NCBI GenBank assembly: GCA_964460835.1
Contig: CAYWQF010000001.1
Location: 1 to 59,087 of the forward strand
DNA from: an uncultured Candidatus Saccharibacteria bacterium
GTDB lineage: Bacteria; Patescibacteriota; Minisyncoccia; Phycocordibacterales; CAIZLB01
Reading direction: 5' to 3'
DNA length: 59,087 nucleotides
Both the position numbers and the translations under genes were made by a program. The notes under the pieces were generated by a model that did not search any database, had not been told where the DNA came from, and saw nothing but the letters and a program-made list of their open reading frames with translations. This document shows positions 1 through 59,087 of this stretch, piece by piece. Each line of letters begins with the position of its first letter. Within the stretch, counting starts at the first letter, position 1.

Positions 1-111
1 GGAGGTAATAAGGAAAAAAGACTCGCGCTTGTTTTGAGCGATTCAAAGTACAACAAGCTTTAAGGTTAGTCTTCTCGCAATTTTTTTAGCCTTAGGAAAA
101 CAGTAGAAAAA

Positions 112-588
112 TTATTGTACCAACACTCCTATCTCATGTCCCGCTAGCTCCTGCTCAGGTCTAGGACGACCACCATGCTTTTGCTCGAATGCGCTTGTGC
201 CATCTTTACCACAAAGCTTGAGTATATTTGCCGCACCTCCAGGATGCTCGTTTATGAAGCTTGTGAGGTCATATACATTGCCCCGTACAGCAGTCCAACA
301 GCTAGATGCGTCTTTGTGAGTAGATACTTGTGCCATAGTGTACTCGTTAGTGTCAGCGTCTGCTTGTGTCGGTCTATTCACAGATACACCTGCTGATACT
401 CCAGCTGAGGCACCACTAGCATCAGTATTTTTTGTTGTAGTTGCACTGCTAGGTACAGATGTATTCGCAGTTTTAGAGGGAGTATTGTATTCACCGTAAG
501 TTTCAGTATTTTTACTATCAGCAAAAAGTTTAAGACCAATAAAGCCAAGAATGGCTAATATAACGATGATTGTGATTGTTTTTTTCAT
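112..588 (-). CDS. membrane-anchored cytochrome b5-like heme-binding domain protein
   Basis: 158-aa ORF. N-terminal hydrophobic helix (ITIIVILAILGFIGLKLF), Ser/Thr/Ala-rich linker, and C-terminal YDLTSFINEHPGGAANILKLCGKDGTSAFEQKHGG with the HPGG heme-ligand motif of cytochrome b5 domains. Confidence 0.7.
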   Translation of the reverse strand: MKKTITIIVILAILGFIGLKLFADSKNTETYGEYNTPSKTANTSVPSSATTTKNTDASGASAGVSAGVSVNRPTQADADTNEYTMAQVSTHKDASSCWTAVRGNVYDLTSFINEHPGGAANILKLCGKDGTSAFEQKHGGRPRPEQELAGHEIGVLVQ

Positions 589-794
589 ATTTAAAGATTA
601 TATCACATACAGATATCGCTCAAGTATAGCGCTCACACAAGCCCATTTTAGATTGATTTGAGCCAAAAATGTGCTAATATTGGTCACATTGCGAGTCGGC
701 CTTTGGTTTAGACTTTGGCTCAGATGAGCCTAAAATCAGATGTGCCTAAAAAGGCGTGCTGTGAAAGGCACGTTATGGCCGACACAAAATATAT

Positions 795-865
795 TGCGAG
801 ATCGTCTAATGGTAGGACTACGGTTTCTGGAACCGTCTATCTTGGTTCGAGTCCAAGTCTCGCAG
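795..865 (+). tRNA. tRNA-Gln (anticodon CTG)
   Basis: Cloverleaf folded by hand: acceptor TGCGAGA/TCTCGCA with a U1:A72 pair, D-arm GTC..GAC, anticodon stem ACGGT/ACCGT with loop TTCTGGA (CTG), T-arm CTTGG-TTCGAGT-CCAAG, discriminator G. CCA is not encoded. Confidence 0.9.
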
Positions 866-935
866 CAGTCATGTGATAGACCGAGACGCCTCAAAAGGAG
901 GTAATTCGCTATCGAAACTTAATAAGTAAGTTAAA

Positions 936-2402
936 ATGTCAAAAAAACTCACAGAAGAAGAATTGAATTTATTGAAAGAATATTTTAAAAGTTTAGAGTT
1001 AAAGAATTGGCAGCTTTGTGGAAATCCAAACAATAGTGGAGGACAAGCTCAAGTACTTGAAGTTAGAAATATAAAAACTAATGAGATAGGCGTCTTTAGA
1101 GTTCTTCGTAAAATTGATGATAAAGAGTCGCAAAAATTAGAAATTAAAAGATTCTATAGGGAGCTCGAAGTGCTAAAAGCATGTTCTCATCCAAACATAA
1201 TTAAGTTACTCGACTATACAAATGATCAAGATAATCAGTGGTATATTTCAAAAAAAGGAAAGGACTTTAAGCTTTTTTGGGATAGTTTTGTTCAGGTAAA
1301 CATATATAATCCTGATGTTATATTAAATAAAGCAATAAAGATTGTTTCTTCACTTTGTGACGGTTTATCTGATTTGCACAAAAAAGGTATTGTCCATAGA
1401 GATATTAAATATGGCAATATTGTAATTGACGATGATGACAATCCAATACTTATTGATTTTGGTATTTCTTTTATAGACGGAGAAGAGAGGGTATCTGATA
1501 TGCCTGTTTGTAATATGCTTGGTATTGATGCTGCCTCAGGCTTAGATGGTGTTGTGGTTCCATGGCTTGATGTATTTTTACTTTCACAATTATTAATCAA
1601 AATGATAAGCGATAGAAGTGAGAAACAAAAAGCACTTAATGGCCCACGAGATTGGAGATTTGTTTCTTACACTGGTATTTCAGAATCAAACCAGCAAAAA
1701 ATAATTGCCATTACAGCATCGTGTTATAACAGATTTACTTCTCCAAAAAACGCCACAGAGCTTAAATCCTTAATTGAAAACCTCTTTAATAATGAAGAAG
1801 TTAAAGGTGATGATGAATTTAAAAAAAAGGTTAGCAAAATACAGTGTGTTTTGATGGATAATAAAGCCTCAGATATCTTGAAGGGATCGGAGGCATTTAG
1901 TTTGATTGAATCTAGGCTTCCTCTTTTGTTTTCTATTGCGATAATGTTTAAAGACGGAATTCTTAATATTTTTAAAGATTTAACACAGGGATTCGAAGTC
2001 TCGCTCGAAATTGATGATTTAGATAATAAAAAATTCTCTGAGAAATTTTACAAGCAATTTGAAAAGGAATATTTAGGGACAACTAATTTTCTCTATGTCA
2101 CAAAAAACGGAGTTAAATTATATTGTAGATGGACTCTTAGACTCTGGACATATGATTTAGCTGGAGGTAATAGATTAATTAATGTGCCTCATATTGAATA
2201 TGCTGTTAATGATTCAAATGATAAATTAGCACAAGCTGGACCCATGTCGATAAATCGCAATATTGTTCCAAGGGAGGATGGAAATATTGATGTTTATGAT
2301 GGGAATCTCAATTTGGTACGAACAAATTCGATTGAAGAAGAAATTAAGATTATAAAGGATCAGTTACTTGATGAAGGATATTGGTCCATAGCATCAAGAT
2401 AA
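936..2402 (+). CDS. Ser/Thr protein kinase-like protein with uncharacterised ~240-aa C-terminal domain
   Basis: 488-aa ORF. Catalytic loop HRDIKYGNIVI (HRDxKxxN), DFG motif (ILIDFGISF) and a Gly-rich N-lobe stretch (GNPNNSGGQAQVLEV). The C-terminal half has no motif I recognise. Confidence 0.75.
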   Translation: MSKKLTEEELNLLKEYFKSLELKNWQLCGNPNNSGGQAQVLEVRNIKTNEIGVFRVLRKIDDKESQKLEIKRFYRELEVLKACSHPNIIKLLDYTNDQDNQWYISKKGKDFKLFWDSFVQVNIYNPDVILNKAIKIVSSLCDGLSDLHKKGIVHRDIKYGNIVIDDDDNPILIDFGISFIDGEERVSDMPVCNMLGIDAASGLDGVVVPWLDVFLLSQLLIKMISDRSEKQKALNGPRDWRFVSYTGISESNQQKIIAITASCYNRFTSPKNATELKSLIENLFNNEEVKGDDEFKKKVSKIQCVLMDNKASDILKGSEAFSLIESRLPLLFSIAIMFKDGILNIFKDLTQGFEVSLEIDDLDNKKFSEKFYKQFEKEYLGTTNFLYVTKNGVKLYCRWTLRLWTYDLAGGNRLINVPHIEYAVNDSNDKLAQAGPMSINRNIVPREDGNIDVYDGNLNLVRTNSIEEEIKIIKDQLLDEGYWSIASR

Positions 2403-2501
2403 CGGTAAGACCGAGACGGGTCAAAATGATATACTACTAATCGCTAAGAAATCTTTATGGGATCTTACCACGAAAGGTTCTAGACCGAGGAACACAGCCA
2501 G

Positions 2502-3035
2502 ATGAAAATTAAAGATGAGCTAGATAATTTTAGAGACTACCTCTTTGAAAGAGATCATATTTCTTTGATTCTCAAATTGCACCTAAATATAGAGCAGTAC
2601 ATGGATTTAGTTATTGAAAGAACAGCTCCTATACCAGAAAAGATTCTTTCCTTTAAATTTAGAGATAAAGTGTATATATTAAATTCATTTGGAATTATTA
2701 ATAATAATATTCAGAAACATCTCCTAGAATTCAATAATCTAAGAAATAGATTCTCTCATAAATTTAAATATGTTTTAAATTCGACTGATTTGGATATGTT
2801 AAAAAAGATATATAATTATGAAGAGCCATATATTCCAGATAGTATAAAAGATGATCTAAATTTAGTCAGTATGCCAATTATTTCTAAAGCAGGTGGATTT
2901 TTAGCCGGATATCTTGGGGTGTTAGGTGAAATTGTTAAAAAAATAGAATTTGAATATTTTATTTCTAAAGAAAAACTTGAAAAGACAACAGGTATGTGGG
3001 GTGAATGGCAATCTGAAATAAAAAAGAATTTATAA
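2502..3035 (+). CDS. HEPN-like (Rx4H motif) protein, possible Abi/DUF4145-type RNase
   Basis: 177-aa all-helical-looking ORF with LEFNNLRNRFSHKF, which fits the Rx4-6H signature of HEPN nucleases. Very AT-rich. Lies directly downstream of the kinase gene. Confidence 0.5.
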   Translation: MKIKDELDNFRDYLFERDHISLILKLHLNIEQYMDLVIERTAPIPEKILSFKFRDKVYILNSFGIINNNIQKHLLEFNNLRNRFSHKFKYVLNSTDLDMLKKIYNYEEPYIPDSIKDDLNLVSMPIISKAGGFLAGYLGVLGEIVKKIEFEYFISKEKLEKTTGMWGEWQSEIKKNL

Positions 3036-3168
3036 ATTGAAACTTTGTTTTTGAAATAATCGTGATGCGTCGAAAGGGGAATTAGTATAATGACTAAAAA
3101 AGGACGAAGAAGACTGGACACGCAGTCGTGCAGTGAGACGGTAATATGTTACTATTGAAGTGTTAATT

Positions 3169-3993
3169 ATGAGCTACTATATTGACTTTATTAACATGGG
3201 TAAAATTAGAGAATGGCAGGATCTAATAGGTGCATTCATTGGTGCCTTTTCAGCTTTTTTCTTGTGGTGGGTATCAGAAAGATATACTAGATATATTCAA
3301 AGGAAGGATGATATATATTTTATACATAAATGCATTGTGGATCAGGTGAATACTCTTCTTGAAACAAAAAGGACTCTTTCTTTGTTTGTAGATGATAAAT
3401 TAACTAAATTCCTTCTTGATGAAGAGAAAGAGACCGACAACGCTTATTTGGTAGATATGGCTTTTTTTCCTTTATTCTCGACACGACCTTTAGTAGAAGA
3501 GTTTCAAAAGAAAACTACAGGAAGTGGATTTATTGATAATAAGATTTTGAGAGCTTACGCAGTATCACAAGATTTACCTCATATTATTGATGATATTAGA
3601 AAACAATTTGATTCCATTTTAAATTTAAATAAGGAAATGGTTTTTGGTAAATTTAACACACCCTCTATTCAGAGGGCTTCCTACCTCAAGCATTTAGTTA
3701 ATTATAAAGAGACTACAGTAAATCAAATGATAAATACAAATATCCCTATTTTTTTGAAATTGTTAACTGAGTGTTTGGTGGCCATAGAAGACTTAAGAGA
3801 TAGGGGTATTTTAAAATGGAAATTGAAATTTGACTCTAAATTCCATTTTTACTGGAATAAAAAAAGTTTTGAAGATGATAGAAATAAAACCTTTGATAGG
3901 ATTGAAAACTATTTCTTACCTATTGTTAAGGAGCGTTTACGAAAGATTGATATAGATTATAAAAACATGTTTCCAAATGATTCTGAGAAGTAA
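3169..3993 (+). CDS. hypothetical membrane-anchored protein
   Basis: The ORF is open from 3160 (GTG); the first ATG is at 3169. One N-terminal TM helix (LIGAFIGAFSAFFLWWV). No recognisable catalytic motif. Confidence 0.5.
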   Translation: MSYYIDFINMGKIREWQDLIGAFIGAFSAFFLWWVSERYTRYIQRKDDIYFIHKCIVDQVNTLLETKRTLSLFVDDKLTKFLLDEEKETDNAYLVDMAFFPLFSTRPLVEEFQKKTTGSGFIDNKILRAYAVSQDLPHIIDDIRKQFDSILNLNKEMVFGKFNTPSIQRASYLKHLVNYKETTVNQMINTNIPIFLKLLTECLVAIEDLRDRGILKWKLKFDSKFHFYWNKKSFEDDRNKTFDRIENYFLPIVKERLRKIDIDYKNMFPNDSEK

Positions 3994-4091
3994 ATATATG
4001 AGACATGTGAGGCTAATAATATGTACAGCAGTGAAACACCTCAATAATTCTACACACCCACAAATCAAGTTAAAACTGATATAATTTCCAT

Positions 4092-4631
4092 ATGAAAAAC
4101 CCCTTTGAATCTTTTTTAAATGCGTTAAATCCAATTAGGGAAAAGATTAAAGCCGCTGAAGAATGTGCTTTAGATCATGAAAGATTTAGGGATATATCTC
4201 AAAGAACTACAGACTTGGAAATCAAGATGCACAAGGGTGATATTTCGACATCTGAGGAAGAAGAATACCAAGAGCTTAAAAGAGAGCTGAATGATTCCAC
4301 TATTATTCTCCAGACATCAGAAGAGCTACGCGAAGCCTTAGAAACTATCGGAATCAATAAGGCTCAAATCAAAGATGTGGTTGATCATGAGCAACAACAC
4401 ATATTGGCGGCTGAGCAAAAAGGTGGAAAGAGCAATGGATATATCTGTACTATATTTAGAAGCTCAAAATCTCCAACTGGCTTTGGGGTGCATGTGTCAG
4501 TAGATATCGATTTACCAGAATCAGCTGATCAAGCAGAGAAAAATGCTATTTTGAGAGAAATCATAACCGCTCCCGAGCAAAATGGTGGTGAGACTTCCAA
4601 GGGGGATAGGTATATTTTAAATAAGATTTAG
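4092..4631 (+). CDS. hypothetical protein with HExxH motif (possible small metallopeptidase-like)
   Basis: 179-aa ORF. Acidic coiled-coil-like N-terminus, then VVDHEQQHILAAE (HExxH). The family was not recognised. Confidence 0.4.
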   Translation: MKNPFESFLNALNPIREKIKAAEECALDHERFRDISQRTTDLEIKMHKGDISTSEEEEYQELKRELNDSTIILQTSEELREALETIGINKAQIKDVVDHEQQHILAAEQKGGKSNGYICTIFRSSKSPTGFGVHVSVDIDLPESADQAEKNAILREIITAPEQNGGETSKGDRYILNKI

Positions 4632-4706
4632 AAGTGGTTGGGGTTCTGTCATGGTATGACTAAGGTGTATAATAATAGATATAGTAAACTAAAAAACTCT
4701 AAAACC

Positions 4707-5099
4707 ATGACCCAACCACCCAAAAACGAAGAAGAATTTAAAAATAAGCTAACCCCAGAGCAATACAAAGTGTTGCGAGAAAAAGGGACCGAGGCCCCAT
4801 TTTCTGGAAAGCTTATTCACCCTGACAAAGATGGTTTTTATAAATGCGCCGCTTGTGGCAACCCGCTCTTCAAAGCCGAAGCAAAGTTTGACTCAGGTAC
4901 AGGCTGGCCAAGCTTTGACGAAGCTATCCCCGGTGCTGTGAAAAATATAGAAGATACATCTCATGGTATGACTCGTACCGAAACAGTATGCACTGTTTGT
5001 GGCTCGCACTTAGGTCATGTATTCGACGACGGTCCAACAAAGACAGGAAAGAGGTACTGTATGAACTCGGTGTGTTTCGAAGATTTTGGTCAAGAATAA
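4707..5099 (+). CDS. msrB: peptide-methionine (R)-S-oxide reductase
   Basis: Two CxxC zinc motifs (CAACGNPLF, CTVCGSHLGHVF), GWPSF, and catalytic RYCMNS. The ORF track starts at a TTG at 4638. The in-frame ATG at 4707 follows a TGTATAAT box at 4666-4673 and gives the usual length. Confidence 0.9.
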   Translation: MTQPPKNEEEFKNKLTPEQYKVLREKGTEAPFSGKLIHPDKDGFYKCAACGNPLFKAEAKFDSGTGWPSFDEAIPGAVKNIEDTSHGMTRTETVCTVCGSHLGHVFDDGPTKTGKRYCMNSVCFEDFGQE

Positions 5100-5132
5100 A
5101 GATTGAGAGACTGTAAAATATAAATTATAAAA

Positions 5133-5660
5133 ATGGATAAAAATATCGATCAAAACATGAATGAAAACACTCACAAGAAAATAGTTCTAGCCGGAGGTTG
5201 CTTTTGGGGACTTGAAGACTTGATCAGAACTCAGCCTGGTGTCATATCTACAGAGGTCGGCTATACTGGTGGTAAAAATGAAAATCCGACATACGACAAT
5301 CATCCAGGGCACGCAGAAGCTGTGCAAATAGAATACGATCCAGCACAAACATCATACAAAAAGCTTTTAGATTTTTTCTTTCAAATACACAATCCGACTA
5401 CTCTAAATCAGCAGGGTAATGATAGGGGTACATCATATCGTTCAGCTATTTTCTATGCCAATGAAGATGAGAGAAAGCAGGGGCAGGATTTTATAGATAT
5501 AGTAAATGCTTCAAAGCGCTGGAAAGACCCTGTTGTCACCACACTCGAACCACTTGGAGTCTTTTATAAGGCGGAGGAATATCACCAAGATTACCTACAA
5601 AAAAATCCAAAAGGCTATACTTGCCACGCTATATGGTTTGATAGTTATTTAAAACAATAA
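5133..5660 (+). CDS. msrA: peptide-methionine (S)-S-oxide reductase
   Basis: GGCFWG active-site motif, [16 protein letters not shown] and YHQDYL, all typical MsrA blocks. Confidence 0.9.
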
Positions 5661-5661
5661 T

Positions 5662-6126
5662 ATGACTACATATAAACACACTCAGATTGGTTATCTAATA
5701 CTAGGTGTCACTTTGATCACATTGGTGCTATTTGTATCTATATATATTACAGCTTTAGCAGAACCTCCGTCAGTTGATTCTGGTCCAAATCTTCTCGTGT
5801 CTACAATAATGACATTTATCGTTTTTATTCTTGCATCTTTTAGCACATTGACTGTATCAATAGATGAAAAATATATTCGAATCAAGTTTGGTTACGGTAT
5901 TTTTTCTAAATGTTTTTCAATGAGTGATATAAGCTCAGTTAAGCAAGTGAAAAATTGCTGGTATTACGGATGGGGTATACGTTTATGGCCCCGTCCATAT
6001 ATGTGGATTTATAACGTTTCCGGTTTTGATGCTATTGAGTTGACTATGAAAAATGGAAAAGTTTATCGTATAGGAACAGATGATGCTATAAAACTCTATA
6101 TGGCTATTAAGAATAATATTGTATAA
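5662..6126 (+). CDS. hypothetical two-TM membrane protein
   Basis: 154-aa ORF starting 2 nt after the msrA stop. Two hydrophobic helices followed by a small soluble domain. Confidence 0.5.
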   Translation: MTTYKHTQIGYLILGVTLITLVLFVSIYITALAEPPSVDSGPNLLVSTIMTFIVFILASFSTLTVSIDEKYIRIKFGYGIFSKCFSMSDISSVKQVKNCWYYGWGIRLWPRPYMWIYNVSGFDAIELTMKNGKVYRIGTDDAIKLYMAIKNNIV

Positions 6127-6811
6127 TAATATACATATGCACAATGAGATTTATCTATTGGTTCTGGCAATTTTAGATATTATATTTGTCTTTGTAGCAG
6201 CTAGAATGGGCAGTGCTAGACTTTTTGGTTCTGTTGCTTTAAATCTTATACTGATAAGTATTTTTGGCGCAAAATTTGTTAGTATCTTAGGTTATACAAC
6301 GAATGTTGGAAACATATTTTATGCCTGTGTATTTCTTGCAACATATTTTATTTTAGAACGTCAGAGTAAAAAAGAAGCGATTAATACTATATGGTTTGGA
6401 TTAGTTGTCACTACTTTTTTTATATTTTTTTCTCAGATTGTTGCCAATTTTATAAATCCAAATTCATTAGATGCCATTGATGTGGCGATGAAGACGCTAT
6501 TTTCATTTTCTATACGTGTTGCCATAGCAAGCGCACTTGCCTATATTTTTGCGCAATACATAAATATTTGTATGTTTGTCTGGATCAGGGATAAGACTGG
6601 TGATAAGTTTCTTTGGCTTCAGGTGCTAGGAGCCACTATTGTCGGGCAACTTATAGATAGTTGTCTCTTCTTTACGATTGCTTTTTTGGACATGTCTGGG
6701 GCTTTATTGCTACAGGCAATCATTACAGGTTGGATAGTTAAAATAGGAGTCATTGTATTGGCCATCCCTGCTTTGTATTTTGACAAAAGTCTTTTAAAAA
6801 ATAATAAATAA
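6119..6811 (+). CDS. queuosine-precursor transporter family (YhhQ/VUT, DUF165) membrane protein
   Basis: 230-aa polytopic membrane ORF. The C-terminal LGATIVGQLIDSCLFFTIAF block resembles the conserved VUT/YhhQ motif. Confidence 0.6.
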   Translation: MYNNIHMHNEIYLLVLAILDIIFVFVAARMGSARLFGSVALNLILISIFGAKFVSILGYTTNVGNIFYACVFLATYFILERQSKKEAINTIWFGLVVTTFFIFFSQIVANFINPNSLDAIDVAMKTLFSFSIRVAIASALAYIFAQYINICMFVWIRDKTGDKFLWLQVLGATIVGQLIDSCLFFTIAFLDMSGALLLQAIITGWIVKIGVIVLAIPALYFDKSLLKNNK

Positions 6812-6814
6812 TAT

Positions 6815-8854
6815 ATGAAGCATTCATGGCATGATAAACATGTAAAACAGACAATAAAATCTCTTTTTTTGTCTTTGTACGCCACCCTAGGAACTTTCTT
6901 GGTGTTTTTTGTGGTATTTCATATAAGTGGTGCATTCTATTTATCTAATTTGTCCGAAAAGAGTACTTATGAGTTTAATAAAGGGATTAAGCAAGATATA
7001 GATTATTTAAAAGATCAAGGTGATGCTGTCAGTAAAAATAATGAACTTATAACAGAGCTTGTATTACACAATCGAAATAATATTTTACCCATACTCGAAA
7101 AAGAGAGAGTTAAAAGAGGTATAGGTCTTATGGGCTTAGCTGATGGTAGTGGGGTAATTATAGGTAGAACAATAAAACTTGGTAGATATGGTGATAATGT
7201 ATTTTTAACGGCTCCAGCAGGTCGTGTTGTCCAAAGTGGAAAATCTGTACAAAGTATTGAATTAACAGGTTTTAAAAACCAGATTTTTATGACTACAGCG
7301 CGACCTGTTTTACAAGGTGATGCTATGGTAGGCGCCCTTTTTGCAAACTATTTACTTGATGATGAATATGCAAAAAAGTTTAGTCGTAAGTATTTTTCTT
7401 CAGGAGAAGAAGTGATTTTTTATACAAAAGATTATGGTGTGTATGGTAATAGTTTTTCCGATAAAGAGACTCGTACATTGATAGATTCATACTTCAATAC
7501 TGGTTCAAATTGGATAGTCAATGGTTTTACAGATCAAACTCTAGTCATAAAAGGACATACGTATCTTGTTAAAAATATAGTTTTTTCTGGTCTTGAAAAA
7601 AGTCCAGGTGGAGCGATTATTTTTATTCCACGTAAGGATGTGTCAGGTTTTGCAAATCTTATAACGGTAGTATTTACTTTATGTACATTTTTATTCTTTT
7701 CAATTCGTAGACATATTCGCACCAGATCTGAGGAGAGAGGTTGGCGTTACTACGTATTATCGATAGTTGCAGCAGTAATAGTTTCTGTCTCTACCACTTT
7801 TGTTTATTTTTTGCAGAATGTTGGACGTATACATATAGAGCATGTTCCATATACTATATATAATTCGACATTAAGTCTTGATCCAAATTCAGGGGTATAT
7901 GATGTCGGTCTTGATCAACGTTTGTCGATTATTGTAAATACAGGAGGAGAGGTAATTAATGTGGCACAAATAGCTTTAAAATTTGACCCAACAAAAGTTG
8001 ATTTTAAATCTATAGAAGTTGGAAGCTCAACCTGTGCATATGTTGTAGAAAATAACATTGATCGTATTGCTGGTACCGCTAGTTTTATATGTGGAATATT
8101 GGATTCTACATCAGGACAAGGGTTGATTACAGTTGCAGATATTATAGTTAAGCCTATAACACCTGGTACTTTTACTATCGCCTTTGATCCAGTGGAGACT
8201 AAAATACTTGCAAGTGATGGAATTGGGACAAATGTCTTACGAATAGCTCAAGACAGTAGTTATCGTGCTGATAACTTTATATTTTCACACGGCACTAGTA
8301 CAGCTACATCAAGTGAAAAATCTTTCGTGGTCTTCTCTATAAGTCATAGTAATGAAAGCCGTTGGTATAATACTAAGAATGCAGAATTTTTATGGAGAGG
8401 AGAGCCAGATGCTACTTATAGATATGCCTTCGATTCGGTACCAGATACTATCCCTACAAATAATCATATAATCAAAACAAATCGCATAAAAATTCCTATT
8501 CCTGGTGATGGTATATTCTATTTTCACTTACAATTGGCTTCAGGTGGTCCTGTTGTTCATTATCAAATCAAATCTGATAAGACGCCACCAGTTATAAATA
8601 CAATGCAGTCAAGTCAAGAGAATATTACAGTTGGTGATGTGGTGCGATTTTCTTTTGAGGCTGATGATGTCTCTAGTGGAGTGCAACGTAATTATTATGT
8701 AGATTTAGGCGGACACCTTTTTCTTCCTGTTGGCAAAGATCTTTTTGTACCATTTCTAGATGTAGGAGATCAAATCGTCACATTAAGAGTGTATGACAAT
8801 GCTGGAAATTATACTGATTATAAAAAGACTATTAATGTTAGGGATAAAAAATAG
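6815..8854 (+). CDS. large membrane-anchored extracellular protein (hypothetical)
   Basis: 679-aa ORF with an N-terminal TM, two further central TM helices, and beta-rich extracellular segments. No catalytic motif seen. Confidence 0.55.
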   Translation: MKHSWHDKHVKQTIKSLFLSLYATLGTFLVFFVVFHISGAFYLSNLSEKSTYEFNKGIKQDIDYLKDQGDAVSKNNELITELVLHNRNNILPILEKERVKRGIGLMGLADGSGVIIGRTIKLGRYGDNVFLTAPAGRVVQSGKSVQSIELTGFKNQIFMTTARPVLQGDAMVGALFANYLLDDEYAKKFSRKYFSSGEEVIFYTKDYGVYGNSFSDKETRTLIDSYFNTGSNWIVNGFTDQTLVIKGHTYLVKNIVFSGLEKSPGGAIIFIPRKDVSGFANLITVVFTLCTFLFFSIRRHIRTRSEERGWRYYVLSIVAAVIVSVSTTFVYFLQNVGRIHIEHVPYTIYNSTLSLDPNSGVYDVGLDQRLSIIVNTGGEVINVAQIALKFDPTKVDFKSIEVGSSTCAYVVENNIDRIAGTASFICGILDSTSGQGLITVADIIVKPITPGTFTIAFDPVETKILASDGIGTNVLRIAQDSSYRADNFIFSHGTSTATSSEKSFVVFSISHSNESRWYNTKNAEFLWRGEPDATYRYAFDSVPDTIPTNNHIIKTNRIKIPIPGDGIFYFHLQLASGGPVVHYQIKSDKTPPVINTMQSSQENITVGDVVRFSFEADDVSSGVQRNYYVDLGGHLFLPVGKDLFVPFLDVGDQIVTLRVYDNAGNYTDYKKTINVRDKK

Positions 8855-8930
8855 CCACTGACGCTTTATAGGTGTACCACTACTGGTATACTCAGCACTC
8901 TTTACTTTTAAATGCTAAAATATAGTCAAT

Positions 8931-9740
8931 ATGAAAAACTTCACCTTCAAGGCTTTAGTGAGCATCTTTATTATCATCTTGGTCGCGGGCATTTTGACTG
9001 TATTTGTTTTAGGCAATAAAACTGCTTTGGCACCTGTCGTACAGGACGACTCAGGTTCAACTGGTATATCAACACCAGGCACGGCTTCTACATCAACATC
9101 ATCTGACGATTTTGATTCACCTAAAACAATATTCGGTCAAAAAGCCTCAGGCGATCTAAACAAAGATGGCAAAAGCGACAATGCGTACATATACACACAA
9201 AGCCCTGGTGGAAGTGGTACATTCTTCTATGTCACAGCAGAGCTAGCTACTTCTGCAAACGTCGGCGGCGCGATTGGCGCGGGTAGTGCAAACGTCAGCT
9301 CTACAAACGCAACTACCCAAACAAACAGCATCTTGCTAGGTGACCGTATTGCTCCGCAAAATATAAATATTGTAAATGGAAAAATCGTCGTAAACTATGC
9401 AGATAGAAAAGCGACCGAGCCAATGACAGCACAGCCATCGGTCGGCGTGACAAAGTATCTTGTCGTGGAAAACGGTAAACTCGTGGAGACTCCAGCGTCT
9501 ACTGTAAAGCCTGTCACCACAAAACCTACACCTACAAAACCAGCGCCAACTACCGCTGGTGAAAGATGTATGGCAAACGAAGGCTCTTGGTTAGCACAAT
9601 ACAATGAGTGTGGGGGAGTAAGTAGTGCTACTTGTAAAAATATAGGTGGAACTTTCGATGAATGTGCATCACCTTGTCGTCATGATCCAAATGCAACAGT
9701 TTGTGTCGCGATGTGTGCTCAAGTTTGCTATATTAAATAA
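8931..9740 (+). CDS. secreted/anchored protein with Cys-rich C-terminal module
   Basis: Signal-anchor (ALVSIFIIILVAGILTVFVL), Thr/Pro linker (TTKPTPTKPAPTT), and a final ~60 aa containing 10 Cys. Confidence 0.55.
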   Translation: MKNFTFKALVSIFIIILVAGILTVFVLGNKTALAPVVQDDSGSTGISTPGTASTSTSSDDFDSPKTIFGQKASGDLNKDGKSDNAYIYTQSPGGSGTFFYVTAELATSANVGGAIGAGSANVSSTNATTQTNSILLGDRIAPQNINIVNGKIVVNYADRKATEPMTAQPSVGVTKYLVVENGKLVETPASTVKPVTTKPTPTKPAPTTAGERCMANEGSWLAQYNECGGVSSATCKNIGGTFDECASPCRHDPNATVCVAMCAQVCYIK

Positions 9741-9747
9741 ATAATAG

Positions 9748-11574
9748 ATGACATTTTTCAAACTCATAAAATCATATTATGGTTGGGCTATTGTAGTCGT
9801 GGTACTTGGATTTGCTTCAAATATCCTCTCGCTATTTGTGCCGAAGCTCTCGGCTCGCGTGATAGATAGTGTGGATTTTAGTGCCTTGGGTCATGCTGGC
9901 AATATAGCCACAAGTACAGGCTATGTATGGCCGTCATCCCTTACACTACTACTTGTATTGGCCCTCATCACACTTGTCATCGCTGTGGTACAGATATATT
10001 TGTCCACGTATTTTTCTGAGAAAGTCGCACTTGATCTACGCCACAAGCTTACCGCGAAGATCTCTAGTCAATCATTTGGCTACATATCAGACTCTACTCC
10101 AGGGCGACTACTTACTATAGTGACCTCTGATGTAGATGCAGTGAAGAATGTCATATCGCAAGGTTTAGTGACACTTCTAGGCGCTCTAGTGACGCTCATA
10201 GGCAGTGCCATACTCCTTATGACTATCAACTTGCGTCTCGCTCTATATACTCTGTCCGTAATACCAGCACTCATATTGGTATTTATATTTGTATTCGGCA
10301 CGCTCGGTAGACTATTTCGTCAAAGTCAGGAAAATCTAGAAAAAATAAATTCTGTAATAAATGAAACTATAGTCGGCTCAGCGCTTGTGCGTGTACTCAA
10401 CTCCGCATCTTCTGAGATTGCAAAATTTTTCAATATAAATAGTAAATCACGAGACACGGGGCTCGGTATCGTAAAAAATATATCCGCGCTTATTCCGATG
10501 ATTGTTTTGCTTTCAAATACAGCGACATTGATAATCATCTGGTTTGGTGGTAGGCAAGTGATAGGCGGTACTTTGTCACTCGGTAACTTCAGCGCATTTT
10601 TTTCATACTCCGCTATGTTTATATGGCCACTTTTTGTACTGTCTTTTGTGGGCACGTCTATATCGCGTGGAGGTGTTTCGCTCAAGCGTATCAGCGACGT
10701 GCTCGACTCAGAAGTTGTTGAAGATACAGGTGACAATGTTAGCGCTATTGTCGGTGACATAGAGTTTAAAAATGTTTCTCTAAACTATAAAGGTGAAAAC
10801 GGTGAGGAGAGAACAGTACTCAAAGATATTTCATTTAAAATAAATGCAAAGACAAAGACGGCCATAGTCGGTCCTACTGCTGCTGGCAAGACTCAGCTTT
10901 TTTACCTCATGTCTGGACTCGTGGCGCCGACTTCTGGCGAAATACTCATAGACGGCAAACCTATGTCTTCATACAAGACTAGCGAGCTACTTTCGCATAT
11001 TGGTCTAGTATTTCAAGACAGTATTATATTCAACACTTCTCTTCGGGAAAATATTGCTTTTGCTGGCGGGCACTCTAGTGGTAGTCACTCGGGTGGTCAC
11101 GCAGGTAGCGATACAAGCGACGAGCTTCACACCGCCGACGATCACACAAAGCAAGAAGATTTACTTCAGAAGGCTATCGCTACTGCCGAGCTCAATGATC
11201 TGGTGGCGCAGCTTCCAAAAGGTCTCGACTCTCTCGTGAGTGAGCGAGGTACTACGCTATCTGGTGGACAAAAGCAAAGACTGATGCTTGCTCGGGCGCT
11301 AGCCATAGATCCACAAATACTTCTACTTGATGACTTTACTGCACGAGTGGATATTGCAACCGAGCTTTCTATTTTGAAAAATGTAAAAGAAAATTATCCA
11401 AACACTACGCTCATATCCATTACACAAAAAGTCGAGCCCATAAAAGACTATGACAAGATCATTGTGATAATGGAGGGCGAGCTAGTCGCTACAGGAACAC
11501 ACAGTGAATTGCTTAAGAGTTCTTTTGAGTATGGTCAGATTTATCAATCACAAATGACTACAGAAAAAATATGA
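9748..11574 (+). CDS. ABC exporter, fused permease/ATPase subunit
   Basis: N-terminal 6-TM domain. NBD with Walker A GPTAAGKT, signature LSGGQKQR and Walker B LLLDDFTA. Carries a His/Gly/Ser-rich insert. Confidence 0.9.
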   Translation: MTFFKLIKSYYGWAIVVVVLGFASNILSLFVPKLSARVIDSVDFSALGHAGNIATSTGYVWPSSLTLLLVLALITLVIAVVQIYLSTYFSEKVALDLRHKLTAKISSQSFGYISDSTPGRLLTIVTSDVDAVKNVISQGLVTLLGALVTLIGSAILLMTINLRLALYTLSVIPALILVFIFVFGTLGRLFRQSQENLEKINSVINETIVGSALVRVLNSASSEIAKFFNINSKSRDTGLGIVKNISALIPMIVLLSNTATLIIIWFGGRQVIGGTLSLGNFSAFFSYSAMFIWPLFVLSFVGTSISRGGVSLKRISDVLDSEVVEDTGDNVSAIVGDIEFKNVSLNYKGENGEERTVLKDISFKINAKTKTAIVGPTAAGKTQLFYLMSGLVAPTSGEILIDGKPMSSYKTSELLSHIGLVFQDSIIFNTSLRENIAFAGGHSSGSHSGGHAGSDTSDELHTADDHTKQEDLLQKAIATAELNDLVAQLPKGLDSLVSERGTTLSGGQKQRLMLARALAIDPQILLLDDFTARVDIATELSILKNVKENYPNTTLISITQKVEPIKDYDKIIVIMEGELVATGTHSELLKSSFEYGQIYQSQMTTEKI

Positions 11575-13424
11575 GTACAAAATATGCATTAGATAATACT
11601 GGTGGCAAAAAAGCCAAAGGTTCGCTCTTTGCTGGTGGACGAGAATTTTTTGTATTTATAAAAGAAGACACTTCAAAGCTCGTATTTGCTTTTGTGCTCA
11701 TAGTCGTCAACTCTATTGCCGGCGTCGCTACGCCATACTTGGTAGCACTCGGCATCGACAAATACATCTCAAAAGGCGACATTGTCGGTCTACAAGGTTT
11801 GATGCTTGGGCTCATCGCTCTATATATATTGACTGTGGTGGTCGGATATCTACAGGGCATGATGGTGGGTAAGATTTCTCAGAGAACACTTTTTCGCCTT
11901 CGTGAGGCTCTTTTTGAAAAGTTGCAGGATTTGCCTATAGCATTTTTCAATCAAAATAAAGCTGGCGACTTGATGTCTCGACTCAACAATGACACAGATA
12001 AACTCAATCAGTTTTTATCAGAAAGTATTTCGCGTTTTATAGGTACATTTTTCTCTATACTCGGTATCGCAGTTTTTGCATTTTTTATAAATTTTAAAAT
12101 GGCTCTAGTAATGCTGTCTATGGTTTTGTTTATCGCCATCATCACTCGAGCTCTATCTCCTTGGGTTGAAAGGCAAAACAAAAAGAGTCTTGGCTCTGTT
12201 AGCAACCTCTCATCACTTCTTCAGGAAAATCTCACAAACTTCCGTGTTATCGTTGCCTACAGCAAGCGAGATTATTTCAAGGAAAATCTAGATAAGGCGA
12301 GCAAGGCTACTTTCGATGCTTCGTTTAAGTCTGATACTGCCAACAAAGTTTTTGAACCTATATATGACTTCGCAGGAAGTGTCGCGCTAGTGCTGGTGCT
12401 TTTGTACGGTTTTCATCTAGTATCTTTGGGTCAACTCACTATTGGTGTGCTCGTGGCTTTTGTGAGTTACACCGAGAAGTTTTATTCACCACTTCGTATC
12501 TTAGCGACTATATTTGGTACTATACAGCTTTCATCAGCAGCTTGGTCTCGAATCCGCGAGATATTTTCTATGAAAAATAATTTGCGTATGATTGATAGTG
12601 GTGGTGTGCTTGGTAAGCCAAATCTCCGCATGGAACTTCGAGACGTATCTTTTGCTTATGAGGACGGCGGAGATGATGGTGCAGAAAGCGCCGAGGGCGC
12701 CACTGCGGAGAAAAAGTCTTGGGTTCTAGAAAAGGCCAATCTAGAGTTTGAAGCTGGTAAAACTTATGCGCTAGTAGGTCCTACCGGTGGTGGTAAGTCT
12801 ACACTTGCGAGCATTATGGCACATCTATATGATCCACAAGAAGGTGATGTCTTTTTGGATTCTAAAAATATCAGTGCATATTCACACGAAGAGCGTGCTA
12901 GAGCTATCAGTGTCATCTTGCAGGAGCCAATACTTTTCACAGGCACAGTTGCGGAAAATATTTTGTATGGAAATAAGTCTTTGTCTCATAACTCTCACAA
13001 CTCACACGGCCGTCATGGTCACGACGCTGATTTTACAGAACTCGCCAAGCTCTTAAAACAAAAAGGTTTCGAAGATGTTATTGCACGTTTTGATGGTGGA
13101 CTCAAGATGAAGATTAGTCAAAATGGTGCAGGGCTTAGTCTCGGACAAAAACAGCTAATATCTTTTATGCGAGCGATACTTCGTGAGCCTAGACTTCTGA
13201 TACTCGATGAAGCTACTGCAAATATAGACACAGTGACAGAAGCTATACTCAACAAGACTCTTGAGTCTCTGCCAAAAGATACGACAAAGGTTATTATCGC
13301 TCATAGACTCAATACTATAAAAGATGCCGATGGGATAATGTTTGTAAATGGTCATCACGTCACTCCAGCAGGAAGTTTTGAAAATGCTATCAAGCTCATA
13401 GAGCAGTCAAAGAGAAGTAGCTAG
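11571..13424 (+). CDS. ABC exporter, fused permease/ATPase subunit (partner of 9748..11574)
   Basis: 4-nt ATGA overlap with the upstream gene. Walker A GPTGGGKST, signature LSLGQKQL, Walker B LILDEATA, H-loop IIAHRL. Confidence 0.9.
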   Translation: MSTKYALDNTGGKKAKGSLFAGGREFFVFIKEDTSKLVFAFVLIVVNSIAGVATPYLVALGIDKYISKGDIVGLQGLMLGLIALYILTVVVGYLQGMMVGKISQRTLFRLREALFEKLQDLPIAFFNQNKAGDLMSRLNNDTDKLNQFLSESISRFIGTFFSILGIAVFAFFINFKMALVMLSMVLFIAIITRALSPWVERQNKKSLGSVSNLSSLLQENLTNFRVIVAYSKRDYFKENLDKASKATFDASFKSDTANKVFEPIYDFAGSVALVLVLLYGFHLVSLGQLTIGVLVAFVSYTEKFYSPLRILATIFGTIQLSSAAWSRIREIFSMKNNLRMIDSGGVLGKPNLRMELRDVSFAYEDGGDDGAESAEGATAEKKSWVLEKANLEFEAGKTYALVGPTGGGKSTLASIMAHLYDPQEGDVFLDSKNISAYSHEERARAISVILQEPILFTGTVAENILYGNKSLSHNSHNSHGRHGHDADFTELAKLLKQKGFEDVIARFDGGLKMKISQNGAGLSLGQKQLISFMRAILREPRLLILDEATANIDTVTEAILNKTLESLPKDTTKVIIAHRLNTIKDADGIMFVNGHHVTPAGSFENAIKLIEQSKRSS

Positions 13425-13496
13425 TTTACGTAAAAAGTGTGTAAAAGTGTAAAAAATGGCGCGCCAGGTTTTTATTTTCTATGATATAATGTACCC

Positions 13497-13616
13497 ATGG
13501 CAAAAAGAATAGCAACAAATACAAAAAATAAAACATCAAGATCTAGAAAGACAAAGAAGCGTCTCGCTACAAAGCATGCACGACTTTCAGCTAAAGCTGC
13601 AAAGAAGAAGCGATAG
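13497..13616 (+). CDS. small highly basic protein (39 aa), possibly ribosome/nucleic-acid associated
   Basis: Not in the ORF track because it is too short. ATG at 13497 to TAG at 13614-13616 gives MAKRIATNTKNKTSRSRKTKKRLATKHARLSAKAAKKKR. A TATAAT box at 13485-13490 lies only 6 nt upstream. Confidence 0.4.
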   Translation: MAKRIATNTKNKTSRSRKTKKRLATKHARLSAKAAKKKR

Positions 13617-13643
13617 TTTTTTATAAATCTAATTTATTTAAAA

Positions 13644-14354
13644 ATGTTTAAAAAGATATCAATCACTGTGTTTTTAGTGGCGCTGTCTGTTTTTACTGCA
13701 CAAGCTGTGTCAGCAGAGTCAGGACCGCGATCTGAGATGAGACCTTTGGGCTCAAGACCTCTACCTATAAAAGCTGTGCGACCTATGGTTCGAGCTTCTA
13801 GTACTGTTGGTATAAATGCGACAGGCACAATGATGCGAAGAGATGATAGAAGAGACGACAGAAGAGATGAAAATCAGCCTCCTGTCATGGAAGCTCAGAA
13901 AGGCGAGAGAGTAGTGTCAGGAAAAGTTACTTCTATAAGTGGAAACACTTTGACCGTTGACGTTATTGTCATCGGCCGAAGTACTACTACAAAGTCTGTA
14001 GCTACGTCTACTATTTCTTACAGCGTAGATGCTACCACTTCAAAAGTGTTTAAAGAGCGAGCTACAAGTACTGTTTCAAGTATTGTCGTAGGTGATATTG
14101 TGGTAGTAAATGGAAAAGTCACAGGCGCTACAGCACTTAAGGCGAAAGTTATTCAGGATTTAGGTGCTATAAATCCTCTACGAAGAGCGGAAGATGTAAA
14201 CAAGATCAAGGATAGAAAAGATGGTGAAAATAGAGGAGGTAATAGCGACAGAAATAACGATGGAATAAAAGATGGAGAAGATAATGGAAATGATGGAAAC
14301 GGTGTACAAAAAGAAGGTCTTTTTAAGCGAATAGGTAAATTCTTTGGATTCTAA
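13644..14354 (+). CDS. secreted hypothetical protein
   Basis: Signal peptide (VFLVALSVFTAQAVSA), an RDD-repeat segment, two GKVTxxxGxxLTV-like beta modules, and a Gly/Asn/Asp-rich tail. Confidence 0.55.
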   Translation: MFKKISITVFLVALSVFTAQAVSAESGPRSEMRPLGSRPLPIKAVRPMVRASSTVGINATGTMMRRDDRRDDRRDENQPPVMEAQKGERVVSGKVTSISGNTLTVDVIVIGRSTTTKSVATSTISYSVDATTSKVFKERATSTVSSIVVGDIVVVNGKVTGATALKAKVIQDLGAINPLRRAEDVNKIKDRKDGENRGGNSDRNNDGIKDGEDNGNDGNGVQKEGLFKRIGKFFGF

Positions 14355-14463
14355 TTCTGTTTTAAAATTTTTCTCGGCAGTAAAAAATCAGTAAGACAAA
14401 AAACTCTTGTCGCAAGGCGAGGGTTTTTTGTTAATCAGCTAGAGTTTTTTAATTGACCAAATT

Positions 14464-14709
14464 CTACTTCAAAACTCCAATCTCTTTCAAATATTCTTCT
14501 ATCTGCTTTGCGTCAGAGTCGGCGAGTATTTTTCCATCTATGTCGAGAGTAGGGCACTTGGACTGGCCAGTTTTTTCTTCACATTCTTTCATAAACTCTG
14601 GATTTTCAGTCATATTTTTTTCTTGATAGGCGAGACCGTGCTGATTTAAAAAGTCGAGAGCTTGTTTACCCCAAGGACAACCAGTCTTTGTATATATTGT
14701 TATGTTCAT
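14464..14709 (-). CDS. glutaredoxin-like small redox protein (monothiol CPWG variant)
   Basis: 81 aa. The IYTKTGCPWGKQALDFL thioredoxin-fold start has CxxG instead of CxxC. A cis-Pro region (KCPTLDIDG) is present. Confidence 0.65.
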   Translation of the reverse strand: MNITIYTKTGCPWGKQALDFLNQHGLAYQEKNMTENPEFMKECEEKTGQSKCPTLDIDGKILADSDAKQIEEYLKEIGVLK

Positions 14710-14829
14710 AGCGTTTGTATTTTAGCATTTTTAGTATCTATTTAATATTTATATATATCCCTTAATCTATATATTCCTCTTAGATGTACCCCTTGAAAAT
14801 CCCTACAAAAAGAATACTATGAGGGCATT

Positions 14830-16191
14830 ATGAAAAACACACTTACAAACATTTTCAAAAAAGCCTTTAAAATAGGCGTTTTGTCGACTTTGATGCTGGC
14901 CCTAGTAGCAGTTTTTATGCCTGCGGGTACAGCTTTTGCTATGACCCCGACTCTTTCTGTGTCTAGTTATGGCTCAAACAGTCAGATACAAGTCACTGTA
15001 AATGGCGATCAAAATCAGAATATTCAGCTCTACTACTATAGTCCAGCTGGTTCAAGTAATCTCGTAAATGCAGGCACTATCGGCACAACAAACGCTAGTG
15101 GATATTTTTCTACAATATTAAATGCTAATTCGTACAATATTCCTTCAGGCACAACTGTTTTTGTCATAGTAAATGGTCAACAGTCTACTACAAGTGTTTG
15201 GCCATCAACTTCTGGAGGCTCTGTCTACTTGAGTCAATCTAGCATTACTATTTCTTCACAACAGACAGCGACTGTAAGCATCTCTGGTGGCACAGGTACT
15301 GGATATTATGTATCTACAAATACAAACTCTGGTGTGGTGACTACTTCTATAAGTGGCAGTATTTTGAGTGTGACATCTGTAGCAAATGGTAATGCAAGTA
15401 TCACTGTGTGTTCTCAAGGTTCATCTGTAAGTTGCGCTACTCTATATGTCACAGTGACAGGCTATGGTGGTTCAAACGGAAATGTATATCTAAGTCCAAG
15501 TACTATAGTGCTAAACGCGGGTCAAAGTCAGACGGTGAGTATAAGCAACAATACTTACAATCAGTACAATTATCAAAACTACTATATATCAAACAACTCA
15601 AATCCAAACTATGTTTCAGCTTCTATAAGTGGTAGTACTTTGACTGTGTATGGTATCAACTCTGGCGCATCTACTATCACAGTATGTTCTTCATACAACG
15701 GTTCTTACAACTCTGGTTACAACAGTGGTTGTGCAAGTGTTTATGTTTCTGTAAACGCTCCTTATGGATATACAGGCACTTATTACAATAACTACAATGG
15801 TTACAACGGCTATAACGGTTATACTGGCTACAATTATAACAATCAATATCCATATAACTATTACACTCAGACATATACATATCCGACTACATATACCAGT
15901 CCAACTACTTACACATATCCAACAAACTATACTTACTCTTACACACCTTCATACACATCAAGTGTAGGTACTCCAGTCACAGGAGTATTTCTAAATCAGA
16001 TTCCAAGTACTGGTGCAGGTGATCATCTAAAGATAATACTGTTTGTACTAGGTCTTACTCTCTGGAGTTTGTTTGTGGCGTATGTGCTTTATGCAAAATA
16101 TGGTGGTGAGATTACTAGTGTAAATGATGCAATCGCTGATCGCGCGGTTAGATTCAAGATGGATCAGATGAAGAAGAGAGGGGTTTTGTAA
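14830..16191 (+). CDS. cell-surface repeat protein with C-terminal IPSTG sorting-like signal
   Basis: Signal peptide, two homologous ~90-aa modules (SGSILSVTSVANGNASITVCS / SGSTLTVYGINSGASTITVCS), a Tyr/Asn/Thr-rich stalk, GTPVTGVFLNQIPSTG, a TM helix, and a basic tail. Confidence 0.7.
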   Translation: MKNTLTNIFKKAFKIGVLSTLMLALVAVFMPAGTAFAMTPTLSVSSYGSNSQIQVTVNGDQNQNIQLYYYSPAGSSNLVNAGTIGTTNASGYFSTILNANSYNIPSGTTVFVIVNGQQSTTSVWPSTSGGSVYLSQSSITISSQQTATVSISGGTGTGYYVSTNTNSGVVTTSISGSILSVTSVANGNASITVCSQGSSVSCATLYVTVTGYGGSNGNVYLSPSTIVLNAGQSQTVSISNNTYNQYNYQNYYISNNSNPNYVSASISGSTLTVYGINSGASTITVCSSYNGSYNSGYNSGCASVYVSVNAPYGYTGTYYNNYNGYNGYNGYTGYNYNNQYPYNYYTQTYTYPTTYTSPTTYTYPTNYTYSYTPSYTSSVGTPVTGVFLNQIPSTGAGDHLKIILFVLGLTLWSLFVAYVLYAKYGGEITSVNDAIADRAVRFKMDQMKKRGVL

Positions 16192-16251
16192 TTTTTTACT
16201 ATTGATTGTATAGAGGCATAACACTCCATGCTTTTATGATAAAATTGTTTT

Positions 16252-18405
16252 ATGGAGTTAACTCGTAATTTTAGACAATTAAATAAAAATAATGTTGATA
16301 TCGCTGGAGGCAAAGCTGCTTCCCTTGGCGAAATGACAAATGCTGGAATTCCAGTTCCTTCAGGTTTTGTTATTCTCTCTACATCATTCGATTACTTCCT
16401 AAAAGAAAGTCACCTTATTGAAGAAATCGATGCTATTTTAGATTCGGTAAATCATCAGGAAATTCATACAATTGAGGCGGCTTCTGAAAAAATTCAAAAT
16501 CTTATTATAAATGCTGAAATACTAGAAGATATTAAGAAAGAAATCGAGACATCTTTTGAGATACTCAATGCCCGTTATGTAGCAGTTAGATCTTCTGCTA
16601 CCGCTGAAGATGGAGTAGATCATGCATGGGCGGGACAACTCAATAGTTACTTGAATACTACGAAAGATGATTTATTAGAAAAGGTAAAATATTGTTGGGC
16701 ATCACTTTTTACCACTCGTGCAATTTTCTACAGATTTGAAAAAGGATTACATAAAACACATATTTCTGTAGCTGTTGTAGTACAAAAAATGGTTGATTCA
16801 GAAATATCAGGCATAGCTTTTTCTGTCCACCCTGTAACTGAAGACAGGAATCAACTTATCGTTGAGGCAGGTTTTGGTCTCGGAGAAGCAATAGTATCAG
16901 GAGAGATAACACCCGATTCATATGTCGTCGAAAAGAATCCGAGAAATATAATTGATATTACGACTAACACTCAAGTTAAAGCTTTATATAGAGGGGAAAA
17001 AGGAAATACGGAATGGTGTGATATCCCTGAGCCACAAGCTTCATCACAGGTTTTGACCATAGATCAAATATTAGAATTATCTGAACTTATTTTGAAAATA
17101 GAAAATCATTATGGTTTTCCATGTGATATTGAATGGGCTTTTGAAAAGGGAAAGTTTTATATTGTACAGAGTCGACCGATTACGACACTGCAACTTTCTT
17201 TGTCTAAAAACGAATATGCATATAAGTTAATTTTTGCATCAGATGGTTTTGCTGTCTTGAATACATTTAACCTTAAAAATGCTGGGTATATTAGACATGG
17301 TGGCGTACTTTCTGCAGAATATAATAATAAAGTTAGCTTGTTTATTAAAGCAACAGATTTAGCTCTATATGGAAAAGATGGTTATGAATTGTTTTCATCA
17401 AAAACAAAGACACAACAACTGATAAATGATATTGAAAAATTAATTGAAGATTTTGTACGTCATGACAATTTGCATGTAGGTAATATAGCGTCATATTCAA
17501 ACAATGAGCTCGCAGAACATCTGAAAGCAACTTCAGTGTTATCCGTTAGATTTATTTCTTTGTACGGTCTTATCGAAAGTCATAATACTTATTACACCGA
17601 AGAACGGATCAATGAATATACAAATCAAAACCGCGAAGGATTAAAGGATATACCGATTTTCGATATTATTTTTACAGAACGAGAAAATATTAAAGATATA
17701 AAAATTAAAGAATTATGTGACAATGTTGCTTTACTTGCTTCATTTAAACTTTCTACAAAAGAAAAGATGAATTCCATCTTTAATAGTCATTCAGCACTTA
17801 TTAGGGAATCAAGAAAGCGTTTTAATCTAAGTTCAAATGAGGATATTCGTCTACTTTCACTTGCTGAAATTCAATCATATCTCATTCATGGTTTTAATAG
17901 AGAAGAATATATTCAATTGGTCGAAAAACGAAAAGATTGGTTTGTAATTAAAATTGAAGATGGAAATGAGTCAGTCTTATATGGTGAAGAGGCAAAAAAA
18001 GAAATTGAATTAATGAAGATGCTATGTGGCTTAGAGGGTAAAGATGATACAGATAGAAAATTCACAGGCCAAACTGCATCTACCGGTATTTATATAGGTC
18101 GAGCGGTGGTTGTTCCATATATTCGAAGTGTTGATGATGAAGTTTATAAAAATGCTTTTTCTGTGTTTAAAGAAGGTGATATTTTGGTCACCAAAAATAG
18201 TGTGCCTGAGATTATTGAAATAATAAAAAAAGCTTCAGCTATAGTGACTGAAGAGGGAGGAATCACTTGTCACGGAGCAATTATGGCAAGAGAATTTAAA
18301 GTCCCAGGTATCGTAGGTGTTGATGGTATCACTGATCAAATCAAGACCGGGGATATTATCGAAGTTAATGCGCTAGGAGTAAAAGGCTTAATTAGAAAGA
18401 GGTAG
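16252..18405 (+). CDS. PEP-utilising phosphotransferase (PpsA/rifampin-phosphotransferase-like architecture, no TIM-barrel domain)
   Basis: N-terminal PPDK_N-type ATP-grasp (VDIAGGKAASLGEMTNAGIPVPSGFV; VAVRSSATAEDG). C-terminal swivel His domain (EEGGITCHGAIMAREFKVPGIVG). About 300 aa of unassigned sequence lies between them. Confidence 0.8.
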   Translation: MELTRNFRQLNKNNVDIAGGKAASLGEMTNAGIPVPSGFVILSTSFDYFLKESHLIEEIDAILDSVNHQEIHTIEAASEKIQNLIINAEILEDIKKEIETSFEILNARYVAVRSSATAEDGVDHAWAGQLNSYLNTTKDDLLEKVKYCWASLFTTRAIFYRFEKGLHKTHISVAVVVQKMVDSEISGIAFSVHPVTEDRNQLIVEAGFGLGEAIVSGEITPDSYVVEKNPRNIIDITTNTQVKALYRGEKGNTEWCDIPEPQASSQVLTIDQILELSELILKIENHYGFPCDIEWAFEKGKFYIVQSRPITTLQLSLSKNEYAYKLIFASDGFAVLNTFNLKNAGYIRHGGVLSAEYNNKVSLFIKATDLALYGKDGYELFSSKTKTQQLINDIEKLIEDFVRHDNLHVGNIASYSNNELAEHLKATSVLSVRFISLYGLIESHNTYYTEERINEYTNQNREGLKDIPIFDIIFTERENIKDIKIKELCDNVALLASFKLSTKEKMNSIFNSHSALIRESRKRFNLSSNEDIRLLSLAEIQSYLIHGFNREEYIQLVEKRKDWFVIKIEDGNESVLYGEEAKKEIELMKMLCGLEGKDDTDRKFTGQTASTGIYIGRAVVVPYIRSVDDEVYKNAFSVFKEGDILVTKNSVPEIIEIIKKASAIVTEEGGITCHGAIMAREFKVPGIVGVDGITDQIKTGDIIEVNALGVKGLIRKR

Positions 18406-18490
18406 AGAGCAAGCGAGAAGGTGTTGTTGAATTGCAAGAAATAATTAAAAAAGCTCTGCTCGGTAGAGATTACCTCTCTCTTTAATCCAG

Positions 18491-19948
18491 TTAATTTTCA
18501 CCAACAGAATTTCCTGCCACGTACCCAGTAGTCCAACAAAGTTGCAAACTATATCCACCAGAAGGTCGGTCTATATTTAGTATGTCACCAACAAGGTACA
18601 AGTTTGGAAATAGGCGAGACTGCATTGTCTTGAAATCCACTTCAGTGAGCTCCACACCACCACTTGTCACTATGGCTTTATCTTCACCAAGCAAGCCTTT
18701 TACTTGCATACTCATATTTTTTAGCGCGTCTACTATACGCAGTCTTTCTTCACGAGTGACACTGTGAGCAAATTTTTCACCATCAATCTTTGCGAGTTCT
18801 ATGATTGTATTAAATATTGCAGTGGGGAGTGTGGTTGCTATTATGTTTGTGACCGATGTTGTAGTCACTGTTTTGGCCGCCTCCACATTTGAAGTAGATG
18901 CCACCGCGCCGTTGGCTACAGCTAGATTTTCATTTATAAGCTTCAAACAATTCTTCAGCTTTTTATTACTCTCTTTACGAAATAGTTCGTTGAGCCCTGC
19001 ATTTAAGTCTGCATGACTGGTGCTTGGAAGTAAGTCGAGTGACATACTTACGTCGCCGTACTTCAAAAGCTCACCGACATCTTTACTCATATTGAGTATT
19101 GTTGGTCCAGAAAGTCCGACGTGAGTGAAGAGTATTTTACCAGTATTGTTAACGCTCCCGTTTATAGATTGTTTTACACTATTTTGAAAAATATTTATTT
19201 TCACTTTACTCACAGATGTTCCTGCGAGGTTTGCAATCCATTTATCTTTTATAGCAATAGGTACAAGAGAGGCAACAGGCTCTATGACTTTGTGACCAAT
19301 ATTCTTTAACCATACAAAACCATCACCAGTAGAGCCTGTCTCTGGATGAGACTTGCCACCAGTAGCGAGGATAAAAGATTTTGCAGATATATTTTGTTTA
19401 TTTTTTGTGCTTACGCCGACGATTTTTCCACCAGTGACACCGTCACCAGCTTCATCACCACCTTCTTTTATAAACCCAGCCACCTCAGTGTTTGACATTA
19501 CCGTCACTTTTCCTTCACCTATATAACGAACAAGCACTTCGAGTACAGAAGATGATTTGTTACTTTCAGGAAAAACACGATTTTCATTTTCTACTTTTGT
19601 CGGCATGTTTCGTGCATGGAAAAAGTCTAGCGTATCTTTGACGCTATATTGTGAAAAAGCCGAAAACAGAAACTTGTCGCTTCCTTTAAACTTGGCGAGG
19701 AGTTTGCGATTGTCGAGCTCAGCGTTGGTGACATTGCATCTACCACCACCTGTTATGAGGAGTTTTTTACCTAGATGGTCATTTTTCTCAAGCAATAGCA
19801 CTCGCATTCCACGCTCAGCTGCACGGCCTGCAGACATCATTCCTGCAGGTCCACCGCCTATGACTACGACGTCAAAATCCGTATTTGTGGCAGGTGTATG
19901 TGTCTGCCCAGTTTTAGATTCACGCTTATTTGAGCTATTTTTAATCAT
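18491..19948 (-). CDS. HI0933/YhiN-family FAD-dependent oxidoreductase
   Basis: DVVVIGGGPAGMMSAGRAAERG dinucleotide fold, TGGGRCNVTN, and C-terminal GEDKAIVTSGGV..LYLVGD blocks. Confidence 0.85.
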   Translation of the reverse strand: MIKNSSNKRESKTGQTHTPATNTDFDVVVIGGGPAGMMSAGRAAERGMRVLLLEKNDHLGKKLLITGGGRCNVTNAELDNRKLLAKFKGSDKFLFSAFSQYSVKDTLDFFHARNMPTKVENENRVFPESNKSSSVLEVLVRYIGEGKVTVMSNTEVAGFIKEGGDEAGDGVTGGKIVGVSTKNKQNISAKSFILATGGKSHPETGSTGDGFVWLKNIGHKVIEPVASLVPIAIKDKWIANLAGTSVSKVKINIFQNSVKQSINGSVNNTGKILFTHVGLSGPTILNMSKDVGELLKYGDVSMSLDLLPSTSHADLNAGLNELFRKESNKKLKNCLKLINENLAVANGAVASTSNVEAAKTVTTTSVTNIIATTLPTAIFNTIIELAKIDGEKFAHSVTREERLRIVDALKNMSMQVKGLLGEDKAIVTSGGVELTEVDFKTMQSRLFPNLYLVGDILNIDRPSGGYSLQLCWTTGYVAGNSVGEN

Positions 19949-20048
19949 TTTTACATACTAACACATGGGGTAAAAAGTGGTATAATAGAATGCATTAAGG
20001 TTTAATCATTATTAAGTAACTTTCTTAACCTTATTATTTAATTTAAAT

Positions 20049-20486
20049 ATGAAAAATTTATTTCACGATAAAAACTTTGGCTTACTAGTACTCAGAGTAG
20101 TTGTAGGTATTGTCTTTGTAATGCACGGCTATCAGAAGTTTGGATCTATAGATATGGTATCTGGTTTTTTTGCTAGTCTAGGTCTTGGAGCTTCTATGGC
20201 TTATGTAGTTGCTACTATTGAGCTTGTTGGTGGTATTTCTCTTATACTTGGCTACGGTTCAAAGATCGCAGCAGGTCTTCTCGCAATAGTTATGGCTGGA
20301 GCTATTATCAAAGTGCACGGTGCAAACGGTTTCTTCTTAGGACAGGCTCCTGGTTATGAGTTTGTACTGACACTTCTAGGTGCAAGCGTCGCTATCCTTT
20401 ATACAGGTGCTGGAAAGTACGGCCTAGGCTCAGATTGTGGTTGTCCTTGCTCAAAAGGAACTTGTCCTATTGAGAATAGTAAGTAA
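20049..20486 (+). CDS. DoxX-family membrane protein
   Basis: 145 aa with four hydrophobic helices. LRVVVGIVFVMHGYQKF is the typical DoxX start. Short Cys-rich tail (CGCPCSKGTCP). Confidence 0.7.
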   Translation: MKNLFHDKNFGLLVLRVVVGIVFVMHGYQKFGSIDMVSGFFASLGLGASMAYVVATIELVGGISLILGYGSKIAAGLLAIVMAGAIIKVHGANGFFLGQAPGYEFVLTLLGASVAILYTGAGKYGLGSDCGCPCSKGTCPIENSK

Positions 20487-20503
20487 TTGACAAATTTAAA
20501 AAT

Positions 20504-20536
20504 AAAAACACTCAGATAACAGTGTTTTTTATTTTT
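20504..20536 (+). terminator. intrinsic terminator after DoxX gene
   Basis: Stem AAAAACACT (20504-20512) / AGTGTTTTT (20521-29) with an 8-nt loop, followed by a T-run. Confidence 0.6.
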
Positions 20537-20585
20537 AAATGCATATGCTAATATTGAAGTATATAATGTCGCTTTGTGTCTAAAT

Positions 20586-23500
20586 ATGACTTATAGATAT
20601 TACCCAAAAAACATAAAATATTTTTACGGCATATTTATTTTAATTATGTCTTTATTTTGTTTGCCAGATAAAGTTTACGCTGGTGCCACTGATACATTAT
20701 CTTTCTCAGATAATTTTGACAGTTTAACTTCTGGTAGTTTGTCAGGACAAAATGGGTGGACTACAGCCAGTGGTGCTTGGACAGTTACTGCTACAACAAC
20801 AGGTAAGAATATTGTAGGTAACTCAAGTAGTTATAATACATCTGTTATTTCTCAAACTGGCTATAGTTTAAAAGATTCGAGACTTATGGTTGATTTTTTG
20901 GTAGAAGCAGGACATCCAGGAGTTCACAATTGGCTAAGAAGGACTGGCACTGCATCAACAGCTGCTGGTTATGATCTTTTTTACTATTCGGACGGCAAAC
21001 TTTATCTAGATTATATTAATGGTGCGGCTATCACAGGCTTCAATAGTGTTTCTTTTTCTGCGACAGCTGGCACTTGGTATACATTGGAGTTTGAAGCTAT
21101 AAATGATGGTTCAGGAAATCCTGTTTTAAAAGGTTGGATGTATCAGCAAGGCACATCTAGGCCAGGTAGTCCAAACATAACCTATACTGACACAGCAAAG
21201 AGTCAGGCTAATGCGGGTTATGCTGGTATTGGTGGAATAAGTTATGCTGTTACTGCAGACAATGTTCTTTTATATTCAGGAGATGCTGCACCTCCTACTG
21301 CACCAAATACACCCACCTCTTTTGCTGCTGTAGCTACTTCTACAGAAGTCGCCCTATCTTGGACAGCCCCTTCAAACGGAGGTTCTGCTATCACTGATTA
21401 CTTAGTTGAATATAGAACAGGAGGAAATTCATTTGCCACTTGGAATGACGGCGTTGGTACTAGCACTTCTACTACCATAACAGGTCTTGCAACAAGTACC
21501 GCTTATGATTTCAAGGTTTATGCTATAAATGCAATAGGTACAAGTACTGCTGCTACTGTGAGTGCGACTACTACATCAGGAACAGCTCCTTCTACCCCTA
21601 CTTTACTTAGTCACATTGGTGCACACGCATCAGGTGGTGGGGGAATAACCTCAGGCTCTATAGATTCTACTGGGGCTACTTTACTTGTCGCTACAGTGAG
21701 TGTCGTAGCCCAATCTGCTGCTGGTGTGACGGTATCAGATTCAAATGGAAATACTTGGCATGCTCTCACAGATCGTGCTGGTAGTGCAAATATACACACT
21801 GCAATTTGGTATGCCTACGATAAGGCTGGTAGTAGCTTAGTAACATCTCCAAACAATACAGTTACTATTGCTGGTACCAATATTTACCCATCAGTTAGTT
21901 TCTCTGCATGGGCGGGGACACTTACTAGTAGTGACCCTTTTGATGTACAGAATGGCTCTGGTGGTAATGGAGTAAGTATATCAACAAATAATGTTACGCC
22001 TTCGCAAAATAATGAATTAGTCATAACTTCTTTTGGTTCAGATACGTCTGGAACATATACTGTAGGGAGTTCTTTTACAGTACTGGATACATCAAACTTT
22101 TCTAGTGGAAGTAATATGGGAAATTCGAGTGCTTACTATATCCAAAATTCAGCTTCAACCACAGGGCCAACATGGAGTACTACAGGGAGTGGTAATATAG
22201 CTACAGGTATTGCGACTTTCAAAGCGCGAAATTCCGGTGCTACTGCTCCAGATGCTCCAACTAGTTTTTCTGGCACCGCAGGTCTTCAGCAAGTCGCCCT
22301 ATCTTGGACAGCCCCTTCAAACGGAGGTTCTGCTATCACTGATTACTTAGTTGAATATAGAACAGGAGGAAATTCATTTGCCACTTGGAATGACGGCGTT
22401 GGTACTAGCACTTCTACTACCATAACAGGTCTTGCAACAAGTACCGCTTATGATTTCAAGGTTTATGCTATAAATGCAATAGGTACAAGTACTGCTGCTA
22501 CTGTGAGTGCGACTACTACATCTTCATATATAACGATAACTTCACCATTAAGGAGTGTTTCTGCTTCTTCGACTGTCGCTACTATAGCTATACCTAGATC
22601 AGAATGTTCAACAACATTTTACATACCTTATATACAGACAAGTTCAACTTTGTCGGTATCCACATCAGTAGATTCCTCAGGGCTACCAATCGGAGGAGGA
22701 GTTAAGTTTGTATTGACAGATTCCCATTCAAATACAACTACTTTATATGATATGTCAGCTCCTTTTGCTGTATCGTTTACCAATCTTGAAAAGGATGAAT
22801 ATACACTGGATACTTACATTGTTGACTCAAGTCAGGTCGTCCAGTCTGGTGTGGCATATCATGATACAGCTACAAATATCGGTATCGGAGATATTTATGT
22901 AGCCATAGGAGATTCTGTTACAGAAGGTTATGATGGAACCGCGTATAACGTATCTCCTTATACGGATTGGACACAGGCTCCGGTGAAGTCTACTGACAAT
23001 AGAAATTACCCACAATGTGGTATTTCAAGTGGGTTTTATCAAGATCATTGGCAAGAAGTTAGTCATCATATTTCATTAAATAATACTCTAGAATCCTACA
23101 ACGATTATCCAGTTTTCTTTCTTAATGAGGGTGTGGCAGGTATTACATCAAGTGGTTATATAACAAAAATGAATACCTCTGCTTGGCAGACACCAGTTAC
23201 AACGCTTTCTCCTAATAAGTGGTTGTTGCACTTAGGCACTAACGATGGTGGAGGATCATCGGGTTTTAAAAATAATATGCAAAGTATTATTGATACTCTT
23301 GGTGTGACATACGGCGCAAGTGGTAGAGATATTATTCTAGCTGTACCTTCTAAGTATAATAATTGGCAGCCATATATAAATGATTTGATAACAGATAATG
23401 ATTTAACCGCTGGTCCAAATTTCACTACTTATTACACAAACCATCCGGCTACTTATTCGAGTCCGCATCCAACAGTGAGTGGTCATGTACAGATGTCTCG

Positions 23501-24260
23501 TATGTGGGGTATCTCTATAATAATGCCCAAAAATATTTTAGCCACAGAAGCATCGTCAACAATAAATTTAAGTTGGGATACTTTATCTGGAGTAGAGCCG
23601 ACAATTGTCGGGTATAAAGTCTATTATGGTACAAGCTCAACGACTTTAAACAATACATTAGATGTCGGTTCTAATAGCTCGACTACAATTAGTTCAGGTT
23701 TAACCAATGGACAAACATATTATTTTGCCGTGCAGGGTTATGATGATGACGCTTACTCTTTAAATCTAACAGCTACATCATCAATAGTATCTATAAATTA
23801 TGTTGGTGATACTACACCTCCCGTCATATCATCTGTCGCTACATCAACTACTGACTCTGCATCACAAGGCCCCTCAGCAGGTGGTGGTGGCTTTGTATCT
23901 GCTAACGGTATTACAAACAATACAAATACCAACACTACCACAAACAACAACGGAGTTGGAAAACCAATCACAAACACAGGTCTCCCAACAAACTTCACAT
24001 TTAAAAAGAATGCAGATACTGGTACAAGAAATACAGAAGTACTAAACCTACAGAAGTTCTTAAACACACAAGGTTACAAGGTATCTACTAAAGGTGCAGG
24101 TTCTCCAGGTAAAGAGACACTACTCTTTGGTCCAGCTACTCGCGCAGCACTTGCTCGTTTCCAGAAAGCCAATGGTATCAAGCCAGCTGTAGGCTACTTC
24201 GGTCCTTTGACTCGTGCGTACATCAACAGTCTTATCAAGAGTGGGGTGGTAGGGAGGTAA
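20586..24260 (+). CDS. giant surface protein: lectin/LamG-like N-domain, FN3 repeats, SGNH/GDSL hydrolase-like domain, C-terminal peptidoglycan-binding domain
   Basis: The ORF is open from a TTG at 20574; the ATG is at 20586. Signal peptide. FN3-like modules (LSWTAPSNGGSAITDYLVEYR...YDFKVYAINAIGTS, present twice, plus a third LSWDTLSG..GYKVYYG). GDS block (VAIGDSVTEGYDG). PG_binding_1-like tail (LQKFLNTQGY...ALARFQKANGIKPAVGYFGPLTRAYI). Confidence 0.8.
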   Translation: MTYRYYPKNIKYFYGIFILIMSLFCLPDKVYAGATDTLSFSDNFDSLTSGSLSGQNGWTTASGAWTVTATTTGKNIVGNSSSYNTSVISQTGYSLKDSRLMVDFLVEAGHPGVHNWLRRTGTASTAAGYDLFYYSDGKLYLDYINGAAITGFNSVSFSATAGTWYTLEFEAINDGSGNPVLKGWMYQQGTSRPGSPNITYTDTAKSQANAGYAGIGGISYAVTADNVLLYSGDAAPPTAPNTPTSFAAVATSTEVALSWTAPSNGGSAITDYLVEYRTGGNSFATWNDGVGTSTSTTITGLATSTAYDFKVYAINAIGTSTAATVSATTTSGTAPSTPTLLSHIGAHASGGGGITSGSIDSTGATLLVATVSVVAQSAAGVTVSDSNGNTWHALTDRAGSANIHTAIWYAYDKAGSSLVTSPNNTVTIAGTNIYPSVSFSAWAGTLTSSDPFDVQNGSGGNGVSISTNNVTPSQNNELVITSFGSDTSGTYTVGSSFTVLDTSNFSSGSNMGNSSAYYIQNSASTTGPTWSTTGSGNIATGIATFKARNSGATAPDAPTSFSGTAGLQQVALSWTAPSNGGSAITDYLVEYRTGGNSFATWNDGVGTSTSTTITGLATSTAYDFKVYAINAIGTSTAATVSATTTSSYITITSPLRSVSASSTVATIAIPRSECSTTFYIPYIQTSSTLSVSTSVDSSGLPIGGGVKFVLTDSHSNTTTLYDMSAPFAVSFTNLEKDEYTLDTYIVDSSQVVQSGVAYHDTATNIGIGDIYVAIGDSVTEGYDGTAYNVSPYTDWTQAPVKSTDNRNYPQCGISSGFYQDHWQEVSHHISLNNTLESYNDYPVFFLNEGVAGITSSGYITKMNTSAWQTPVTTLSPNKWLLHLGTNDGGGSSGFKNNMQSIIDTLGVTYGASGRDIILAVPSKYNNWQPYINDLITDNDLTAGPNFTTYYTNHPATYSSPHPTVSGHVQMSRMWGISIIMPKNILATEASSTINLSWDTLSGVEPTIVGYKVYYGTSSTTLNNTLDVGSNSSTTISSGLTNGQTYYFAVQGYDDDAYSLNLTATSSIVSINYVGDTTPPVISSVATSTTDSASQGPSAGGGGFVSANGITNNTNTNTTTNNNGVGKPITNTGLPTNFTFKKNADTGTRNTEVLNLQKFLNTQGYKVSTKGAGSPGKETLLFGPATRAALARFQKANGIKPAVGYFGPLTRAYINSLIKSGVVGR
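21346..21577 (+). repeat. 232-bp perfect direct repeat, copy 1 (FN3 module)
   Basis: Read base by base. Identical to 22291..22522 as far as I can see. Confidence 0.9.
22291..22522 (+). repeat. 232-bp perfect direct repeat, copy 2 (FN3 module)
   Basis: Identical to 21346..21577. The two copies are in the same frame and 945 bp apart (start to start). Confidence 0.9.
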
Positions 24261-24296
24261 TAGAGAGGTGATAAATCATTGTATGTGTGGTATAGA

Positions 24297-24324
24297 AAAG
24301 CGCTGAAAATATAGGCGCTTTTTT
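24297..24324 (+). terminator. intrinsic terminator after surface-protein gene
   Basis: AAAAGCGC ... GCGCTTTTTT hairpin with a T-run. Confidence 0.55.
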
Positions 24325-24342
24325 GGTGTAAAAAATGCTAAT

Positions 24343-26064
24343 ATGTTCTCTATGAAGAAGTCTTCAAAGGTAGGAAAATACGAGAAAAAAAATATATCTA
24401 GTGCTAGCAAAAGCGCTCGGGCCAATGCTCTGTCTAGAATATCGGATGATTTGCAAAGTGCACAAAACGCCAAGCTCGCGCAAAATATTCACGGCAGACA
24501 TAGTGGTCGTGGTACACATAGTGGACACGGCGGCAACAACGCGCACAATGAAATAGACATTTCGAAAATAACTTTGTCCGAAGAGTTTGAACAGATAATT
24601 CATTTACTAGAAAATTCAAATGAAAATCTTTTCATAACAGGTCGCGCTGGTACGGGAAAGTCTACCCTCCTTAGCTATTTTCGAGCTAATACAAAAAAGA
24701 ATGTAGTGGTACTTGCGCCAACAGGTGTGGCAGCACTCAACGTTCGAGGGCAAACTATTCATGGATTTTTTAAATTTAAAATAGGTGTCACTGAAGCGGA
24801 TACAAAAAAGATACCTGAGCAAACTCTCGATGGAAAACTTTATTCAAAAATAGATATGATAATCATAGATGAGATATCCATGGTGCGTGCAGACTTGTTT
24901 GATTGTATAGAAAAGTTTATGTGGATGAATGGTAAAGAGCCCGGTAAAGTTTTTGGTGGTACCCAGATCGTGGTGATAGGTGACTTGTTTCAACTTCCGC
25001 CTGTGGTGACTCAAGGTGAGCATCACATATTTGAGACCAAGTACAACAGTCCATTTTTCTTTGATTCTCGTGCTTACAAAAAAGGCAATTTCGAGACTGT
25101 GGAGCTCACTACTGTATATAGACAAAATGATATTCGTTTCATTGAGATCCTAGACAAGATTCGTACTGGCGAAGCGCAGATGCATCATTTGGAATACATA
25201 AATAAGACTTGTTGCGATGGATATATTCCTGAAAAAATAAATAACGCGCGCAATGAGAATAGTCGCACAGATGCCGGCTTATCAAGCGATCGCGGAGGTT
25301 TCGGTGATGATTATGCGGACGGCGAAACAGGTGACGACGGTGAAGTGATAATAAGAATGGATGAAATAGATAGTGAAGATGACAATGGAAAAGAATTTGC
25401 TGATATTGAACTAAGTTTAGTAGATAAGCTGGGCAAAAAAGATATAGATGAAGAAAAAGATCTGGTGGTGCATCTCGTATCCACAAACGCTTTGGCTGAA
25501 AAGATAAATATGCAAAAGATGGAAAGCCTCAAAGGCACAGCAAAAGTTTACAAAGGTTCTTTGTCTGGACGTTTCGATGAACGCAATGCTCCTGTACCAA
25601 AAGAACTTGTACTAAAAGTTGGCTCGCAAGTAATGACACTCAAAAATGATCCTATGGGTAGATGGGTAAATGGTGATATCGGTATTGTCGATAAACTTTT
25701 TGATGATGCAGTTCGAATAATTTTTCAAAATGGACGTATGGAAACTGTAGAAGGGAACTCATGGGATATGATTCGTTATGAGTATGATGATATATTTGAA
25801 AAGCTAAGCTCTGAAGTTGTCGGTCAATACACACAGATACCAGTGAAGCTCGCATGGGCTATCACTATTCACAAAAGTCAGGGTAAATCTTTCGACAAGG
25901 CCATCATCGATCTCGGTAACGGCGCCTTTGCACATGGTCAGGCTTATGTGGCACTTAGTCGTGTCAGGACACTAGAAGGCATCACATTACGTACCCCTTT
26001 GCAGGCTCGGGATATTCGTATAGATGAGCGAGTGAGGGATTTTCTAGGAGGGTATAGTAGGTAG
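24343..26064 (+). CDS. PIF1/RecD-family (SF1B) DNA helicase
   Basis: Walker A GRAGTGKST, Walker B IIIDEISMV, GDLFQLPPV, TVYRQ, AITIHKSQGKSFD and YVALSRVRTLEGI. Has a His/Gly-rich N-terminus and a large acidic insert. Confidence 0.85.
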   Translation: MFSMKKSSKVGKYEKKNISSASKSARANALSRISDDLQSAQNAKLAQNIHGRHSGRGTHSGHGGNNAHNEIDISKITLSEEFEQIIHLLENSNENLFITGRAGTGKSTLLSYFRANTKKNVVVLAPTGVAALNVRGQTIHGFFKFKIGVTEADTKKIPEQTLDGKLYSKIDMIIIDEISMVRADLFDCIEKFMWMNGKEPGKVFGGTQIVVIGDLFQLPPVVTQGEHHIFETKYNSPFFFDSRAYKKGNFETVELTTVYRQNDIRFIEILDKIRTGEAQMHHLEYINKTCCDGYIPEKINNARNENSRTDAGLSSDRGGFGDDYADGETGDDGEVIIRMDEIDSEDDNGKEFADIELSLVDKLGKKDIDEEKDLVVHLVSTNALAEKINMQKMESLKGTAKVYKGSLSGRFDERNAPVPKELVLKVGSQVMTLKNDPMGRWVNGDIGIVDKLFDDAVRIIFQNGRMETVEGNSWDMIRYEYDDIFEKLSSEVVGQYTQIPVKLAWAITIHKSQGKSFDKAIIDLGNGAFAHGQAYVALSRVRTLEGITLRTPLQARDIRIDERVRDFLGGYSR

Positions 26065-26237
26065 TTTGGATAAATAGGTACAAAAGGTGCAAAAAATACA
26101 CCACACTATTGAGGTATTGACAATTTTTAGGCCTGTGATAGGCTACTGCTTATCGTCTAAGTGGGCGACTTATTGGGTGCATAGCACTCGGTAATCATTG
26201 AAAACAACAAACACAGAACCCAAGATACCCAGAAAGC

Positions 26238-26768
26238 ATGAAATACAACATCAAATCGTTCCTCGTCATCGTCGCCGTCATGGCCATTTGTGTGATCTCT
26301 CCTTCCACCGCCGGCGCCGCCGAAAAGGCCAAGCCCGACAGCAAGCAGGGGGTGAAACAGATTGGCAAGGCGGCCGGCACCAGTGCCACCGACCTCGGCA
26401 GCGCCACATCTCAGATCTGGCAACAGGTCGAGAAGTTGGCCAAACCGCACCTCGGCTCCTACACCATTCTGTCCATCGAGCATTCGCCCGACGGCAAGAG
26501 CGGCACAGTCGCCATGTTGCGCAAGGCTGACAAGCACCAGGTCACTTTCACGCTCCCGGAGTCTTCGCTTCTGGACGTTAAAATGGCAAGTGGCAGCGCT
26601 GAGATCAAGTGCACACAGCACGACGGAATCTACATTACACTGAATCATTCCGACGGCACTGTGGCACTTACGCACCATCTCGGCCTCAGCCTCACCGGCG
26701 ACACCACGACCCAACCGAAGAAGACGGCCATGACGAAGCTCGTGCCGCCTCCTTCCAAAGGTTCGTGA
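26238..26768 (+). CDS. secreted hypothetical protein encoded on a GC-rich islet
   Basis: 176 aa with a signal peptide (FLVIVAVMAICVISPSTAGAAE). A sample line counted ~63% GC against ~40-45% in neighbouring genes. The overlapping ORFs in other frames are treated as shadows. Confidence 0.5.
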   Translation: MKYNIKSFLVIVAVMAICVISPSTAGAAEKAKPDSKQGVKQIGKAAGTSATDLGSATSQIWQQVEKLAKPHLGSYTILSIEHSPDGKSGTVAMLRKADKHQVTFTLPESSLLDVKMASGSAEIKCTQHDGIYITLNHSDGTVALTHHLGLSLTGDTTTQPKKTAMTKLVPPPSKGS

Positions 26769-26832
26769 GACCGACCCGCCTCGCCAATTTGGCACACTGA
26801 TCATTCCACCATTGCGTGATTGATCGGCATAG

Positions 26833-26907
26833 ACCCGCCACCGTTTTTCCTAACCCCAAGAGAGAGTTGCTTGGAAAGGATATTAAAACGGTGTGCGGGT
26901 TTTTTTA
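26833..26907 (+). terminator. large hairpin plus T7 run at end of GC-rich islet
   Basis: ACCCGCCACCGTTT (26833-46) pairs with AAACGGTG-t-GCGGGT (26886-26900). An inner CCAAG/CTTGG hairpin is present, followed by TTTTTTT. Confidence 0.45.
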
Positions 26908-27160
26908 TTTTAAAAATTTATTTACAAAAAAAACGCTACCTTATGCGCGCGTACATTGCCATTCACCATTGACACACCCTATATTTTAGTATATTGTACT
27001 CGGGTAAGTTTATCTCATTAGCTTTTGCCTATAGTGAGCCTTTATGGCCACCTACGCGCCAATTTATTATTAGCCTTTGGAAAGTCACAGACTTAATCCA
27101 AAAGCCCCGGCGTTTATGAATGTTTAAGGGCGAGATCTAATCGCCTTACATTACATAAAA

Positions 27161-29116
27161 ATGAATAAAAAAATATCAAACGCGTCTGCGCGTTCATCGT
27201 CTACTGGCGGTGTAAAAAAGACATCATCAATTAAAAAAACGCATAAGTCTGAGTCTCATAAGTCTGCATCAAATGCGCATAAGACTGCGTCACACAGTTC
27301 TGCGGCTCATAGTCACAGTCCTATTTTGCAATCACCTTCAAAGTCAGCGTTAGCTGCCTCAGCAAACGCTGTGTCACATCCTGCACTTCGAACTTTCTCT
27401 GCACCAAAGCCATCTTACGGTGGTTCAAATAGTTATGGTCCAAGATCTGGCGGCGCATCTCATGGCGCGTCACGAGGAGGTTCATCATCTTACGGTGGTT
27501 CTAGTTCATCAAGAGGCGGTTCTTCTTATGGCGCATCACGTTCTGGTGGCTCTTCATATGGTGGCTCTTACTCATCACGATCTAGTGGAGGATACTCTGG
27601 TGGAGCTAGTGCTGGTGGTTACAGTTCACGAGGCGGTTCATCATCATACGGTCATTCAAGATCAAGTGGTGGTTACTCTAGTGCACCGCGTTCTGGTGGA
27701 TCATCATACGGATCACAGTCCGGTGGTTCTTCTTACGGCGCTAGTGCCGGCGGATACAGTTCACGAGGCGCTTCGTCTTATGGCCCTTCACGATCTGGTG
27801 GCTCATCATACGGTGCATCACGTTCAGGAGGTTCATCATATGGCTCACGAGGAGGTTCTTCTTATGGCGCGTCACGGTCCGGAGGCTACGGCTCACGAGG
27901 CGGTTCATCTTCATCACACGGTGGATACGCTCGTGGCGGTTCAGCTGGTATGGTACGAGGAGGTGGCGGACGAAACAAAGGTCAGTACATAGATGTAAAT
28001 CGTTTTATAAATAAAATAAAAGAACACGATGGTCACGCTTCAGCTGAAGCGGCAAAAGCTGCGGCTCCAAAGCCAAAGCATACATTCAATGATTTTAATA
28101 TCGCTGAAGATATTAAGAAGAGAATTGCGTTAAAAGGTTTTGTGACTCCAAGTCCAATACAAGATGGTGCTATTCCTTACATCATAGAAGGTAAAGACGT
28201 AGTCGGTATTGCCAACACAGGTACAGGTAAAACAGCGGCTTTCCTTATTCCTCTAGTAAATAAAGTAATAAATAATCCAAAAGAAGAAGTGCTTATCATG
28301 GCACCGACTCGAGAGCTTGCAATACAGATAGAAGAAGAGCTTTTGGTGTTTATTAAAAATACAAAAATATATTCTGTATGTTGCGTTGGAGGTGCTCATA
28401 TACGAAAGCAAATGTCAGAACTTAGATATTTCAACAACTTCGTTATCGGTACTCCGGGCCGTCTAAAAGATCTTGGCGAGCGAAAGTGTATTGATTTTTC
28501 AAAGTTTACAAATGTTGTACTCGATGAGGCTGACAGAATGCTAGATATGGGATTCATCGCTGATATGCGTTTCATGCTTGGTAAAATGCCAAAGACAAGA
28601 CAGACTCTTTTCTTCACAGCGACAATGTCAAAAGATATTGAAAAGCTTATTCATGAATTCTTGAACAATCCTATAACTGTATCTGTAAAGACAGGTGATA
28701 CTTCAAAGAGTGTTGATCAAGATGTAGTGCGAGTAGAAAGAGGTGCGTCAAAGATAGACAAGCTTCACGCTCTACTTTCTGATACAAAAGAATTTAATAA
28801 AGTGCTTATATTCGGTCAGACAAAGAGTGGTGTTGAAAGACTCACCGAAGACCTTATAAAACTTGGTCATAAAGCAGGTTCTATACATGGTGACAAAAAC
28901 CATTACCAGAGACAGAAAACGCTAAAGAATTTCAAAGATAATCTTATAAACATTCTTGTAGCGACAGATGTAGCTGCGCGAGGTTTGGATATCGCCGATG
29001 TATCTCATGTGATCAACTATGAGCTACCTATGACTTATGAGGACTATGTACACCGAATCGGCCGAACAGGCCGTGGTGGTAAGCTGGGTAAGGCACTGAC
29101 TTTCGTGGCGCATTAG
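27161..29116 (+). CDS. DEAD-box ATP-dependent RNA helicase with ~270-aa N-terminal Ser/Gly/Tyr/Arg low-complexity region
   Basis: Q-motif region (GFVTPSPIQ), motif I ANTGTGKTAAF, Ia PTRELA, II VLDEADRMLDMGF, III FTATM, VI HRIGRTGRGG. Confidence 0.9.
   Translation: MNKKISNASARSSSTGGVKKTSSIKKTHKSESHKSASNAHKTASHSSAAHSHSPILQSPSKSALAASANAVSHPALRTFSAPKPSYGGSNSYGPRSGGASHGASRGGSSSYGGSSSSRGGSSYGASRSGGSSYGGSYSSRSSGGYSGGASAGGYSSRGGSSSYGHSRSSGGYSSAPRSGGSSYGSQSGGSSYGASAGGYSSRGASSYGPSRSGGSSYGASRSGGSSYGSRGGSSYGASRSGGYGSRGGSSSSHGGYARGGSAGMVRGGGGRNKGQYIDVNRFINKIKEHDGHASAEAAKAAAPKPKHTFNDFNIAEDIKKRIALKGFVTPSPIQDGAIPYIIEGKDVVGIANTGTGKTAAFLIPLVNKVINNPKEEVLIMAPTRELAIQIEEELLVFIKNTKIYSVCCVGGAHIRKQMSELRYFNNFVIGTPGRLKDLGERKCIDFSKFTNVVLDEADRMLDMGFIADMRFMLGKMPKTRQTLFFTATMSKDIEKLIHEFLNNPITVSVKTGDTSKSVDQDVVRVERGASKIDKLHALLSDTKEFNKVLIFGQTKSGVERLTEDLIKLGHKAGSIHGDKNHYQRQKTLKNFKDNLINILVATDVAARGLDIADVSHVINYELPMTYEDYVHRIGRTGRGGKLGKALTFVAH
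27420..27960 (+). repeat. degenerate tandem coding repeats (GGSSYGASRSGG-type units)
   Basis: Repeated ggtggttc(a/t)tc(a/t)ta(c/t)gg...cg(a/t)tc(t/a)gg units can be seen by eye. They translate to an SYG/SRSGG-rich tract. Confidence 0.7.
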
Positions 29117-29138
29117 AAATTGTCCGCTCGCATAAGTA

Positions 29139-29166
29139 AAATAGCCTTATTTATAGGGCTATTTTG
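29139..29166 (+). terminator. intrinsic terminator after DEAD-box helicase gene
   Basis: AATAGCC ... GGCTATT hairpin followed by TTT. Confidence 0.5.
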
Positions 29167-29180
29167 TCTACTTTGTGCCA

Positions 29181-29210
29181 TTGACAGTAATGATATTTTT
29201 GTAGTATAAT
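29181..29210 (+). promoter_or_regulatory. sigma70-like promoter for the DGR target transcript
   Basis: TTGACA (29181-86), an 18-nt spacer, then TATAAT (29205-10). About 225 nt upstream of the ATG at 29436. Confidence 0.5.
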
Positions 29211-29435
29211 ATAAGAAGTAAATTGAACCTTAAAAATCAAGGTTTTTCACCACAGCATAGAGTGTTTGTAGTATTTGCAATTTTGCACACAAAACTCGAA
29301 CGCATCTGTGCTGTGGTGAAAGGTGAAAGATCCTGAATCCGTGAGAATAACCTTAGGAAATCCGAAGGTAAAAACTCAACAGTAAATCGAAAGAAAAAAC
29401 TGAAAAAATGCGTAAGAAAGCGCATAACACAGAAC

Positions 29436-30164
29436 ATGAATGCAAAACAAACGCCGAAGCTCGCGGCAGCAATCACTGAGCACCAGGAGGCCTTTGAAAA
29501 TCTCCTCACGACAGAAGAGGCACAAGCTGCTATTCGTGACCCTCGCGGGTTCATCGCAGCGGCTTGTGAGGCTTGGAAAGTCCGGCTGAACAAGACTCTT
29601 GTTTTCAACGAACAACTCACCGACTGGCGCCACTTCTACCGTGAAGTCTTCAGCTTCACTGACACAGAGTCAATCAACCCGACTTTGCCATTAGAAACCA
29701 CCGGCTTCAACTGGCTAGTCGTCGTTCGCAAAGGCCTCACACTCAACAAAGTACTTGAGGTCATGTGTACCAAGTTCAATGTTTATAGCTACATCGGCGA
29801 CGACTTGGACAAAGGAGTCCCGACCAACGATCGCACTGCCGACAATGACTACACCATCAGCGTCCGCGACTGCGTTGAAGCTGACGAGGAAAACAAAAAA
29901 CTCTCTGCAAACCAGATCAAGGAAAAGAGAACCATCAGTATGACACTTCTCGAGCGTCTGCTGTTGGAACTCTTCTATTTCTGGGAGACGGGAGGACAGC
30001 ATCTCGACATCAGGAATGTGACGCTCTGTTCAGGTTCGCGCTACTCGGGCGGTGGCGTCCCGAGCGTCTGTTGGGACTCCGACAGCAGCAAGGTCAGCAT
30101 CGGCTGGTATCACACTGGCTATTCCGACGGCGATTTGCGGGCTCGTGAAGCAGTTGTCGGGTAA
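29436..30164 (+). CDS. DGR target (variable) protein
   Basis: 242-aa ORF, GC-rich, with no signal peptide. Its last ~40 codons (GSRYSGGGVPSVCWDSDSSKVSIGWYHTGYSDGDLRARE) form the variable repeat matching the template repeat. Confidence 0.75.
   Translation: MNAKQTPKLAAAITEHQEAFENLLTTEEAQAAIRDPRGFIAAACEAWKVRLNKTLVFNEQLTDWRHFYREVFSFTDTESINPTLPLETTGFNWLVVVRKGLTLNKVLEVMCTKFNVYSYIGDDLDKGVPTNDRTADNDYTISVRDCVEADEENKKLSANQIKEKRTISMTLLERLLLELFYFWETGGQHLDIRNVTLCSGSRYSGGGVPSVCWDSDSSKVSIGWYHTGYSDGDLRAREAVVG
30032..30147 (+). other. DGR variable repeat (VR)
   Basis: Ungapped hand alignment with 30505..30620 gives 98/116 identical. Of the 18 differences, 17 are at positions where the other copy has A (14 G, 2 T and 1 C in this copy). 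Confidence 0.85.
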
Positions 30165-30190
30165 TCTTGTACCTTTCGGTCTTGAAACCT

Positions 30191-30216
30191 GTCGAGCACC
30201 GATATGGGTGCTCGAC
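30191..30216 (+). promoter_or_regulatory. GC-rich hairpin downstream of VR (possible DGR homing-associated stem-loop)
   Basis: GTCGAGCACC (30191-30200) / GGTGCTCGAC (30207-16) with a 6-nt loop. It starts 44 nt after the VR end. A second hairpin, AATCGCCACC/GGTGGCGATT, lies at 30224-30255. Confidence 0.5.
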
Positions 30217-30504
30217 CAAAATCAATCGCCACCTTGCGTAAGCGGGGTGGCGATTTTATATTGCCTAAATTTTGCCGGCTGTGGATTATTCTTTTAAAAC
30301 TTTTATATAAAATAATGTACAATGTGCAAGGCTAATACAATCGGTTCGTGAGAAATTATGAATATCGATTTGCCATAAGAAACTGCCTATTTTGCTTATG
30401 AGTGAGATAGCATCAGGACTCAAAACTTAGCTGACTTGGATCAGATAACTCAAGCGATTTTGAAAAAGGTCACTGGTGTATATAGACGGTGAAAGGTAGC
30501 ATAG

Positions 30505-30620
30505 AGGTTCGCGCTACTCGGACGGTAACGTCCCGAACGTCAATTGGAACTCCGACAACAGCAAGGTCAACATCAATTGGTATAACACTGACAATTCCAA
30601 CGACAATTTGCGGGCTCGTG
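30505..30620 (+). other. DGR template repeat (TR)
   Basis: Non-coding copy. An in-frame stop at 30497-99 lies just upstream and there is no start codon. It is rich in AAY codons (GSRYSDGNVPNVNWNSDNSKVNINWYNTDNSNDNLRAR) exactly where the VR differs. Confidence 0.85.
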
Positions 30621-30707
30621 CAGAAGTTTCGACAAAATAAGAGCGTAAGAATAACATCCAGCGTTCTTATTTTTTTGCCAATTTTTTATCTATATTTTTA
30701 AACCTAC

Positions 30708-31049
30708 TCATCTGAGATATTTTTCCCAACCAGATGTCATTTTAGAAATTTCCTGTAATTTTTCTTGAATAGCAATATATTTTCTTTGTTCTATTATTTT
30801 TAGATCGCCAGGTACGCGGCACAAATGCTTAACTATTTCTATATGTATCCTGAGCTCTCTTATGATGACGAGTTTGTTTTTTCTACTTGAAAGTGAAGAC
30901 TCTAGACTTAAACCAAGACAATCAAGCGCAGACTTTTCAATTTTCTGCCATATTCCAAATCTGTTCAATTTGGATATTTTAGTACCAGTTTTATATATTT
31001 CCTTATATAATTCAGTGACATGAAAAACTACGGGAGCAACAGTGGAACC
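30708..31049 (-). CDS. four-helix-bundle protein (23S rRNA-IVS / DGR Avd-like accessory protein), start unresolved
   Basis: ELYKEIYKTGTKISKLNRFGIWQKIEKSALDCLGLSLES resembles the EIYKLTKKFPKEE(K/R)(Y/F)GLxSQ(I/L)RRAAxSIxxNIAEG core of this family. There is no ATG/GTG/TTG between the homologous region and the ORF-track ATG at 31250. An ATG at 31107 becomes in-frame if the C9 tract loses one base. Confidence 0.6.
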   Translation of the reverse strand, partial: GSTVAPVVFHVTELYKEIYKTGTKISKLNRFGIWQKIEKSALDCLGLSLESSLSSRKNKLVIIRELRIHIEIVKHLCRVPGDLKIIEQRKYIAIQEKLQEISKMTSGWEKYLR

Positions 31050-31053
31050 TTGA

Positions 31054-32193
31054 GTCGTCGCGGGGGGGGGTAGAGTTCTGATTTTTAAAGATATTGTTTG
31101 TGTCCATAATTTATTTGATGCTTGGAATGAGTTTAAGCGCGGGAAGATTAAAAAGCAAGATGTACAAGAGTTTTTGTTGAATTTAGAGGATAATATTTTT
31201 AAATTACAAAAAGATCTTTTGGACAAAAAGTGGGAACCAGACCCATACAAAGCCTTTTATGTTCGTGACCCAAAGCTTAGACATATACATAAAGCTTCTG
31301 TCAGAGACAGAGTATTGTATCAAGCTGTATATAGAAAGTTGTATGGTGCTTTCGATAAACATTTTATATATGATTCATATTCTTGCAGGAGCGATAAAGG
31401 GTTACACAAAGGTTATAGACGGTTAGAACTGTTTATTAGAAAGTCTACAAAAAATTATACTATGACATCTTATGTACTTAAATGTGACATAAGAAAGTTT
31501 TTTGATTCGATATCGCACGATAAACTTTTTAGTTTGATTTATAAAAAGATAGTCGATCAAGATATTTTACAATTGGTTAAACAAATTCTCGACAGTTTTT
31601 CTAAAAATGAAGGAGTCGGCCTACCTCTTGGAAATGTTACTAGCCAGCTATTTTCAAATATTTATTTAAATGAACTTGACCAATTTATTAAACACAAATT
31701 GAAGGTAAAATATTATGCCCGTTACTGTGACGATTTTGTAATAGTAAATTCAAGCGAGGAAAAATTGGAGTATTTTATAAAGCAGATTGATTATTTTCTT
31801 AAAGTAAACTTGAGGGTGAACCTACATCCTAAAAAAGTAATCATAAGAAAAGTCAGTCGCGGTATTGATTTTTTAGGTTATATATCTATGAGGAGTCATT
31901 CTTTACTGCGGACTAATACAAAAAAGAGGATTATAAAGAAAATAGATAGACTCGTATTTGAAGGTGGCCGTGAAAAATTGCAACGATGTTTGCCGTCCTA
32001 CCTAGGTATTTTGAAGCATACTCATGGCAATAAAATTGCGGATATTATTTATAAAAAAATAAAGCCAATATTTGTAGAAGAAATAAATATGTATGAGAGA
32101 ATGTTTAAAAGTATATATTTAGCATTAGAAAAATATCATCTCAAAATATCTAGTTTGTCTGTTACGCAGTCAGATATTCTGCCAAAAAAGTAG
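31054..32193 (+). CDS. DGR-type reverse transcriptase (open frame from 31054; start unresolved)
   Basis: FKDIVCVHNLFDAWNEFKRGKIKKQDVQEFLLNLEDNIF is a typical DGR RT N-terminus and lies upstream of the ORF-track start at 31174. Other motifs: CDIRKFFDSISHD, GLPLGNVTSQLFSNIYLNELD ((I/L)GxxxSQ) and YARYCDDFVIV (YxDD). The ATG at 31020 is one frame off, separated by the G9 tract. Confidence 0.85.
   Translation, partial: VVAGGGRVLIFKDIVCVHNLFDAWNEFKRGKIKKQDVQEFLLNLEDNIFKLQKDLLDKKWEPDPYKAFYVRDPKLRHIHKASVRDRVLYQAVYRKLYGAFDKHFIYDSYSCRSDKGLHKGYRRLELFIRKSTKNYTMTSYVLKCDIRKFFDSISHDKLFSLIYKKIVDQDILQLVKQILDSFSKNEGVGLPLGNVTSQLFSNIYLNELDQFIKHKLKVKYYARYCDDFVIVNSSEEKLEYFIKQIDYFLKVNLRVNLHPKKVIIRKVSRGIDFLGYISMRSHSLLRTNTKKRIIKKIDRLVFEGGREKLQRCLPSYLGILKHTHGNKIADIIYKKIKPIFVEEINMYERMFKSIYLALEKYHLKISSLSVTQSDILPKK
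31062..31070. repeat. G9/C9 homopolymer at the junction of the divergent RT and Avd-like frames
   Basis: The block cggggggggg was read directly. It is a conspicuous homopolymer in this AT-rich stretch. Confidence 0.95.
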
Positions 32194-32201
32194 CAAAAAG
32201 C

Positions 32202-34001
32202 CTAAGACGCATGCACCTTCGCGCTTGCCGGCACCTCATGAGCAGGAGATTGTGATAGTGCAGCTCGTATATCTTCCTTTGTACCATCTACTTTTTTGCC
32301 AGGGTTGAAGATATTTTTTGCATCAAATATATTCTTTGTTTGCTTGAAAAGCCCGTACACTTCTTCGCCATACATTTGCTTTAGGTATGGAGTTCGTATT
32401 ATGCCGTCATTGTGCTCAGCGGTTATAGAACCTTTGTATTTCAAAACCAAATCGTATACCTTTGCAGATAGTTCGAGTATTATGTCGGCAGAGTATTTGT
32501 CATTTAGATCCATCAGAGGAATGATATGGAAGTTACCATTGCCAGCATGTCCTGCTACTGTATATACAAGTTTATATTCAGCTATGAGTGCTTGTAGTTT
32601 TGGTAAAAACTCTGGCAAACAATCTGGTGGCACAATGACATCATCTATGAAAGGTGCAGTACGTTTGTTGTGTACATGTTTTCGCAGTAGGTTAAAGCTC
32701 TCACGACGTATTCGCCAATATTTTTCTGCCTCGCCACTATTTCGAGCAACTCGCATTTTGTATTTAAAATGCTTCACTGTCTTTTTTATCGCCTCGAGTT
32801 TTTCTCGTACCGCTTCATCTGATACACCAGATACTTCGACTATGATAGTGAGCTTTGGTATACCACCCGTGAGCATCATCAAAGCCTCAGGTAAAAATCG
32901 CAAGCCAAGCTTCAACGTCTCTATTGGTCCAAGATATGTGATGAAATCAAAGAAGAATCGCACCGCAAGCTTCATACTATAGTCATCATAAGACTCGAGA
33001 CTATCTGGCTTGAAGGGGAGTATTTCTTTTACAAGTCCGCCTAGATTTTTTATATTTGGCATAAATATCGCCAATACATTTGAATATTTTTCTACTGGTA
33101 CTAGTCGCCATTTTATACGAGTCACTATACCAAGCGTTCCTTGCGAGCCGACGATGAGTTTACAAAGATCAAAGACTTTTTTATCTTCATTCCATATATT
33201 CCAGAGATAGTAGCCAGCACTATTTTTTGAAACATTTGGCTTTGCCGATTTTATAGTTTCCATATTTGTACGTATGAGTGTCCATATATCATTGTAAACT
33301 CGTGACTCAAATGTATCACCAAGAGTTTTTGCTTTGAGCTCTGCTTCACTGAGCGCTCGTACTGTGTATTCCTTTCCATCACTAAAGACCACAGACAATT
33401 CTTCTACGTAGTTTTCTACTTTGCCGTACTTGATAGTTTTTTCACCACCGGCGTTGTTTGCCACCATTCCACCTACTGCACATATTTCTTTTGAGGCTGT
33501 GAATGCGGGCATTATCCTATCTATCTTCAAACTTTCTTTTTCAAAATCTCGATAAAAACATCCAGGTTCTACTATGCCGTACTCAGGCGTGATCTCGATT
33601 ACCTGATTCATATATCTAGTGAAGTCTAGGATGAGTGAATGGTTGAGTGAGCCTCCTGACATACAAGTACCAGCAGATCTTGCTGTGATAGAAAGTTCTG
33701 GGTAAATTTCTTTGTGAGACGCAACCCAAGATACAAGTTTCTGTACATCATCACTGTCTTTAGGGTAGAGGACTGCGGTTGGACGTACTTCAAAAAGACT
33801 AGCGTCATGAGAATGTTCTTTTAAAGATGTTTCTGTTATCTCTATATCTCCTTTAAATATTTTTGTAATAGCCTCGTATATTTCTTTTCTGAGTTCTGTC
33901 GGCGCATTTTTTGTCATTTTTTTTGTCGGCTGATTTTCTGTATCACTTATCATATCTTCATTTTCATTATTCATATATTCATATATTAACACGCGCAACA
34001 C
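32202..34001 (-). CDS. FAD-linked oxidase (GlcD / D-lactate dehydrogenase-like)
   Basis: PCMH-type FAD-binding domain (ITARSAGTCMSGGS; GGMVANNAGG) and a C-terminal FAD-oxidase block (GSITAEHNDGIIRTPYL). The start is ambiguous: GTG at 34001 or ATG at 33974. Confidence 0.85.
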   Translation of the reverse strand: MLRVLIYEYMNNENEDMISDTENQPTKKMTKNAPTELRKEIYEAITKIFKGDIEITETSLKEHSHDASLFEVRPTAVLYPKDSDDVQKLVSWVASHKEIYPELSITARSAGTCMSGGSLNHSLILDFTRYMNQVIEITPEYGIVEPGCFYRDFEKESLKIDRIMPAFTASKEICAVGGMVANNAGGEKTIKYGKVENYVEELSVVFSDGKEYTVRALSEAELKAKTLGDTFESRVYNDIWTLIRTNMETIKSAKPNVSKNSAGYYLWNIWNEDKKVFDLCKLIVGSQGTLGIVTRIKWRLVPVEKYSNVLAIFMPNIKNLGGLVKEILPFKPDSLESYDDYSMKLAVRFFFDFITYLGPIETLKLGLRFLPEALMMLTGGIPKLTIIVEVSGVSDEAVREKLEAIKKTVKHFKYKMRVARNSGEAEKYWRIRRESFNLLRKHVHNKRTAPFIDDVIVPPDCLPEFLPKLQALIAEYKLVYTVAGHAGNGNFHIIPLMDLNDKYSADIILELSAKVYDLVLKYKGSITAEHNDGIIRTPYLKQMYGEEVYGLFKQTKNIFDAKNIFNPGKKVDGTKEDIRAALSQSPAHEVPASAKVHAS

Positions 34002-34030
34002 TTATCCACAGCTTTTTATAGGTGTCTTTA

Positions 34031-34060
34031 TTGACAGGTGAACCATAGTTCACCTATACT
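34031..34060 (+). promoter_or_regulatory. promoter with embedded LexA (Cheo-type) SOS box
   Basis: TTGACA (34031-36) and TATACT (34055-60) are separated by the perfect palindrome GGTGAAC-CATA-GTTCACC (34037-54). Its core GAAC-N4-GTTC is the Gram-positive-type LexA operator. Confidence 0.75.
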
Positions 34061-34099
34061 ATAAACATACAAATAACGCGCAGGTGCGCATAAAAAACA

Positions 34100-34297
34100 A
34101 TGACAAAAATGACACTCATGTTTAGAATCAGAAAGGAATTACGAAAGCTCAATGACCGTATAGATTGTAAAATCGTAAACGGTGAAGGGTATGAAAGAGA
34201 GTCTCGACGACACAAGGATCTTATTCTTCAACTCCGAAGACTTGAGAGTGAGGCATCACTTGCTCGTACATTTTCACTTGCGTCATTTCTTTTCTAA
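34100..34297 (+). CDS. small hypothetical protein in the lexA leader (putative SOS-induced)
   Basis: 65-aa ORF starting 40 nt after the -10 box. Basic coiled-coil-like with a hydrophobic tail (FSLASFLF). Coding status is uncertain. Confidence 0.35.
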   Translation: MTKMTLMFRIRKELRKLNDRIDCKIVNGEGYERESRRHKDLILQLRRLESEASLARTFSLASFLF

Positions 34298-34411
34298 TCT
34301 CATATAATGTATTGTGGTAGTATTAAGTCAGTATTAGGCAAAGAGAATTATTAGGCCGAGAGAATTTTTAAAATTTTACATCAGTTCAAATCCCAAAAAT
34401 ACCAATAAGTA

Positions 34412-34996
34412 ATGTCTTACGAAAATTATAAACAAAAAATAATAAACTTCTATCGAGCGCTCAAAAGAGTGCCGGGCTATCAAGAGATAATGTCTATCGC
34501 TGGTTTCAAGTCTAAAAATGCTGTCTATAAATTGATAAATAAACTTGTAGATGACAATGTCTTTAGCAAAGACTCGCGTGGAAAGCTCACACCAAACAGA
34601 CTTGCTGGTGATGTGGCACTTCTAGGTCTAGTAGAAGCTGGTATACCGACTACGGCCGAAGAGCAGTCACTGGACACTACTAGCATAGAGGAATTTTTGA
34701 TGGGGGATATAAAGAGCGACTCCTTCATGCTTGAGGTCAAAGGTGACTCTATGATAGAAGCGCACATAGCTGAGGGCGACATGATACTTGTGGAGCGTAT
34801 CAGCAGTACATGCACAGCAAAGCCAGGTGACATAGTCGTGGCAGAAGTCGATGGAGGTTGGACTTTAAAATATTATAGGATAGACAAAAAAGGCCGGCCA
34901 TATCTAGAGCCAGCAAATTCTAAATACAAACCGATATATCCAGAGTATAGTTTAAATATATCCGCAAAGCTCAAGGCTGTTATACGAAAGGTCTAG
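34412..34996 (+). CDS. lexA: LexA repressor
   Basis: N-terminal winged-helix region, Ala-Gly cleavage site in GLVEAGIPT, S24 peptidase Ser (VKGDSMIEA) and Lys (GGWTLKYY). Confidence 0.9.
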   Translation: MSYENYKQKIINFYRALKRVPGYQEIMSIAGFKSKNAVYKLINKLVDDNVFSKDSRGKLTPNRLAGDVALLGLVEAGIPTTAEEQSLDTTSIEEFLMGDIKSDSFMLEVKGDSMIEAHIAEGDMILVERISSTCTAKPGDIVVAEVDGGWTLKYYRIDKKGRPYLEPANSKYKPIYPEYSLNISAKLKAVIRKV

Positions 34997-35051
34997 ATCC
35001 CCCAGCTTAAGCCTTGCACAAATTTTTCAAAACAGTGATATAATATTGGTC

Positions 35052-35870
35052 ATGGATACAACAAACAACAATACAAATTCAAATGACCCTATGAACAGCT
35101 CTACATCAGGTTCTGGAGCATCTCCTTTTAGTAATAGTAGTAATAGCTCTGATTCTATAGGTAGTGTGGGTAGCGTCAGTGGCAATACTGATATTGGTAT
35201 GAGTTCAGATATAGACTCTAAACCACTTCCTCCTTATGTAGGTATGTCCTCATACACCCCTCCTGCACCATCTGCAAACACTACTAGTGATATCAGTTCT
35301 ACGATACACAAGGATCCTCTTATTATAGACAATGAAATGCTTGCAAATGAGACTGCAAAGTACAACAAGTCACGAGCTTCTGTTGGCTCTGGTGCTAGTC
35401 ATATATATCTGTGGGCTATTATTTCATTTGTAGTTCTTTTAGCTATAGGTGGCGGAGCTTACTGGTACTTCTTCATGCAGGGTGGCGCTTCTGATATGAC
35501 TGATACAGCAAATACAAATACTCAAAACTCAGCTTTTCCAGCTGGAGCTATAAATAACAATCCTGCAAAGCCTACGACTTCTGCGCCAGTAAATACTAAA
35601 CCAACAGTTACAAAACCCGCGACTGTCACCCCTGCTCTAAATGGTTCACAGCGAGATATTATAGAAGCTTTTATTAGAAAAAATATAAACTCAATTTCAC
35701 CTAGAAAATCTTCAATAGCATTCACTGTTACTGATGTTACTTTTGATGGTCCAGATCGAGCTCTTGTTAGTTATTCAAATGGTAATGTTAGCTATACAGC
35801 CGTAGTAGTAGCTTCTGTTAGTGCAACTGGCGCAGTGAGGATCTCAAGCTTCACAGTCTTGACCAAATAA
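35052..35870 (+). CDS. hypothetical single-pass membrane protein
   Basis: The ORF is open from a TTG at 35046; the ATG is at 35052. Ser/Asn-rich N-terminus, one TM helix (LWAIISFVVLLAIGGGAYWYFF), and an extracytoplasmic C-domain. Confidence 0.5.
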   Translation: MDTTNNNTNSNDPMNSSTSGSGASPFSNSSNSSDSIGSVGSVSGNTDIGMSSDIDSKPLPPYVGMSSYTPPAPSANTTSDISSTIHKDPLIIDNEMLANETAKYNKSRASVGSGASHIYLWAIISFVVLLAIGGGAYWYFFMQGGASDMTDTANTNTQNSAFPAGAINNNPAKPTTSAPVNTKPTVTKPATVTPALNGSQRDIIEAFIRKNINSISPRKSSIAFTVTDVTFDGPDRALVSYSNGNVSYTAVVVASVSATGAVRISSFTVLTK

Positions 35871-36475
35871 TGGATAGTAAAGAAAAAAAATATATCGATA
35901 GAGCGTCTGATTTTCGTGATCTTATAAGCAAGATTCAGTCTGGCGACACGAAGGCTTTTGATATTTTATATAAAGAATGTGTAAGTAAAATATATAGATA
36001 TGTTTATTTTAGACTTGGTGCTGATATAGCTAGGAAACAATTGGCCGAAGACATCACTCAAGAGACTTTTTTGAAAACATATCAGGCTATAAAAGACAGT
36101 AAAATAGATACAGAGCGAGGCTCTCCTTTGTCATACATATATACTGTTGCGCGAAATCTAATAATAGACAACTCTAGAAAGAGAAAAGAGGAACTTTTTG
36201 CTGAAGATAAAGACGCTGATGATTATATAGAAAATGATCAAAATCCTATAAGCGACGCTGAGGTCCGGGAAATGTCCAAGCACGCCATAGAGGCTATTTA
36301 CAAGCTACCAGAGGCTATACAAGAAGTCTTTATATTTTACTATATAAATGACTATTCTACTGAGGAAATATGCTCCATAACAGGCAAAACCCCAGAGGCT
36401 ATAAGGAAGCTAAAGTCACGCGGATTGACCTTATTACGTTATATAATACGAGAGCAATATGGAGAAAATAATTAA
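35870..36475 (+). CDS. ECF-type RNA polymerase sigma factor
   Basis: Region 2 (AEDITQETFLKTYQA; YIYTVARNLIIDNSRKR) and region 4 HTH (YINDYSTEEICSITGKTPEAIRKLKSRG). Confidence 0.85.
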   Translation: MDSKEKKYIDRASDFRDLISKIQSGDTKAFDILYKECVSKIYRYVYFRLGADIARKQLAEDITQETFLKTYQAIKDSKIDTERGSPLSYIYTVARNLIIDNSRKRKEELFAEDKDADDYIENDQNPISDAEVREMSKHAIEAIYKLPEAIQEVFIFYYINDYSTEEICSITGKTPEAIRKLKSRGLTLLRYIIREQYGENN

Positions 36476-36971
36476 TAAAAATAAGGCGGTAAATATGGCG
36501 AATATAAATGAGCAGGCTATAGAGTCTGCTATTAAGGGTGCATTTTCATTGCGCGTTGAGCAAGATGATTTTACTCCTTCAAGTGATTTTTCTGATAAGA
36601 TCATGTCATCTATATCTACCGTATCACCTTATTCAAATTCTATTAAAACTATCCATAGTAACGCTCGTGTCAGTCCTTACAACAGCTTCATAAAGCACTT
36701 TTGGAAAATGACATTACCAGTATCTGCTGTAATAGCGATGGTAGTTGTCATAGGAGGAAGCTCGTATTATGAATATTATTCACCATCTATATCAGATAGA
36801 AACGGCGTGATAAAGACCATAGACGGCGACTCTACAGATAGTGCTTATGCAGGTTTACTTTCTCAAGAGGAGTTGGACGCCGAACTTATGGCATACAACA
36901 ACCCTGAAGAAGATGTAGCATTGGCAACTTATGATTCTAATAGTCTTACTAGCTATGATATTACTATCTAA
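36459..36971 (+). CDS. putative anti-sigma factor (single-pass membrane protein)
   Basis: Overlaps the sigma gene by 17 nt. Has one central TM helix (LPVSAVIAMVVVIGG). The assignment rests on position only. Confidence 0.45.
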   Translation: MEKIINKNKAVNMANINEQAIESAIKGAFSLRVEQDDFTPSSDFSDKIMSSISTVSPYSNSIKTIHSNARVSPYNSFIKHFWKMTLPVSAVIAMVVVIGGSSYYEYYSPSISDRNGVIKTIDGDSTDSAYAGLLSQEELDAELMAYNNPEEDVALATYDSNSLTSYDITI

Positions 36972-37009
36972 TAAAATCTAAATAACACAACTCAATTAAA
37001 ATTAAAAAT

Positions 37010-37783
37010 ATGACTAAAAAAACTAAAAATAAATTTATAACAACAGTTGTCGGAGGTGCACTTGCTGTGAGTTTGATGAACCCTTTGATGGCAAATGCGG
37101 AGTCAAATAACACTTCGACTTCTACAAATTCAACAAAAAACGGATCTTTTTGTCTAAATGTTAACAATTTAAATGCTAACTTAGATAAGCAGTTTGCTGA
37201 AAAGGAATCAAAAAATACAAAAGAAAGAAATGACAGAGAAGCAAAACTCTCTGCTAGAAAATCAGATCAGGAAAGTAAAATAGTTGAAAAGAGAGGTGAG
37301 GCAGACAAAACAAGAGCAGATCGTTTTGCAAAGATAGGTGCTAAGGCTACATCTACAGCACAGATTGCCGCTGTAGATACTTTCAAGGCTACTATTGCAA
37401 ACGCTGTAAATGTACGACGAATAGCTGTAGATGCAGCTATGACAGCTTATAAAAATGGTGTAGCTAGTAGTACTTCAAGTAGACAGACTACAGTAGATAT
37501 TGCAAAGACAAATCTAAGAAATGCAGTAGATACAGCTGTAAGTAAGGCAAAGACAGACTGTGCTTCTGGTGTGTCAGACAGTAGTGCTCGCTCAACATTC
37601 AAAAACAGTGTTAAGGCAGCAAAGGATCAGTTCAACTCTGCTGTAAAAGGTTCTACTGGCGTGAAGTCTCAAGTTGAGGCTCTCGCTAAGATACGAAAAG
37701 CAGCAATAGAAAAGGCTCATGCTGATTTCAAAGCTACTGTAGACGCAGCGATTTCCACTCTTAAAATATCATTGGGTAAATAA
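37010..37783 (+). CDS. secreted alpha-helical repeat protein (hypothetical)
   Basis: Signal peptide (VVGGALAVSLMNPLMANA) followed by Ala/Lys-rich amphipathic repeats. Confidence 0.5.
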   Translation: MTKKTKNKFITTVVGGALAVSLMNPLMANAESNNTSTSTNSTKNGSFCLNVNNLNANLDKQFAEKESKNTKERNDREAKLSARKSDQESKIVEKRGEADKTRADRFAKIGAKATSTAQIAAVDTFKATIANAVNVRRIAVDAAMTAYKNGVASSTSSRQTTVDIAKTNLRNAVDTAVSKAKTDCASGVSDSSARSTFKNSVKAAKDQFNSAVKGSTGVKSQVEALAKIRKAAIEKAHADFKATVDAAISTLKISLGK

Positions 37784-37821
37784 TAATACTTTGTAGTTAG
37801 ATTAGTAAGAAGAATATCTGT

Positions 37822-37932
37822 AAACACAATACACTTACAATATAGGAGACTAGCGAGGACGACCGGTCCGAGCTCGAGGAATTTTCTAGCAAGAAAATAT
37901 CCGTACTCCTATATTGTAAGTGTATTGTGTTT
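37822..37932. repeat. perfect 27-bp inverted repeat with 57-nt GC-rich spacer
   Basis: AAACACAATACACTTACAATATAGGAG (37822-48) is the exact reverse complement of 37906-37932. The spacer holds the adjacent palindromes GACCGGTC and CGAGCTCG. Confidence 0.9.
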
Positions 37933-37981
37933 GTGTATTTTTTTATTTCTTATTTTTCACACGAGTGCTATTATATATAAC

Positions 37982-38698
37982 ATGATAGAAAAAGGTCTTA
38001 TCTCTTTTATAAATACAAAGTTGGAAAACGACATTTCACCAACTCATATCAAGAGAATGCTGGCTCATGCTGGTATTAAAGATACTGATGTGGAAGCAGC
38101 CTTTGCTCATATTAAGGCCAATTTTACTGATTCACATAGACATGAGGTGGCTCGCAATGATTTTTTGCCACCATTAAATAAAAACCATAAAAAACAAGAT
38201 GAAGAGGGAGGTTCATTACATCACGACCTGAAACACAAAGGGCTTTTCAAGGGCCGACTTCGAAGAAAAGATTTTATACTCGGTTTCATTTTCTTTTTTG
38301 CTATAGGTTACATCCTTCTTGCTTTTGGGGTTGCACTGCTTTCTATATTTTATCCAGCGGTATGGGCGCAAATAAATAATGCATTAGTACAAGATGATAG
38401 TGGTATGTTTTTGATATTTATACCAGTCATACTTTTTCCTATTACTATAATAATGCTTTCGCTCATCACGCGTAGACTACACAATCTAGGAATGTCTGGA
38501 AGTTTGAGTATTCTTTTCTTATCGGCATTTATCCTACCAACAGTAGACATTCCTCCTTTTGGAAAGGCTTCTGTGTTTATTGCATTGGTTACGCTGTTTA
38601 TCATTCTGCTAACAAAAAAAGGGGATACTGCGCCAAATATGTATGGAGCTCTACCAGCAAGCAGAGGTTCATTCTTTAAGAGAATAATTAATATTTAA
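37982..38698 (+). CDS. DUF805-like inner-membrane protein with N-terminal soluble domain
   Basis: The ORF-track start at 37925 lies inside the inverted repeat; the ATG at 37982 is more plausible. GRLRRKDFILGFIFFF and ITRRLHNLGMSG resemble the DUF805 (YhaH-like) signature. Confidence 0.6.
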   Translation: MIEKGLISFINTKLENDISPTHIKRMLAHAGIKDTDVEAAFAHIKANFTDSHRHEVARNDFLPPLNKNHKKQDEEGGSLHHDLKHKGLFKGRLRRKDFILGFIFFFAIGYILLAFGVALLSIFYPAVWAQINNALVQDDSGMFLIFIPVILFPITIIMLSLITRRLHNLGMSGSLSILFLSAFILPTVDIPPFGKASVFIALVTLFIILLTKKGDTAPNMYGALPASRGSFFKRIINI

Positions 38699-38716
38699 TG
38701 TTATAATAAACATATT

Positions 38717-39079
38717 ATGAATCAATCATTTATTCACGCCGATATATTTTTCTTTATCACTAGTGTCGCTGTAGTCTTGCTGGTAATACTCATGGTTGTA
38801 CTTCTAGCTTACGCTGTGAAGATAGTGCGAACTGTTTCTTTTATGACTACTACTATAAAAGAGGAAAGCGACAATATAGTAGAGGACATAAATGCACTCC
38901 GTCAAAAGCTCAAAGAAGAATCAGTGCGAGTAGCGGCTACAGCTTCTGCCAACGCCCCAACATTTTTGCGTTCAATAGGTAGGTTTTTTGTAAGCAATAT
39001 ATTTGGCAGTGCAGGCAAAAGTCGCGCAGAACATTCTGGCACTGGAGCTGCTCCAAAAAGCAAGTCTAAAGTAAAATAA
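38717..39079 (+). CDS. hypothetical small membrane protein
   Basis: 120 aa. N-terminal TM helix (IFFFITSVAVVLLVILMVVLLAYAV) and a charged helical tail. Confidence 0.5.
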   Translation: MNQSFIHADIFFFITSVAVVLLVILMVVLLAYAVKIVRTVSFMTTTIKEESDNIVEDINALRQKLKEESVRVAATASANAPTFLRSIGRFFVSNIFGSAGKSRAEHSGTGAAPKSKSKVK

Positions 39080-39153
39080 AGTGCTATACTGTTAGTCATA
39101 TCGGGTAAGATAAAAGGTTAATAAATATTAATATTTTAATTTATATACAGAAA

Positions 39154-39609
39154 ATGGCTACAAATAAGGCTAAAACACAGGTTAAATCAAATGCAGGTTC
39201 AAATGCTGGTATGGCAATACTAGGAGGTATCGCAGTGGCGGCTGCTGCTGGTGCGTATTTTATACACGGCAACAAAGCGGTACAGAGAGATATCAAGAAG
39301 AAAGCTAAGGCGGTAAAAGGCTGGGCACTAAAAGCAAAAGGTGAAGTGATGCAAAAGATAGAAACTCTAAAGGCTATCGATGAAGAGCTTTACAACAAAG
39401 CTATAGATGCAGTTATGAAGAAATATGAAAATGTTAAGAGTATTGATACTACTGAGGTCTCATCTGTTGCAAAAGAACTAAAGAGTCATTGGAAAAATAT
39501 TAAGAAAGAGCTCAGTGCAGGATCAAAGATTGCAAAGAAAACAGCTAAGAAGGTTGCAAAAGTTGCCACAAAAGTAGCTAGTGATGCTAAGACTGCGGTT
39601 ACAAAATAG
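39154..39609 (+). CDS. hypothetical Lys/Ala-rich membrane-associated protein
   Basis: 151 aa. One hydrophobic segment (MAILGGIAVAAAAGAYFI) followed by a long basic helical region. Confidence 0.5.
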   Translation: MATNKAKTQVKSNAGSNAGMAILGGIAVAAAAGAYFIHGNKAVQRDIKKKAKAVKGWALKAKGEVMQKIETLKAIDEELYNKAIDAVMKKYENVKSIDTTEVSSVAKELKSHWKNIKKELSAGSKIAKKTAKKVAKVATKVASDAKTAVTK

Positions 39610-39613
39610 TCAG

Positions 39614-40711
39614 ATGAGAGATCAGACTCCAAAAAATTCAGAAATGCGAAAAAAGCCAGACTTGAATGCACGGCAAAATTTACCTAAGAAATTTACGGCA
39701 CCAAAACTAGACGCACCACGACTATCATCTAAGCCGGCCTCAAACACAGTCTCAAAACCTGTCCAAAAAACAAATACTTCATGGGGAGGTGTAGCAAACT
39801 GGTATGATGAGTATTTGCAAAGTCCTGACTCATATCAGAAGGCTGTAATACTGCCAAACTTGATGCGAATACTTGACCCTCGTCGTGGTGAAAAGATACT
39901 CGACCTCGCTTGTGGTCAGGGCTTTTTCTCTGAGGAAATAGCGAAGCGTCATGCAGAAGTTATTGGTGTAGATATATCTCATGAGCTTGTAGAAAAAGCG
40001 GACCAGCGTCTACACGCCATGCATCTCAAGAACGCAAAGTTTTTTGTCTCTCCTGCAAATGAACTCAAGATGATACAAAACTGCACTATAGACAATATAG
40101 TATGCGTTCTTGCCGCTCAAAATATAAAAGAACTCGATGAGACTTTTGCTGAATGCGCTCGTGTACTTCGTCGTTCAAAACCTCAAGACAAAGTGAGCTT
40201 CGCTATCAAACATGGAGGCGATGTCAAAGACAGTCCGTCATATAAAAGCAGTAGACTTTTGCTTGTGATAAATCATCCGTCATTTCGTGTACCACAGCAC
40301 TCTGATTGGCACTATGAAGACAATCCTCGCGCAACTCATACTGGCAAACAAGGCCGAGTGGTATACAGATATATGAGTGAAGCAATGATAGAGATAGATA
40401 TGAACCCTGGTCTAAACACTGGTCCAAACAGTGTCGCTGCAAATCGTGCAATAAATACTCCAAAAGAATATCGCAATGCAAAAGAAGCTATAGACTATAA
40501 GCGAGCAAAGAAGTTTACAGTCTCATATCACAGACCACTTCAAGTCTTTGCAAAATGGCTGACAAAAAACGGCTTTGCTATCACGCGAATAGAGGAGTGG
40601 ACTTCACATAAAAAGAGTCAGGAAAATGGCCTACGTTCAGCGGCCGAAGATACCGCGCGCCGAGAGATACCGATGTTTATGTGTATAGAGGCGAGTTTGT
40701 TGAATAAATAG
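39614..40711 (+). CDS. class I SAM-dependent methyltransferase
   Basis: Motif I ILDLACGQGFFSEE and post-I VIGVDIS. The ORF-track start at 39581 overlaps the previous gene; the in-frame ATG at 39614 is preferred. Basic N-terminal extension. Confidence 0.7.
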   Translation: MRDQTPKNSEMRKKPDLNARQNLPKKFTAPKLDAPRLSSKPASNTVSKPVQKTNTSWGGVANWYDEYLQSPDSYQKAVILPNLMRILDPRRGEKILDLACGQGFFSEEIAKRHAEVIGVDISHELVEKADQRLHAMHLKNAKFFVSPANELKMIQNCTIDNIVCVLAAQNIKELDETFAECARVLRRSKPQDKVSFAIKHGGDVKDSPSYKSSRLLLVINHPSFRVPQHSDWHYEDNPRATHTGKQGRVVYRYMSEAMIEIDMNPGLNTGPNSVAANRAINTPKEYRNAKEAIDYKRAKKFTVSYHRPLQVFAKWLTKNGFAITRIEEWTSHKKSQENGLRSAAEDTARREIPMFMCIEASLLNK

Positions 40712-40778
40712 TGGGACAGTCGGTAAAAATAAAAAGCGAGTCGGCGAGAAAATAGGCAAGCTCGCTGGCAAAAAAGCG

Positions 40779-40817
40779 AAAAAAAATCCCCCGAGCACCA
40801 TTTTCATAGGTCGGGGG
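40779..40817 (-). terminator. intrinsic terminator of the 40825..41292 gene
   Basis: On the minus strand, CCCCCGA ... TCGGGGG is followed by ATTTTTTTT. Confidence 0.65.
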
Positions 40818-40824
40818 TGAGGGG

Positions 40825-41292
40825 TTAAGCAAAAGGACTCAGTCTGGGACTCTGAGCTTGGTGATGTTCTCGTTTTGGACGTTTGTACTCTGGCAGGACG
40901 TTGTGTCCTGCTTTAGGGTCTAGGCGGTCGCAGATGATGAATGCAAGGCAAGCTGCAGCCATGTGGCGCAGCAGGCCTTCTGCATCGTAGTTTTCAAGCA
41001 TTGGTGGCGAGGGAAAAAGTTCTCCCACCCTCACCGTCAAACCAGTGTTGATCTTTTTGAAAGAGCAGATGATTTTGACAAGGGTTTCTTGCCTCATCTT
41101 ATACACGTTATACATGACACCAGGCTGACATCCAGGACCACTTCGTATCTTGAGGGCTGAGACGATGAAGACGAGGAACTCGCCAGTCATAAGCGAGCCG
41201 TCCCCATCATTCAAGAAGTTCTCTTTCATCACCTCATCAAACCGCCTCGATCCAATGATGTTATCTGTCAGGTCTGTCAAGTACTGTTTCAT
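40825..41292 (-). CDS. hypothetical protein on GC-richer islet
   Basis: 155-aa ORF with a strong SD (AAGGAGGA 7 nt upstream) and its own terminator. No family recognised. Confidence 0.5.
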   Translation of the reverse strand: MKQYLTDLTDNIIGSRRFDEVMKENFLNDGDGSLMTGEFLVFIVSALKIRSGPGCQPGVMYNVYKMRQETLVKIICSFKKINTGLTVRVGELFPSPPMLENYDAEGLLRHMAAACLAFIICDRLDPKAGHNVLPEYKRPKREHHQAQSPRLSPFA

Positions 41293-41478
41293 TTTTTATG
41301 TCCTCCTTAAGAACATTTCCCGCTCCCATAACGGATCATTTCTCCCGAATTATTCGGAAAGCATATGATGGAAGTAAAACAAAACTTCCGGGCGGCCCGA
41401 TAGAGTGTTAGCCCTATCGATTTGTACATTATATCACTTATATAGCCACCCGTCAATATCAGCAAAACCACCATTTTT

Positions 41479-41487
41479 TGCTATAAT
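41479..41487 (+). promoter_or_regulatory. extended -10 box (TGCTATAAT) upstream of gyrB
   Basis: Sequence motif only, about 35 nt upstream of the gyrB ATG. Confidence 0.45.
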
Positions 41488-41520
41488 ATCGAGCATAAAA
41501 TCCCTGTTAAAAAATATTAT

Positions 41521-43746
41521 ATGGCCAAAGAAAAACCCGAAAAACCAGCTAAAAATAAAGACGTTTATGATGCATCGTCCATCACAGTATTGGAGGGTCT
41601 AGAGCCTGTACGAAAGCGTCCTGGTATGTATATTGGTACCACAGGTCCCGATGGTTTGTATCACCTTATATGGGAGATATTCGACAACTCTAGAGATGAG
41701 GCTATGGCCGGACGATGTAGTCATATAGAAGTAGCACTTCTTCCTGAGGGCTATATACGAGTAGCTGACAATGGTAATGGTATGCCTGTAGGTATTCACC
41801 CAAAGACAAAAGTGTCTGCTGTGGAGACTATCATGACAGTGCTACACGCCGGAGGAAAGTTCGACAACAATGCCTACAAAGTTTCTGGAGGTTTGCACGG
41901 TGTAGGTGCGTCTGTGGTAAACGCTTTGTCTGTACATACAAAAGTTATAGTGCATCAAGACGGTGGTGTACATATGCAGGAGTACAATATAGGTAAACCA
42001 AAAGCTCCTACAAAAAAGATCGGCACTTCAAAGAAGCACGGTACTATTGTGATGTTCAAGCCAGACGTAGAGATTTTCAAAGAGGGTATTAGTTTTGATT
42101 TTAATAGAATAGTAAATCACTTGCGACAGCAGGCCTATCTAGTAAAAGGCCTAGAGGTCAATGTGGTAGACGCTCGTGAATACGATCTCAAGCAACTTCA
42201 AAAACTTCTCGATCCAAATGATGGTGGTGCGTATTTTATAAAAGACGAGCACATAGATGTGCCGTCTATGACTTTCTGTTTTGAAGGAGGTCTCCGTTCG
42301 CTTGTAGCTTTCTACAACAGAACACAAAAACCTGTTCATAAAAATATTTTTTATACTGAAAAAGAATACATAGCTGACAAAAATACAGTAGAAGGAGGTC
42401 AAAGTCGTAACCCTAGTGTTTGGGTAGAGCTAGCGCTACAGTACGTAGACGATATCAATACAAAGATAGTTGCTTTTGCAAACAATACATACAACTCGGA
42501 GGGAGGTACACACATTGCAGGTTTCAAAACAGCACTTACTCGTACTATCAATCAGTATGCAAAGAAGAACAATATTATAAAAGATTCTGAAGATAACCTT
42601 ACTGGAGATGATGTACTCGAAGGTCTAGTGGCTGTAGTGTCAGTGAAGTTGCCTGAAATACAGTTTGAAGGTCAGACAAAAGCCAAGCTCGGATCTATGG
42701 AGGCTCAGGGTGCCACTGCTTCTGTATTCTCAGAAGCATTCTCAGCATTCATGGAGGAGAACCCCGACGATGCCAAGGCTATCATCAACAAAGGCTTGCT
42801 TGCTCTACGTGCACGAAAAGCTGCCAAAGCTGCAAAAGACTCAGTACTTCGAAAGGGTGCACTAGAGGGTATGACACTTCCTGGTAAGCTCTCAGACTGT
42901 CAGAGTCGTCGAGCAGAGGAGTCAGAGCTCTTCATAGTGGAGGGAGATTCTGCGGGAGGTACAGCGAAGATGGGTCGTGACAGACGCACACAAGCGGTCC
43001 TTCCACTTCGAGGTAAGATTCTAAACATTGAACGAGCACGTCTCGACAAAATGCTCGCATCAGAACAGATACGAAATCTAGTAGTCGCACTCGGTACTGC
43101 TATTGGTGATACATTTGACATAGCAAAGCTCCGATATCACAAGATCATCGTGGCTACAGATGCCGATGTGGACGGCGCGCATATTCGTACACTCATACTC
43201 ACTCTCTTCTATAGATATTTCCGACCACTCATTGACGGAGGTTTTATATATATCGCTCAGCCACCGCTATACAAGGTCAAGAAGGGTAAGGAGGTTCACT
43301 ATTTCTATGATGATGAAAATAAAAATGCATTCCTTAAAAAAGAAGGTGTGGATGTAAACTCTGTAGAAATACAAAGCGAAGACAGTGATGACGAAAGCGC
43401 AGAAGGTGATGAAGGTGAAAATACAGACGATATTGAGGGTGCAGAAAATGAAGCGGATGAAAAAGGTAAGAAGGGTAAGGGTGCGAAGGGTGACAAAGGC
43501 ACAGATGCTAAGTCTGTAGCTAAGGCGACAAAGATACATGTACAGCGATATAAAGGTCTTGGAGAAATGAACGCAGAAGAGCTCGGCGAGACTACTATGG
43601 ATATCACAAAGCGAGTACTAAAGCGTGTGACTATTGAAGATGCGACTGAAGCGGACAAGATCATAGATGTACTCATGGGTAATGACGTACCTTCACGAAA
43701 GACATTCATACAGACAAACGCGAAGATGGCTCGGATAGACGCGTAG
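41521..43746 (+). CDS. gyrB: DNA gyrase subunit B
   Basis: GHKL ATPase blocks (LYHLIWEIFDNSRDEA, DNGNGMP, GGLHGVGASVVNALS), Toprim (ELFIVEGDSAGG, ATDADVDGAHI), and tail QRYKGLGEMNAEEL. Carries an acidic/Lys-rich insert before the tail. Confidence 0.95.
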   Translation: MAKEKPEKPAKNKDVYDASSITVLEGLEPVRKRPGMYIGTTGPDGLYHLIWEIFDNSRDEAMAGRCSHIEVALLPEGYIRVADNGNGMPVGIHPKTKVSAVETIMTVLHAGGKFDNNAYKVSGGLHGVGASVVNALSVHTKVIVHQDGGVHMQEYNIGKPKAPTKKIGTSKKHGTIVMFKPDVEIFKEGISFDFNRIVNHLRQQAYLVKGLEVNVVDAREYDLKQLQKLLDPNDGGAYFIKDEHIDVPSMTFCFEGGLRSLVAFYNRTQKPVHKNIFYTEKEYIADKNTVEGGQSRNPSVWVELALQYVDDINTKIVAFANNTYNSEGGTHIAGFKTALTRTINQYAKKNNIIKDSEDNLTGDDVLEGLVAVVSVKLPEIQFEGQTKAKLGSMEAQGATASVFSEAFSAFMEENPDDAKAIINKGLLALRARKAAKAAKDSVLRKGALEGMTLPGKLSDCQSRRAEESELFIVEGDSAGGTAKMGRDRRTQAVLPLRGKILNIERARLDKMLASEQIRNLVVALGTAIGDTFDIAKLRYHKIIVATDADVDGAHIRTLILTLFYRYFRPLIDGGFIYIAQPPLYKVKKGKEVHYFYDDENKNAFLKKEGVDVNSVEIQSEDSDDESAEGDEGENTDDIEGAENEADEKGKKGKGAKGDKGTDAKSVAKATKIHVQRYKGLGEMNAEELGETTMDITKRVLKRVTIEDATEADKIIDVLMGNDVPSRKTFIQTNAKMARIDA

Positions 43747-43910
43747 TTTTACAAACCCTTTACAATAAACCTCTTTTCAAATAGCATATTCCTAGATCTC
43801 GCTCTTTGTCTAAGTGTGGGATTTTCAAAAAGATAGTTAGGTAAATTCAGTAAACGAAACTCAGTCAAAAAACAAGCCAAAATTCAGCAACCTCAGATTC
43901 TCAACTTCTT

Positions 43911-44336
43911 ATGAAAACACTCTTTTTCGAACTCGCCACTTGGGCCATTGGCCTTTATGTGGTTCTGTCTGTTGTTTCGGTATCTTTGTCCTATTTGATC
44001 AGACGTATCGGATATCTCGGTCTTAACAATGGCCGCGGCTCCGTGTCGCCAAAGTACACCAAGTGGATGTGGGAGCATCTCTATGACGCAAAGTCTGTCT
44101 CTGTTCCTGACAAGAGTGACAGGACTTTTAGCCTCGTAAAAGTGCTCTTCCGTATCTTCTTCTTGCCGAGTCTCATCTTTCTAGGCCCACTCTTGATGGT
44201 TACGACCATCCTCGACTGTCTCAACTTTATCGGCATCCGCCTTCCTCGTCGAGTGCCAGAAGGAGGCTTTGATGCCGACAAGTCTTACCCACCACTTGCG
44301 GTAGCGATGGGTGTCTCAGACGAAGGGCACCGTTAA
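43911..44336 (+). CDS. hypothetical membrane protein on GC-richer islet
   Basis: 141 aa with two hydrophobic segments. No SD and no known motif. Confidence 0.45.
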   Translation: MKTLFFELATWAIGLYVVLSVVSVSLSYLIRRIGYLGLNNGRGSVSPKYTKWMWEHLYDAKSVSVPDKSDRTFSLVKVLFRIFFLPSLIFLGPLLMVTTILDCLNFIGIRLPRRVPEGGFDADKSYPPLAVAMGVSDEGHR

Positions 44337-44409
44337 CAGTTTTCTTTGATAGGGTGAGGACTATCATCTCCTTCACTTTAAAAATCAACGAATTCATTTC
44401 AAACCAAAA

Positions 44410-44457
44410 CCCTCCGGTCGACCGCGCTTTACAGCAAAGTCTTCCGGAGGGTCTTTT
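44410..44457 (+). terminator. hairpin terminator after 43911..44336
   Basis: CCCTCCGG (44410-17) / CCGGAGGG (44444-51), followed by TCTTTT. Confidence 0.5.
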
Positions 44458-44495
44458 CTATTTAATTATTTTTTTACTGGCTAGTTTTTTTATTC

Positions 44496-45773
44496 CTAAT
44501 AACTTACGAAAAAACTCGCTACACCAACGTTGTTATTTTCATCAAACTCGTTTACCTGATTCATACTGTCTGTGAAGATAGTGATGGAATTGTTTCCAGT
44601 TCGGATATTGTCAAAGCCGATAGTAAATGTAGCTTTACCACCTGAAACTATAGAAGCTTCACTCTGAGGGTTCTGATACTGCTTGTTTGCATTTGGAGCA
44701 TCAGTGAGTTCAGCACGGAATGTCCATGGACCTGTAGCACTTTTACCCTGATTGATTACTTCAAACTTTACAGCAACTCTATCAGTAGGTCGAAATACAG
44801 AAGTATTTGATTGAGGAATGAAGACATTGTTGTATCCAAGAGTACCGATCTGTACTATTCGTACAGCGAGATCTGCTCGGCCATCACCAGTGACGATGAC
44901 ACCATTTGAACCAGTGCCGTTGTTACCACCAGTGTTTGTACCATTTACAACTGCAAGTGCGACACTTGCAGTGTTGTTTGCAGAACTAGCATCTTTACCA
45001 CTGTTGTCTGCAACTGTTACAGAAAATACTGGGTTGATAGTAGAAGGAGAGTCGAAGTTGGCCTGACCTGTGACAGCTAGCCCTCCAGGTATAGATTGGT
45101 TGTTTGTAAAATCACGTACCTGATCTGCGCTATTTGTAGAAGGCATTTGTACACGTAGATTCCAAACACCTGTAGCACAAGCGCCTCTATTTTCTACTTT
45201 GAATTTTATAGAAACTGTATCGTTTGTAGAAAAAGTATTTGTTTCAATAAACTGACCTGTTGTTCGGTTTATGATTCCTTTTGAAATAATACTAACTGCA
45301 ATGTCAGATGTGCCAGTATTTACACAAGCTGATGAAATAGTCGCACCAGCACTACCAGAAGTAGATGGGTTTGCACCACTTGCAGAACCATAAGTGTTGT
45401 ATGTAGACATGTTTGTGCCAGACTTTGGTATAAAACTGTTTGGTCCATATGAACCGAACTTATTTTTTAGTAGGTCGCTGTAACTTGTAGTTGTAGCGTT
45501 TGAGCCAGATGCATTGGCGCTAGTACTTGTAGAAACTATGAAGCCAGCATCATTTGTAGATGTAGTGTTTGCACTGTTTGTTGTGCTATTTGTATTTGCA
45601 CCAGTATTTGTCTTAGCAGAATTGTCAGATCCATTGAAAAATGAACCCAAAGACACTGTAGCTGAGGCTAGGGAAGATAGGGCTTTTGGTACAACACGTA
45701 CTATACCGATGCTCAAAAACACCAATATAAGCAATATCGCGCCGATAATGAGTATTCGTAGAAATGTTTTCAT
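44496..45773 (-). CDS. secreted/anchored protein with two CARDB-like beta domains
   Basis: Signal-anchor, an Asn/Thr/Ser-rich linker, then two similar modules (KFKVENRGACATGVWNLRVQMP and KFEVINQGKSATGPWTFRAEL). Confidence 0.6.
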   Translation of the reverse strand: MKTFLRILIIGAILLILVFLSIGIVRVVPKALSSLASATVSLGSFFNGSDNSAKTNTGANTNSTTNSANTTSTNDAGFIVSTSTSANASGSNATTTSYSDLLKNKFGSYGPNSFIPKSGTNMSTYNTYGSASGANPSTSGSAGATISSACVNTGTSDIAVSIISKGIINRTTGQFIETNTFSTNDTVSIKFKVENRGACATGVWNLRVQMPSTNSADQVRDFTNNQSIPGGLAVTGQANFDSPSTINPVFSVTVADNSGKDASSANNTASVALAVVNGTNTGGNNGTGSNGVIVTGDGRADLAVRIVQIGTLGYNNVFIPQSNTSVFRPTDRVAVKFEVINQGKSATGPWTFRAELTDAPNANKQYQNPQSEASIVSGGKATFTIGFDNIRTGNNSITIFTDSMNQVNEFDENNNVGVASFFVSY

Positions 45774-45898
45774 GATGTGAGTATTATATCATAGATTGTC
45801 TACTTGTCAAATAGGGGACGAGGGCGTACAATAAGGCTATAAGGTAGGTAAATAAGGGCAATTTTAGTTAACTAAATAAACCCAAACACATTCAAATT

Positions 45899-46720
45899 AT
45901 GACTTTTTTAGACTTAAAAAACTATAAAAATACTTCTGGTCCCGCTCACGGCCCGATATTTGAAAAGCGCCACCTGCATTTCATAGGGTATTTTTCTGTT
46001 ATTTTTTTAATCACAATTGTCATTCTCGCAGTGTTTGGTCTATTACCAAGTGAGCTTCAAGAAAATTCTGACGGCAATACTTTTGTAGAATCTATAGAGC
46101 ACTCTGCTTTGGAAATACTTGAGGGGCAATCTACCAATCAGGCTGGTGTGCAAAATGGTGCGGAAGTAAATGGACAGAACAGCACACAGACGGGTGGACA
46201 GAATGGCATACAGGCTGGCACACAAAATTCAAATAAAAATATTCTCGCTTTTACTGCTGTGCAGCTGGTGATTCCTACTATTGGAGTCGATACTGTTATC
46301 CGCAATCCTGTGAGTACTGACGCAAAGTCTCTAGACTACGAGCTCACTCAGGGCGCAGTGCATTATCCTGGCTCAGGTACTGTGGGTGCCGGAAACATGT
46401 TTCTCTTTGGTCATAGTACTGGTTTTTCTATTGTGCAAAATAAGGCGTATAAAGTTTTCAATGAAATAAAGACACTAAACGTCGGCGATCTGATATATGT
46501 AGATGCGGTGGCTAAGACATCTACCAACTCCGCCCTAGCTGGTTCTACTGTTACCAAAACTTTTGTATACAAAGTGCGTGATGTCACCAAGGTAAATAAA
46601 GACGATACTCTTATAAAATTTGATACGACTAAAAATATGCTAACACTTTCTACTTGCAACAGCTTCGGTGCAAAGACAGATCGTTATGTGGTACAAGCGG
46701 ATTTTGTTGGGGTGAGATAA
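45899..46720 (+). CDS. sortase-family transpeptidase
   Basis: N-terminal TM anchor, catalytic His (MFLFGHSTG), TLSTC Cys motif (MLTLSTCNSFG), and a downstream Arg (TDRYVVQA). Confidence 0.8.
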   Translation: MTFLDLKNYKNTSGPAHGPIFEKRHLHFIGYFSVIFLITIVILAVFGLLPSELQENSDGNTFVESIEHSALEILEGQSTNQAGVQNGAEVNGQNSTQTGGQNGIQAGTQNSNKNILAFTAVQLVIPTIGVDTVIRNPVSTDAKSLDYELTQGAVHYPGSGTVGAGNMFLFGHSTGFSIVQNKAYKVFNEIKTLNVGDLIYVDAVAKTSTNSALAGSTVTKTFVYKVRDVTKVNKDDTLIKFDTTKNMLTLSTCNSFGAKTDRYVVQADFVGVR

Positions 46721-46901
46721 TGGTATGTAGGGGATATGTAGTTAGGCTTGCTGAGCGTTGTCCCCACTTAATCAAAGTGGTGCTAAGGTGTTGAACCATT
46801 ACGGCAACATTGACACTTTGTATTATTCAATGTACTCTTTTAACGTCCTGAAATTCAGAAAAACTTCATTCAACAACCCCTAGACCAAGAAACCTAGTTC
46901 C

Positions 46902-47288
46902 ATGAAAACAAAAAATTTTCTCAATCGTTTGTGCGCTCTGCGTGCAGTGTTCTTTTTTATGCTGGCCATTCTTGTGAGCGGACTGCTCCAGAGTTGTGCT
47001 TACGATGTGACGACTCATACCATCGTACCGGCGACGCTTGTGTTGCCTGCGATGGGTGGAGGTAGTCACGTGGTAGTGTCAGTGCCACCACCGTGCAGGC
47101 CTCGATATCCTGCACCTATGCCGTACGGATACAATCCTGGTGGATGTACGACAAATCGTGTGTACCCAATCGGTATGCCCGGCATCGCGGGGTGTGGAGG
47201 TAATGGTGTTTTTACCTACACACCACAACCACATCAGATCTATGTGCCAGCGGCACCCGCGCGTTGCGGTAGCCAATGGCCGCACTAA
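46902..47288 (+). CDS. putative lipoprotein (Pro/Gly/Cys-rich), GC-rich islet
   Basis: Signal peptide with a lipobox-like LLQSC. The mature part is Pro/Gly-rich with 5 Cys. Confidence 0.5.
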   Translation: MKTKNFLNRLCALRAVFFFMLAILVSGLLQSCAYDVTTHTIVPATLVLPAMGGGSHVVVSVPPPCRPRYPAPMPYGYNPGGCTTNRVYPIGMPGIAGCGGNGVFTYTPQPHQIYVPAAPARCGSQWPH

Positions 47289-47360
47289 CCATCAGTAAAT
47301 CTCAACCAACTAAACGTCATGTCTCGAAAGAGCAGGGCGTTTTTATTTTGAGCGTATAAA

Positions 47361-47400
47361 AAATAAAATAAAAAAGGACGCCATACTTTCGCATGGCGCC
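47361..47400 (-). terminator. intrinsic terminator of the L,D-transpeptidase gene
   Basis: On the minus strand, GGCGCCAT-GCGAAAGT-ATGGCGTCC is followed by TTTTTTATTTTATTTTTT. Confidence 0.6.
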
Positions 47401-47439
47401 TTGGTCGGTTTGAACGACCTTGTTGATTGTTGCCAGACT

Positions 47440-48384
47440 CTATTCTCCTGGTCTGAGTGTCCTTATAGAATCACCGGTTTGCTCATCATACCTAGATACA
47501 GGTATTTGATTTGACCTTTTCATGAATGGCCACCCCAGCGTCCATTGAGATTTGTCCGATGTTATCTCAGTCCCCTTTTTATTGAGACGACAAAGAGGTA
47601 TTAATCTACTTTGATAAGCTCTGATGAACTCGCTTGGTAGAGAACCATCTTTGTTGAGTTTGAAATATACCTCACCATCACGTATTTCCAGCAAGTTGAA
47701 TCCTGCAAAGTTTTTTTGCAGAAAGTCGAGGATCGTTCCTCTTATTTTCACCGGTGTGAGGGTTGGGCAGAGATCATAAATCTTTTTTGCCGCTCCAGCA
47801 GGAACTCTAACGCAGGCGTGGGACGCAGGATAATTGTTCCTATGTACGAATCCTTCATGGATATGAATACCACGAGGAACACCTTTGTCAGTAAATCCTA
47901 GCTCTAGTGCCCAAGGCATCCAGCATTTGTACTGATTTGACCAATGGCTCTCTTCTTTGTGAATAACCTGAGTGTCACCGGTTGGTGTTTCAAACCCAAG
48001 TTTTCCACTTGAGATATTTGACTCATAGATCTTTTCACCTCTGTCGAGTACATAGATTTTCTGTGCGGACAAATCCACAAGGATACTTCTTTGTACTTGT
48101 TGGATCAAGGTGTCTCCTGAGCTTATCCTCGGATCAGCAGATGGTACTGGATTGGATGTGTCTTGTTGTGGCCTCACTGGAGTATTTTCCACCGCTGGTG
48201 CGTCTTGTACAACACGAGAAATACTTCCGGCGATACCTTTTGTAGGCGGAGCAAACGGCACAGCCGCAGCCGAGTCGTCTTTCTTTGCTGGGGTAGGTAA
48301 TCCTTTTAGGGGACCTCCGAGCACTTGCCCAAAGATTCCAAAGAGGATAAATGTGACTGTAACGAGTGCAATCTTCGCGTTCAT
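47440..48384 (-). CDS. L,D-transpeptidase (YkuD domain)
   Basis: Signal peptide. The YkuD catalytic block is GIHIHEGFV...YPASHACVRVPAGAAKKIYD (the SHxCVR motif). Confidence 0.8.
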   Translation of the reverse strand: MNAKIALVTVTFILFGIFGQVLGGPLKGLPTPAKKDDSAAAVPFAPPTKGIAGSISRVVQDAPAVENTPVRPQQDTSNPVPSADPRISSGDTLIQQVQRSILVDLSAQKIYVLDRGEKIYESNISSGKLGFETPTGDTQVIHKEESHWSNQYKCWMPWALELGFTDKGVPRGIHIHEGFVHRNNYPASHACVRVPAGAAKKIYDLCPTLTPVKIRGTILDFLQKNFAGFNLLEIRDGEVYFKLNKDGSLPSEFIRAYQSRLIPLCRLNKKGTEITSDKSQWTLGWPFMKRSNQIPVSRYDEQTGDSIRTLRPGE

Positions 48385-48519
48385 TTCAATGGTTTCTTTC
48401 TTTGTTTTTGTCTATGAAATTGTCAATTTACTGTTTGTTGTTTGTTTAAAATAATAGCATAAAATACAGAAAAGTCAACTATGTGTAGGGTTTGTGTTTA
48501 TAGATGTTTTTGAAATTTT

Positions 48520-48553
48520 ATATAAAAATAAAAGCCGCTAGGTGAGTAGCGGC
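48520..48553 (-). terminator. intrinsic terminator of the 48601..49245 gene
   Basis: On the minus strand, GCCGCTA-CTCACC-TAGCGGC is followed by TTTTATTTTT. Confidence 0.6.
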
Positions 48554-48600
48554 CCGTTTGTCATTTTGTTGTTGTGTTAAGCACCTCACCGTGCTTTGTT

Positions 48601-49245
48601 TCAGGCGGTTGTCCTTCCTGGTGGAGTATCGAAGGTATCACTCTGCCTAAGTGAATTTTCTTCTACTTTTGCTGGGGGAAGGGGTGGTGGACCAGGACGA
48701 CGAGGGGTCGTCGGTCCGTTGTTCATTGATGAACCAGAAGGTCTCTTCTTTCCTGTTGCCATCCCTGGTGGCATTTCTCCACCGACTGGAATGGTATTGG
48801 GAAAAAGTTCCACTCCATCCGCCTCCATGTGTTGCCGCAAAGCTGGGTCGTTCGCGTTGAATTGTTGCTGACCCTTCTTCGTGACTTTTCCAGTCTTTGG
48901 ATCATAATGCCAGTCCTCCTTGAGGACTCCATCATTTTTCCAATTGCTCCAGCGCGTCCCCGGCATGTTGCTGGGGACAGGAGGGGGGCCGCCTGTACCA
49001 GTATAGTTCTGGGACCGAGGGCCACCTCTTTGCTGACTCAACCGTTGACCCTGAGGCCCGCAGTCGGTCGTCATTGGATAGCCACTTTGTGGCGCGCCCA
49101 TGTATGGCGACTGTTGTTGCGGGGGATAATAGCCCCCTTGGTTTTGATGAGGCTGAGTCGCAACACAGCTCACCAGGTTTGTGATGATAACGATCGCCAT
49201 AAAAGCGACCCCAATTTTTTGCATCGTGTTTTTCATAGCAGGCAA
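48601..49245 (-). CDS. putative lipoprotein, Pro/Gly/Gln-rich, GC-rich islet
   Basis: Signal peptide with a lipobox-like LVSC. Low-complexity P/G/Q tracts flank a small globular segment (WSNWKNDGVLKEDWHYDPKTGKVTKKG). Confidence 0.5.
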   Translation of the reverse strand: MPAMKNTMQKIGVAFMAIVIITNLVSCVATQPHQNQGGYYPPQQQSPYMGAPQSGYPMTTDCGPQGQRLSQQRGGPRSQNYTGTGGPPPVPSNMPGTRWSNWKNDGVLKEDWHYDPKTGKVTKKGQQQFNANDPALRQHMEADGVELFPNTIPVGGEMPPGMATGKKRPSGSSMNNGPTTPRRPGPPPLPPAKVEENSLRQSDTFDTPPGRTTA

Positions 49246-49469
49246 TACTCTTTATTTGAATAGTGTGCCTGTGTAAAAAGTATTATCTGCTATGAAAAAC
49301 CTTGCAAAATAAGCGTTTTATCAACCTTTAACCGCACCTTTCCAAAGAACTAACTGTTGATATATTAGCATATAAAAGTACAATAGTCAAGTACTTGTAA
49401 AAGCCTGAAAAACAGTATCTAATATGAGCACTTGACTATAACAATATTATAATATATAATGCTGGAGCA

Positions 49470-50975
49470 ATGAAAAATATGAATATAAATACAAAAATAA
49501 CAACAAGTAAAGTTTTTGCGATACTAGCGATTTTCGCTGTTGCAATAGTTTGTGTATTAACCCCTACACAGACAGCTTTCGCTGGCGAGTACGATGATTA
49601 TGGATATGGTAGTGGTGGATATGATTCTGGATATGATTTTAGTACATATACACCTTCGTATTCTGCTAGTTCATACACCCCATCTTACTCTTCAAGTGGA
49701 TACACTCCATCTTATTCTTCTTACTCATATCCATCATACTCTTCATATTCTACCCCTAAGTATTCTTATTCAACTCCATCTTATTCTTATTCAACTCCTT
49801 CATATTCTTCTTACACCCCATCATCTTCTGGTAGTAGTGGTTATTCATACACACCATCAGCTCCTCAGTATTCATATGTAACTACCCCTTCTACAAGTAG
49901 TGCTTCAAACTATTCTCCATCTGCACAGTCTACATACGTACAGGCAAATCCTACTGCTACAAGTAACAGTACTGCTTCTAATGTGTCTAAACAGCAGGTA
50001 TATGTTTCTGCTTCAAACACAAACAACAACTCAAATACAAACTCAAACAGTAATACAAATACAAACACTAGTAACATTACTAACAACCCTACATTCGTAA
50101 ACAACAACAATCCTACAAACGTAAACGATGTGAAGGTTATAGTACTTGCTACTCCTACAAGTAGTGGGACTACAAACAATACAACTCTTGATGGTAACTG
50201 TTATATTTCTCCATCAAATGCTTATATCAATCAGGACGTAACATTCTCTGCTTCAGCGACTGGTGGTAACGGTTCTTATACATATAGTTGGTCTGGTAGT
50301 GATGGTATCAGTGCTTATGCACAGAGTTTCACTGGACGATTTTCAACTTATGGAAGTAAGACTGCTACTGTAACTATTACTTCAAATGGTCAGTCTATAA
50401 CACGATCATGTAGTGCGTATGTACAGGGTTCTACAAACAATACAAACCTAAGTGCGTACTGTGTTGCTAATCCTACAAACGCGGGTATCAATCAGACTGT
50501 AACTTGGACGGTATATCCTTCAGGTGGTAACAGTGGATACTCATACGCTTGGTCTGGAGATGGTCTGTATGGAAATGGTCAGTCAGTAAATACTTCATAT
50601 TCTACAACTGGATATAAGTACGGAACTGTAACTGTTTATTCAAATGGTCAAAGTGTTGTTGCTTCATGTAACACAACTATCGGTGGTAACTACTATGCAC
50701 CTTCAAATGTAGTTGTAACAAGAGATACAAATCTTGGTACACCTGTGTCTGGAGTGTTTCTAAGTCAGGTTCCTGCTACTGGTATTAGCTTTGGTCTAAA
50801 GATGACATTGTTTACTATCGGTCTACTTGCTTGGAGTTTGTTTATAGCATTTGTTATAAATGAAAAACGAAAGGCAAAGCTTGCGACAGTGGGTGGTGTT
50901 CAGGGTTCTAGTTTAGAATCTCGAATTGAAGCTTTTAAGAAAGCTAATATGGCGAAGAAGGGTATTATAGCTTAA
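49470..50975 (+). CDS. cell-surface repeat protein with C-terminal VPATG sorting-like signal
   Basis: Signal peptide, a YTPSYS-type Tyr/Ser/Pro repeat stalk, an Asn/Thr tract, two PKD/Ig-like modules (GGNGSYTYSWSGSDG and GGNSGYSYAWSGDG), then GTPVSGVFLSQVPATG, a TM helix and a basic tail. Confidence 0.7.
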   Translation: MKNMNINTKITTSKVFAILAIFAVAIVCVLTPTQTAFAGEYDDYGYGSGGYDSGYDFSTYTPSYSASSYTPSYSSSGYTPSYSSYSYPSYSSYSTPKYSYSTPSYSYSTPSYSSYTPSSSGSSGYSYTPSAPQYSYVTTPSTSSASNYSPSAQSTYVQANPTATSNSTASNVSKQQVYVSASNTNNNSNTNSNSNTNTNTSNITNNPTFVNNNNPTNVNDVKVIVLATPTSSGTTNNTTLDGNCYISPSNAYINQDVTFSASATGGNGSYTYSWSGSDGISAYAQSFTGRFSTYGSKTATVTITSNGQSITRSCSAYVQGSTNNTNLSAYCVANPTNAGINQTVTWTVYPSGGNSGYSYAWSGDGLYGNGQSVNTSYSTTGYKYGTVTVYSNGQSVVASCNTTIGGNYYAPSNVVVTRDTNLGTPVSGVFLSQVPATGISFGLKMTLFTIGLLAWSLFIAFVINEKRKAKLATVGGVQGSSLESRIEAFKKANMAKKGIIA

Positions 50976-50996
50976 TGGCTTGATGGCTCAAAAAAC

Positions 50997-51032
50997 AAAA
51001 ACACCGCGCTTAGAAATTTGCGCGGTGTTTTT
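50997..51032. terminator. bidirectional intrinsic terminator between convergent genes
   Basis: AAAAACACCGCGC (50997-51009) / GCGCGGTGTTTTT (51020-32) with a 10-nt loop. A- and T-runs lie on both sides. Confidence 0.8.
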
Positions 51033-51042
51033 GTTTTGCACA

Positions 51043-52836
51043 CTAGTTTAACTCCTTCTTCTCTATCTTTCCTCTTATGTAAGCGATAGTATCTTCCACA
51101 CTCATCACTCCAATCTTTTCTGTGCGACCTTCGAGAGTGACTTGGCTTGCCTCGAGCTCCTTGTCGCCAATGACTGCAATGAGAGGGACTTTTTCTGTCT
51201 TGGCATTGCGCACACGCTTGCCGAAGCTTTCATTGCTGTCGTCTATATCTGCACGAAAGCCAGCTTTCTTAAACTCAGCTAGGGTAGCGCGAGCGAAGTC
51301 TTGCTGTCTCTCACCGATAGGGACAATACGAATTTGAACAGGAGACATCCAGATAGGGAATGCGCCAGCAAAATGCTCTATCATTACACCCATAAATCGT
51401 TCGAGAGATCCTGATATAGCTCGGTGAATAACCACAGGTCTTTCTTTCTCACCTTTTTCATTTACAAAAGATAGATCAAATCTCTCGGGCAGGTTGAAGT
51501 CACACTGAAGTGTGGCGAGCTGATGTTCTCGGCCAATAGCATCTCTAAACATAAAGTCTAGTTTTGGTCCATAAAAAGCGGCCTCACCTTTGCCTTCAAA
51601 GTATGGAAGCTTTTCTGATTCACATACTTGTTTTAGAGCATTTTCTGCAGTAGTCCAGACCTCGTCGCCACCGATATAGTTTTCTTTGTTGTCATCACGA
51701 AGTGAGAGGCGAACACGATAGCCATCCATCATTCCCATTGTGCCATAAAACTCTTTTATAATATTTACAATAGTAGAAGCTTCTTCGTGTAGCTGTGATA
51801 CTCGGCAGAAAAGGTGACCATCATCCTGAGTGATAGCTCGTACTCTAGTGAGCCCTCCGAGCTGTCCGGTCTTTTCATCTCTATAAACTGTCGCTGGTTC
51901 AAAATATCGAATAGGCATATCTCGATATGAGAATTGATTGTCGGCAAAAAGTTGCATGTGATGAGGACAATTCATTGGCTTCATATAGAAATTCTCCTTG
52001 CTAGTACCGCCGTGAACGCTAAACATATCAGCAAGATAATGTTTGCCGTGACCTGATGTAATATACAAATCTTCTTTTGCAAGGTGTGGAGTCCATACTC
52101 TGTCATAGCCACGATTTTTGTGTAAATCCCAGAGATAGTCCTCAATAGATTTTCTAACAATCATTCCTTTTGGTTGGAAAAGTGGAAGACCAGAACCTAC
52201 TAGGTCTGATACTGTGAAAAGTTTGAGTTCTTTACCGATCTTTCTGTGGTCGCGCTTCTTGGCTTCTTCTTGTTGAGTCTCATAAGCGACTAGTTCTTCT
52301 TTTGTAGAAAATGCGAGGCCGTAAACTCGAGTGAGCATTTTATTTTTCTCATCGCCTCGCCAATATGCACCAGCAATACGAGAAAGCTTGAAAGACTTTG
52401 CATCTATGTCAGAGAGTTTTTCTGTGTGACCACCACGACATAGGTCTGTAAATAGATAGTCTGAACCTTCACCAATAGTATATAGAGTAATAGGCTCACC
52501 TCGCTTCTCAATCTCTTCTATGAGTTCGAGCTTGTATGGATTGTGCTCAAAAAGCATTCTTGCATCCTTCGCAGAAACTTCTTTGTGTATGAAGGCGCCC
52601 TTTCTCCATTCTTTTAAAATCTCTTTCATCTTTTCTTCTAGGGCAGGCAAGTCGGCATCTTTGAGGGGCTCTACAAAGTCCATATCATAGTAGAAGCCGT
52701 TGTCTATAGCTGGTCCAAGAGTGAGGAGAGTGCTCGGGTAAAGTTGGACGACGGCCGCCGCTAGAAGGTGAGCTAGGGTATGGCGAGTGTGCTCGAGTTG
52801 TTCTACTGATAGGGCTGTATTGTTTTGTTGTGACAT
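51043..52836 (-). CDS. thrS: threonine--tRNA ligase
   Basis: Editing-domain HxxxH (RHTLAHLLAAAV), class II motif 2 (TVYRDEKTGQLGGLTRVR) and the motif 3 region (HRAISGSLERFMGVMIEH), plus a C-terminal anticodon-binding domain. It starts directly in the editing domain, so no TGS domain is present. Confidence 0.95.
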   Translation of the reverse strand: MSQQNNTALSVEQLEHTRHTLAHLLAAAVVQLYPSTLLTLGPAIDNGFYYDMDFVEPLKDADLPALEEKMKEILKEWRKGAFIHKEVSAKDARMLFEHNPYKLELIEEIEKRGEPITLYTIGEGSDYLFTDLCRGGHTEKLSDIDAKSFKLSRIAGAYWRGDEKNKMLTRVYGLAFSTKEELVAYETQQEEAKKRDHRKIGKELKLFTVSDLVGSGLPLFQPKGMIVRKSIEDYLWDLHKNRGYDRVWTPHLAKEDLYITSGHGKHYLADMFSVHGGTSKENFYMKPMNCPHHMQLFADNQFSYRDMPIRYFEPATVYRDEKTGQLGGLTRVRAITQDDGHLFCRVSQLHEEASTIVNIIKEFYGTMGMMDGYRVRLSLRDDNKENYIGGDEVWTTAENALKQVCESEKLPYFEGKGEAAFYGPKLDFMFRDAIGREHQLATLQCDFNLPERFDLSFVNEKGEKERPVVIHRAISGSLERFMGVMIEHFAGAFPIWMSPVQIRIVPIGERQQDFARATLAEFKKAGFRADIDDSNESFGKRVRNAKTEKVPLIAVIGDKELEASQVTLEGRTEKIGVMSVEDTIAYIRGKIEKKELN

Positions 52837-52999
52837 AGTGGTGCTATTTTAGCAGATTATTCAGTTTATTAGAAGAAAAATCTATTGACTTCACACAGAT
52901 TGACAGTGTGTTTGATTGTGGTATAAATTTACCGCAAGTAAGTCTTGCAACTGTTCTGGCGGTAAACAAATTCCAGAAGTTCTTTTAGGAGATAATGTT

Positions 53000-53551
53000 A
53001 TGGATGAAATGTTTGCAAGATTTGATTATCTCAAGCAAGTTTTTAAGGAGTTTTCTGATTTGGGTGAATTCCAGGTACCTGAAGATTATGACCATGACAC
53101 TAGTCTTGAAAAATTTCGTGCTGAGTTCGGCCACCTTTTCATGTTTTACAGTGATATTGTTAATGATCAAACTTTTAGTCAAAATGCTACAAGTAGGTTG
53201 GTGCCTGGTCAGAGATTTAACATCAAAGTTTTCAAACACCAGAATCCTAGAGCTTCGTTTTCAATAAACGAAGATAGGCTTGCTTTCTTGGCTATGAAGG
53301 AGGCAACTTTGTTGGGTGCAAACGGTCTACCTTTCCTGTTTAAGCACAAGAGAAGGAAGTTGACGAGGGGATTTAGTTACTTCTCTATAGATTGGGATTA
53401 TGCGCTACCCTCAACTTCAGATCAAAGTTTTCTTGTCACTCCATTTATTCGATTTTATTCTAGTGGCAGATTCGATTTGTCATATGTTAAGTTTAACACC
53501 AAGCATTTGGACAACGATCTGTTTATTGGATTTTTTGAGATAAGAAACTAA
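53000..53551 (+). CDS. hypothetical protein
   Basis: The ORF is open from 52916. The ATG at 53000 is preceded by AGGAG (52987-91). No motif recognised. Confidence 0.45.
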   Translation: MDEMFARFDYLKQVFKEFSDLGEFQVPEDYDHDTSLEKFRAEFGHLFMFYSDIVNDQTFSQNATSRLVPGQRFNIKVFKHQNPRASFSINEDRLAFLAMKEATLLGANGLPFLFKHKRRKLTRGFSYFSIDWDYALPSTSDQSFLVTPFIRFYSSGRFDLSYVKFNTKHLDNDLFIGFFEIRN

Positions 53552-53603
53552 CAAATTATCTCAATTGTCAATTTTTGGTAATTATCGATGTTTTGATTTA
53601 AGG

Positions 53604-53637
53604 CCCTCGTTCTGTAATGCAGTCGAGGGTTATTTTT
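53604..53637 (+). terminator. intrinsic terminator
   Basis: CCCTCG (53604-09) / CGAGGG (53624-29), followed by TTATTTTTT. Confidence 0.6.
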
Positions 53638-53649
53638 TAAATTTTTTAA

Positions 53650-56600
53650 TTAATCCAACACCTTCACTGTATCTATAATAAGACTCGGGGTGCCATTTCG
53701 GCTGGATGTTTTAGCTTTGATAGCTACACAAGCTTCTGGTTTCAGTATGCCTTTGAACTGCTCGTAAGTCTTTGGAAATACCACCACCTCTATAGAGCCA
53801 GTGAAGTCTGCGAGCTTGAGGAACATCATTTTGATGGTCGGATCTTTTTTTGTTGCTATCTCTTTTGCTTCTTCTATGATGCCCGCCACTATGACTTGTC
53901 TTTCACGAGGCTGATTTTCCTGCATTTGTTTTTTGTAATCTTCTTTGCTGGTGAATTTCTTTTTCGGTGCTCCGTTTGATGCGCCTGCCTTTTTTACATC
54001 TCCTTCTGACGCTGAGCTTGCGTCATCTGTATCTTTTTCAGCATTTTCCTCGCCGGCAGTGGCAGCACTTTCGCCCCTCTCGGCTAGTTGTGATGGATGT
54101 ATTCCTTTTGCAAACGCTATCTTTTCAGCGAGCTCTTTTTCTTTGGCTTCCTTTATTGCCATCTTTTCAGCAAATATTTTTGCGTCAGTTTCTATAACCT
54201 CGCGTACTTTTGCAATATTTATATCACGCTTTTCTAGTATGGCTTTATATTTGTCGAGAGGGTGGCCGGATACATATAGGCCAAGAAGTTCTTTTTCCCA
54301 AGTGAGCTTTTCTGTCTGTGTGGCGTGACCTTCCTCTTTGAGTCGTAGGTGCTCGCCGTAGCCACCGATCTTTTTTGTATCAGTTTCATTTGTAGTGGAA
54401 GGCGAGTCGAACGGCACAAATATATCTGCTTGTGCGCCCATAAAAGCACCAAAGAGTGAATCCTGATTTTCTGGACGTTTGTGTTGTTCTTTGTTGTATT
54501 CGAGTAAGTCTGGAAGGTTTGTGAGCATCACACCTCGGTCACCATATTCGTCCATAGCTCCAGATTTTATGAGAGCTTCGAGAGATTTTTTATTTAAATT
54601 TTTATCTTTTATGCGGTCGAGGAAATTTTCTAGTGTCAAAAATGGTCCGCCTTTTTTGCGTTCTTCTATTATGGCGTCAGCAATACCTTCGCCAAAGTTT
54701 TTGATACTGTAAAGTCCGAAGCGGATTTTGTCGGTATTTTTTACAATCTCAACAGACCCTTCTGTCGCGTTGGTTTTTTCTAAGTTACTTTTACCAAGCG
54801 ATCCGTCTTTGATAACTGTGAAGTTACCAAAGCTTTCATTCACGTTTGGTGCGAGAGTATCTATACCCATTCGTTTACATTCATTGATAAATACAGAGAT
54901 TTCCTCTACATCACCATGAGCACCAGTGAGTACTGCGGCCATATATATAGCAGGGAAGTTGGCCTTCATATAGGCCGTATGATAGGCGAGCTGTCCATAG
55001 CTGGCGGCGTGAGAATTATGAACAATGATATCATTTGCGACAAAGTTGTGGTGAGGTTCTATAGTAAGATCATAAGTCATTTCACGAGTACTTTTTGTAA
55101 TAGACACAACCTCATCCCAAAATATATCTGACGTAGCGTGGGCGATGATAGCATTTGATTTTAATACCAGACCTATTTTCTCTAATGTTTTTCTTTGATA
55201 ACCTATTTTTTTATTGTCCGCACCGAGAAGTCTTTCTGAAATGCCAGCTTTTTGTGCAAGCGTCTTTACTGAAATATTTTGCCTTGTCATCTCAGAGCGA
55301 ATAAGTTTTAAAATATCTGCTGGCACAATATCTGTTGTACCTCTGGCAAGTAGCCCGTTTGTTTTGGAAGTATAAGCCTTAACTGCCTGATCTTTTAATT
55401 TTTTAAGATCAACTTTTTTATCACCCAATAGATGAGGATGTATTGCAGTATAGAGTTTGTCTATATTATCTTTGTGACTAACGACGACCGTGTAACCGTC
55501 TTTTAGCGTGCCTCGATAACGGAATTTTTTTGAATGAATCGTACTCAGTATTCCAAAGCGAAGTAGAATATGTTGCATATCATGAGCAAGCTGTTTTGAG
55601 CTTGTGGCATAAAAAGCTTGAGTATTTTTGATACTGATAGCTCCATCACCTTGCCAAGCTTTTGCTAGGAAAATAGATAAAGCCGGTCTATTTAATTCAA
55701 ATACAAAGTTTGGTAAAAACTTTTCTGTGGCTTTTTTGTCCGCGAGACCGAGTTTTTCTACAAACATTTTCAATTCATTTCCTTTTCTCTGATTTTCTTG
55801 ACCTACATATACAGACTGTGCATTTTTAGACATATCTACAGTGATGCGAGTATTTTTGAAAATCTTGGTGTGTTTTATAAAATCTTTAACCTCAGTATAT
55901 TTTGTAGAATAAAAATAAATTCCATGTGGGTGGCACAGATTTCCTTCTGATATTAGATAGCCCAGCACCGCTGATTTTGCATTGAGCGCTAATTGTTTTT
56001 TGGATGAAGACTTTGTCTGTGGAAGTTTCGCATCAAAATATTTTGTCCGCATCTCACGAGGTGTGGCTATTTTTTCTCCGACTTTTAAATCAGATAGATT
56101 TTTCCACGAAGAAAGTTCGGGAGAAAATGTTAGGAAGGGATGATTGTCTGTCGCCTTTATTTCTCTGCCACTTCGAGTTTTTAGAATATAGGTTTGTTTT
56201 ACGCCATTTTCCATCGCTTTTGATGTTTTGTATGGCGACAGCTTTAAAGATGGTGCATCTTTTTTCACACTTTTTTCTGAGCCCAAATCTGTATCTAAAG
56301 AATGCAGTGGATATTTTTCCGCTAATGAAATAGGGGCACTATACAGGTCTTTTATTGTGATTCTAGACCCGTTTGTCGCACTAGTTAGTAGAGTGTCTCC
56401 TGACAAACACTTGTTGAATCCATACGCCTGAAACGGTTCAAAGAGTTTCCATAGTCGCTCAGCAAACTTTTTGGTTTGGCCATTTTTGACAATACCTTCG
56501 GTGAGCTTTTCTTTTTGTGCGGCCATTTCTTCACGAATCTTTTTACCCACAGCTTTTCGGAATTTGTCGGCTTCAAGCCAAGAGTATCCAGCAAGTTCGA

Positions 56601-58653
56601 TAGCAGAGAAAAGAAGGTCATCCTGATATACGATGAGACCAAAAGATTCTTTGAGATATTTTTCCATACGAGGATCTTCGTATTTTATGAGTGACGGATC
56701 ATTTTTTCGACGAATATATTCTGGAATAGTTTCCATCGGTCCTGGACGATACAGTGCCACCATCGCGTTTATATCGTGAATAGTTGTTGGCTTCAATTCT
56801 TTCAAAAAACGAGTCATACCAGAACCGTTGAGCTGAAAGAGCCCTTCCGTCTCGCCACGTGCCAACATTTCGAAAGTTTTTTTATCATCGAGGGGAATGC
56901 TATCGAGATCAATTTTCACACCTTCAATCTTTTCTGCAAGATCTAGTGCATCAGCTAGCTGTGAAAGGTTTTTGATACCAAGAAAGTCAAACTTCAAAAG
57001 ACCTGCATTGTTTTCATCCACTGAACGCATATCGTATTGAGTAATGATACGACCTTCACCTTTTGGATCTAGCTGTAGCGGTACGATATCTGTCAGAGGA
57101 ATAGGTGACATAACCACACCGGCGGCATGTACAGAGATGTGTCGAGCACAGCCTTCTATTTGCTTTGCCATATCTAGTATGGTTTTTACATCAGCCTGTT
57201 TCTCATACATTTCTTTGAGTTCTGTAGTCTCAGCGAGCGCTCTGTCTATAGTCATAGCAAAACCTTGCTGACCCATAGGTATGAGCTTGGCGATAGTATC
57301 ACCGAGCGTGTATGGAAAACCCATCGCTCGAGCCACATCTCGCACCGCACCACGGGCCATCATCGTTCCAAAGGTACCGATTTGAGCCACTTTGTCATGA
57401 CCGTATTTTTCTTTTGAATACGCAATCATTTGATCACGTTTGTTGTCGGCATAATCCATATCGATATCTGGCGCAGAAGGTCTCTCAGGATTTAGGAAAC
57501 GTTCGAAGGGAAGTTTGTATTCTATAGGATTCACATTTGTAATACCTGTCAGATAGGTGATCATAGAGCCCGCCACAGACCCTCGAATGTTTGTGAGGAT
57601 TTTATTTCTATGTGCATAATGTAAAAGGTCGGCTACCACCAAGAAGTAAGGTGAATATCCTTTTGTCTTTATTACCTCCAACTCATACTCAATACGCTTT
57701 TTTACTTCATCTGTGAGCTCAACTTTTCGGCGCTTTAGACCTTCGTAAGCGAGGAATCGAAGTTCGTCATCAGCGGTGCGCCCACTTTCTACGACAAAGT
57801 TCGGGAACAGCCATTTACCTAGCTCAAGCTGTGTGTCACAAGAGTCTGCTATTTTTTTACAGTTATCTAGTGCATCAGGGATTTTTAAAATCTGATTGAA
57901 ATATTCCTCAGCTCTTTCTTGTGAAATAAAAGAGAAGTCCGCCTCATCTTCACGACTTCTTTCACTAAACTGATCTTGTATAGACACGAGGGTGTCGCGA
58001 GCCTTTTTGTCTTCCGGCTTTATATAGTACACATCATGAGCGGCGACGAGTGGAATATTTTCCGCGCGAGCAAAGTCCACAAGTTTTTTCATATTTTCTT
58101 CATGTTCATCGAGCTCTGGATGATGAGTTATTTCAATATAAAAATCTTCGCCAAAATGTTTACGATAATAGTCGGCAATAGCTTTAGCATGTTCTAAGTT
58201 GCTAGTCTTTACCGCTTGACTGAGCTCGCCACTAAAAGATGGATTTATAACAATGAGCCCTTCTTTATATTTTTCTATAAGCTCTTTATCTATTCGAGGT
58301 TTGTAATAGAATCCGTCAATGTTCGACTCTGTGACGAGCTTTATGAGGTTTTTATAACCATCGAGGTTTTTTGCGAGCATTACTAGACGAGTACGACGAT
58401 TGTCTATTCTCGGCTCTTTGTCATGCCTTGTGCGCACCGCTACATAAAAGTCCACTCCTATAATAGGCTTGATGCCTTGCTTCTGACACTCTTTATAAAA
58501 CTCGATAGTGCCATACATGTTTCCTGCATCGGTGAGAGCTAGCGCTGGCATCTTGCACTCTACAGCGGCCTTGACTAGCGCCTTTATCTTCGGTAATGCC
58601 TGCAAAAGACTGTAGTGACTATGTGTATGAAGATGTATAAATCGGTCTGACAT
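53650..58653 (-). CDS. dnaE: DNA polymerase III alpha subunit, interrupted by an intein
   Basis: PHP domain start FIHLHTHSHYSLL, pol III alpha core blocks (GSVAGSMITYLTGIT, PDIDMDY, LLKFDFLGIKNL, ALYRPGP), and an OB-fold region near the C-terminus. 1667 aa including a 465-aa intein. Confidence 0.95.
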   Translation of the reverse strand: MSDRFIHLHTHSHYSLLQALPKIKALVKAAVECKMPALALTDAGNMYGTIEFYKECQKQGIKPIIGVDFYVAVRTRHDKEPRIDNRRTRLVMLAKNLDGYKNLIKLVTESNIDGFYYKPRIDKELIEKYKEGLIVINPSFSGELSQAVKTSNLEHAKAIADYYRKHFGEDFYIEITHHPELDEHEENMKKLVDFARAENIPLVAAHDVYYIKPEDKKARDTLVSIQDQFSERSREDEADFSFISQERAEEYFNQILKIPDALDNCKKIADSCDTQLELGKWLFPNFVVESGRTADDELRFLAYEGLKRRKVELTDEVKKRIEYELEVIKTKGYSPYFLVVADLLHYAHRNKILTNIRGSVAGSMITYLTGITNVNPIEYKLPFERFLNPERPSAPDIDMDYADNKRDQMIAYSKEKYGHDKVAQIGTFGTMMARGAVRDVARAMGFPYTLGDTIAKLIPMGQQGFAMTIDRALAETTELKEMYEKQADVKTILDMAKQIEGCARHISVHAAGVVMSPIPLTDIVPLQLDPKGEGRIITQYDMRSVDENNAGLLKFDFLGIKNLSQLADALDLAEKIEGVKIDLDSIPLDDKKTFEMLARGETEGLFQLNGSGMTRFLKELKPTTIHDINAMVALYRPGPMETIPEYIRRKNDPSLIKYEDPRMEKYLKESFGLIVYQDDLLFSAIELAGYSWLEADKFRKAVGKKIREEMAAQKEKLTEGIVKNGQTKKFAERLWKLFEPFQAYGFNKCLSGDTLLTSATNGSRITIKDLYSAPISLAEKYPLHSLDTDLGSEKSVKKDAPSLKLSPYKTSKAMENGVKQTYILKTRSGREIKATDNHPFLTFSPELSSWKNLSDLKVGEKIATPREMRTKYFDAKLPQTKSSSKKQLALNAKSAVLGYLISEGNLCHPHGIYFYSTKYTEVKDFIKHTKIFKNTRITVDMSKNAQSVYVGQENQRKGNELKMFVEKLGLADKKATEKFLPNFVFELNRPALSIFLAKAWQGDGAISIKNTQAFYATSSKQLAHDMQHILLRFGILSTIHSKKFRYRGTLKDGYTVVVSHKDNIDKLYTAIHPHLLGDKKVDLKKLKDQAVKAYTSKTNGLLARGTTDIVPADILKLIRSEMTRQNISVKTLAQKAGISERLLGADNKKIGYQRKTLEKIGLVLKSNAIIAHATSDIFWDEVVSITKSTREMTYDLTIEPHHNFVANDIIVHNSHAASYGQLAYHTAYMKANFPAIYMAAVLTGAHGDVEEISVFINECKRMGIDTLAPNVNESFGNFTVIKDGSLGKSNLEKTNATEGSVEIVKNTDKIRFGLYSIKNFGEGIADAIIEERKKGGPFLTLENFLDRIKDKNLNKKSLEALIKSGAMDEYGDRGVMLTNLPDLLEYNKEQHKRPENQDSLFGAFMGAQADIFVPFDSPSTTNETDTKKIGGYGEHLRLKEEGHATQTEKLTWEKELLGLYVSGHPLDKYKAILEKRDINIAKVREVIETDAKIFAEKMAIKEAKEKELAEKIAFAKGIHPSQLAERGESAATAGEENAEKDTDDASSASEGDVKKAGASNGAPKKKFTSKEDYKKQMQENQPRERQVIVAGIIEEAKEIATKKDPTIKMMFLKLADFTGSIEVVVFPKTYEQFKGILKPEACVAIKAKTSSRNGTPSLIIDTVKVLD
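55015..56409 (-). mobile_element. intein with LAGLIDADG homing-endonuclease domain inside dnaE
   Basis: Inserted in the conserved ...AYGFNK | SHAASYG... block. N-terminal CLSGDTLL (Cys1), block B TDNHPF, LAGLIDADG-like VLGYLISEGNL and FLAKAWQGDGAI, C-terminal NDIIVHN followed by Ser+1. 1395 nt, in frame (residues 749-1213). Confidence 0.9.
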
Positions 58654-58704
58654 ATATAAGGTAAAATAGGTTGGAGAGTGTTAGAATCATAGTATACATT
58701 TTTT

Positions 58705-59087
58705 ATGAAGAAATTTAAAACGGCAAAGTGGCTCGTGGGTATAGATGAGGTCGGGAGGGGTCCTTTGGCTGGGCCTGTGGCTGTTTGTGTTTGTGCTATG
58801 CGTATAGATAATGAGAACATTGACGCAAGAGCGGTAGATCAACTCTTGAAGCACAAAACCCCCAAAGAAACCTACAAAAAATTCTTAAAAAAATATGAAA
58901 AAGAAATAAAATCACGCGGACTAGCTAGTCTCCGAGGGCGAGATTCAAAGAAGCTAAAAGAGAAAGAACGTGAGGCTTGGTATGATTTTTTGGTAGGTAT
59001 CAGCGATGGTGAATGCGATGGCGATTGTGATAGTGGTAGCTACGGCGACAGTAATAGCGATGGCACAAAGCATAGCGGGGCAGACCT
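58705..59087 (+). CDS. rnhB: ribonuclease HII (5' part, runs off the window)
   Basis: MKKFKTAKWLVGIDEVGRGPLAGPVAVCV carries the RNase HII DEDD motif 1, and RGRDSKKL follows. An unusual Gly/Asp/Cys/Ser-rich stretch begins near the window end. Confidence 0.85.
   Translation, partial: MKKFKTAKWLVGIDEVGRGPLAGPVAVCVCAMRIDNENIDARAVDQLLKHKTPKETYKKFLKKYEKEIKSRGLASLRGRDSKKLKEKEREAWYDFLVGISDGECDGDCDSGSYGDSNSDGTKHSGAD

Follow-up and report, generated by a model that had tools for sequence, protein, structure and literature searches.

The locus analysed here raises the question whether a retroelement with all the parts of a diversity-generating retroelement (DGR), but with both of its enzyme genes out of frame at one homopolymer, is an active mutator, a relic, an assembly artefact or an element that can be switched on and off. 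The window, i.e., the whole stretch of DNA that was analysed, comprises 59,087 nucleotides and contains, in this order, a target gene, a template repeat (TR), a minus-strand avd gene and a plus-strand reverse transcriptase (RT) gene.

The variable region (VR, 30032..30147, plus strand) was delimited by alignment with the TR (30505..30620, plus strand). It constitutes the 116 nt of target coding sequence that directly precede the final five codons, and it ends 17 nt ahead of the ORF 29436-30164 stop. The TR is non-coding, has its adenines mostly in AAY codon-equivalents and is located 473 nt downstream of the VR and about 400 nt upstream of the RT start. Ungapped comparison of both copies with a base tally reproduced the 98/116 identities claimed in the preliminary description, as well as its 18 mismatches, 17 of them at TR adenines and the remaining one a T/C difference (TR-T 30577 / VR-C 30104, codon position 3). 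Half of the TR adenines (17/34) were substituted in the VR, by G at 14 sites, T at two and C at one. The DGR codon logic proposed earlier also held, as each of the 17 changes at adenine sites affected the first or second position of an AAY/GAC template codon, read in the frame of ORF 29436-30164. A repeat search recovered the same pair as a 124-nt repeat (30032-30155 / 30505-30628, 84% identity), with weaker VR-TR similarity extending to 30155. Scanning both strands of the 59-kb window for further VR copies or remote targets, with adenines disregarded, returned the known VR alone. A-biased VR/TR pairs were likewise present in about 50 relatives.

The RT gene (31020..32193, plus strand) was delimited from ORF frames, the N-termini of homologues and its best match, the Bordetella bRT. 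All motifs that had been noticed before (NLFDAWNEFKRGK, LGNVTSQLF and YCDDFVIV) are present in the RT, the second as LPLGNVTSQLF (LGxxxSQ) and the third as the YxDD box. The best match in the PDB was bRT (8ub7_A, E 1.1e-44, residues 23-330), ahead of the next solved relative, among group II-like RTs (E 2.8e-21), by 23 orders of magnitude. The NCBIfam models for group II, Drt3a and retron RTs also matched, each under its cut-off (149 bits against a cut-off of 300 for TIGR04416, 70 bits against 235 for the retron model), and the enzymes of relatives are named "retron-type RT" in the source annotations. These matches and names are what could be cited for a group II intron, retron or defence RT lying beside an ordinary duplication. 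Such an origin is extremely unlikely, given the distance by which bRT leads, the adjoining Avd gene and the A-specific mismatches at codon positions 1 and 2. Moreover, none of the marks of group II introns or retrons (RNA domains, a maturase or endonuclease domain, a score above cut-off) was found in or around the RT, and an Rfam scan of the window detected tRNA-Gln alone and no intron, retron or other RNA family.

The minus-strand ORF between TR and RT (avd, accessory variability determinant, 30708..31107) was assigned from its frames, HMM matches and the N-termini of relatives. Its core is in frame from the G/C run to the TGA stop at 30708-30710. The four-helix-bundle, Avd-like nature suggested for it earlier agrees with matches, each scoring under its curated cut-off, to NF033474 DivGenRetAVD (E 6.8e-12, 45.6 bits against 80) and PF22296 bAvd (E 1e-8, 36 bits against 40), the profile match beginning right after a Pro run. 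Nine relatives scored 30-65 bits, and the Avd proteins of relatives have the identical M...PPP N-terminus pattern. Homology and context together thus support its assignment as a probable Avd, at scores below the trusted cut-offs.

The A-specific VR/TR pair, bRT as best PDB match, the LGxxxSQ and YxDD motifs and the Avd matches support the proposed identification of the element as a genuine chromosomal DGR, of a Patescibacteria (CPR) clade. Its organisation had been called atypical. This view has to be given up, since target-TR-avd(-)-RT(+) is the layout of the window and of its relatives and the standard layout of a large, Patescibacteria-restricted DGR clade. "DGR clade 2" was described as comprising the cellular DGRs of Patescibacteria/CPR, whose targets are small, lack a recognisable domain and have a C-terminal VR (Roux et al., 2021, PMC8144416). 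The present element resembles this clade in being chromosomal with a single small, domainless target and a C-terminal VR, in having relatives that are Patescibacteria MAGs, in the RT identity of 45-71% to these relatives and in the shared layout.

The target (variable-protein) gene (29436..30164, plus strand) encodes 242 aa and is a member of a CPR-specific protein family with the conserved C-terminal motif TLCSGSRxSDGxVPxVxW...LRAR. No Pfam domain was found in the target or in its 177 homologues. The AF2 models had pLDDT values of 93.6 for the whole target and 95.3 for the C-terminal domain, and Foldseek searches of the PDB with both models gave no significant match; the top non-significant matches were the C-type lectins 3whd and 5b1w and Mtd 1yu1 (E >= 1, TM about 0.3). 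The contrast between a GC-rich target and an AT-rich RT, noticed earlier, is real (53% GC, GC3 63%, versus 31% GC, GC3 27%). It was found in 51/51 relatives and is therefore clade-wide, giving no sign of a chimera.

The VR and TR share a GC-rich 3' end (GCGGGCTCGTG, 30137..30147 in the VR, plus strand; sequence comparison) and part directly after it, with AAGCAGTTG in the VR and CAGAAGTTT in the TR. GGGCTCGTG is likewise found at the VR/TR 3' end of the related locus L001 and of several further relatives. By the Bordetella paradigm, this shared end is a putative IMH-type element. Downstream of the VR, beginning 27 nt past the target stop, DNA folding predicted a 10-bp GC-rich hairpin (GTCGAGCACC-GATATG-GGTGCTCGAC, 30191..30216, plus strand; z-score of -5.3 for 30125-30270), which by analogy with BPP-1 may be a target-recognition hairpin or cruciform. 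It is followed by a predicted intrinsic terminator of the target gene (30224..30262, plus strand, 14-bp stem and T-run). The motif GAAGTTTC just 3' of the TR (30623..30630, plus strand) emerged from a list of TR 3' ends, is conserved next to the TR of many group-A relatives and may belong to a 3' functional region of the TR RNA. RNA folding predicted a second terminator hairpin (30636..30679, 13-bp stem and U-run) between the TR and the avd 3' end, which would end the TR transcript and may be bidirectional; an equivalent hairpin follows the TR in L001. Promoter sites were predicted no more often than in shuffled sequence, and no TR promoter is claimed.

The RT and avd genes are arranged head-to-head and their 5' ends overlap antisense across a G9:C9 homopolymer (31062..31070), which by its frames is the Gly run of the RT and the Pro run of avd and is the sole G/C run of at least 7 nt in the window. 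With G9, neither of the two conserved ATGs is in frame with the catalytic or core part of its gene. The frame of ATG 31020 reads MKNYGSNSGTLSRRGGG and ends after 17 codons at TAG 31071-31073, whereas the RT core frame (RVLIFKDIVCVHNLFDAW...YCDD...) extends from 31072 up to its stop codon, 32191-32193. Canonical starts are lacking in the interval from the run to the conserved RT N-terminus (NLFDAW...), and this N-terminus itself is upstream of the first canonical start of the core frame, TTG 31174. The homologous RTs all begin M..GGG..NLxxAW. On the other strand, the conserved Avd ATG (31107-31105) is in frame solely with C8 or C11. With the assembled C9 its frame stops after 31 codons, and the first canonical start in the Avd frame past the run is a TTG 31 codons in. 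Both genes need the identical +1 shift, and G8 or G11 would give ATG-started ORFs for both. The designation of the element as a complete DGR therefore fails for the assembled sequence, in which the RT and accessory genes are not intact and translatable, and a 1-nt change of the tract restores both.

Two other ways around the missing starts were considered and rejected. The G run could be a Shine-Dalgarno sequence for a downstream start in the window and in loci where the RT reads through the run, but no canonical start was found in the interval from the run to the conserved N-terminus. An alternative genetic code (TGA as Gly or Trp, as in some CPR lineages) could explain the missing RT start; this is contradicted by long table-11 ORFs, e.g., a 1667-aa DnaE, and by the Avd TGA, which lies exactly at the end of its HMM.

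That both enzyme genes are misframed as assembled, together with the one non-adenine mismatch between VR and TR, is also what a decaying DGR would present, with the frameshift as inactivating lesion and the VR/TR pair as a relic. We regard such a fossil as very unlikely. Besides the tract, both ORFs are fully open with intact catalytic motifs, and the single lesion hits both genes at precisely the site that is hypervariable in relatives. With 17/18 mismatches at adenines the VR has not drifted, and relatives whose tract is in an out-of-frame (OFF) phase keep clean A-specific VR/TR pairs (481/504 mismatches at A in OFF loci vs 211/217 in in-frame, or ON, loci).

The tract was then compared across related loci. 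A pure G7-G20 run occupied the equivalent spot in 61/83 of them; among 63 G/C runs of at least 7 nt in 536 kb of related loci, 59 were the RT/avd tract. Five loci had (GT)n, (CT)n or (GA)n instead of the G run, encoding HT, RE or SL repeats, three had a degenerated run (3/3 in frame) and eleven had no repeat whatsoever. By these sequences, the conserved feature is the repeat rather than the encoded peptide. In 35 loci both genes read through the run and exactly one run-length class gave ATG-started ORFs for both, which means that RT and avd are co-phased. Thirteen further loci had a unique in-frame class for avd. Phases were counted by frame logic in these 48 loci with a single identifiable in-frame run-length class: 14 were ON, 19 needed -1 and 15 needed +1. 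In 22 loci the RT ATG lies 13-14 nt downstream of the run, so that the run cannot frameshift the RT there. In the Avd frame, the run is followed within 8 codons by a TTG or GTG in about half of the loci, and some loci have alternative upstream RT starts in a second phase; in those loci "OFF" may mean reduced rather than absent expression.

Tract length was also polymorphic within species of relatives, the window's own species being represented by one sequence. In ten RT clusters (>=90% identity) there were members that differed precisely in the Gly run. All three phases occurred among them, as did a 42-aa truncated product similar to that of the window. Alternative-phase RT proteins were found repeatedly, on as many as 11 contigs. 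One species had been sampled 4-5 times, and its 2790 aligned nt varied solely in the VR (27 variable columns, 25 at TR-A) and in the run, which had lengths of G20/G13/G13/G13/G11 between identical flanks, G13 coming from three independent assemblies. In a second species about 2.7 kb again varied solely in the VR and the run, which was G8 in eight contigs and G9 in one. The VR being the sole variable coding stretch in these two species shows diversification there.

These data also bear on the possibility that the element is an intact, ordinary DGR in which a true G8 homopolymer was misread or misassembled as G9. A one-base difference restores both genes, homopolymers are error-prone and some of the related assemblies are based on long reads. 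Moreover, an exact-flank DNA scan of metagenomes found no sister populations of the window's species and an exact look-up found the target protein on no other contig, so G9 could be a miscall. Nevertheless, we consider this error unlikely. The same explanation would require errors in two thirds of 48 independent assemblies and in both directions, G11, G13 and G20 within a species are not plus-or-minus-1 errors, the G13 run was assembled three times independently, and the alternative-phase proteins recur across contigs.

More serious, though still rather improbable, is the reading that the tract is hypervariable and its phase does not gate expression, in-frame RT and Avd being supplied by slippage of RNA polymerase or of the ribosome (+1/-1 at GGG-G/CCC-C). 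On this reading the run would hold DGR enzyme levels constitutively low and would not switch them. The near-uniform phases among the 48 loci are expected if DNA phase is neutral, and an ON share of about one third is also expected if polymerase or ribosome slippage supplies the in-frame product. The shared +1 requirement of both window genes fits as well, and L088, the closest relative, has the same G9 followed by TAG in the RT start frame, i.e., a slippery site next to a stop. The quadruplets GGGG and CCCC are known to favour +1 slippage. Against this reading stand the dinucleotide repeats at the equivalent place, which are classical elements of DNA slippage and are not known as recoding sites; the degenerated tracts, all three of which are fixed in frame; the lack of a single conserved phase, which a programmed frameshift site ought to have; and the fact that efficient transcriptional slippage is documented mainly for A/T runs.

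We therefore favour, with moderate confidence, the explanation that the locus is a real DGR whose slippage-driven switch is currently in its OFF phase. What has been observed are the parts of the DGR, the reading frames, a conserved tract and the variation of tract length among relatives; that switching occurs at the DNA level in the window's organism and controls mutagenesis there is what we infer from them. As in the established DGR mechanism, the TR would give rise to a short transcript that stops at the terminator behind the TR, RT and Avd would copy this RNA to cDNA with misincorporation opposite adenines, and the cDNA would take the place of the VR at the 3' end of the gene for the 242-aa target. 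A single G:C tract is read by both genes, as Gly-Gly-Gly in the RT and as Pro-Pro-Pro in Avd, and because it lies in both reading frames, 1-nt replication slippage would shift RT and avd in or out of frame together. The tract could thereby act as a heritable and reversible ON/OFF (or high/low) switch of the mutator, with the G9 of the window as the OFF state, in which the RT would end after 17 and Avd after 31 codons, and G8 or G11 as the ON state. With the tract OFF, the already diversified VR would currently be "locked in". For the large Patescibacteria DGR lineage as a whole, the proposition that a simple sequence repeat (SSR) in the antisense-overlapping 5' ends of avd and RT switches the mutator heritably and reversibly seems to us evenly balanced.

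Compared with the prototype of BPP-1 (mtd-avd-TR-brt), the element is similar in the A-specific flow from TR to VR implied by the mismatch spectrum, in its bRT-homologous RT (E 1e-44) and four-helix-bundle Avd partner, and in the GC-rich shared VR/TR 3' end with a hairpin downstream of the VR. Unlike in BPP-1, avd is inverted and separates the TR from the RT gene, the TR is followed by a terminator of its own, the N-termini of RT and Avd are extended through the G:C tract, the target shows no detectable likeness to Mtd (Foldseek E >= 1) and the host is a cell, not a phage.

Phase variation at poly-G/C tracts (contingency loci) is well known from Campylobacter, Neisseria, Haemophilus and Bordetella. 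The present tract shares with such loci a pure G:C run of 7-13 (up to 20) within coding sequence, as judged for both genes from the reconstructed 5' regions, its polymorphism among near-identical genomes of relatives, the shift of frame that by frame logic follows a change in length, the occurrence of dinucleotide repeats in equivalent loci and the absence of such tracts elsewhere. It differs in that one tract serves two antisense-overlapping genes, in that it would control a machine for targeted hypermutation and not a surface or restriction-modification gene, and in that the hosts are CPR bacteria. A survey by Paul et al. in 2017 was reportedly the first of cellular DGRs in Patescibacteria/CPR. 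A full-text literature search found no account of DGR RT or avd genes that have a homopolymer, an SSR or a frameshift or that undergo phase variation; Paul et al. 2017 may mention one. Avd, frameshifts and homopolymers are not mentioned in the description of clade 2, for which significantly lower-than-average DGR activity was reported (Roux et al., 2021, PMC8144416). From that clade the window element itself is no different; what is added here, and for which we found no earlier description, are the antisense-overlapping 5' ends of avd and RT that share a hypervariable SSR.

The way in which DGRs are held back from overwriting useful variants is still to be explained, and DGR regulation in uncultivated bacteria is hardly explored. 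If the switch exists, a shared slippage tract would be a very simple restraint that yields stochastic, heritable ON and OFF mutator states. One hypermutable site would regulate another, giving bursts of diversification followed by "locked" variants, and this would explain the lower apparent activity of the Patescibacteria DGR clade in metagenomes. If the tract proves to be mere noise, what remains is an ordinary DGR of a known clade. Finally, gene callers assign wrong starts to RT and Avd, or truncate them, in about two thirds of the related loci, which biases DGR surveys and activity estimates for CPR genomes. The annotation of the window is an example: Avd is effectively missed, and the RT is annotated from TTG 31174, so that its conserved N-terminus is lost.

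The variable region at the 3' end of the target gene (VR, 30032-30147) and the non-coding template repeat downstream (TR, 30505-30620) were compared without gaps and their mismatches tabulated. The comparison confirmed the preliminary description: 98 of 116 positions are identical and 17 of the 18 mismatches lie at TR adenines, opposite which the VR has G (14 times), T (twice) or C (once). Half of the TR adenines (17/34) are thus substituted in the VR, and this adenine bias is far from chance. As had also been claimed, the A-site changes, all 17 of them, affect the first or second base of AAY/GAC codons of the template, read in the frame of ORF 29436-30164. The sole non-adenine difference (T at 30577 in the TR, C at 30104 in the VR) is at codon position 3; in the related locus L085, two VR changes are likewise at TR thymines (4144 and 4147 in the coordinates of L001). 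In a repeat search the pair spanned 124 nt (84% identity), and an adenine-blind scan of both strands revealed no further VR/TR copy in the window. Both repeats end in the GC-rich sequence GCGGGCTCGTG, directly after which they diverge. A strong 10-bp hairpin and a terminator (DNA fold z = -5.3) lie 3' of the target gene, and the TR has a terminator hairpin of its own at its 3' side, with an equivalent in relatives. The motif (C/G)AGAAGTTT(C) at 30621-30630 stands directly 3' of the TR, is absent after the VR and is kept in this flank in L007, L008, L012, L014, L015, L016, L024, L025, L028, L032, L037 and other related loci; by analogy with the Bordetella spacer, it could be part of a TR-RNA priming element.

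The reverse transcriptase (RT) frame contains LPLGNVTSQLF and YCDD, and its best match in the Protein Data Bank (PDB) was the DGR RT of a Bordetella phage (8ub7_A, E 1.1e-44, residues 23-330), followed by group II-like RTs (3e-21); the RT is therefore DGR-like, as first described. Group II, retron and Drt models scored far under their cut-offs, and no intron or retron RNA was found by Rfam in the window. A non-DGR identity was essentially excluded. The minus-strand ORF between TR and RT matched the Avd profiles NF033474 (7e-12) and PF22296 (bAvd, 1e-8), both under the curated threshold and both over the whole profile, which supports its reading as Avd-like.

RT homologues number thousands, the closest being 50-71% identical, and those with a named source are labelled Patescibacteria. 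From GTDB species representatives 80 related loci were drawn, almost all from Patescibacteria/CPR MAGs (three labelled Gammaproteobacteria, several unclassified). The gene order target(+), TR, avd(-), RT(+) is common to them, and some share the same upstream DEAD-box helicase. The layout is therefore the norm of the clade and not atypical, as had been supposed from the minus-strand avd. About 50 of these loci have a VR/TR pair of 95-136 nt with mismatches almost exclusively at TR adenines, proportions somewhat inflated by a scoring scheme that favoured A-biased pairs. The clade corresponds to the Patescibacteria-restricted cellular DGR "clade 2" of Roux et al. (2021, PMC8144416), and the DGR itself is an ordinary new member of this known, abundant clade.

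The element had been called complete, which did not hold: neither enzyme gene is translatable as assembled, their conserved ATG starts being out of frame. The RT frame offers no ATG, GTG or TTG between the upstream stop and the TTG at 31174, which lies 22 codons downstream of the conserved NLFDAW and is the start used by the database annotation (protein record P0001); in the Avd frame no canonical start precedes a TTG 31 codons past the expected N-terminus. Between the two genes lies a run of nine G (31062-31070). On the plus strand, the ATG at 31020 encodes MKNYGSNSGTLSRRGGG and then a stop; on the minus strand, the ATG at 31107-31105 encodes MDTNNIFKNQNSTPP... and reaches a stop after 31 codons. 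With the run one G shorter or two longer, both ATGs are in frame with their own genes, giving the restored N-termini MKNYGSNSGTLSRRGGGRVLIFKDIVCVHNLFDAW... (RT) and MDTNNIFKNQNSTPPATTQGSTVAPVVFHVTELYKEIY... (Avd). Homologous RTs begin M-x(n)-GGG-x(n)-NLxxAW, and in nine relatives the match of the reconstructed Avd to the Avd profile begins at profile position 1-2, directly after a Pro run. On the basis of the restored frames, these RT starts and these profile matches, the functional RT and avd are predicted to overlap antisense by ~90 nt, both passing through the same G:C tract. Opposite each of the two ATGs (31020-31022 and 31105-31107) lies a CAT (His) codon of the partner gene, and the codon registers coincide. 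In many loci, as in the window and in the gene calls of L002, L088 and L089, automatic annotation starts the RT from an internal TTG or cuts avd to 75-110 aa; because the tract misleads gene calls in this way, CPR DGR RT and Avd database sequences are often N-terminally wrong.

No G/C run of at least 7 other than the tract occurs in the 59-kb window, and across 536 kb of related loci the tract accounts for 59 of 63 such runs. In 61 of 83 loci (the 80 from GTDB, two others and the window) a pure run of G7-G20, most often G9 or G10, was present 28-79 nt upstream of NLxxAW, and its purity is retained across 45-70% protein divergence. Two layouts were found. In the first (~38 loci, including the window), both ORFs cross the run; in the second (~22 loci, L061 and L038 among them), the run is 13-14 nt upstream of the RT ATG and is crossed by avd alone, and the eight N-terminal codons of RT and Avd are exact antisense partners, each ATG facing the His-8 CAT of the other gene. 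In L038 a palindromic TCATGA provides both start codons. For 35 loci of the first layout, exactly one run-length class (mod 3) gives ATG-ORFs for both genes, which confirms that both are read through the tract.

As assembled, only 11 of these 35 loci are in this joint phase (ON), 13 need -1 and 11 need +1 (OFF); in the second layout 3 of 13 are ON. The two closest relatives of the window are also OFF, L087 having G10 where G11 is needed and L088 having, as in the window, G9 followed by TAG. An exact look-up of the target protein and an exact-flank scan of metagenomes yielded no sister contig for the window's own species. That the G9 of the window is a miscall of G8, a length at which both ATGs come into frame, is quite improbable. 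It might also be that phase is neutral, with RNA-polymerase or ribosome slippage on GGGG/CCCC supplying the in-frame product; the near-uniform phase distribution is equally expected under this explanation, which we nevertheless regard as unlikely.

Other repeats occupy the equivalent position in five loci: (GT)9 in L038 and L045, (CT)n in L053 and L054, and (GA)9 in L076. They encode His-Thr, Arg-Glu or Ser-Leu in the N-terminal extension of Avd, in L076 also in the RT, and some are in frame and some out. An interrupted, degenerated G run is found in L005, L034 and L071, all three in frame, and 11 loci have no repeat and adjacent divergent starts instead. Thus the repeat is kept and the encoded peptide is not. 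Varied repeat chemistries at one position, tract purity and "locked-ON" decay products are hallmarks of contingency loci in Neisseria, Haemophilus and Campylobacter.

Variation within species was concentrated at the same site. Ten RT clusters (at least 90% identity) hold members differing exactly at the Gly run, in lengths that keep the phase (G4, G7 residues) and in both other phases with substitute starts; one alternative-phase form recurs on 11 contigs, and truncated products also occur, of which one of 42 aa (...VVGGGAS followed by a stop) resembles the 17-aa peptide of the window. Five assemblies of one species have identical flanks and runs of G20, G13 (three times) and G11; over the 2790 nt that could be aligned among the four full-length ones, 27 VR columns (25 at TR adenines) and the run vary and nothing else does. 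In a second species (~2.7 kb; G8 in eight contigs, G9 in one), assemblies vary only in the VR and the run, except for a block in L097, a truncated contig, directly 3' of the target gene, possibly a contig-end alignment artefact. These data show that the clade has DGRs active in nature and that, besides the VR, the tract is the one hypervariable site in both sampled species. Sequencing noise does not account for run lengths that differ by 2-9 nt and recur in independent assemblies. In the P0042 cluster, the RT variant P0146 reads ...GGGGVIVVIFDVINIRNLY where relatives have ...GGGRHSCNFYDVINIRNLY and looks like a repaired frameshift, a +1 run change offset by a second indel ~20 nt downstream.

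We propose that slipped-strand mispairing in the shared tract would toggle RT and Avd together. Following the Bordetella paradigm, TR RNA would be converted by RT-Avd into A-mutagenised cDNA that replaces the VR; bursts of mutagenesis would arise in ON sublineages, and a slip of the tract to OFF would then fix the variants. The window probably represents such an OFF state, with a VR already diversified at half of the templated adenines. In OFF-phase relatives 481 of 504 VR/TR mismatches are at A; such clean pairs indicate that these loci are not decaying, and they fit the slippage switch, as does the activity of clade 2, significantly lower than average (Roux et al., 2021, PMC8144416). Decay of the window's DGR, which the untranslatable genes might suggest, is unlikely, since no lesion was seen outside the hypervariable tract. 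The cassette of L021 (~3400-3530), where a 30-aa C-terminal avd remnant is all that is left beside an RT without start codon, appears genuinely decayed, unlike the tract-only lesions elsewhere. OFF may mean "low" in loci with rescue starts, since in roughly half of the loci the Avd frame has a TTG or GTG no more than 8 codons past the run and some species have a second upstream RT start in another phase; the window has no rescue start in RT or Avd. The shared repeat tract in the overlapping avd and RT starts, hypervariable and mostly out of frame, appears to be a new feature: no description of a shared tract, its hypervariability or predominant out-of-frame states in DGRs was found in the literature searched, Paul et al. 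(2017) lying outside that search.

The target (242 aa) lacks any Pfam or NCBIfam domain and belongs to a family of CPR proteins of ~230-260 aa with a conserved C-terminal TLCSGSRxSDGxVPxVxW...LRAR region; CPR DGR targets without recognisable domains have been described (Roux et al., 2021, PMC8144416). AlphaFold models were confident, with pLDDT 93.6 for the whole protein and 95.3 for the C-terminal domain. Foldseek gave no significant PDB match; C-type lectin domains and Mtd headed the non-significant ones, so that the modelled target might have a CLec-like fold. The contrast between GC-rich target and AT-rich RT noted previously is real: the target gene (29436-30164) has 53% GC (GC3 63%) in a 39% GC genome, the VR included but not alone, and RT and avd have 31-35%. 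It is no peculiarity of this element, since the target exceeds the RT in 51/51 related loci (medians 55% vs 37%).

The neighbours of the DGR are chromosomal: a DEAD-box helicase, PIF1, an FAD oxidase, an S24/LexA-like protein and DnaE. In the helicase (27161-29116), directly upstream, the N-terminal ~300 aa are of low complexity and rich in Ser, Gly and Tyr. In a different species (L089-L093; 1-887 in L089) a DEAD-box helicase likewise lies upstream of the DGR, which suggests that the chromosomal position is conserved. DnaE (DNA polymerase III alpha, 1667 aa; 53650-58653, minus strand) carries an intein with a LAGLIDADG homing-endonuclease domain at residues ~762-1213.

Follow-up and report, generated by a model that had tools for sequence, protein, structure and literature searches.

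A simple repeat at the avd/RT junction as a possible frame switch of DGRs in Patescibacteria

Introduction

The DGR described here poses a simple question: are its RT and avd genes broken by a single base, or does that base work a switch? The window, i.e., the whole stretch of DNA that was analysed, is 59,087 nt long. In it, avd and RT start on opposite strands within one another, and a run of nine G residues lies between each gene and the ATG that should begin it. A preliminary description had read this run as either a homopolymer sequencing error or a slippage switch that turns the mutagenic machinery on or off. The matter bears on two standing questions, namely how DGRs are regulated and how cells retain a useful variant after a DGR has produced one.

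The passages searched in Wu et al. 2018 (PMC5758913) describe a CPR DGR architecture, B3, with the order TR-(avd)-RT and with avd on the strand opposite TR and RT. Those searched in Roux et al. 2021 (PMC8144416) give DGR clade 2 of Patescibacteria a lower than average activity. B3 DGRs correspond to DGR clade 2 and are the same element as that of the window, in which TR, a reverse-strand avd, and RT accompany a target that carries VR at its C terminus. The searched text of the two papers makes no mention of a junction repeat, overlapping starts, or out-of-frame alleles. In the literature searched on DGRs together with phase variation or repeats, no published description of the junction tract was found, which agrees with the earlier impression that such a switch had not been described for DGRs; the CPR survey of Paul et al. 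2017 may mention it.

The DGR of the window

The components of the DGR are listed in Table 1. The RT translation carries the LGNVTSQ and YCDD motifs, i.e., the [I/L/V]GxxxSQ and YxDD signatures of DGR-type RTs, and none of the NCBIfam models attains its cut-off on it. Homologues number 6,837 at E<=1e-20. Those few whose source is named come from Patescibacteria MAGs, and so do nearly all of the related genome loci; the window RT is 44-71% identical to RTs of Patescibacteria MAGs. The Avd frame matches Pfam bAvd (1.2e-8, from about 31016 downward) and NCBIfam DivGenRetAVD (6.8e-12, residues 26-129), in both cases with a score under the curated cut-off. Its membership in the Avd family is backed by jackhmmer matches to Avd ORFs at the same position in 77 loci.

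TR and VR differ at 20 of 124 nt, and 18 of the 20 mismatches fall at TR adenines, the A-specific pattern of a DGR. VR ends 9 nt before the stop of the target gene, placing it at the 3' end of a gene that has no match in Pfam or NCBIfam. The hairpin downstream of VR may represent the inverted repeat of the DGR or else the terminator of the target gene. Rfam and tRNA scans of the window returned only a tRNA-Gln at 795-866 and nothing close to the DGR. With TR and RT on the forward strand and avd between them on the opposite strand, the element has the B3 order.

Table 1. Coordinates of the DGR components and junction features in the window
Feature	Position	Strand	Remarks
DGR target gene (242 aa), C-terminal VR	29436..30164	+	ORF
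Variable repeat (VR)	30032..30155	+	3' end of target gene
Hairpin, 14-bp GC-rich stem	30224..30255	+	69 nt downstream of VR
Template repeat (TR)	30505..30628	+	124-nt repeat
Avd accessory protein, ON-state CDS (132 aa with C8)	30708..31107	-	Pfam bAvd, NCBIfam DivGenRetAVD
TATAAT hexamer	31005..31010	+	9 nt upstream of RT ATG 31020; without Shine-Dalgarno sequence
DGR reverse transcriptase (RT), ON-state CDS (390 aa with G8)	31020..32193	+	Pfam RVT_1 2.4e-21
RT/Avd ON-state head-to-head overlap	31020..31107	.	Codon-for-codon antisense reading
G9 homopolymer (minus strand: C9)	31062..31070	+	Within RT/Avd head-to-head overlap; proposed slipped-strand switch

Reading frames at the RT/Avd junction

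The G9 run is the sole G/C homopolymer of at least 7 nt in the 59,087 nt of the window, and the runner-up is a single G6. Approximately 0.05 G/C runs of at least 7 nt are expected per window, by hand arithmetic from base composition. The run occupies codons 15-17 of RT and 14-16 of Avd. It therefore lies in the 5' coding region, and its repeat unit is not a multiple of three.

The RT frame is open from 31054, after a TGA at 31051-31053. Its earliest canonical in-frame start is a TTG at 31174, where the public gene call P0001 begins, and a start at this TTG would cost RT approximately 30 conserved N-terminal residues. The ATG at 31020 is one frame off. It translates as MKNYGSNSGTLSRRGGG and ends at a TAG (31071-31073), giving a 17-aa leader ORF (31020-31073). 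On the minus strand, the ATG at 31107 is likewise off by one frame, and its product is a 31-aa ORF (31012-31107). No ATG, GTG, TTG, CTG, or ATT is present in the window's Avd frame between the tract and the Avd domain. In-frame TTGs exist far upstream, at 31250 and 31226, and a start at either would add 60-70 residues antisense to RT that are supported by no homologue. The coordinates and frames of the preliminary description were reproduced; its statement that Avd has no canonical start is correct near the homologous region and does not extend to the two distant TTGs.

When G8 is put in place of G9, ATG 31020 joins RT (390 aa) and ATG 31107 joins Avd (132 aa), as had been worked out before. 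The repaired RT N-terminus agrees with the family pattern M..GGG..F..I.S..NLF.AW. With G9 as assembled, peptides of 17 and 31 aa result, and one repeat unit decides between a full-length and a truncated product. G8, G11, and other 3n+2 lengths are ON, and G9 is OFF. An RT that starts at GTG 31042 and reads TGA 31051 as a sense codon was rejected, since the window is densely coding under code 11. Code 11 ORFs in the window include ones of 1,667 and 1,228 aa, and TGA terminates 3 of 47 ORFs.

Each start codon is embedded in the partner gene. The RT ATG (31020-31022) is antisense to the Avd His codon in VVFHV, and the Avd ATG (31107-31105) is antisense to the RT His codon in CVHNLF. The TATAAT hexamer so near the RT ATG, together with the missing Shine-Dalgarno sequence, suggests that the RT mRNA may be leaderless or have a very short leader. 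In many relatives, alignment of the upstream regions places (TG)TATAAT-like boxes 9-14 nt upstream of the RT ATG. Because a generic promoter scan around the junction returned sites no more numerous than in shuffled sequence, the hexamer is treated as a putative promoter only.

The junction repeat in related loci

Avd is divergent from RT and adjoins it in all scorable loci (77/77 from genomes and 67/67 from metagenomes), the same order as in B3. The Avd and RT cores are 11-80 nt apart in nearly all loci, with three outliers of 120-383 nt. Of 142 related Patescibacteria DGR loci, 110 have a simple repeat exactly at this junction. Most of the repeats are G-runs (G6-G14), and the others are (GA)n, (GT)n, (CT)n, and (CCTGT)n, including (CCTGT)7. 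A G20 tract belongs to L161, a close relative that was fetched separately. Among 156 related loci, 101 have a G-run of at least 7 nt at the homologous position. In the junction windows (105 nt each) of all 156, G/C runs of at least 7 nt number 101 vs. 9 in 780 kb of flanks, an enrichment of approximately 530-fold, and the junction runs are always G on the RT strand.

Variants of this arrangement exist. Members of a 'type b' clade have the G-run upstream of the RT ATG, which lies ~12 nt downstream of the run, i.e., the run is within the Avd CDS and the RT 5' leader. Two loci with an interrupted tract (L003 and L029) have both genes in frame. Repeat-less relatives start RT just 3-5 codons before the IF..IIS motif. 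Head-to-head overlaps in the family range from 29 to 116 nt, so the overlap in the window (88 nt), earlier put at about 87 nt and called unusual, is an ordinary one. The ON-state overlap length is a multiple of 3 in 23/23 loci. Judging from these comparisons, the junction tract is a feature of the family and not a local accident.

Repeat-bearing and repeat-less loci differ in their start codons. In-frame ATGs for both genes are present in 34 of 110 repeat-bearing loci (31%) vs. 29 of 32 repeat-less loci (91%; Fisher p = 1.2e-9), and all 32 repeat-less loci have in-frame starts for both genes once GTG and TTG are allowed. By the ATG criterion, approximately two thirds of the repeat-bearing loci, as assembled, have RT, Avd, or both out of frame; some of these OFF calls are uncertain, since an in-frame ATG, GTG, or TTG is available to each gene in 58% of the repeat-bearing loci. 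The closest relative of the window, L165, has an in-frame TTG immediately upstream of the tract.

The upstream ATGs are also in a particular register. An Avd-direction ATG that is open into the tract lies in the exact antisense register of RT in 91/95 loci (96%, with 0.40 expected). The converse, an ATG in the direction of RT whose register is exactly antisense to Avd, is present in 61/95 (64%, with 0.085 expected). The identical +1 or -1 change repairs both genes in 23 of 26 loci, with a p value (9e-9) that is inflated by the mirroring of start codons and partner-gene His codons. Because each start codon is the antisense of a partner His codon, both this concordance and the apparent conservation of the N-termini are partly a mirror effect. 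The start comparison between repeat-bearing and repeat-less loci and the register enrichment were therefore taken as the primary evidence, replacing the concordance test.

The concordant set is divided nearly equally among states, with 8 loci in frame, 8 needing +1, and 7 needing -1. The shift needed by the Avd frame is -1 in 36 loci, +1 in 28, and 0 in 20. A uniform spread over the three frame states is also expected of an unconstrained spacer.

Tract length and integrity of OFF loci

Tract length varies among close relatives of the window. L165 shares G9, the TAG, and the OFF state with it, and L162 and L163 with G9 and L164 with G10 are OFF as well. In L161, the G20 tract leaves both genes in frame. 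Elsewhere in the family, L066 and L113 differ by 4 substitutions per 800 nt, and their sole indel is G11 vs. G8. L009 has G7 and L017 has G9, and both require G8. In this respect, the pattern matches that of a contingency locus, in which close lineages differ in tract length between conserved flanks and the genes of ON as well as OFF alleles are intact apart from the frame. A comparison of orthologous DGRs for tract presence and length had been suggested in the preliminary description, and it yielded both a widespread repeat and lengths that vary between relatives.

Tract length is reproducible where the same sequence was recovered more than once. Five pairs of identical contigs come from different samples, and tract length is equal within each pair. 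This reproducibility argues against random assembly error, and since identical contigs from different samples have one tract length, switching of the consensus is not very fast. A shared consensus length is compatible with the presence as well as the absence of minority variants. Tract polymorphism was sought among contigs with identical RT proteins (P0050, P0025, P0107, and P0005), and all pairs had identical G9.

OFF loci resemble ON loci in other respects. TR-VR mismatches fall at A in 522/539 cases in OFF loci vs. 184/189 in ON loci, and indels between TR and VR number zero in OFF loci, with one gap in the ON set. The RT cores of OFF loci are single intact ORFs of ~330 aa, and the upstream ATG peptides are intact too. 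At the level of sequence, OFF loci show no other decay.

The proposed switch

It is moderately probable that a slipped-strand contingency switch turns Avd and RT on and off jointly, and that the window is an OFF allele one contraction away from ON. The conserved G-run would be under selection and would alter its length through slipped-strand mispairing during replication. Avd and RT would start inside each other, with each start codon beyond the tract from its own gene body, and a single tract length would thereby set both frames. At 3n+2 lengths, ATG 31020 would lead into RT and ATG 31107 into Avd, and the RT-Avd complex for mutagenic retrohoming could form. At G9, translation of the two genes would end at 17 and 31 codons, and the target protein would no longer be diversified. 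Leaky decoding, if RNA polymerase or ribosomes slip on the tract, could lessen the importance of the DNA state. Switching is inferred to be reversible, frequent in a population, and based on DNA, and it would alternate between stabilising and diversifying the target protein.

The same proposal may be extended to the family, with the balance tilted only slightly in its favour. Most Patescibacteria (CPR) DGRs would then be phase-variable through a hypermutable repeat, repeatedly selected at the avd/RT overlap, where a single slippage toggles the whole machine. A stochastic switch would thus be superimposed on a diversity generator. Most cells would hold a frozen target, a minority would diversify it, and the window would be in the OFF state.

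Alternative explanations

The slip may instead occur in RNA or on the ribosome. DNA tract length would then be nearly neutral, and stuttering by RNA polymerase or slipping by the ribosome would give every allele a little in-frame RT and Avd, throttling the mutagenic machinery. Tracts of 7-14 nt (G20 in L161) suffice for slippage, and loci are spread about evenly over the three frame states, which identical contigs stably have in common. The ATG frame of the window, like that of L165, meets a TAG right after G9, a 'shifty stop' from which a +1 slip would lead into the RT frame. A +1 slip on CCC-C would restore the Avd frame, and sites of this type are slip-prone. However, the (GA)n, (GT)n, (CT)n, and (CCTGT)n repeats at the same site are typical substrates of slipped-strand mispairing in DNA and not of slippage by RNA polymerase or ribosomes. 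For RNA polymerase, the best documented cases of slippage involve A/T and not G/C runs. The shifts required by the Avd frame are without directional bias, whereas a programmed ribosomal frameshift should be one-directional. Programmed slippage implies fixed DNA, a defined site, and a conserved direction; here the DNA length varies, the direction is mixed, and non-homopolymer repeats occur. Recoding as a throttle on the machinery is unlikely.

A sequencing or assembly error at the homopolymer of the window contig, with a true sequence of G8 and both genes intact, is improbable. A one-base change does restore both genes, and G-runs are error-prone on several sequencing platforms. Against this, the out-of-frame condition is seen in approximately two thirds of the 110 repeat-bearing loci, which come from many studies, and the closest relative is likewise G9 and OFF. 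Contigs with SPAdes- or MEGAHIT-type names, i.e., short-read assemblies, contribute 5 ON and 8 OFF loci to the concordant set. Di- and pentanucleotide repeats at the junction are also often out of frame (4 ON and 8 OFF alleles). The five independent pairs of identical contigs reproduce their tract lengths. Between the error and the switch that the preliminary description had left side by side, the switch is favoured by the repeat in 110/142 loci, its varying length, the frequent out-of-frame alleles of repeat-bearing loci as opposed to the in-frame repeat-less ones, the intact OFF loci, and the five identical pairs, and error retains a small probability.

Irreversible decay is very improbable. 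The G-run would only encode a Gly-Gly-Gly of RT, be fragile for that reason, and leave the DGR a frameshifted pseudogene. Such a reading would fit the retention of the GGG motif at the protein level even in the interrupted run of L003, the majority of loci being out of frame, and the lower activity of clade 2 DGRs in the searched text of PMC8144416. It is opposed by the preserved RT cores and upstream ATG peptides of OFF loci and by TR/VR pairs no less clean than in ON loci. Of the Gly codons in RT cores, just 18% are GGG, and three successive GGG codons with flanking G's are far commoner than this usage predicts. The 'type b' run, upstream of the RT ATG, is not retained for an RT Gly motif, and unrelated repeat types arose at the same site.

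An untranslated tract is just as improbable as decay: a near-cognate RT start at CTG 31078 or ATT 31081 (7-10 nt past the end of a Shine-Dalgarno-like G-run), a non-canonical Avd start, and upstream ATGs that are by-products of His codons would agree with the 'type b' RT ATG ~12 nt past its run, the RT starts of repeat-less relatives 3-5 codons before IF..IIS, and the mirrored His codons, but not with the canonical starts for both genes in 32/32 repeat-less relatives, the excess of ATGs in antisense register over codon-usage expectation (96% vs. 40% and 64% vs. 8.5%), the in-frame loci and many database proteins that read M...GGG... through the tract, the inability of a C-run to serve Avd as a Shine-Dalgarno element, or the window's Avd frame, devoid of ATG, GTG, TTG, CTG, and ATT between tract and domain.

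Significance

If the contingency switch is real, a repeat that gates RT and Avd would be a simple, heritable, and reversible answer to the questions of DGR regulation and variant retention for the largest cellular DGR clade. The gating repeat might also be part of the reason why this clade has been reported as less active. There is a consequence for annotation as well, as gene callers shorten or miss these RT and Avd genes. The annotation of the window RT begins at TTG 31174 and thereby lacks 51 codons, and no Avd was called in L161 or L171. CPR DGR surveys thus give wrong N-termini and may count intact elements among the defective ones.

Comparison with known systems

The prototype, the Bordetella phage BPP-1 DGR (avd-TR-brt), shares with the window an RT and an Avd, A-specific transfer from TR to VR, and a target whose 3' end carries VR. 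It differs in that all of its genes are on one strand and do not overlap, and neither avd nor brt contains a repeat. BPP-1 DGR activity is not known to be phase-variable.

Tamas et al. (2008) reportedly found that endosymbiont genes frameshifted at homopolymers are rescued by transcriptional slippage. These cases have small genomes and otherwise intact genes broken at a homopolymer in common with the window. The endosymbiont tracts are poly(A) across many genes, whereas here a G-run or another repeat occupies one conserved site in one element.

The poly-G and poly-C contingency loci of Neisseria, Haemophilus, and Campylobacter (e.g., pilC, lgt, and capsule genes) have a tract in the 5' coding region, +1/-1 frame shifts, length differences between strains, and intact OFF alleles, as described here. 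Those tracts each gate one gene for a surface structure, whereas the tract of the window would gate two overlapping antisense genes of mutagenesis in an uncultured phylum with reduced genomes.

Joint control of two genes by one repeat has a counterpart in the fimbrial phase variation of hifA/hifB in Haemophilus influenzae, where a (TA)n repeat in overlapping divergent promoters switches both genes. The hifA/hifB repeat sets the -10/-35 spacing and is transcriptional, whereas the repeat in the window is within both CDSs and would act on the translational frame. In 'type b' loci, the repeat is part of the CDS for Avd only and of the 5' leader for RT.

In phasevarions (phase-variable mod methyltransferases) and in switchable mutators such as Salmonella mutL with its repeat-mediated switching, a repeat toggles an enzyme that alters many phenotypes or the supply of mutations, a second-order bet hedging that the DGR switch would share. 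The toggled activity is global methylation or mutation rate in those systems, whereas here it would be the template-directed hypermutation of one protein.

The G9 tract and the two reading frames

The locus is a DGR in which avd, on the reverse strand, is followed by RT, giving the 'B3' architecture, TR-(avd)-RT. Its G9 tract is the sole G/C homopolymer of at least 7 nt in the 59,087-nt window, which has a G+C content of 39%; the next longest is one G6. Re-inspection of 31000-31130 confirmed the sequence given in the preliminary description. The RT frame lacks a usable start before its conserved N-terminus, and the public gene call for this RT (P0001, 339 aa) begins at a downstream TTG, which costs about 30 residues conserved in all homologues. 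The upstream ATG is indeed one frame off, with a stop straight after the tract.

The Avd-like frame, on the minus strand, has matches to Pfam bAvd and NCBIfam DivGenRetAVD, both below the curated cut-offs; the family context is consistent with this assignment. Avd had been described as having no start nearby. None was found between tract and domain, and the correction to be made is that in-frame TTGs exist far upstream. Removal of one G joins each ATG to its gene, as had been worked out by hand, and yields an RT of 390 aa and an Avd of 132 aa. The resulting head-to-head overlap of 88 nt, previously called unusual, lies within the family range of 29-116 nt, and the homologous cores are 35 nt apart. 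Read on the opposite strand, each ATG becomes a His (CAT) codon in its partner, and the RT N-terminal 'MNNRQ' is the mirror of Avd 'LPIVH'.

Features of the DGR locus and its surroundings in the window
Feature	Position	Strand	Remarks
tRNA-Gln(CTG)	795-866		only RNA gene detected in the window
DEAD-box helicase	27161-29116	+	immediately precedes the DGR target gene
Target ORF	29436-30164		carries VR
VR	30032-30155		
Hairpin	30224-30255		14-bp GC-rich stem (AATCGCCACC...GGTGGCGATT), 69 nt downstream of VR
TR	30505-30628		18/20 mismatches to VR at TR adenines
ATG, RT direction	31020-31022	+	-1 frame relative to RT; translation MKNYGSNSGTLSRRGGG
TGA	31051-31053	+	closes RT frame upstream
G9 tract	31062-31070	+	
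TAG	31071-31073	+	ends frame of ATG 31020
ATG, Avd direction	31105-31107	-	one frame off Avd; 31-aa ORF
TTG	31174	+	first ATG/GTG/TTG in RT frame after the TGA; start of P0001
TTG	31226 and 31250	-	in frame with Avd; supported as starts by no homologue

The hairpin may be a DGR-associated inverted repeat or just the target-gene terminator. The N-terminal extension of the helicase, about 300 aa long, is extremely Ser/Gly/Tyr-rich, with SSYG/GGSSYG-like repeats. The genetic code is standard, with dense coding under table 11; the stops of 47 long ORFs are 28 TAA, 16 TAG, and 3 TGA, so TGA is rare.

Repeats at the junction in related DGRs

RT homologues number in the thousands, and many start M...GGG..H..F..I.S..NLF.AW, a pattern shown by the repaired window RT. 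Related loci were sampled from species-representative genomes (80) and metagenomes (80). Avd is divergent and directly upstream of RT in all scorable loci (77/77 genome and 67/67 metagenome), with a gap between the cores of 11-80 nt in nearly all and three outliers at 120-383 nt. Of 156 loci, 101 have a G-run of at least 7 nt separating the two cores, and lengths vary (6-14 in the two sampled sets, 20 in one close relative). Such runs occur at 6.2 per kb of junction, and the 780 kb of flanking sequence has 0.0115 per kb. The RT strand is always the G strand, and in RT cores just 18% of Gly codons are GGG. The 780 kb of flanks outside the junction hold nine more G/C runs of 7-10 nt, which might mark further contingency loci or second DGR junctions.

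Twelve loci have another repeat type in the same place: (GT)n (L033, L038, L079, L114), (CT)12 (L045), (GA)n (L063, L117, L135, L146, L150, L159), or (CCTGT)7 (L115). In the (GA)n clade, a change of one unit repairs both RT and Avd. Two RT homologues, P0088 and P0115, read 'GRAGWWWRD' where others show GGG; this protein pattern suggests a (TGG)3-like trinucleotide stretch in place of the G-run. The junctions of 32 loci are repeat-less, with two start codons a few bases apart or overlapping as CATG or CATATG (such overlaps occur in L031, L035, L059, and L076). Loci L003 and L029, whose run is interrupted, are in frame.

The window's own sub-clade varies in tract length. In L165 (RT 71% identical to the window), the tract is G9, the ATG frame ends, like the window's, at a TAG that immediately follows the run, and G8 is needed for both genes. 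L164 (68%) has G10 and needs G11 or G8, and L162 and L163, from two samples (63%), have G9 and need G8. L161 (63%) carries G20 at 2531-2550 with both genes in frame; RT is translated as MQNNRSDRNCGGGGGGGTFEEIVSLHNLF and Avd as MQRDNLLKSTPPPPPPAIPVAPIVLHITELYKE, the tract being decoded as seven Gly in RT and six Pro in Avd. Avd is uncalled by the gene caller in L161 and L171. The RT gene calls P0001, P0003, P0005, P0025, P0031, P0050, and P0107 use downstream TTG, ATG, or Leu starts and lose the conserved N-terminus.

Frame states and antisense register

In the assemblies, 34 of 110 repeat-bearing loci (31%) have in-frame ATGs for RT and Avd alike, versus 29 of 32 repeat-less loci (91%; Fisher p 1.2e-9). 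With any ATG/GTG/TTG allowed, the counts are 64/110 (58%) and 32/32 (100%; Fisher p 6.4e-7). Of 95 tract loci, 91 have an Avd-direction ATG that is open into the tract and exactly in antisense register with the RT core (5 and 16 in the other two registers; expected fraction 0.40 from RT codon usage). The converse, an RT-direction ATG that is open into the tract and exactly in antisense register with the Avd core, holds for 61 (9 and 22 in the other two; expected fraction 0.085). The remaining third is the 'type b' clade, where the run precedes the RT ATG by about 12 nt and the tract lies within the Avd CDS and the RT leader. Because the start of each gene matches, in exact antisense register, the body of its partner on that side of the tract, RT and Avd can both be in frame only if the tract keeps register.

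Reconstructed overlaps in the ON state, with both genes in frame with their ATGs, are multiples of 3 in 23/23 cases. In 23 of the 26 loci that could be scored uniquely, RT and Avd are restored by the same +1 or -1 change; the replicate set gives 11 of 15, and the exceptions are type b. This concordance is partly built in because each ATG is the antisense of the partner's His codon, and its p-value was therefore left out of the primary evidence. The three frame states are about equally common: in the concordant set, 8 loci are in frame, 8 need +1, and 7 need -1, and the Avd frame in both sets together gives 20, 28, and 36, respectively. The tract is very probably a real, conserved, frame-determining feature of this DGR family. 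Truncated or uncalled RT and Avd genes in public annotation are a systematic artefact of it.

Slippage, error, or decay

Leaky recoding on homopolymers is a less likely alternative; with the G9-TAG arrangement of the window and L165, a ribosome slipping by +1 would enter the RT frame. Against slippage by RNA polymerase or the ribosome, differing repeat types at one position point to slipped-strand mispairing of DNA; their variety also indicates that mutability itself has been selected for. Two comparisons suggest that tract length changes faster than substitution: over 800 nt, L066 and L113 show 4 substitutions and a tract of G11 versus G8, and L009 (G7) and L017 (G9) flank the in-frame G8.

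The preliminary description offered sequencing error or a switch, and the evidence favors the switch. Random assembly error fits poorly with five contig pairs that have identical flanks, come from different samples, and share tract length. Out-of-frame (OFF) states also span assemblers and repeat types, in 8/13 SPAdes- or MEGAHIT-named contigs (concordant set) and 8/12 loci with di- or pentanucleotide repeats.

Several features speak against decay of OFF elements. Their RT cores are still single ORFs, and their TR/VR pairs are as clean as those of ON loci: mismatches fall at A in 522/539 cases in OFF versus 184/189 in ON loci, and the pairs contain no indels when OFF and one gap in total when ON (pair detected in 28/35 OFF and 10/12 ON loci).

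Proposed mechanism and comparison with known systems

A switch at the DNA level is somewhat favored overall. The repeat, placed inside the overlapping 5' ends of RT and avd, would allow translation of both genes at an ON length. A slip of one unit would truncate both products and freeze the target sequence, and a further slip later would bring activity back. For the window, G9 would be OFF and G8 or G11 ON. Both RT and Avd are required for cDNA synthesis in the Bordetella prototype, and by analogy both may be needed at window-type DGRs. At many loci, a (TG)TATAAT-like box precedes the RT ATG by 9-14 nt and there is no Shine-Dalgarno sequence, so the RT mRNA is probably leaderless or short-leader.

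In Roux et al. 2021 (PMC8144416), Patescibacteria DGRs are clade 2, with below-average activity; this agrees circumstantially with the switch. The B3 architecture is given for 90% of CPR DGRs by Wu et al. 2018 (PMC5758913). The searched text of these two main surveys makes no mention of a repeat that gates both DGR enzyme genes, and no conserved repeat of this kind was found in the literature searched, outside which lies Paul et al. 2017. The separate components are already known, namely DGRs, the B3 architecture, and repeat-mediated phase variation. What would be new here, on a DNA-switch reading that has a modest edge, is one conserved repeat gating RT and Avd at once.
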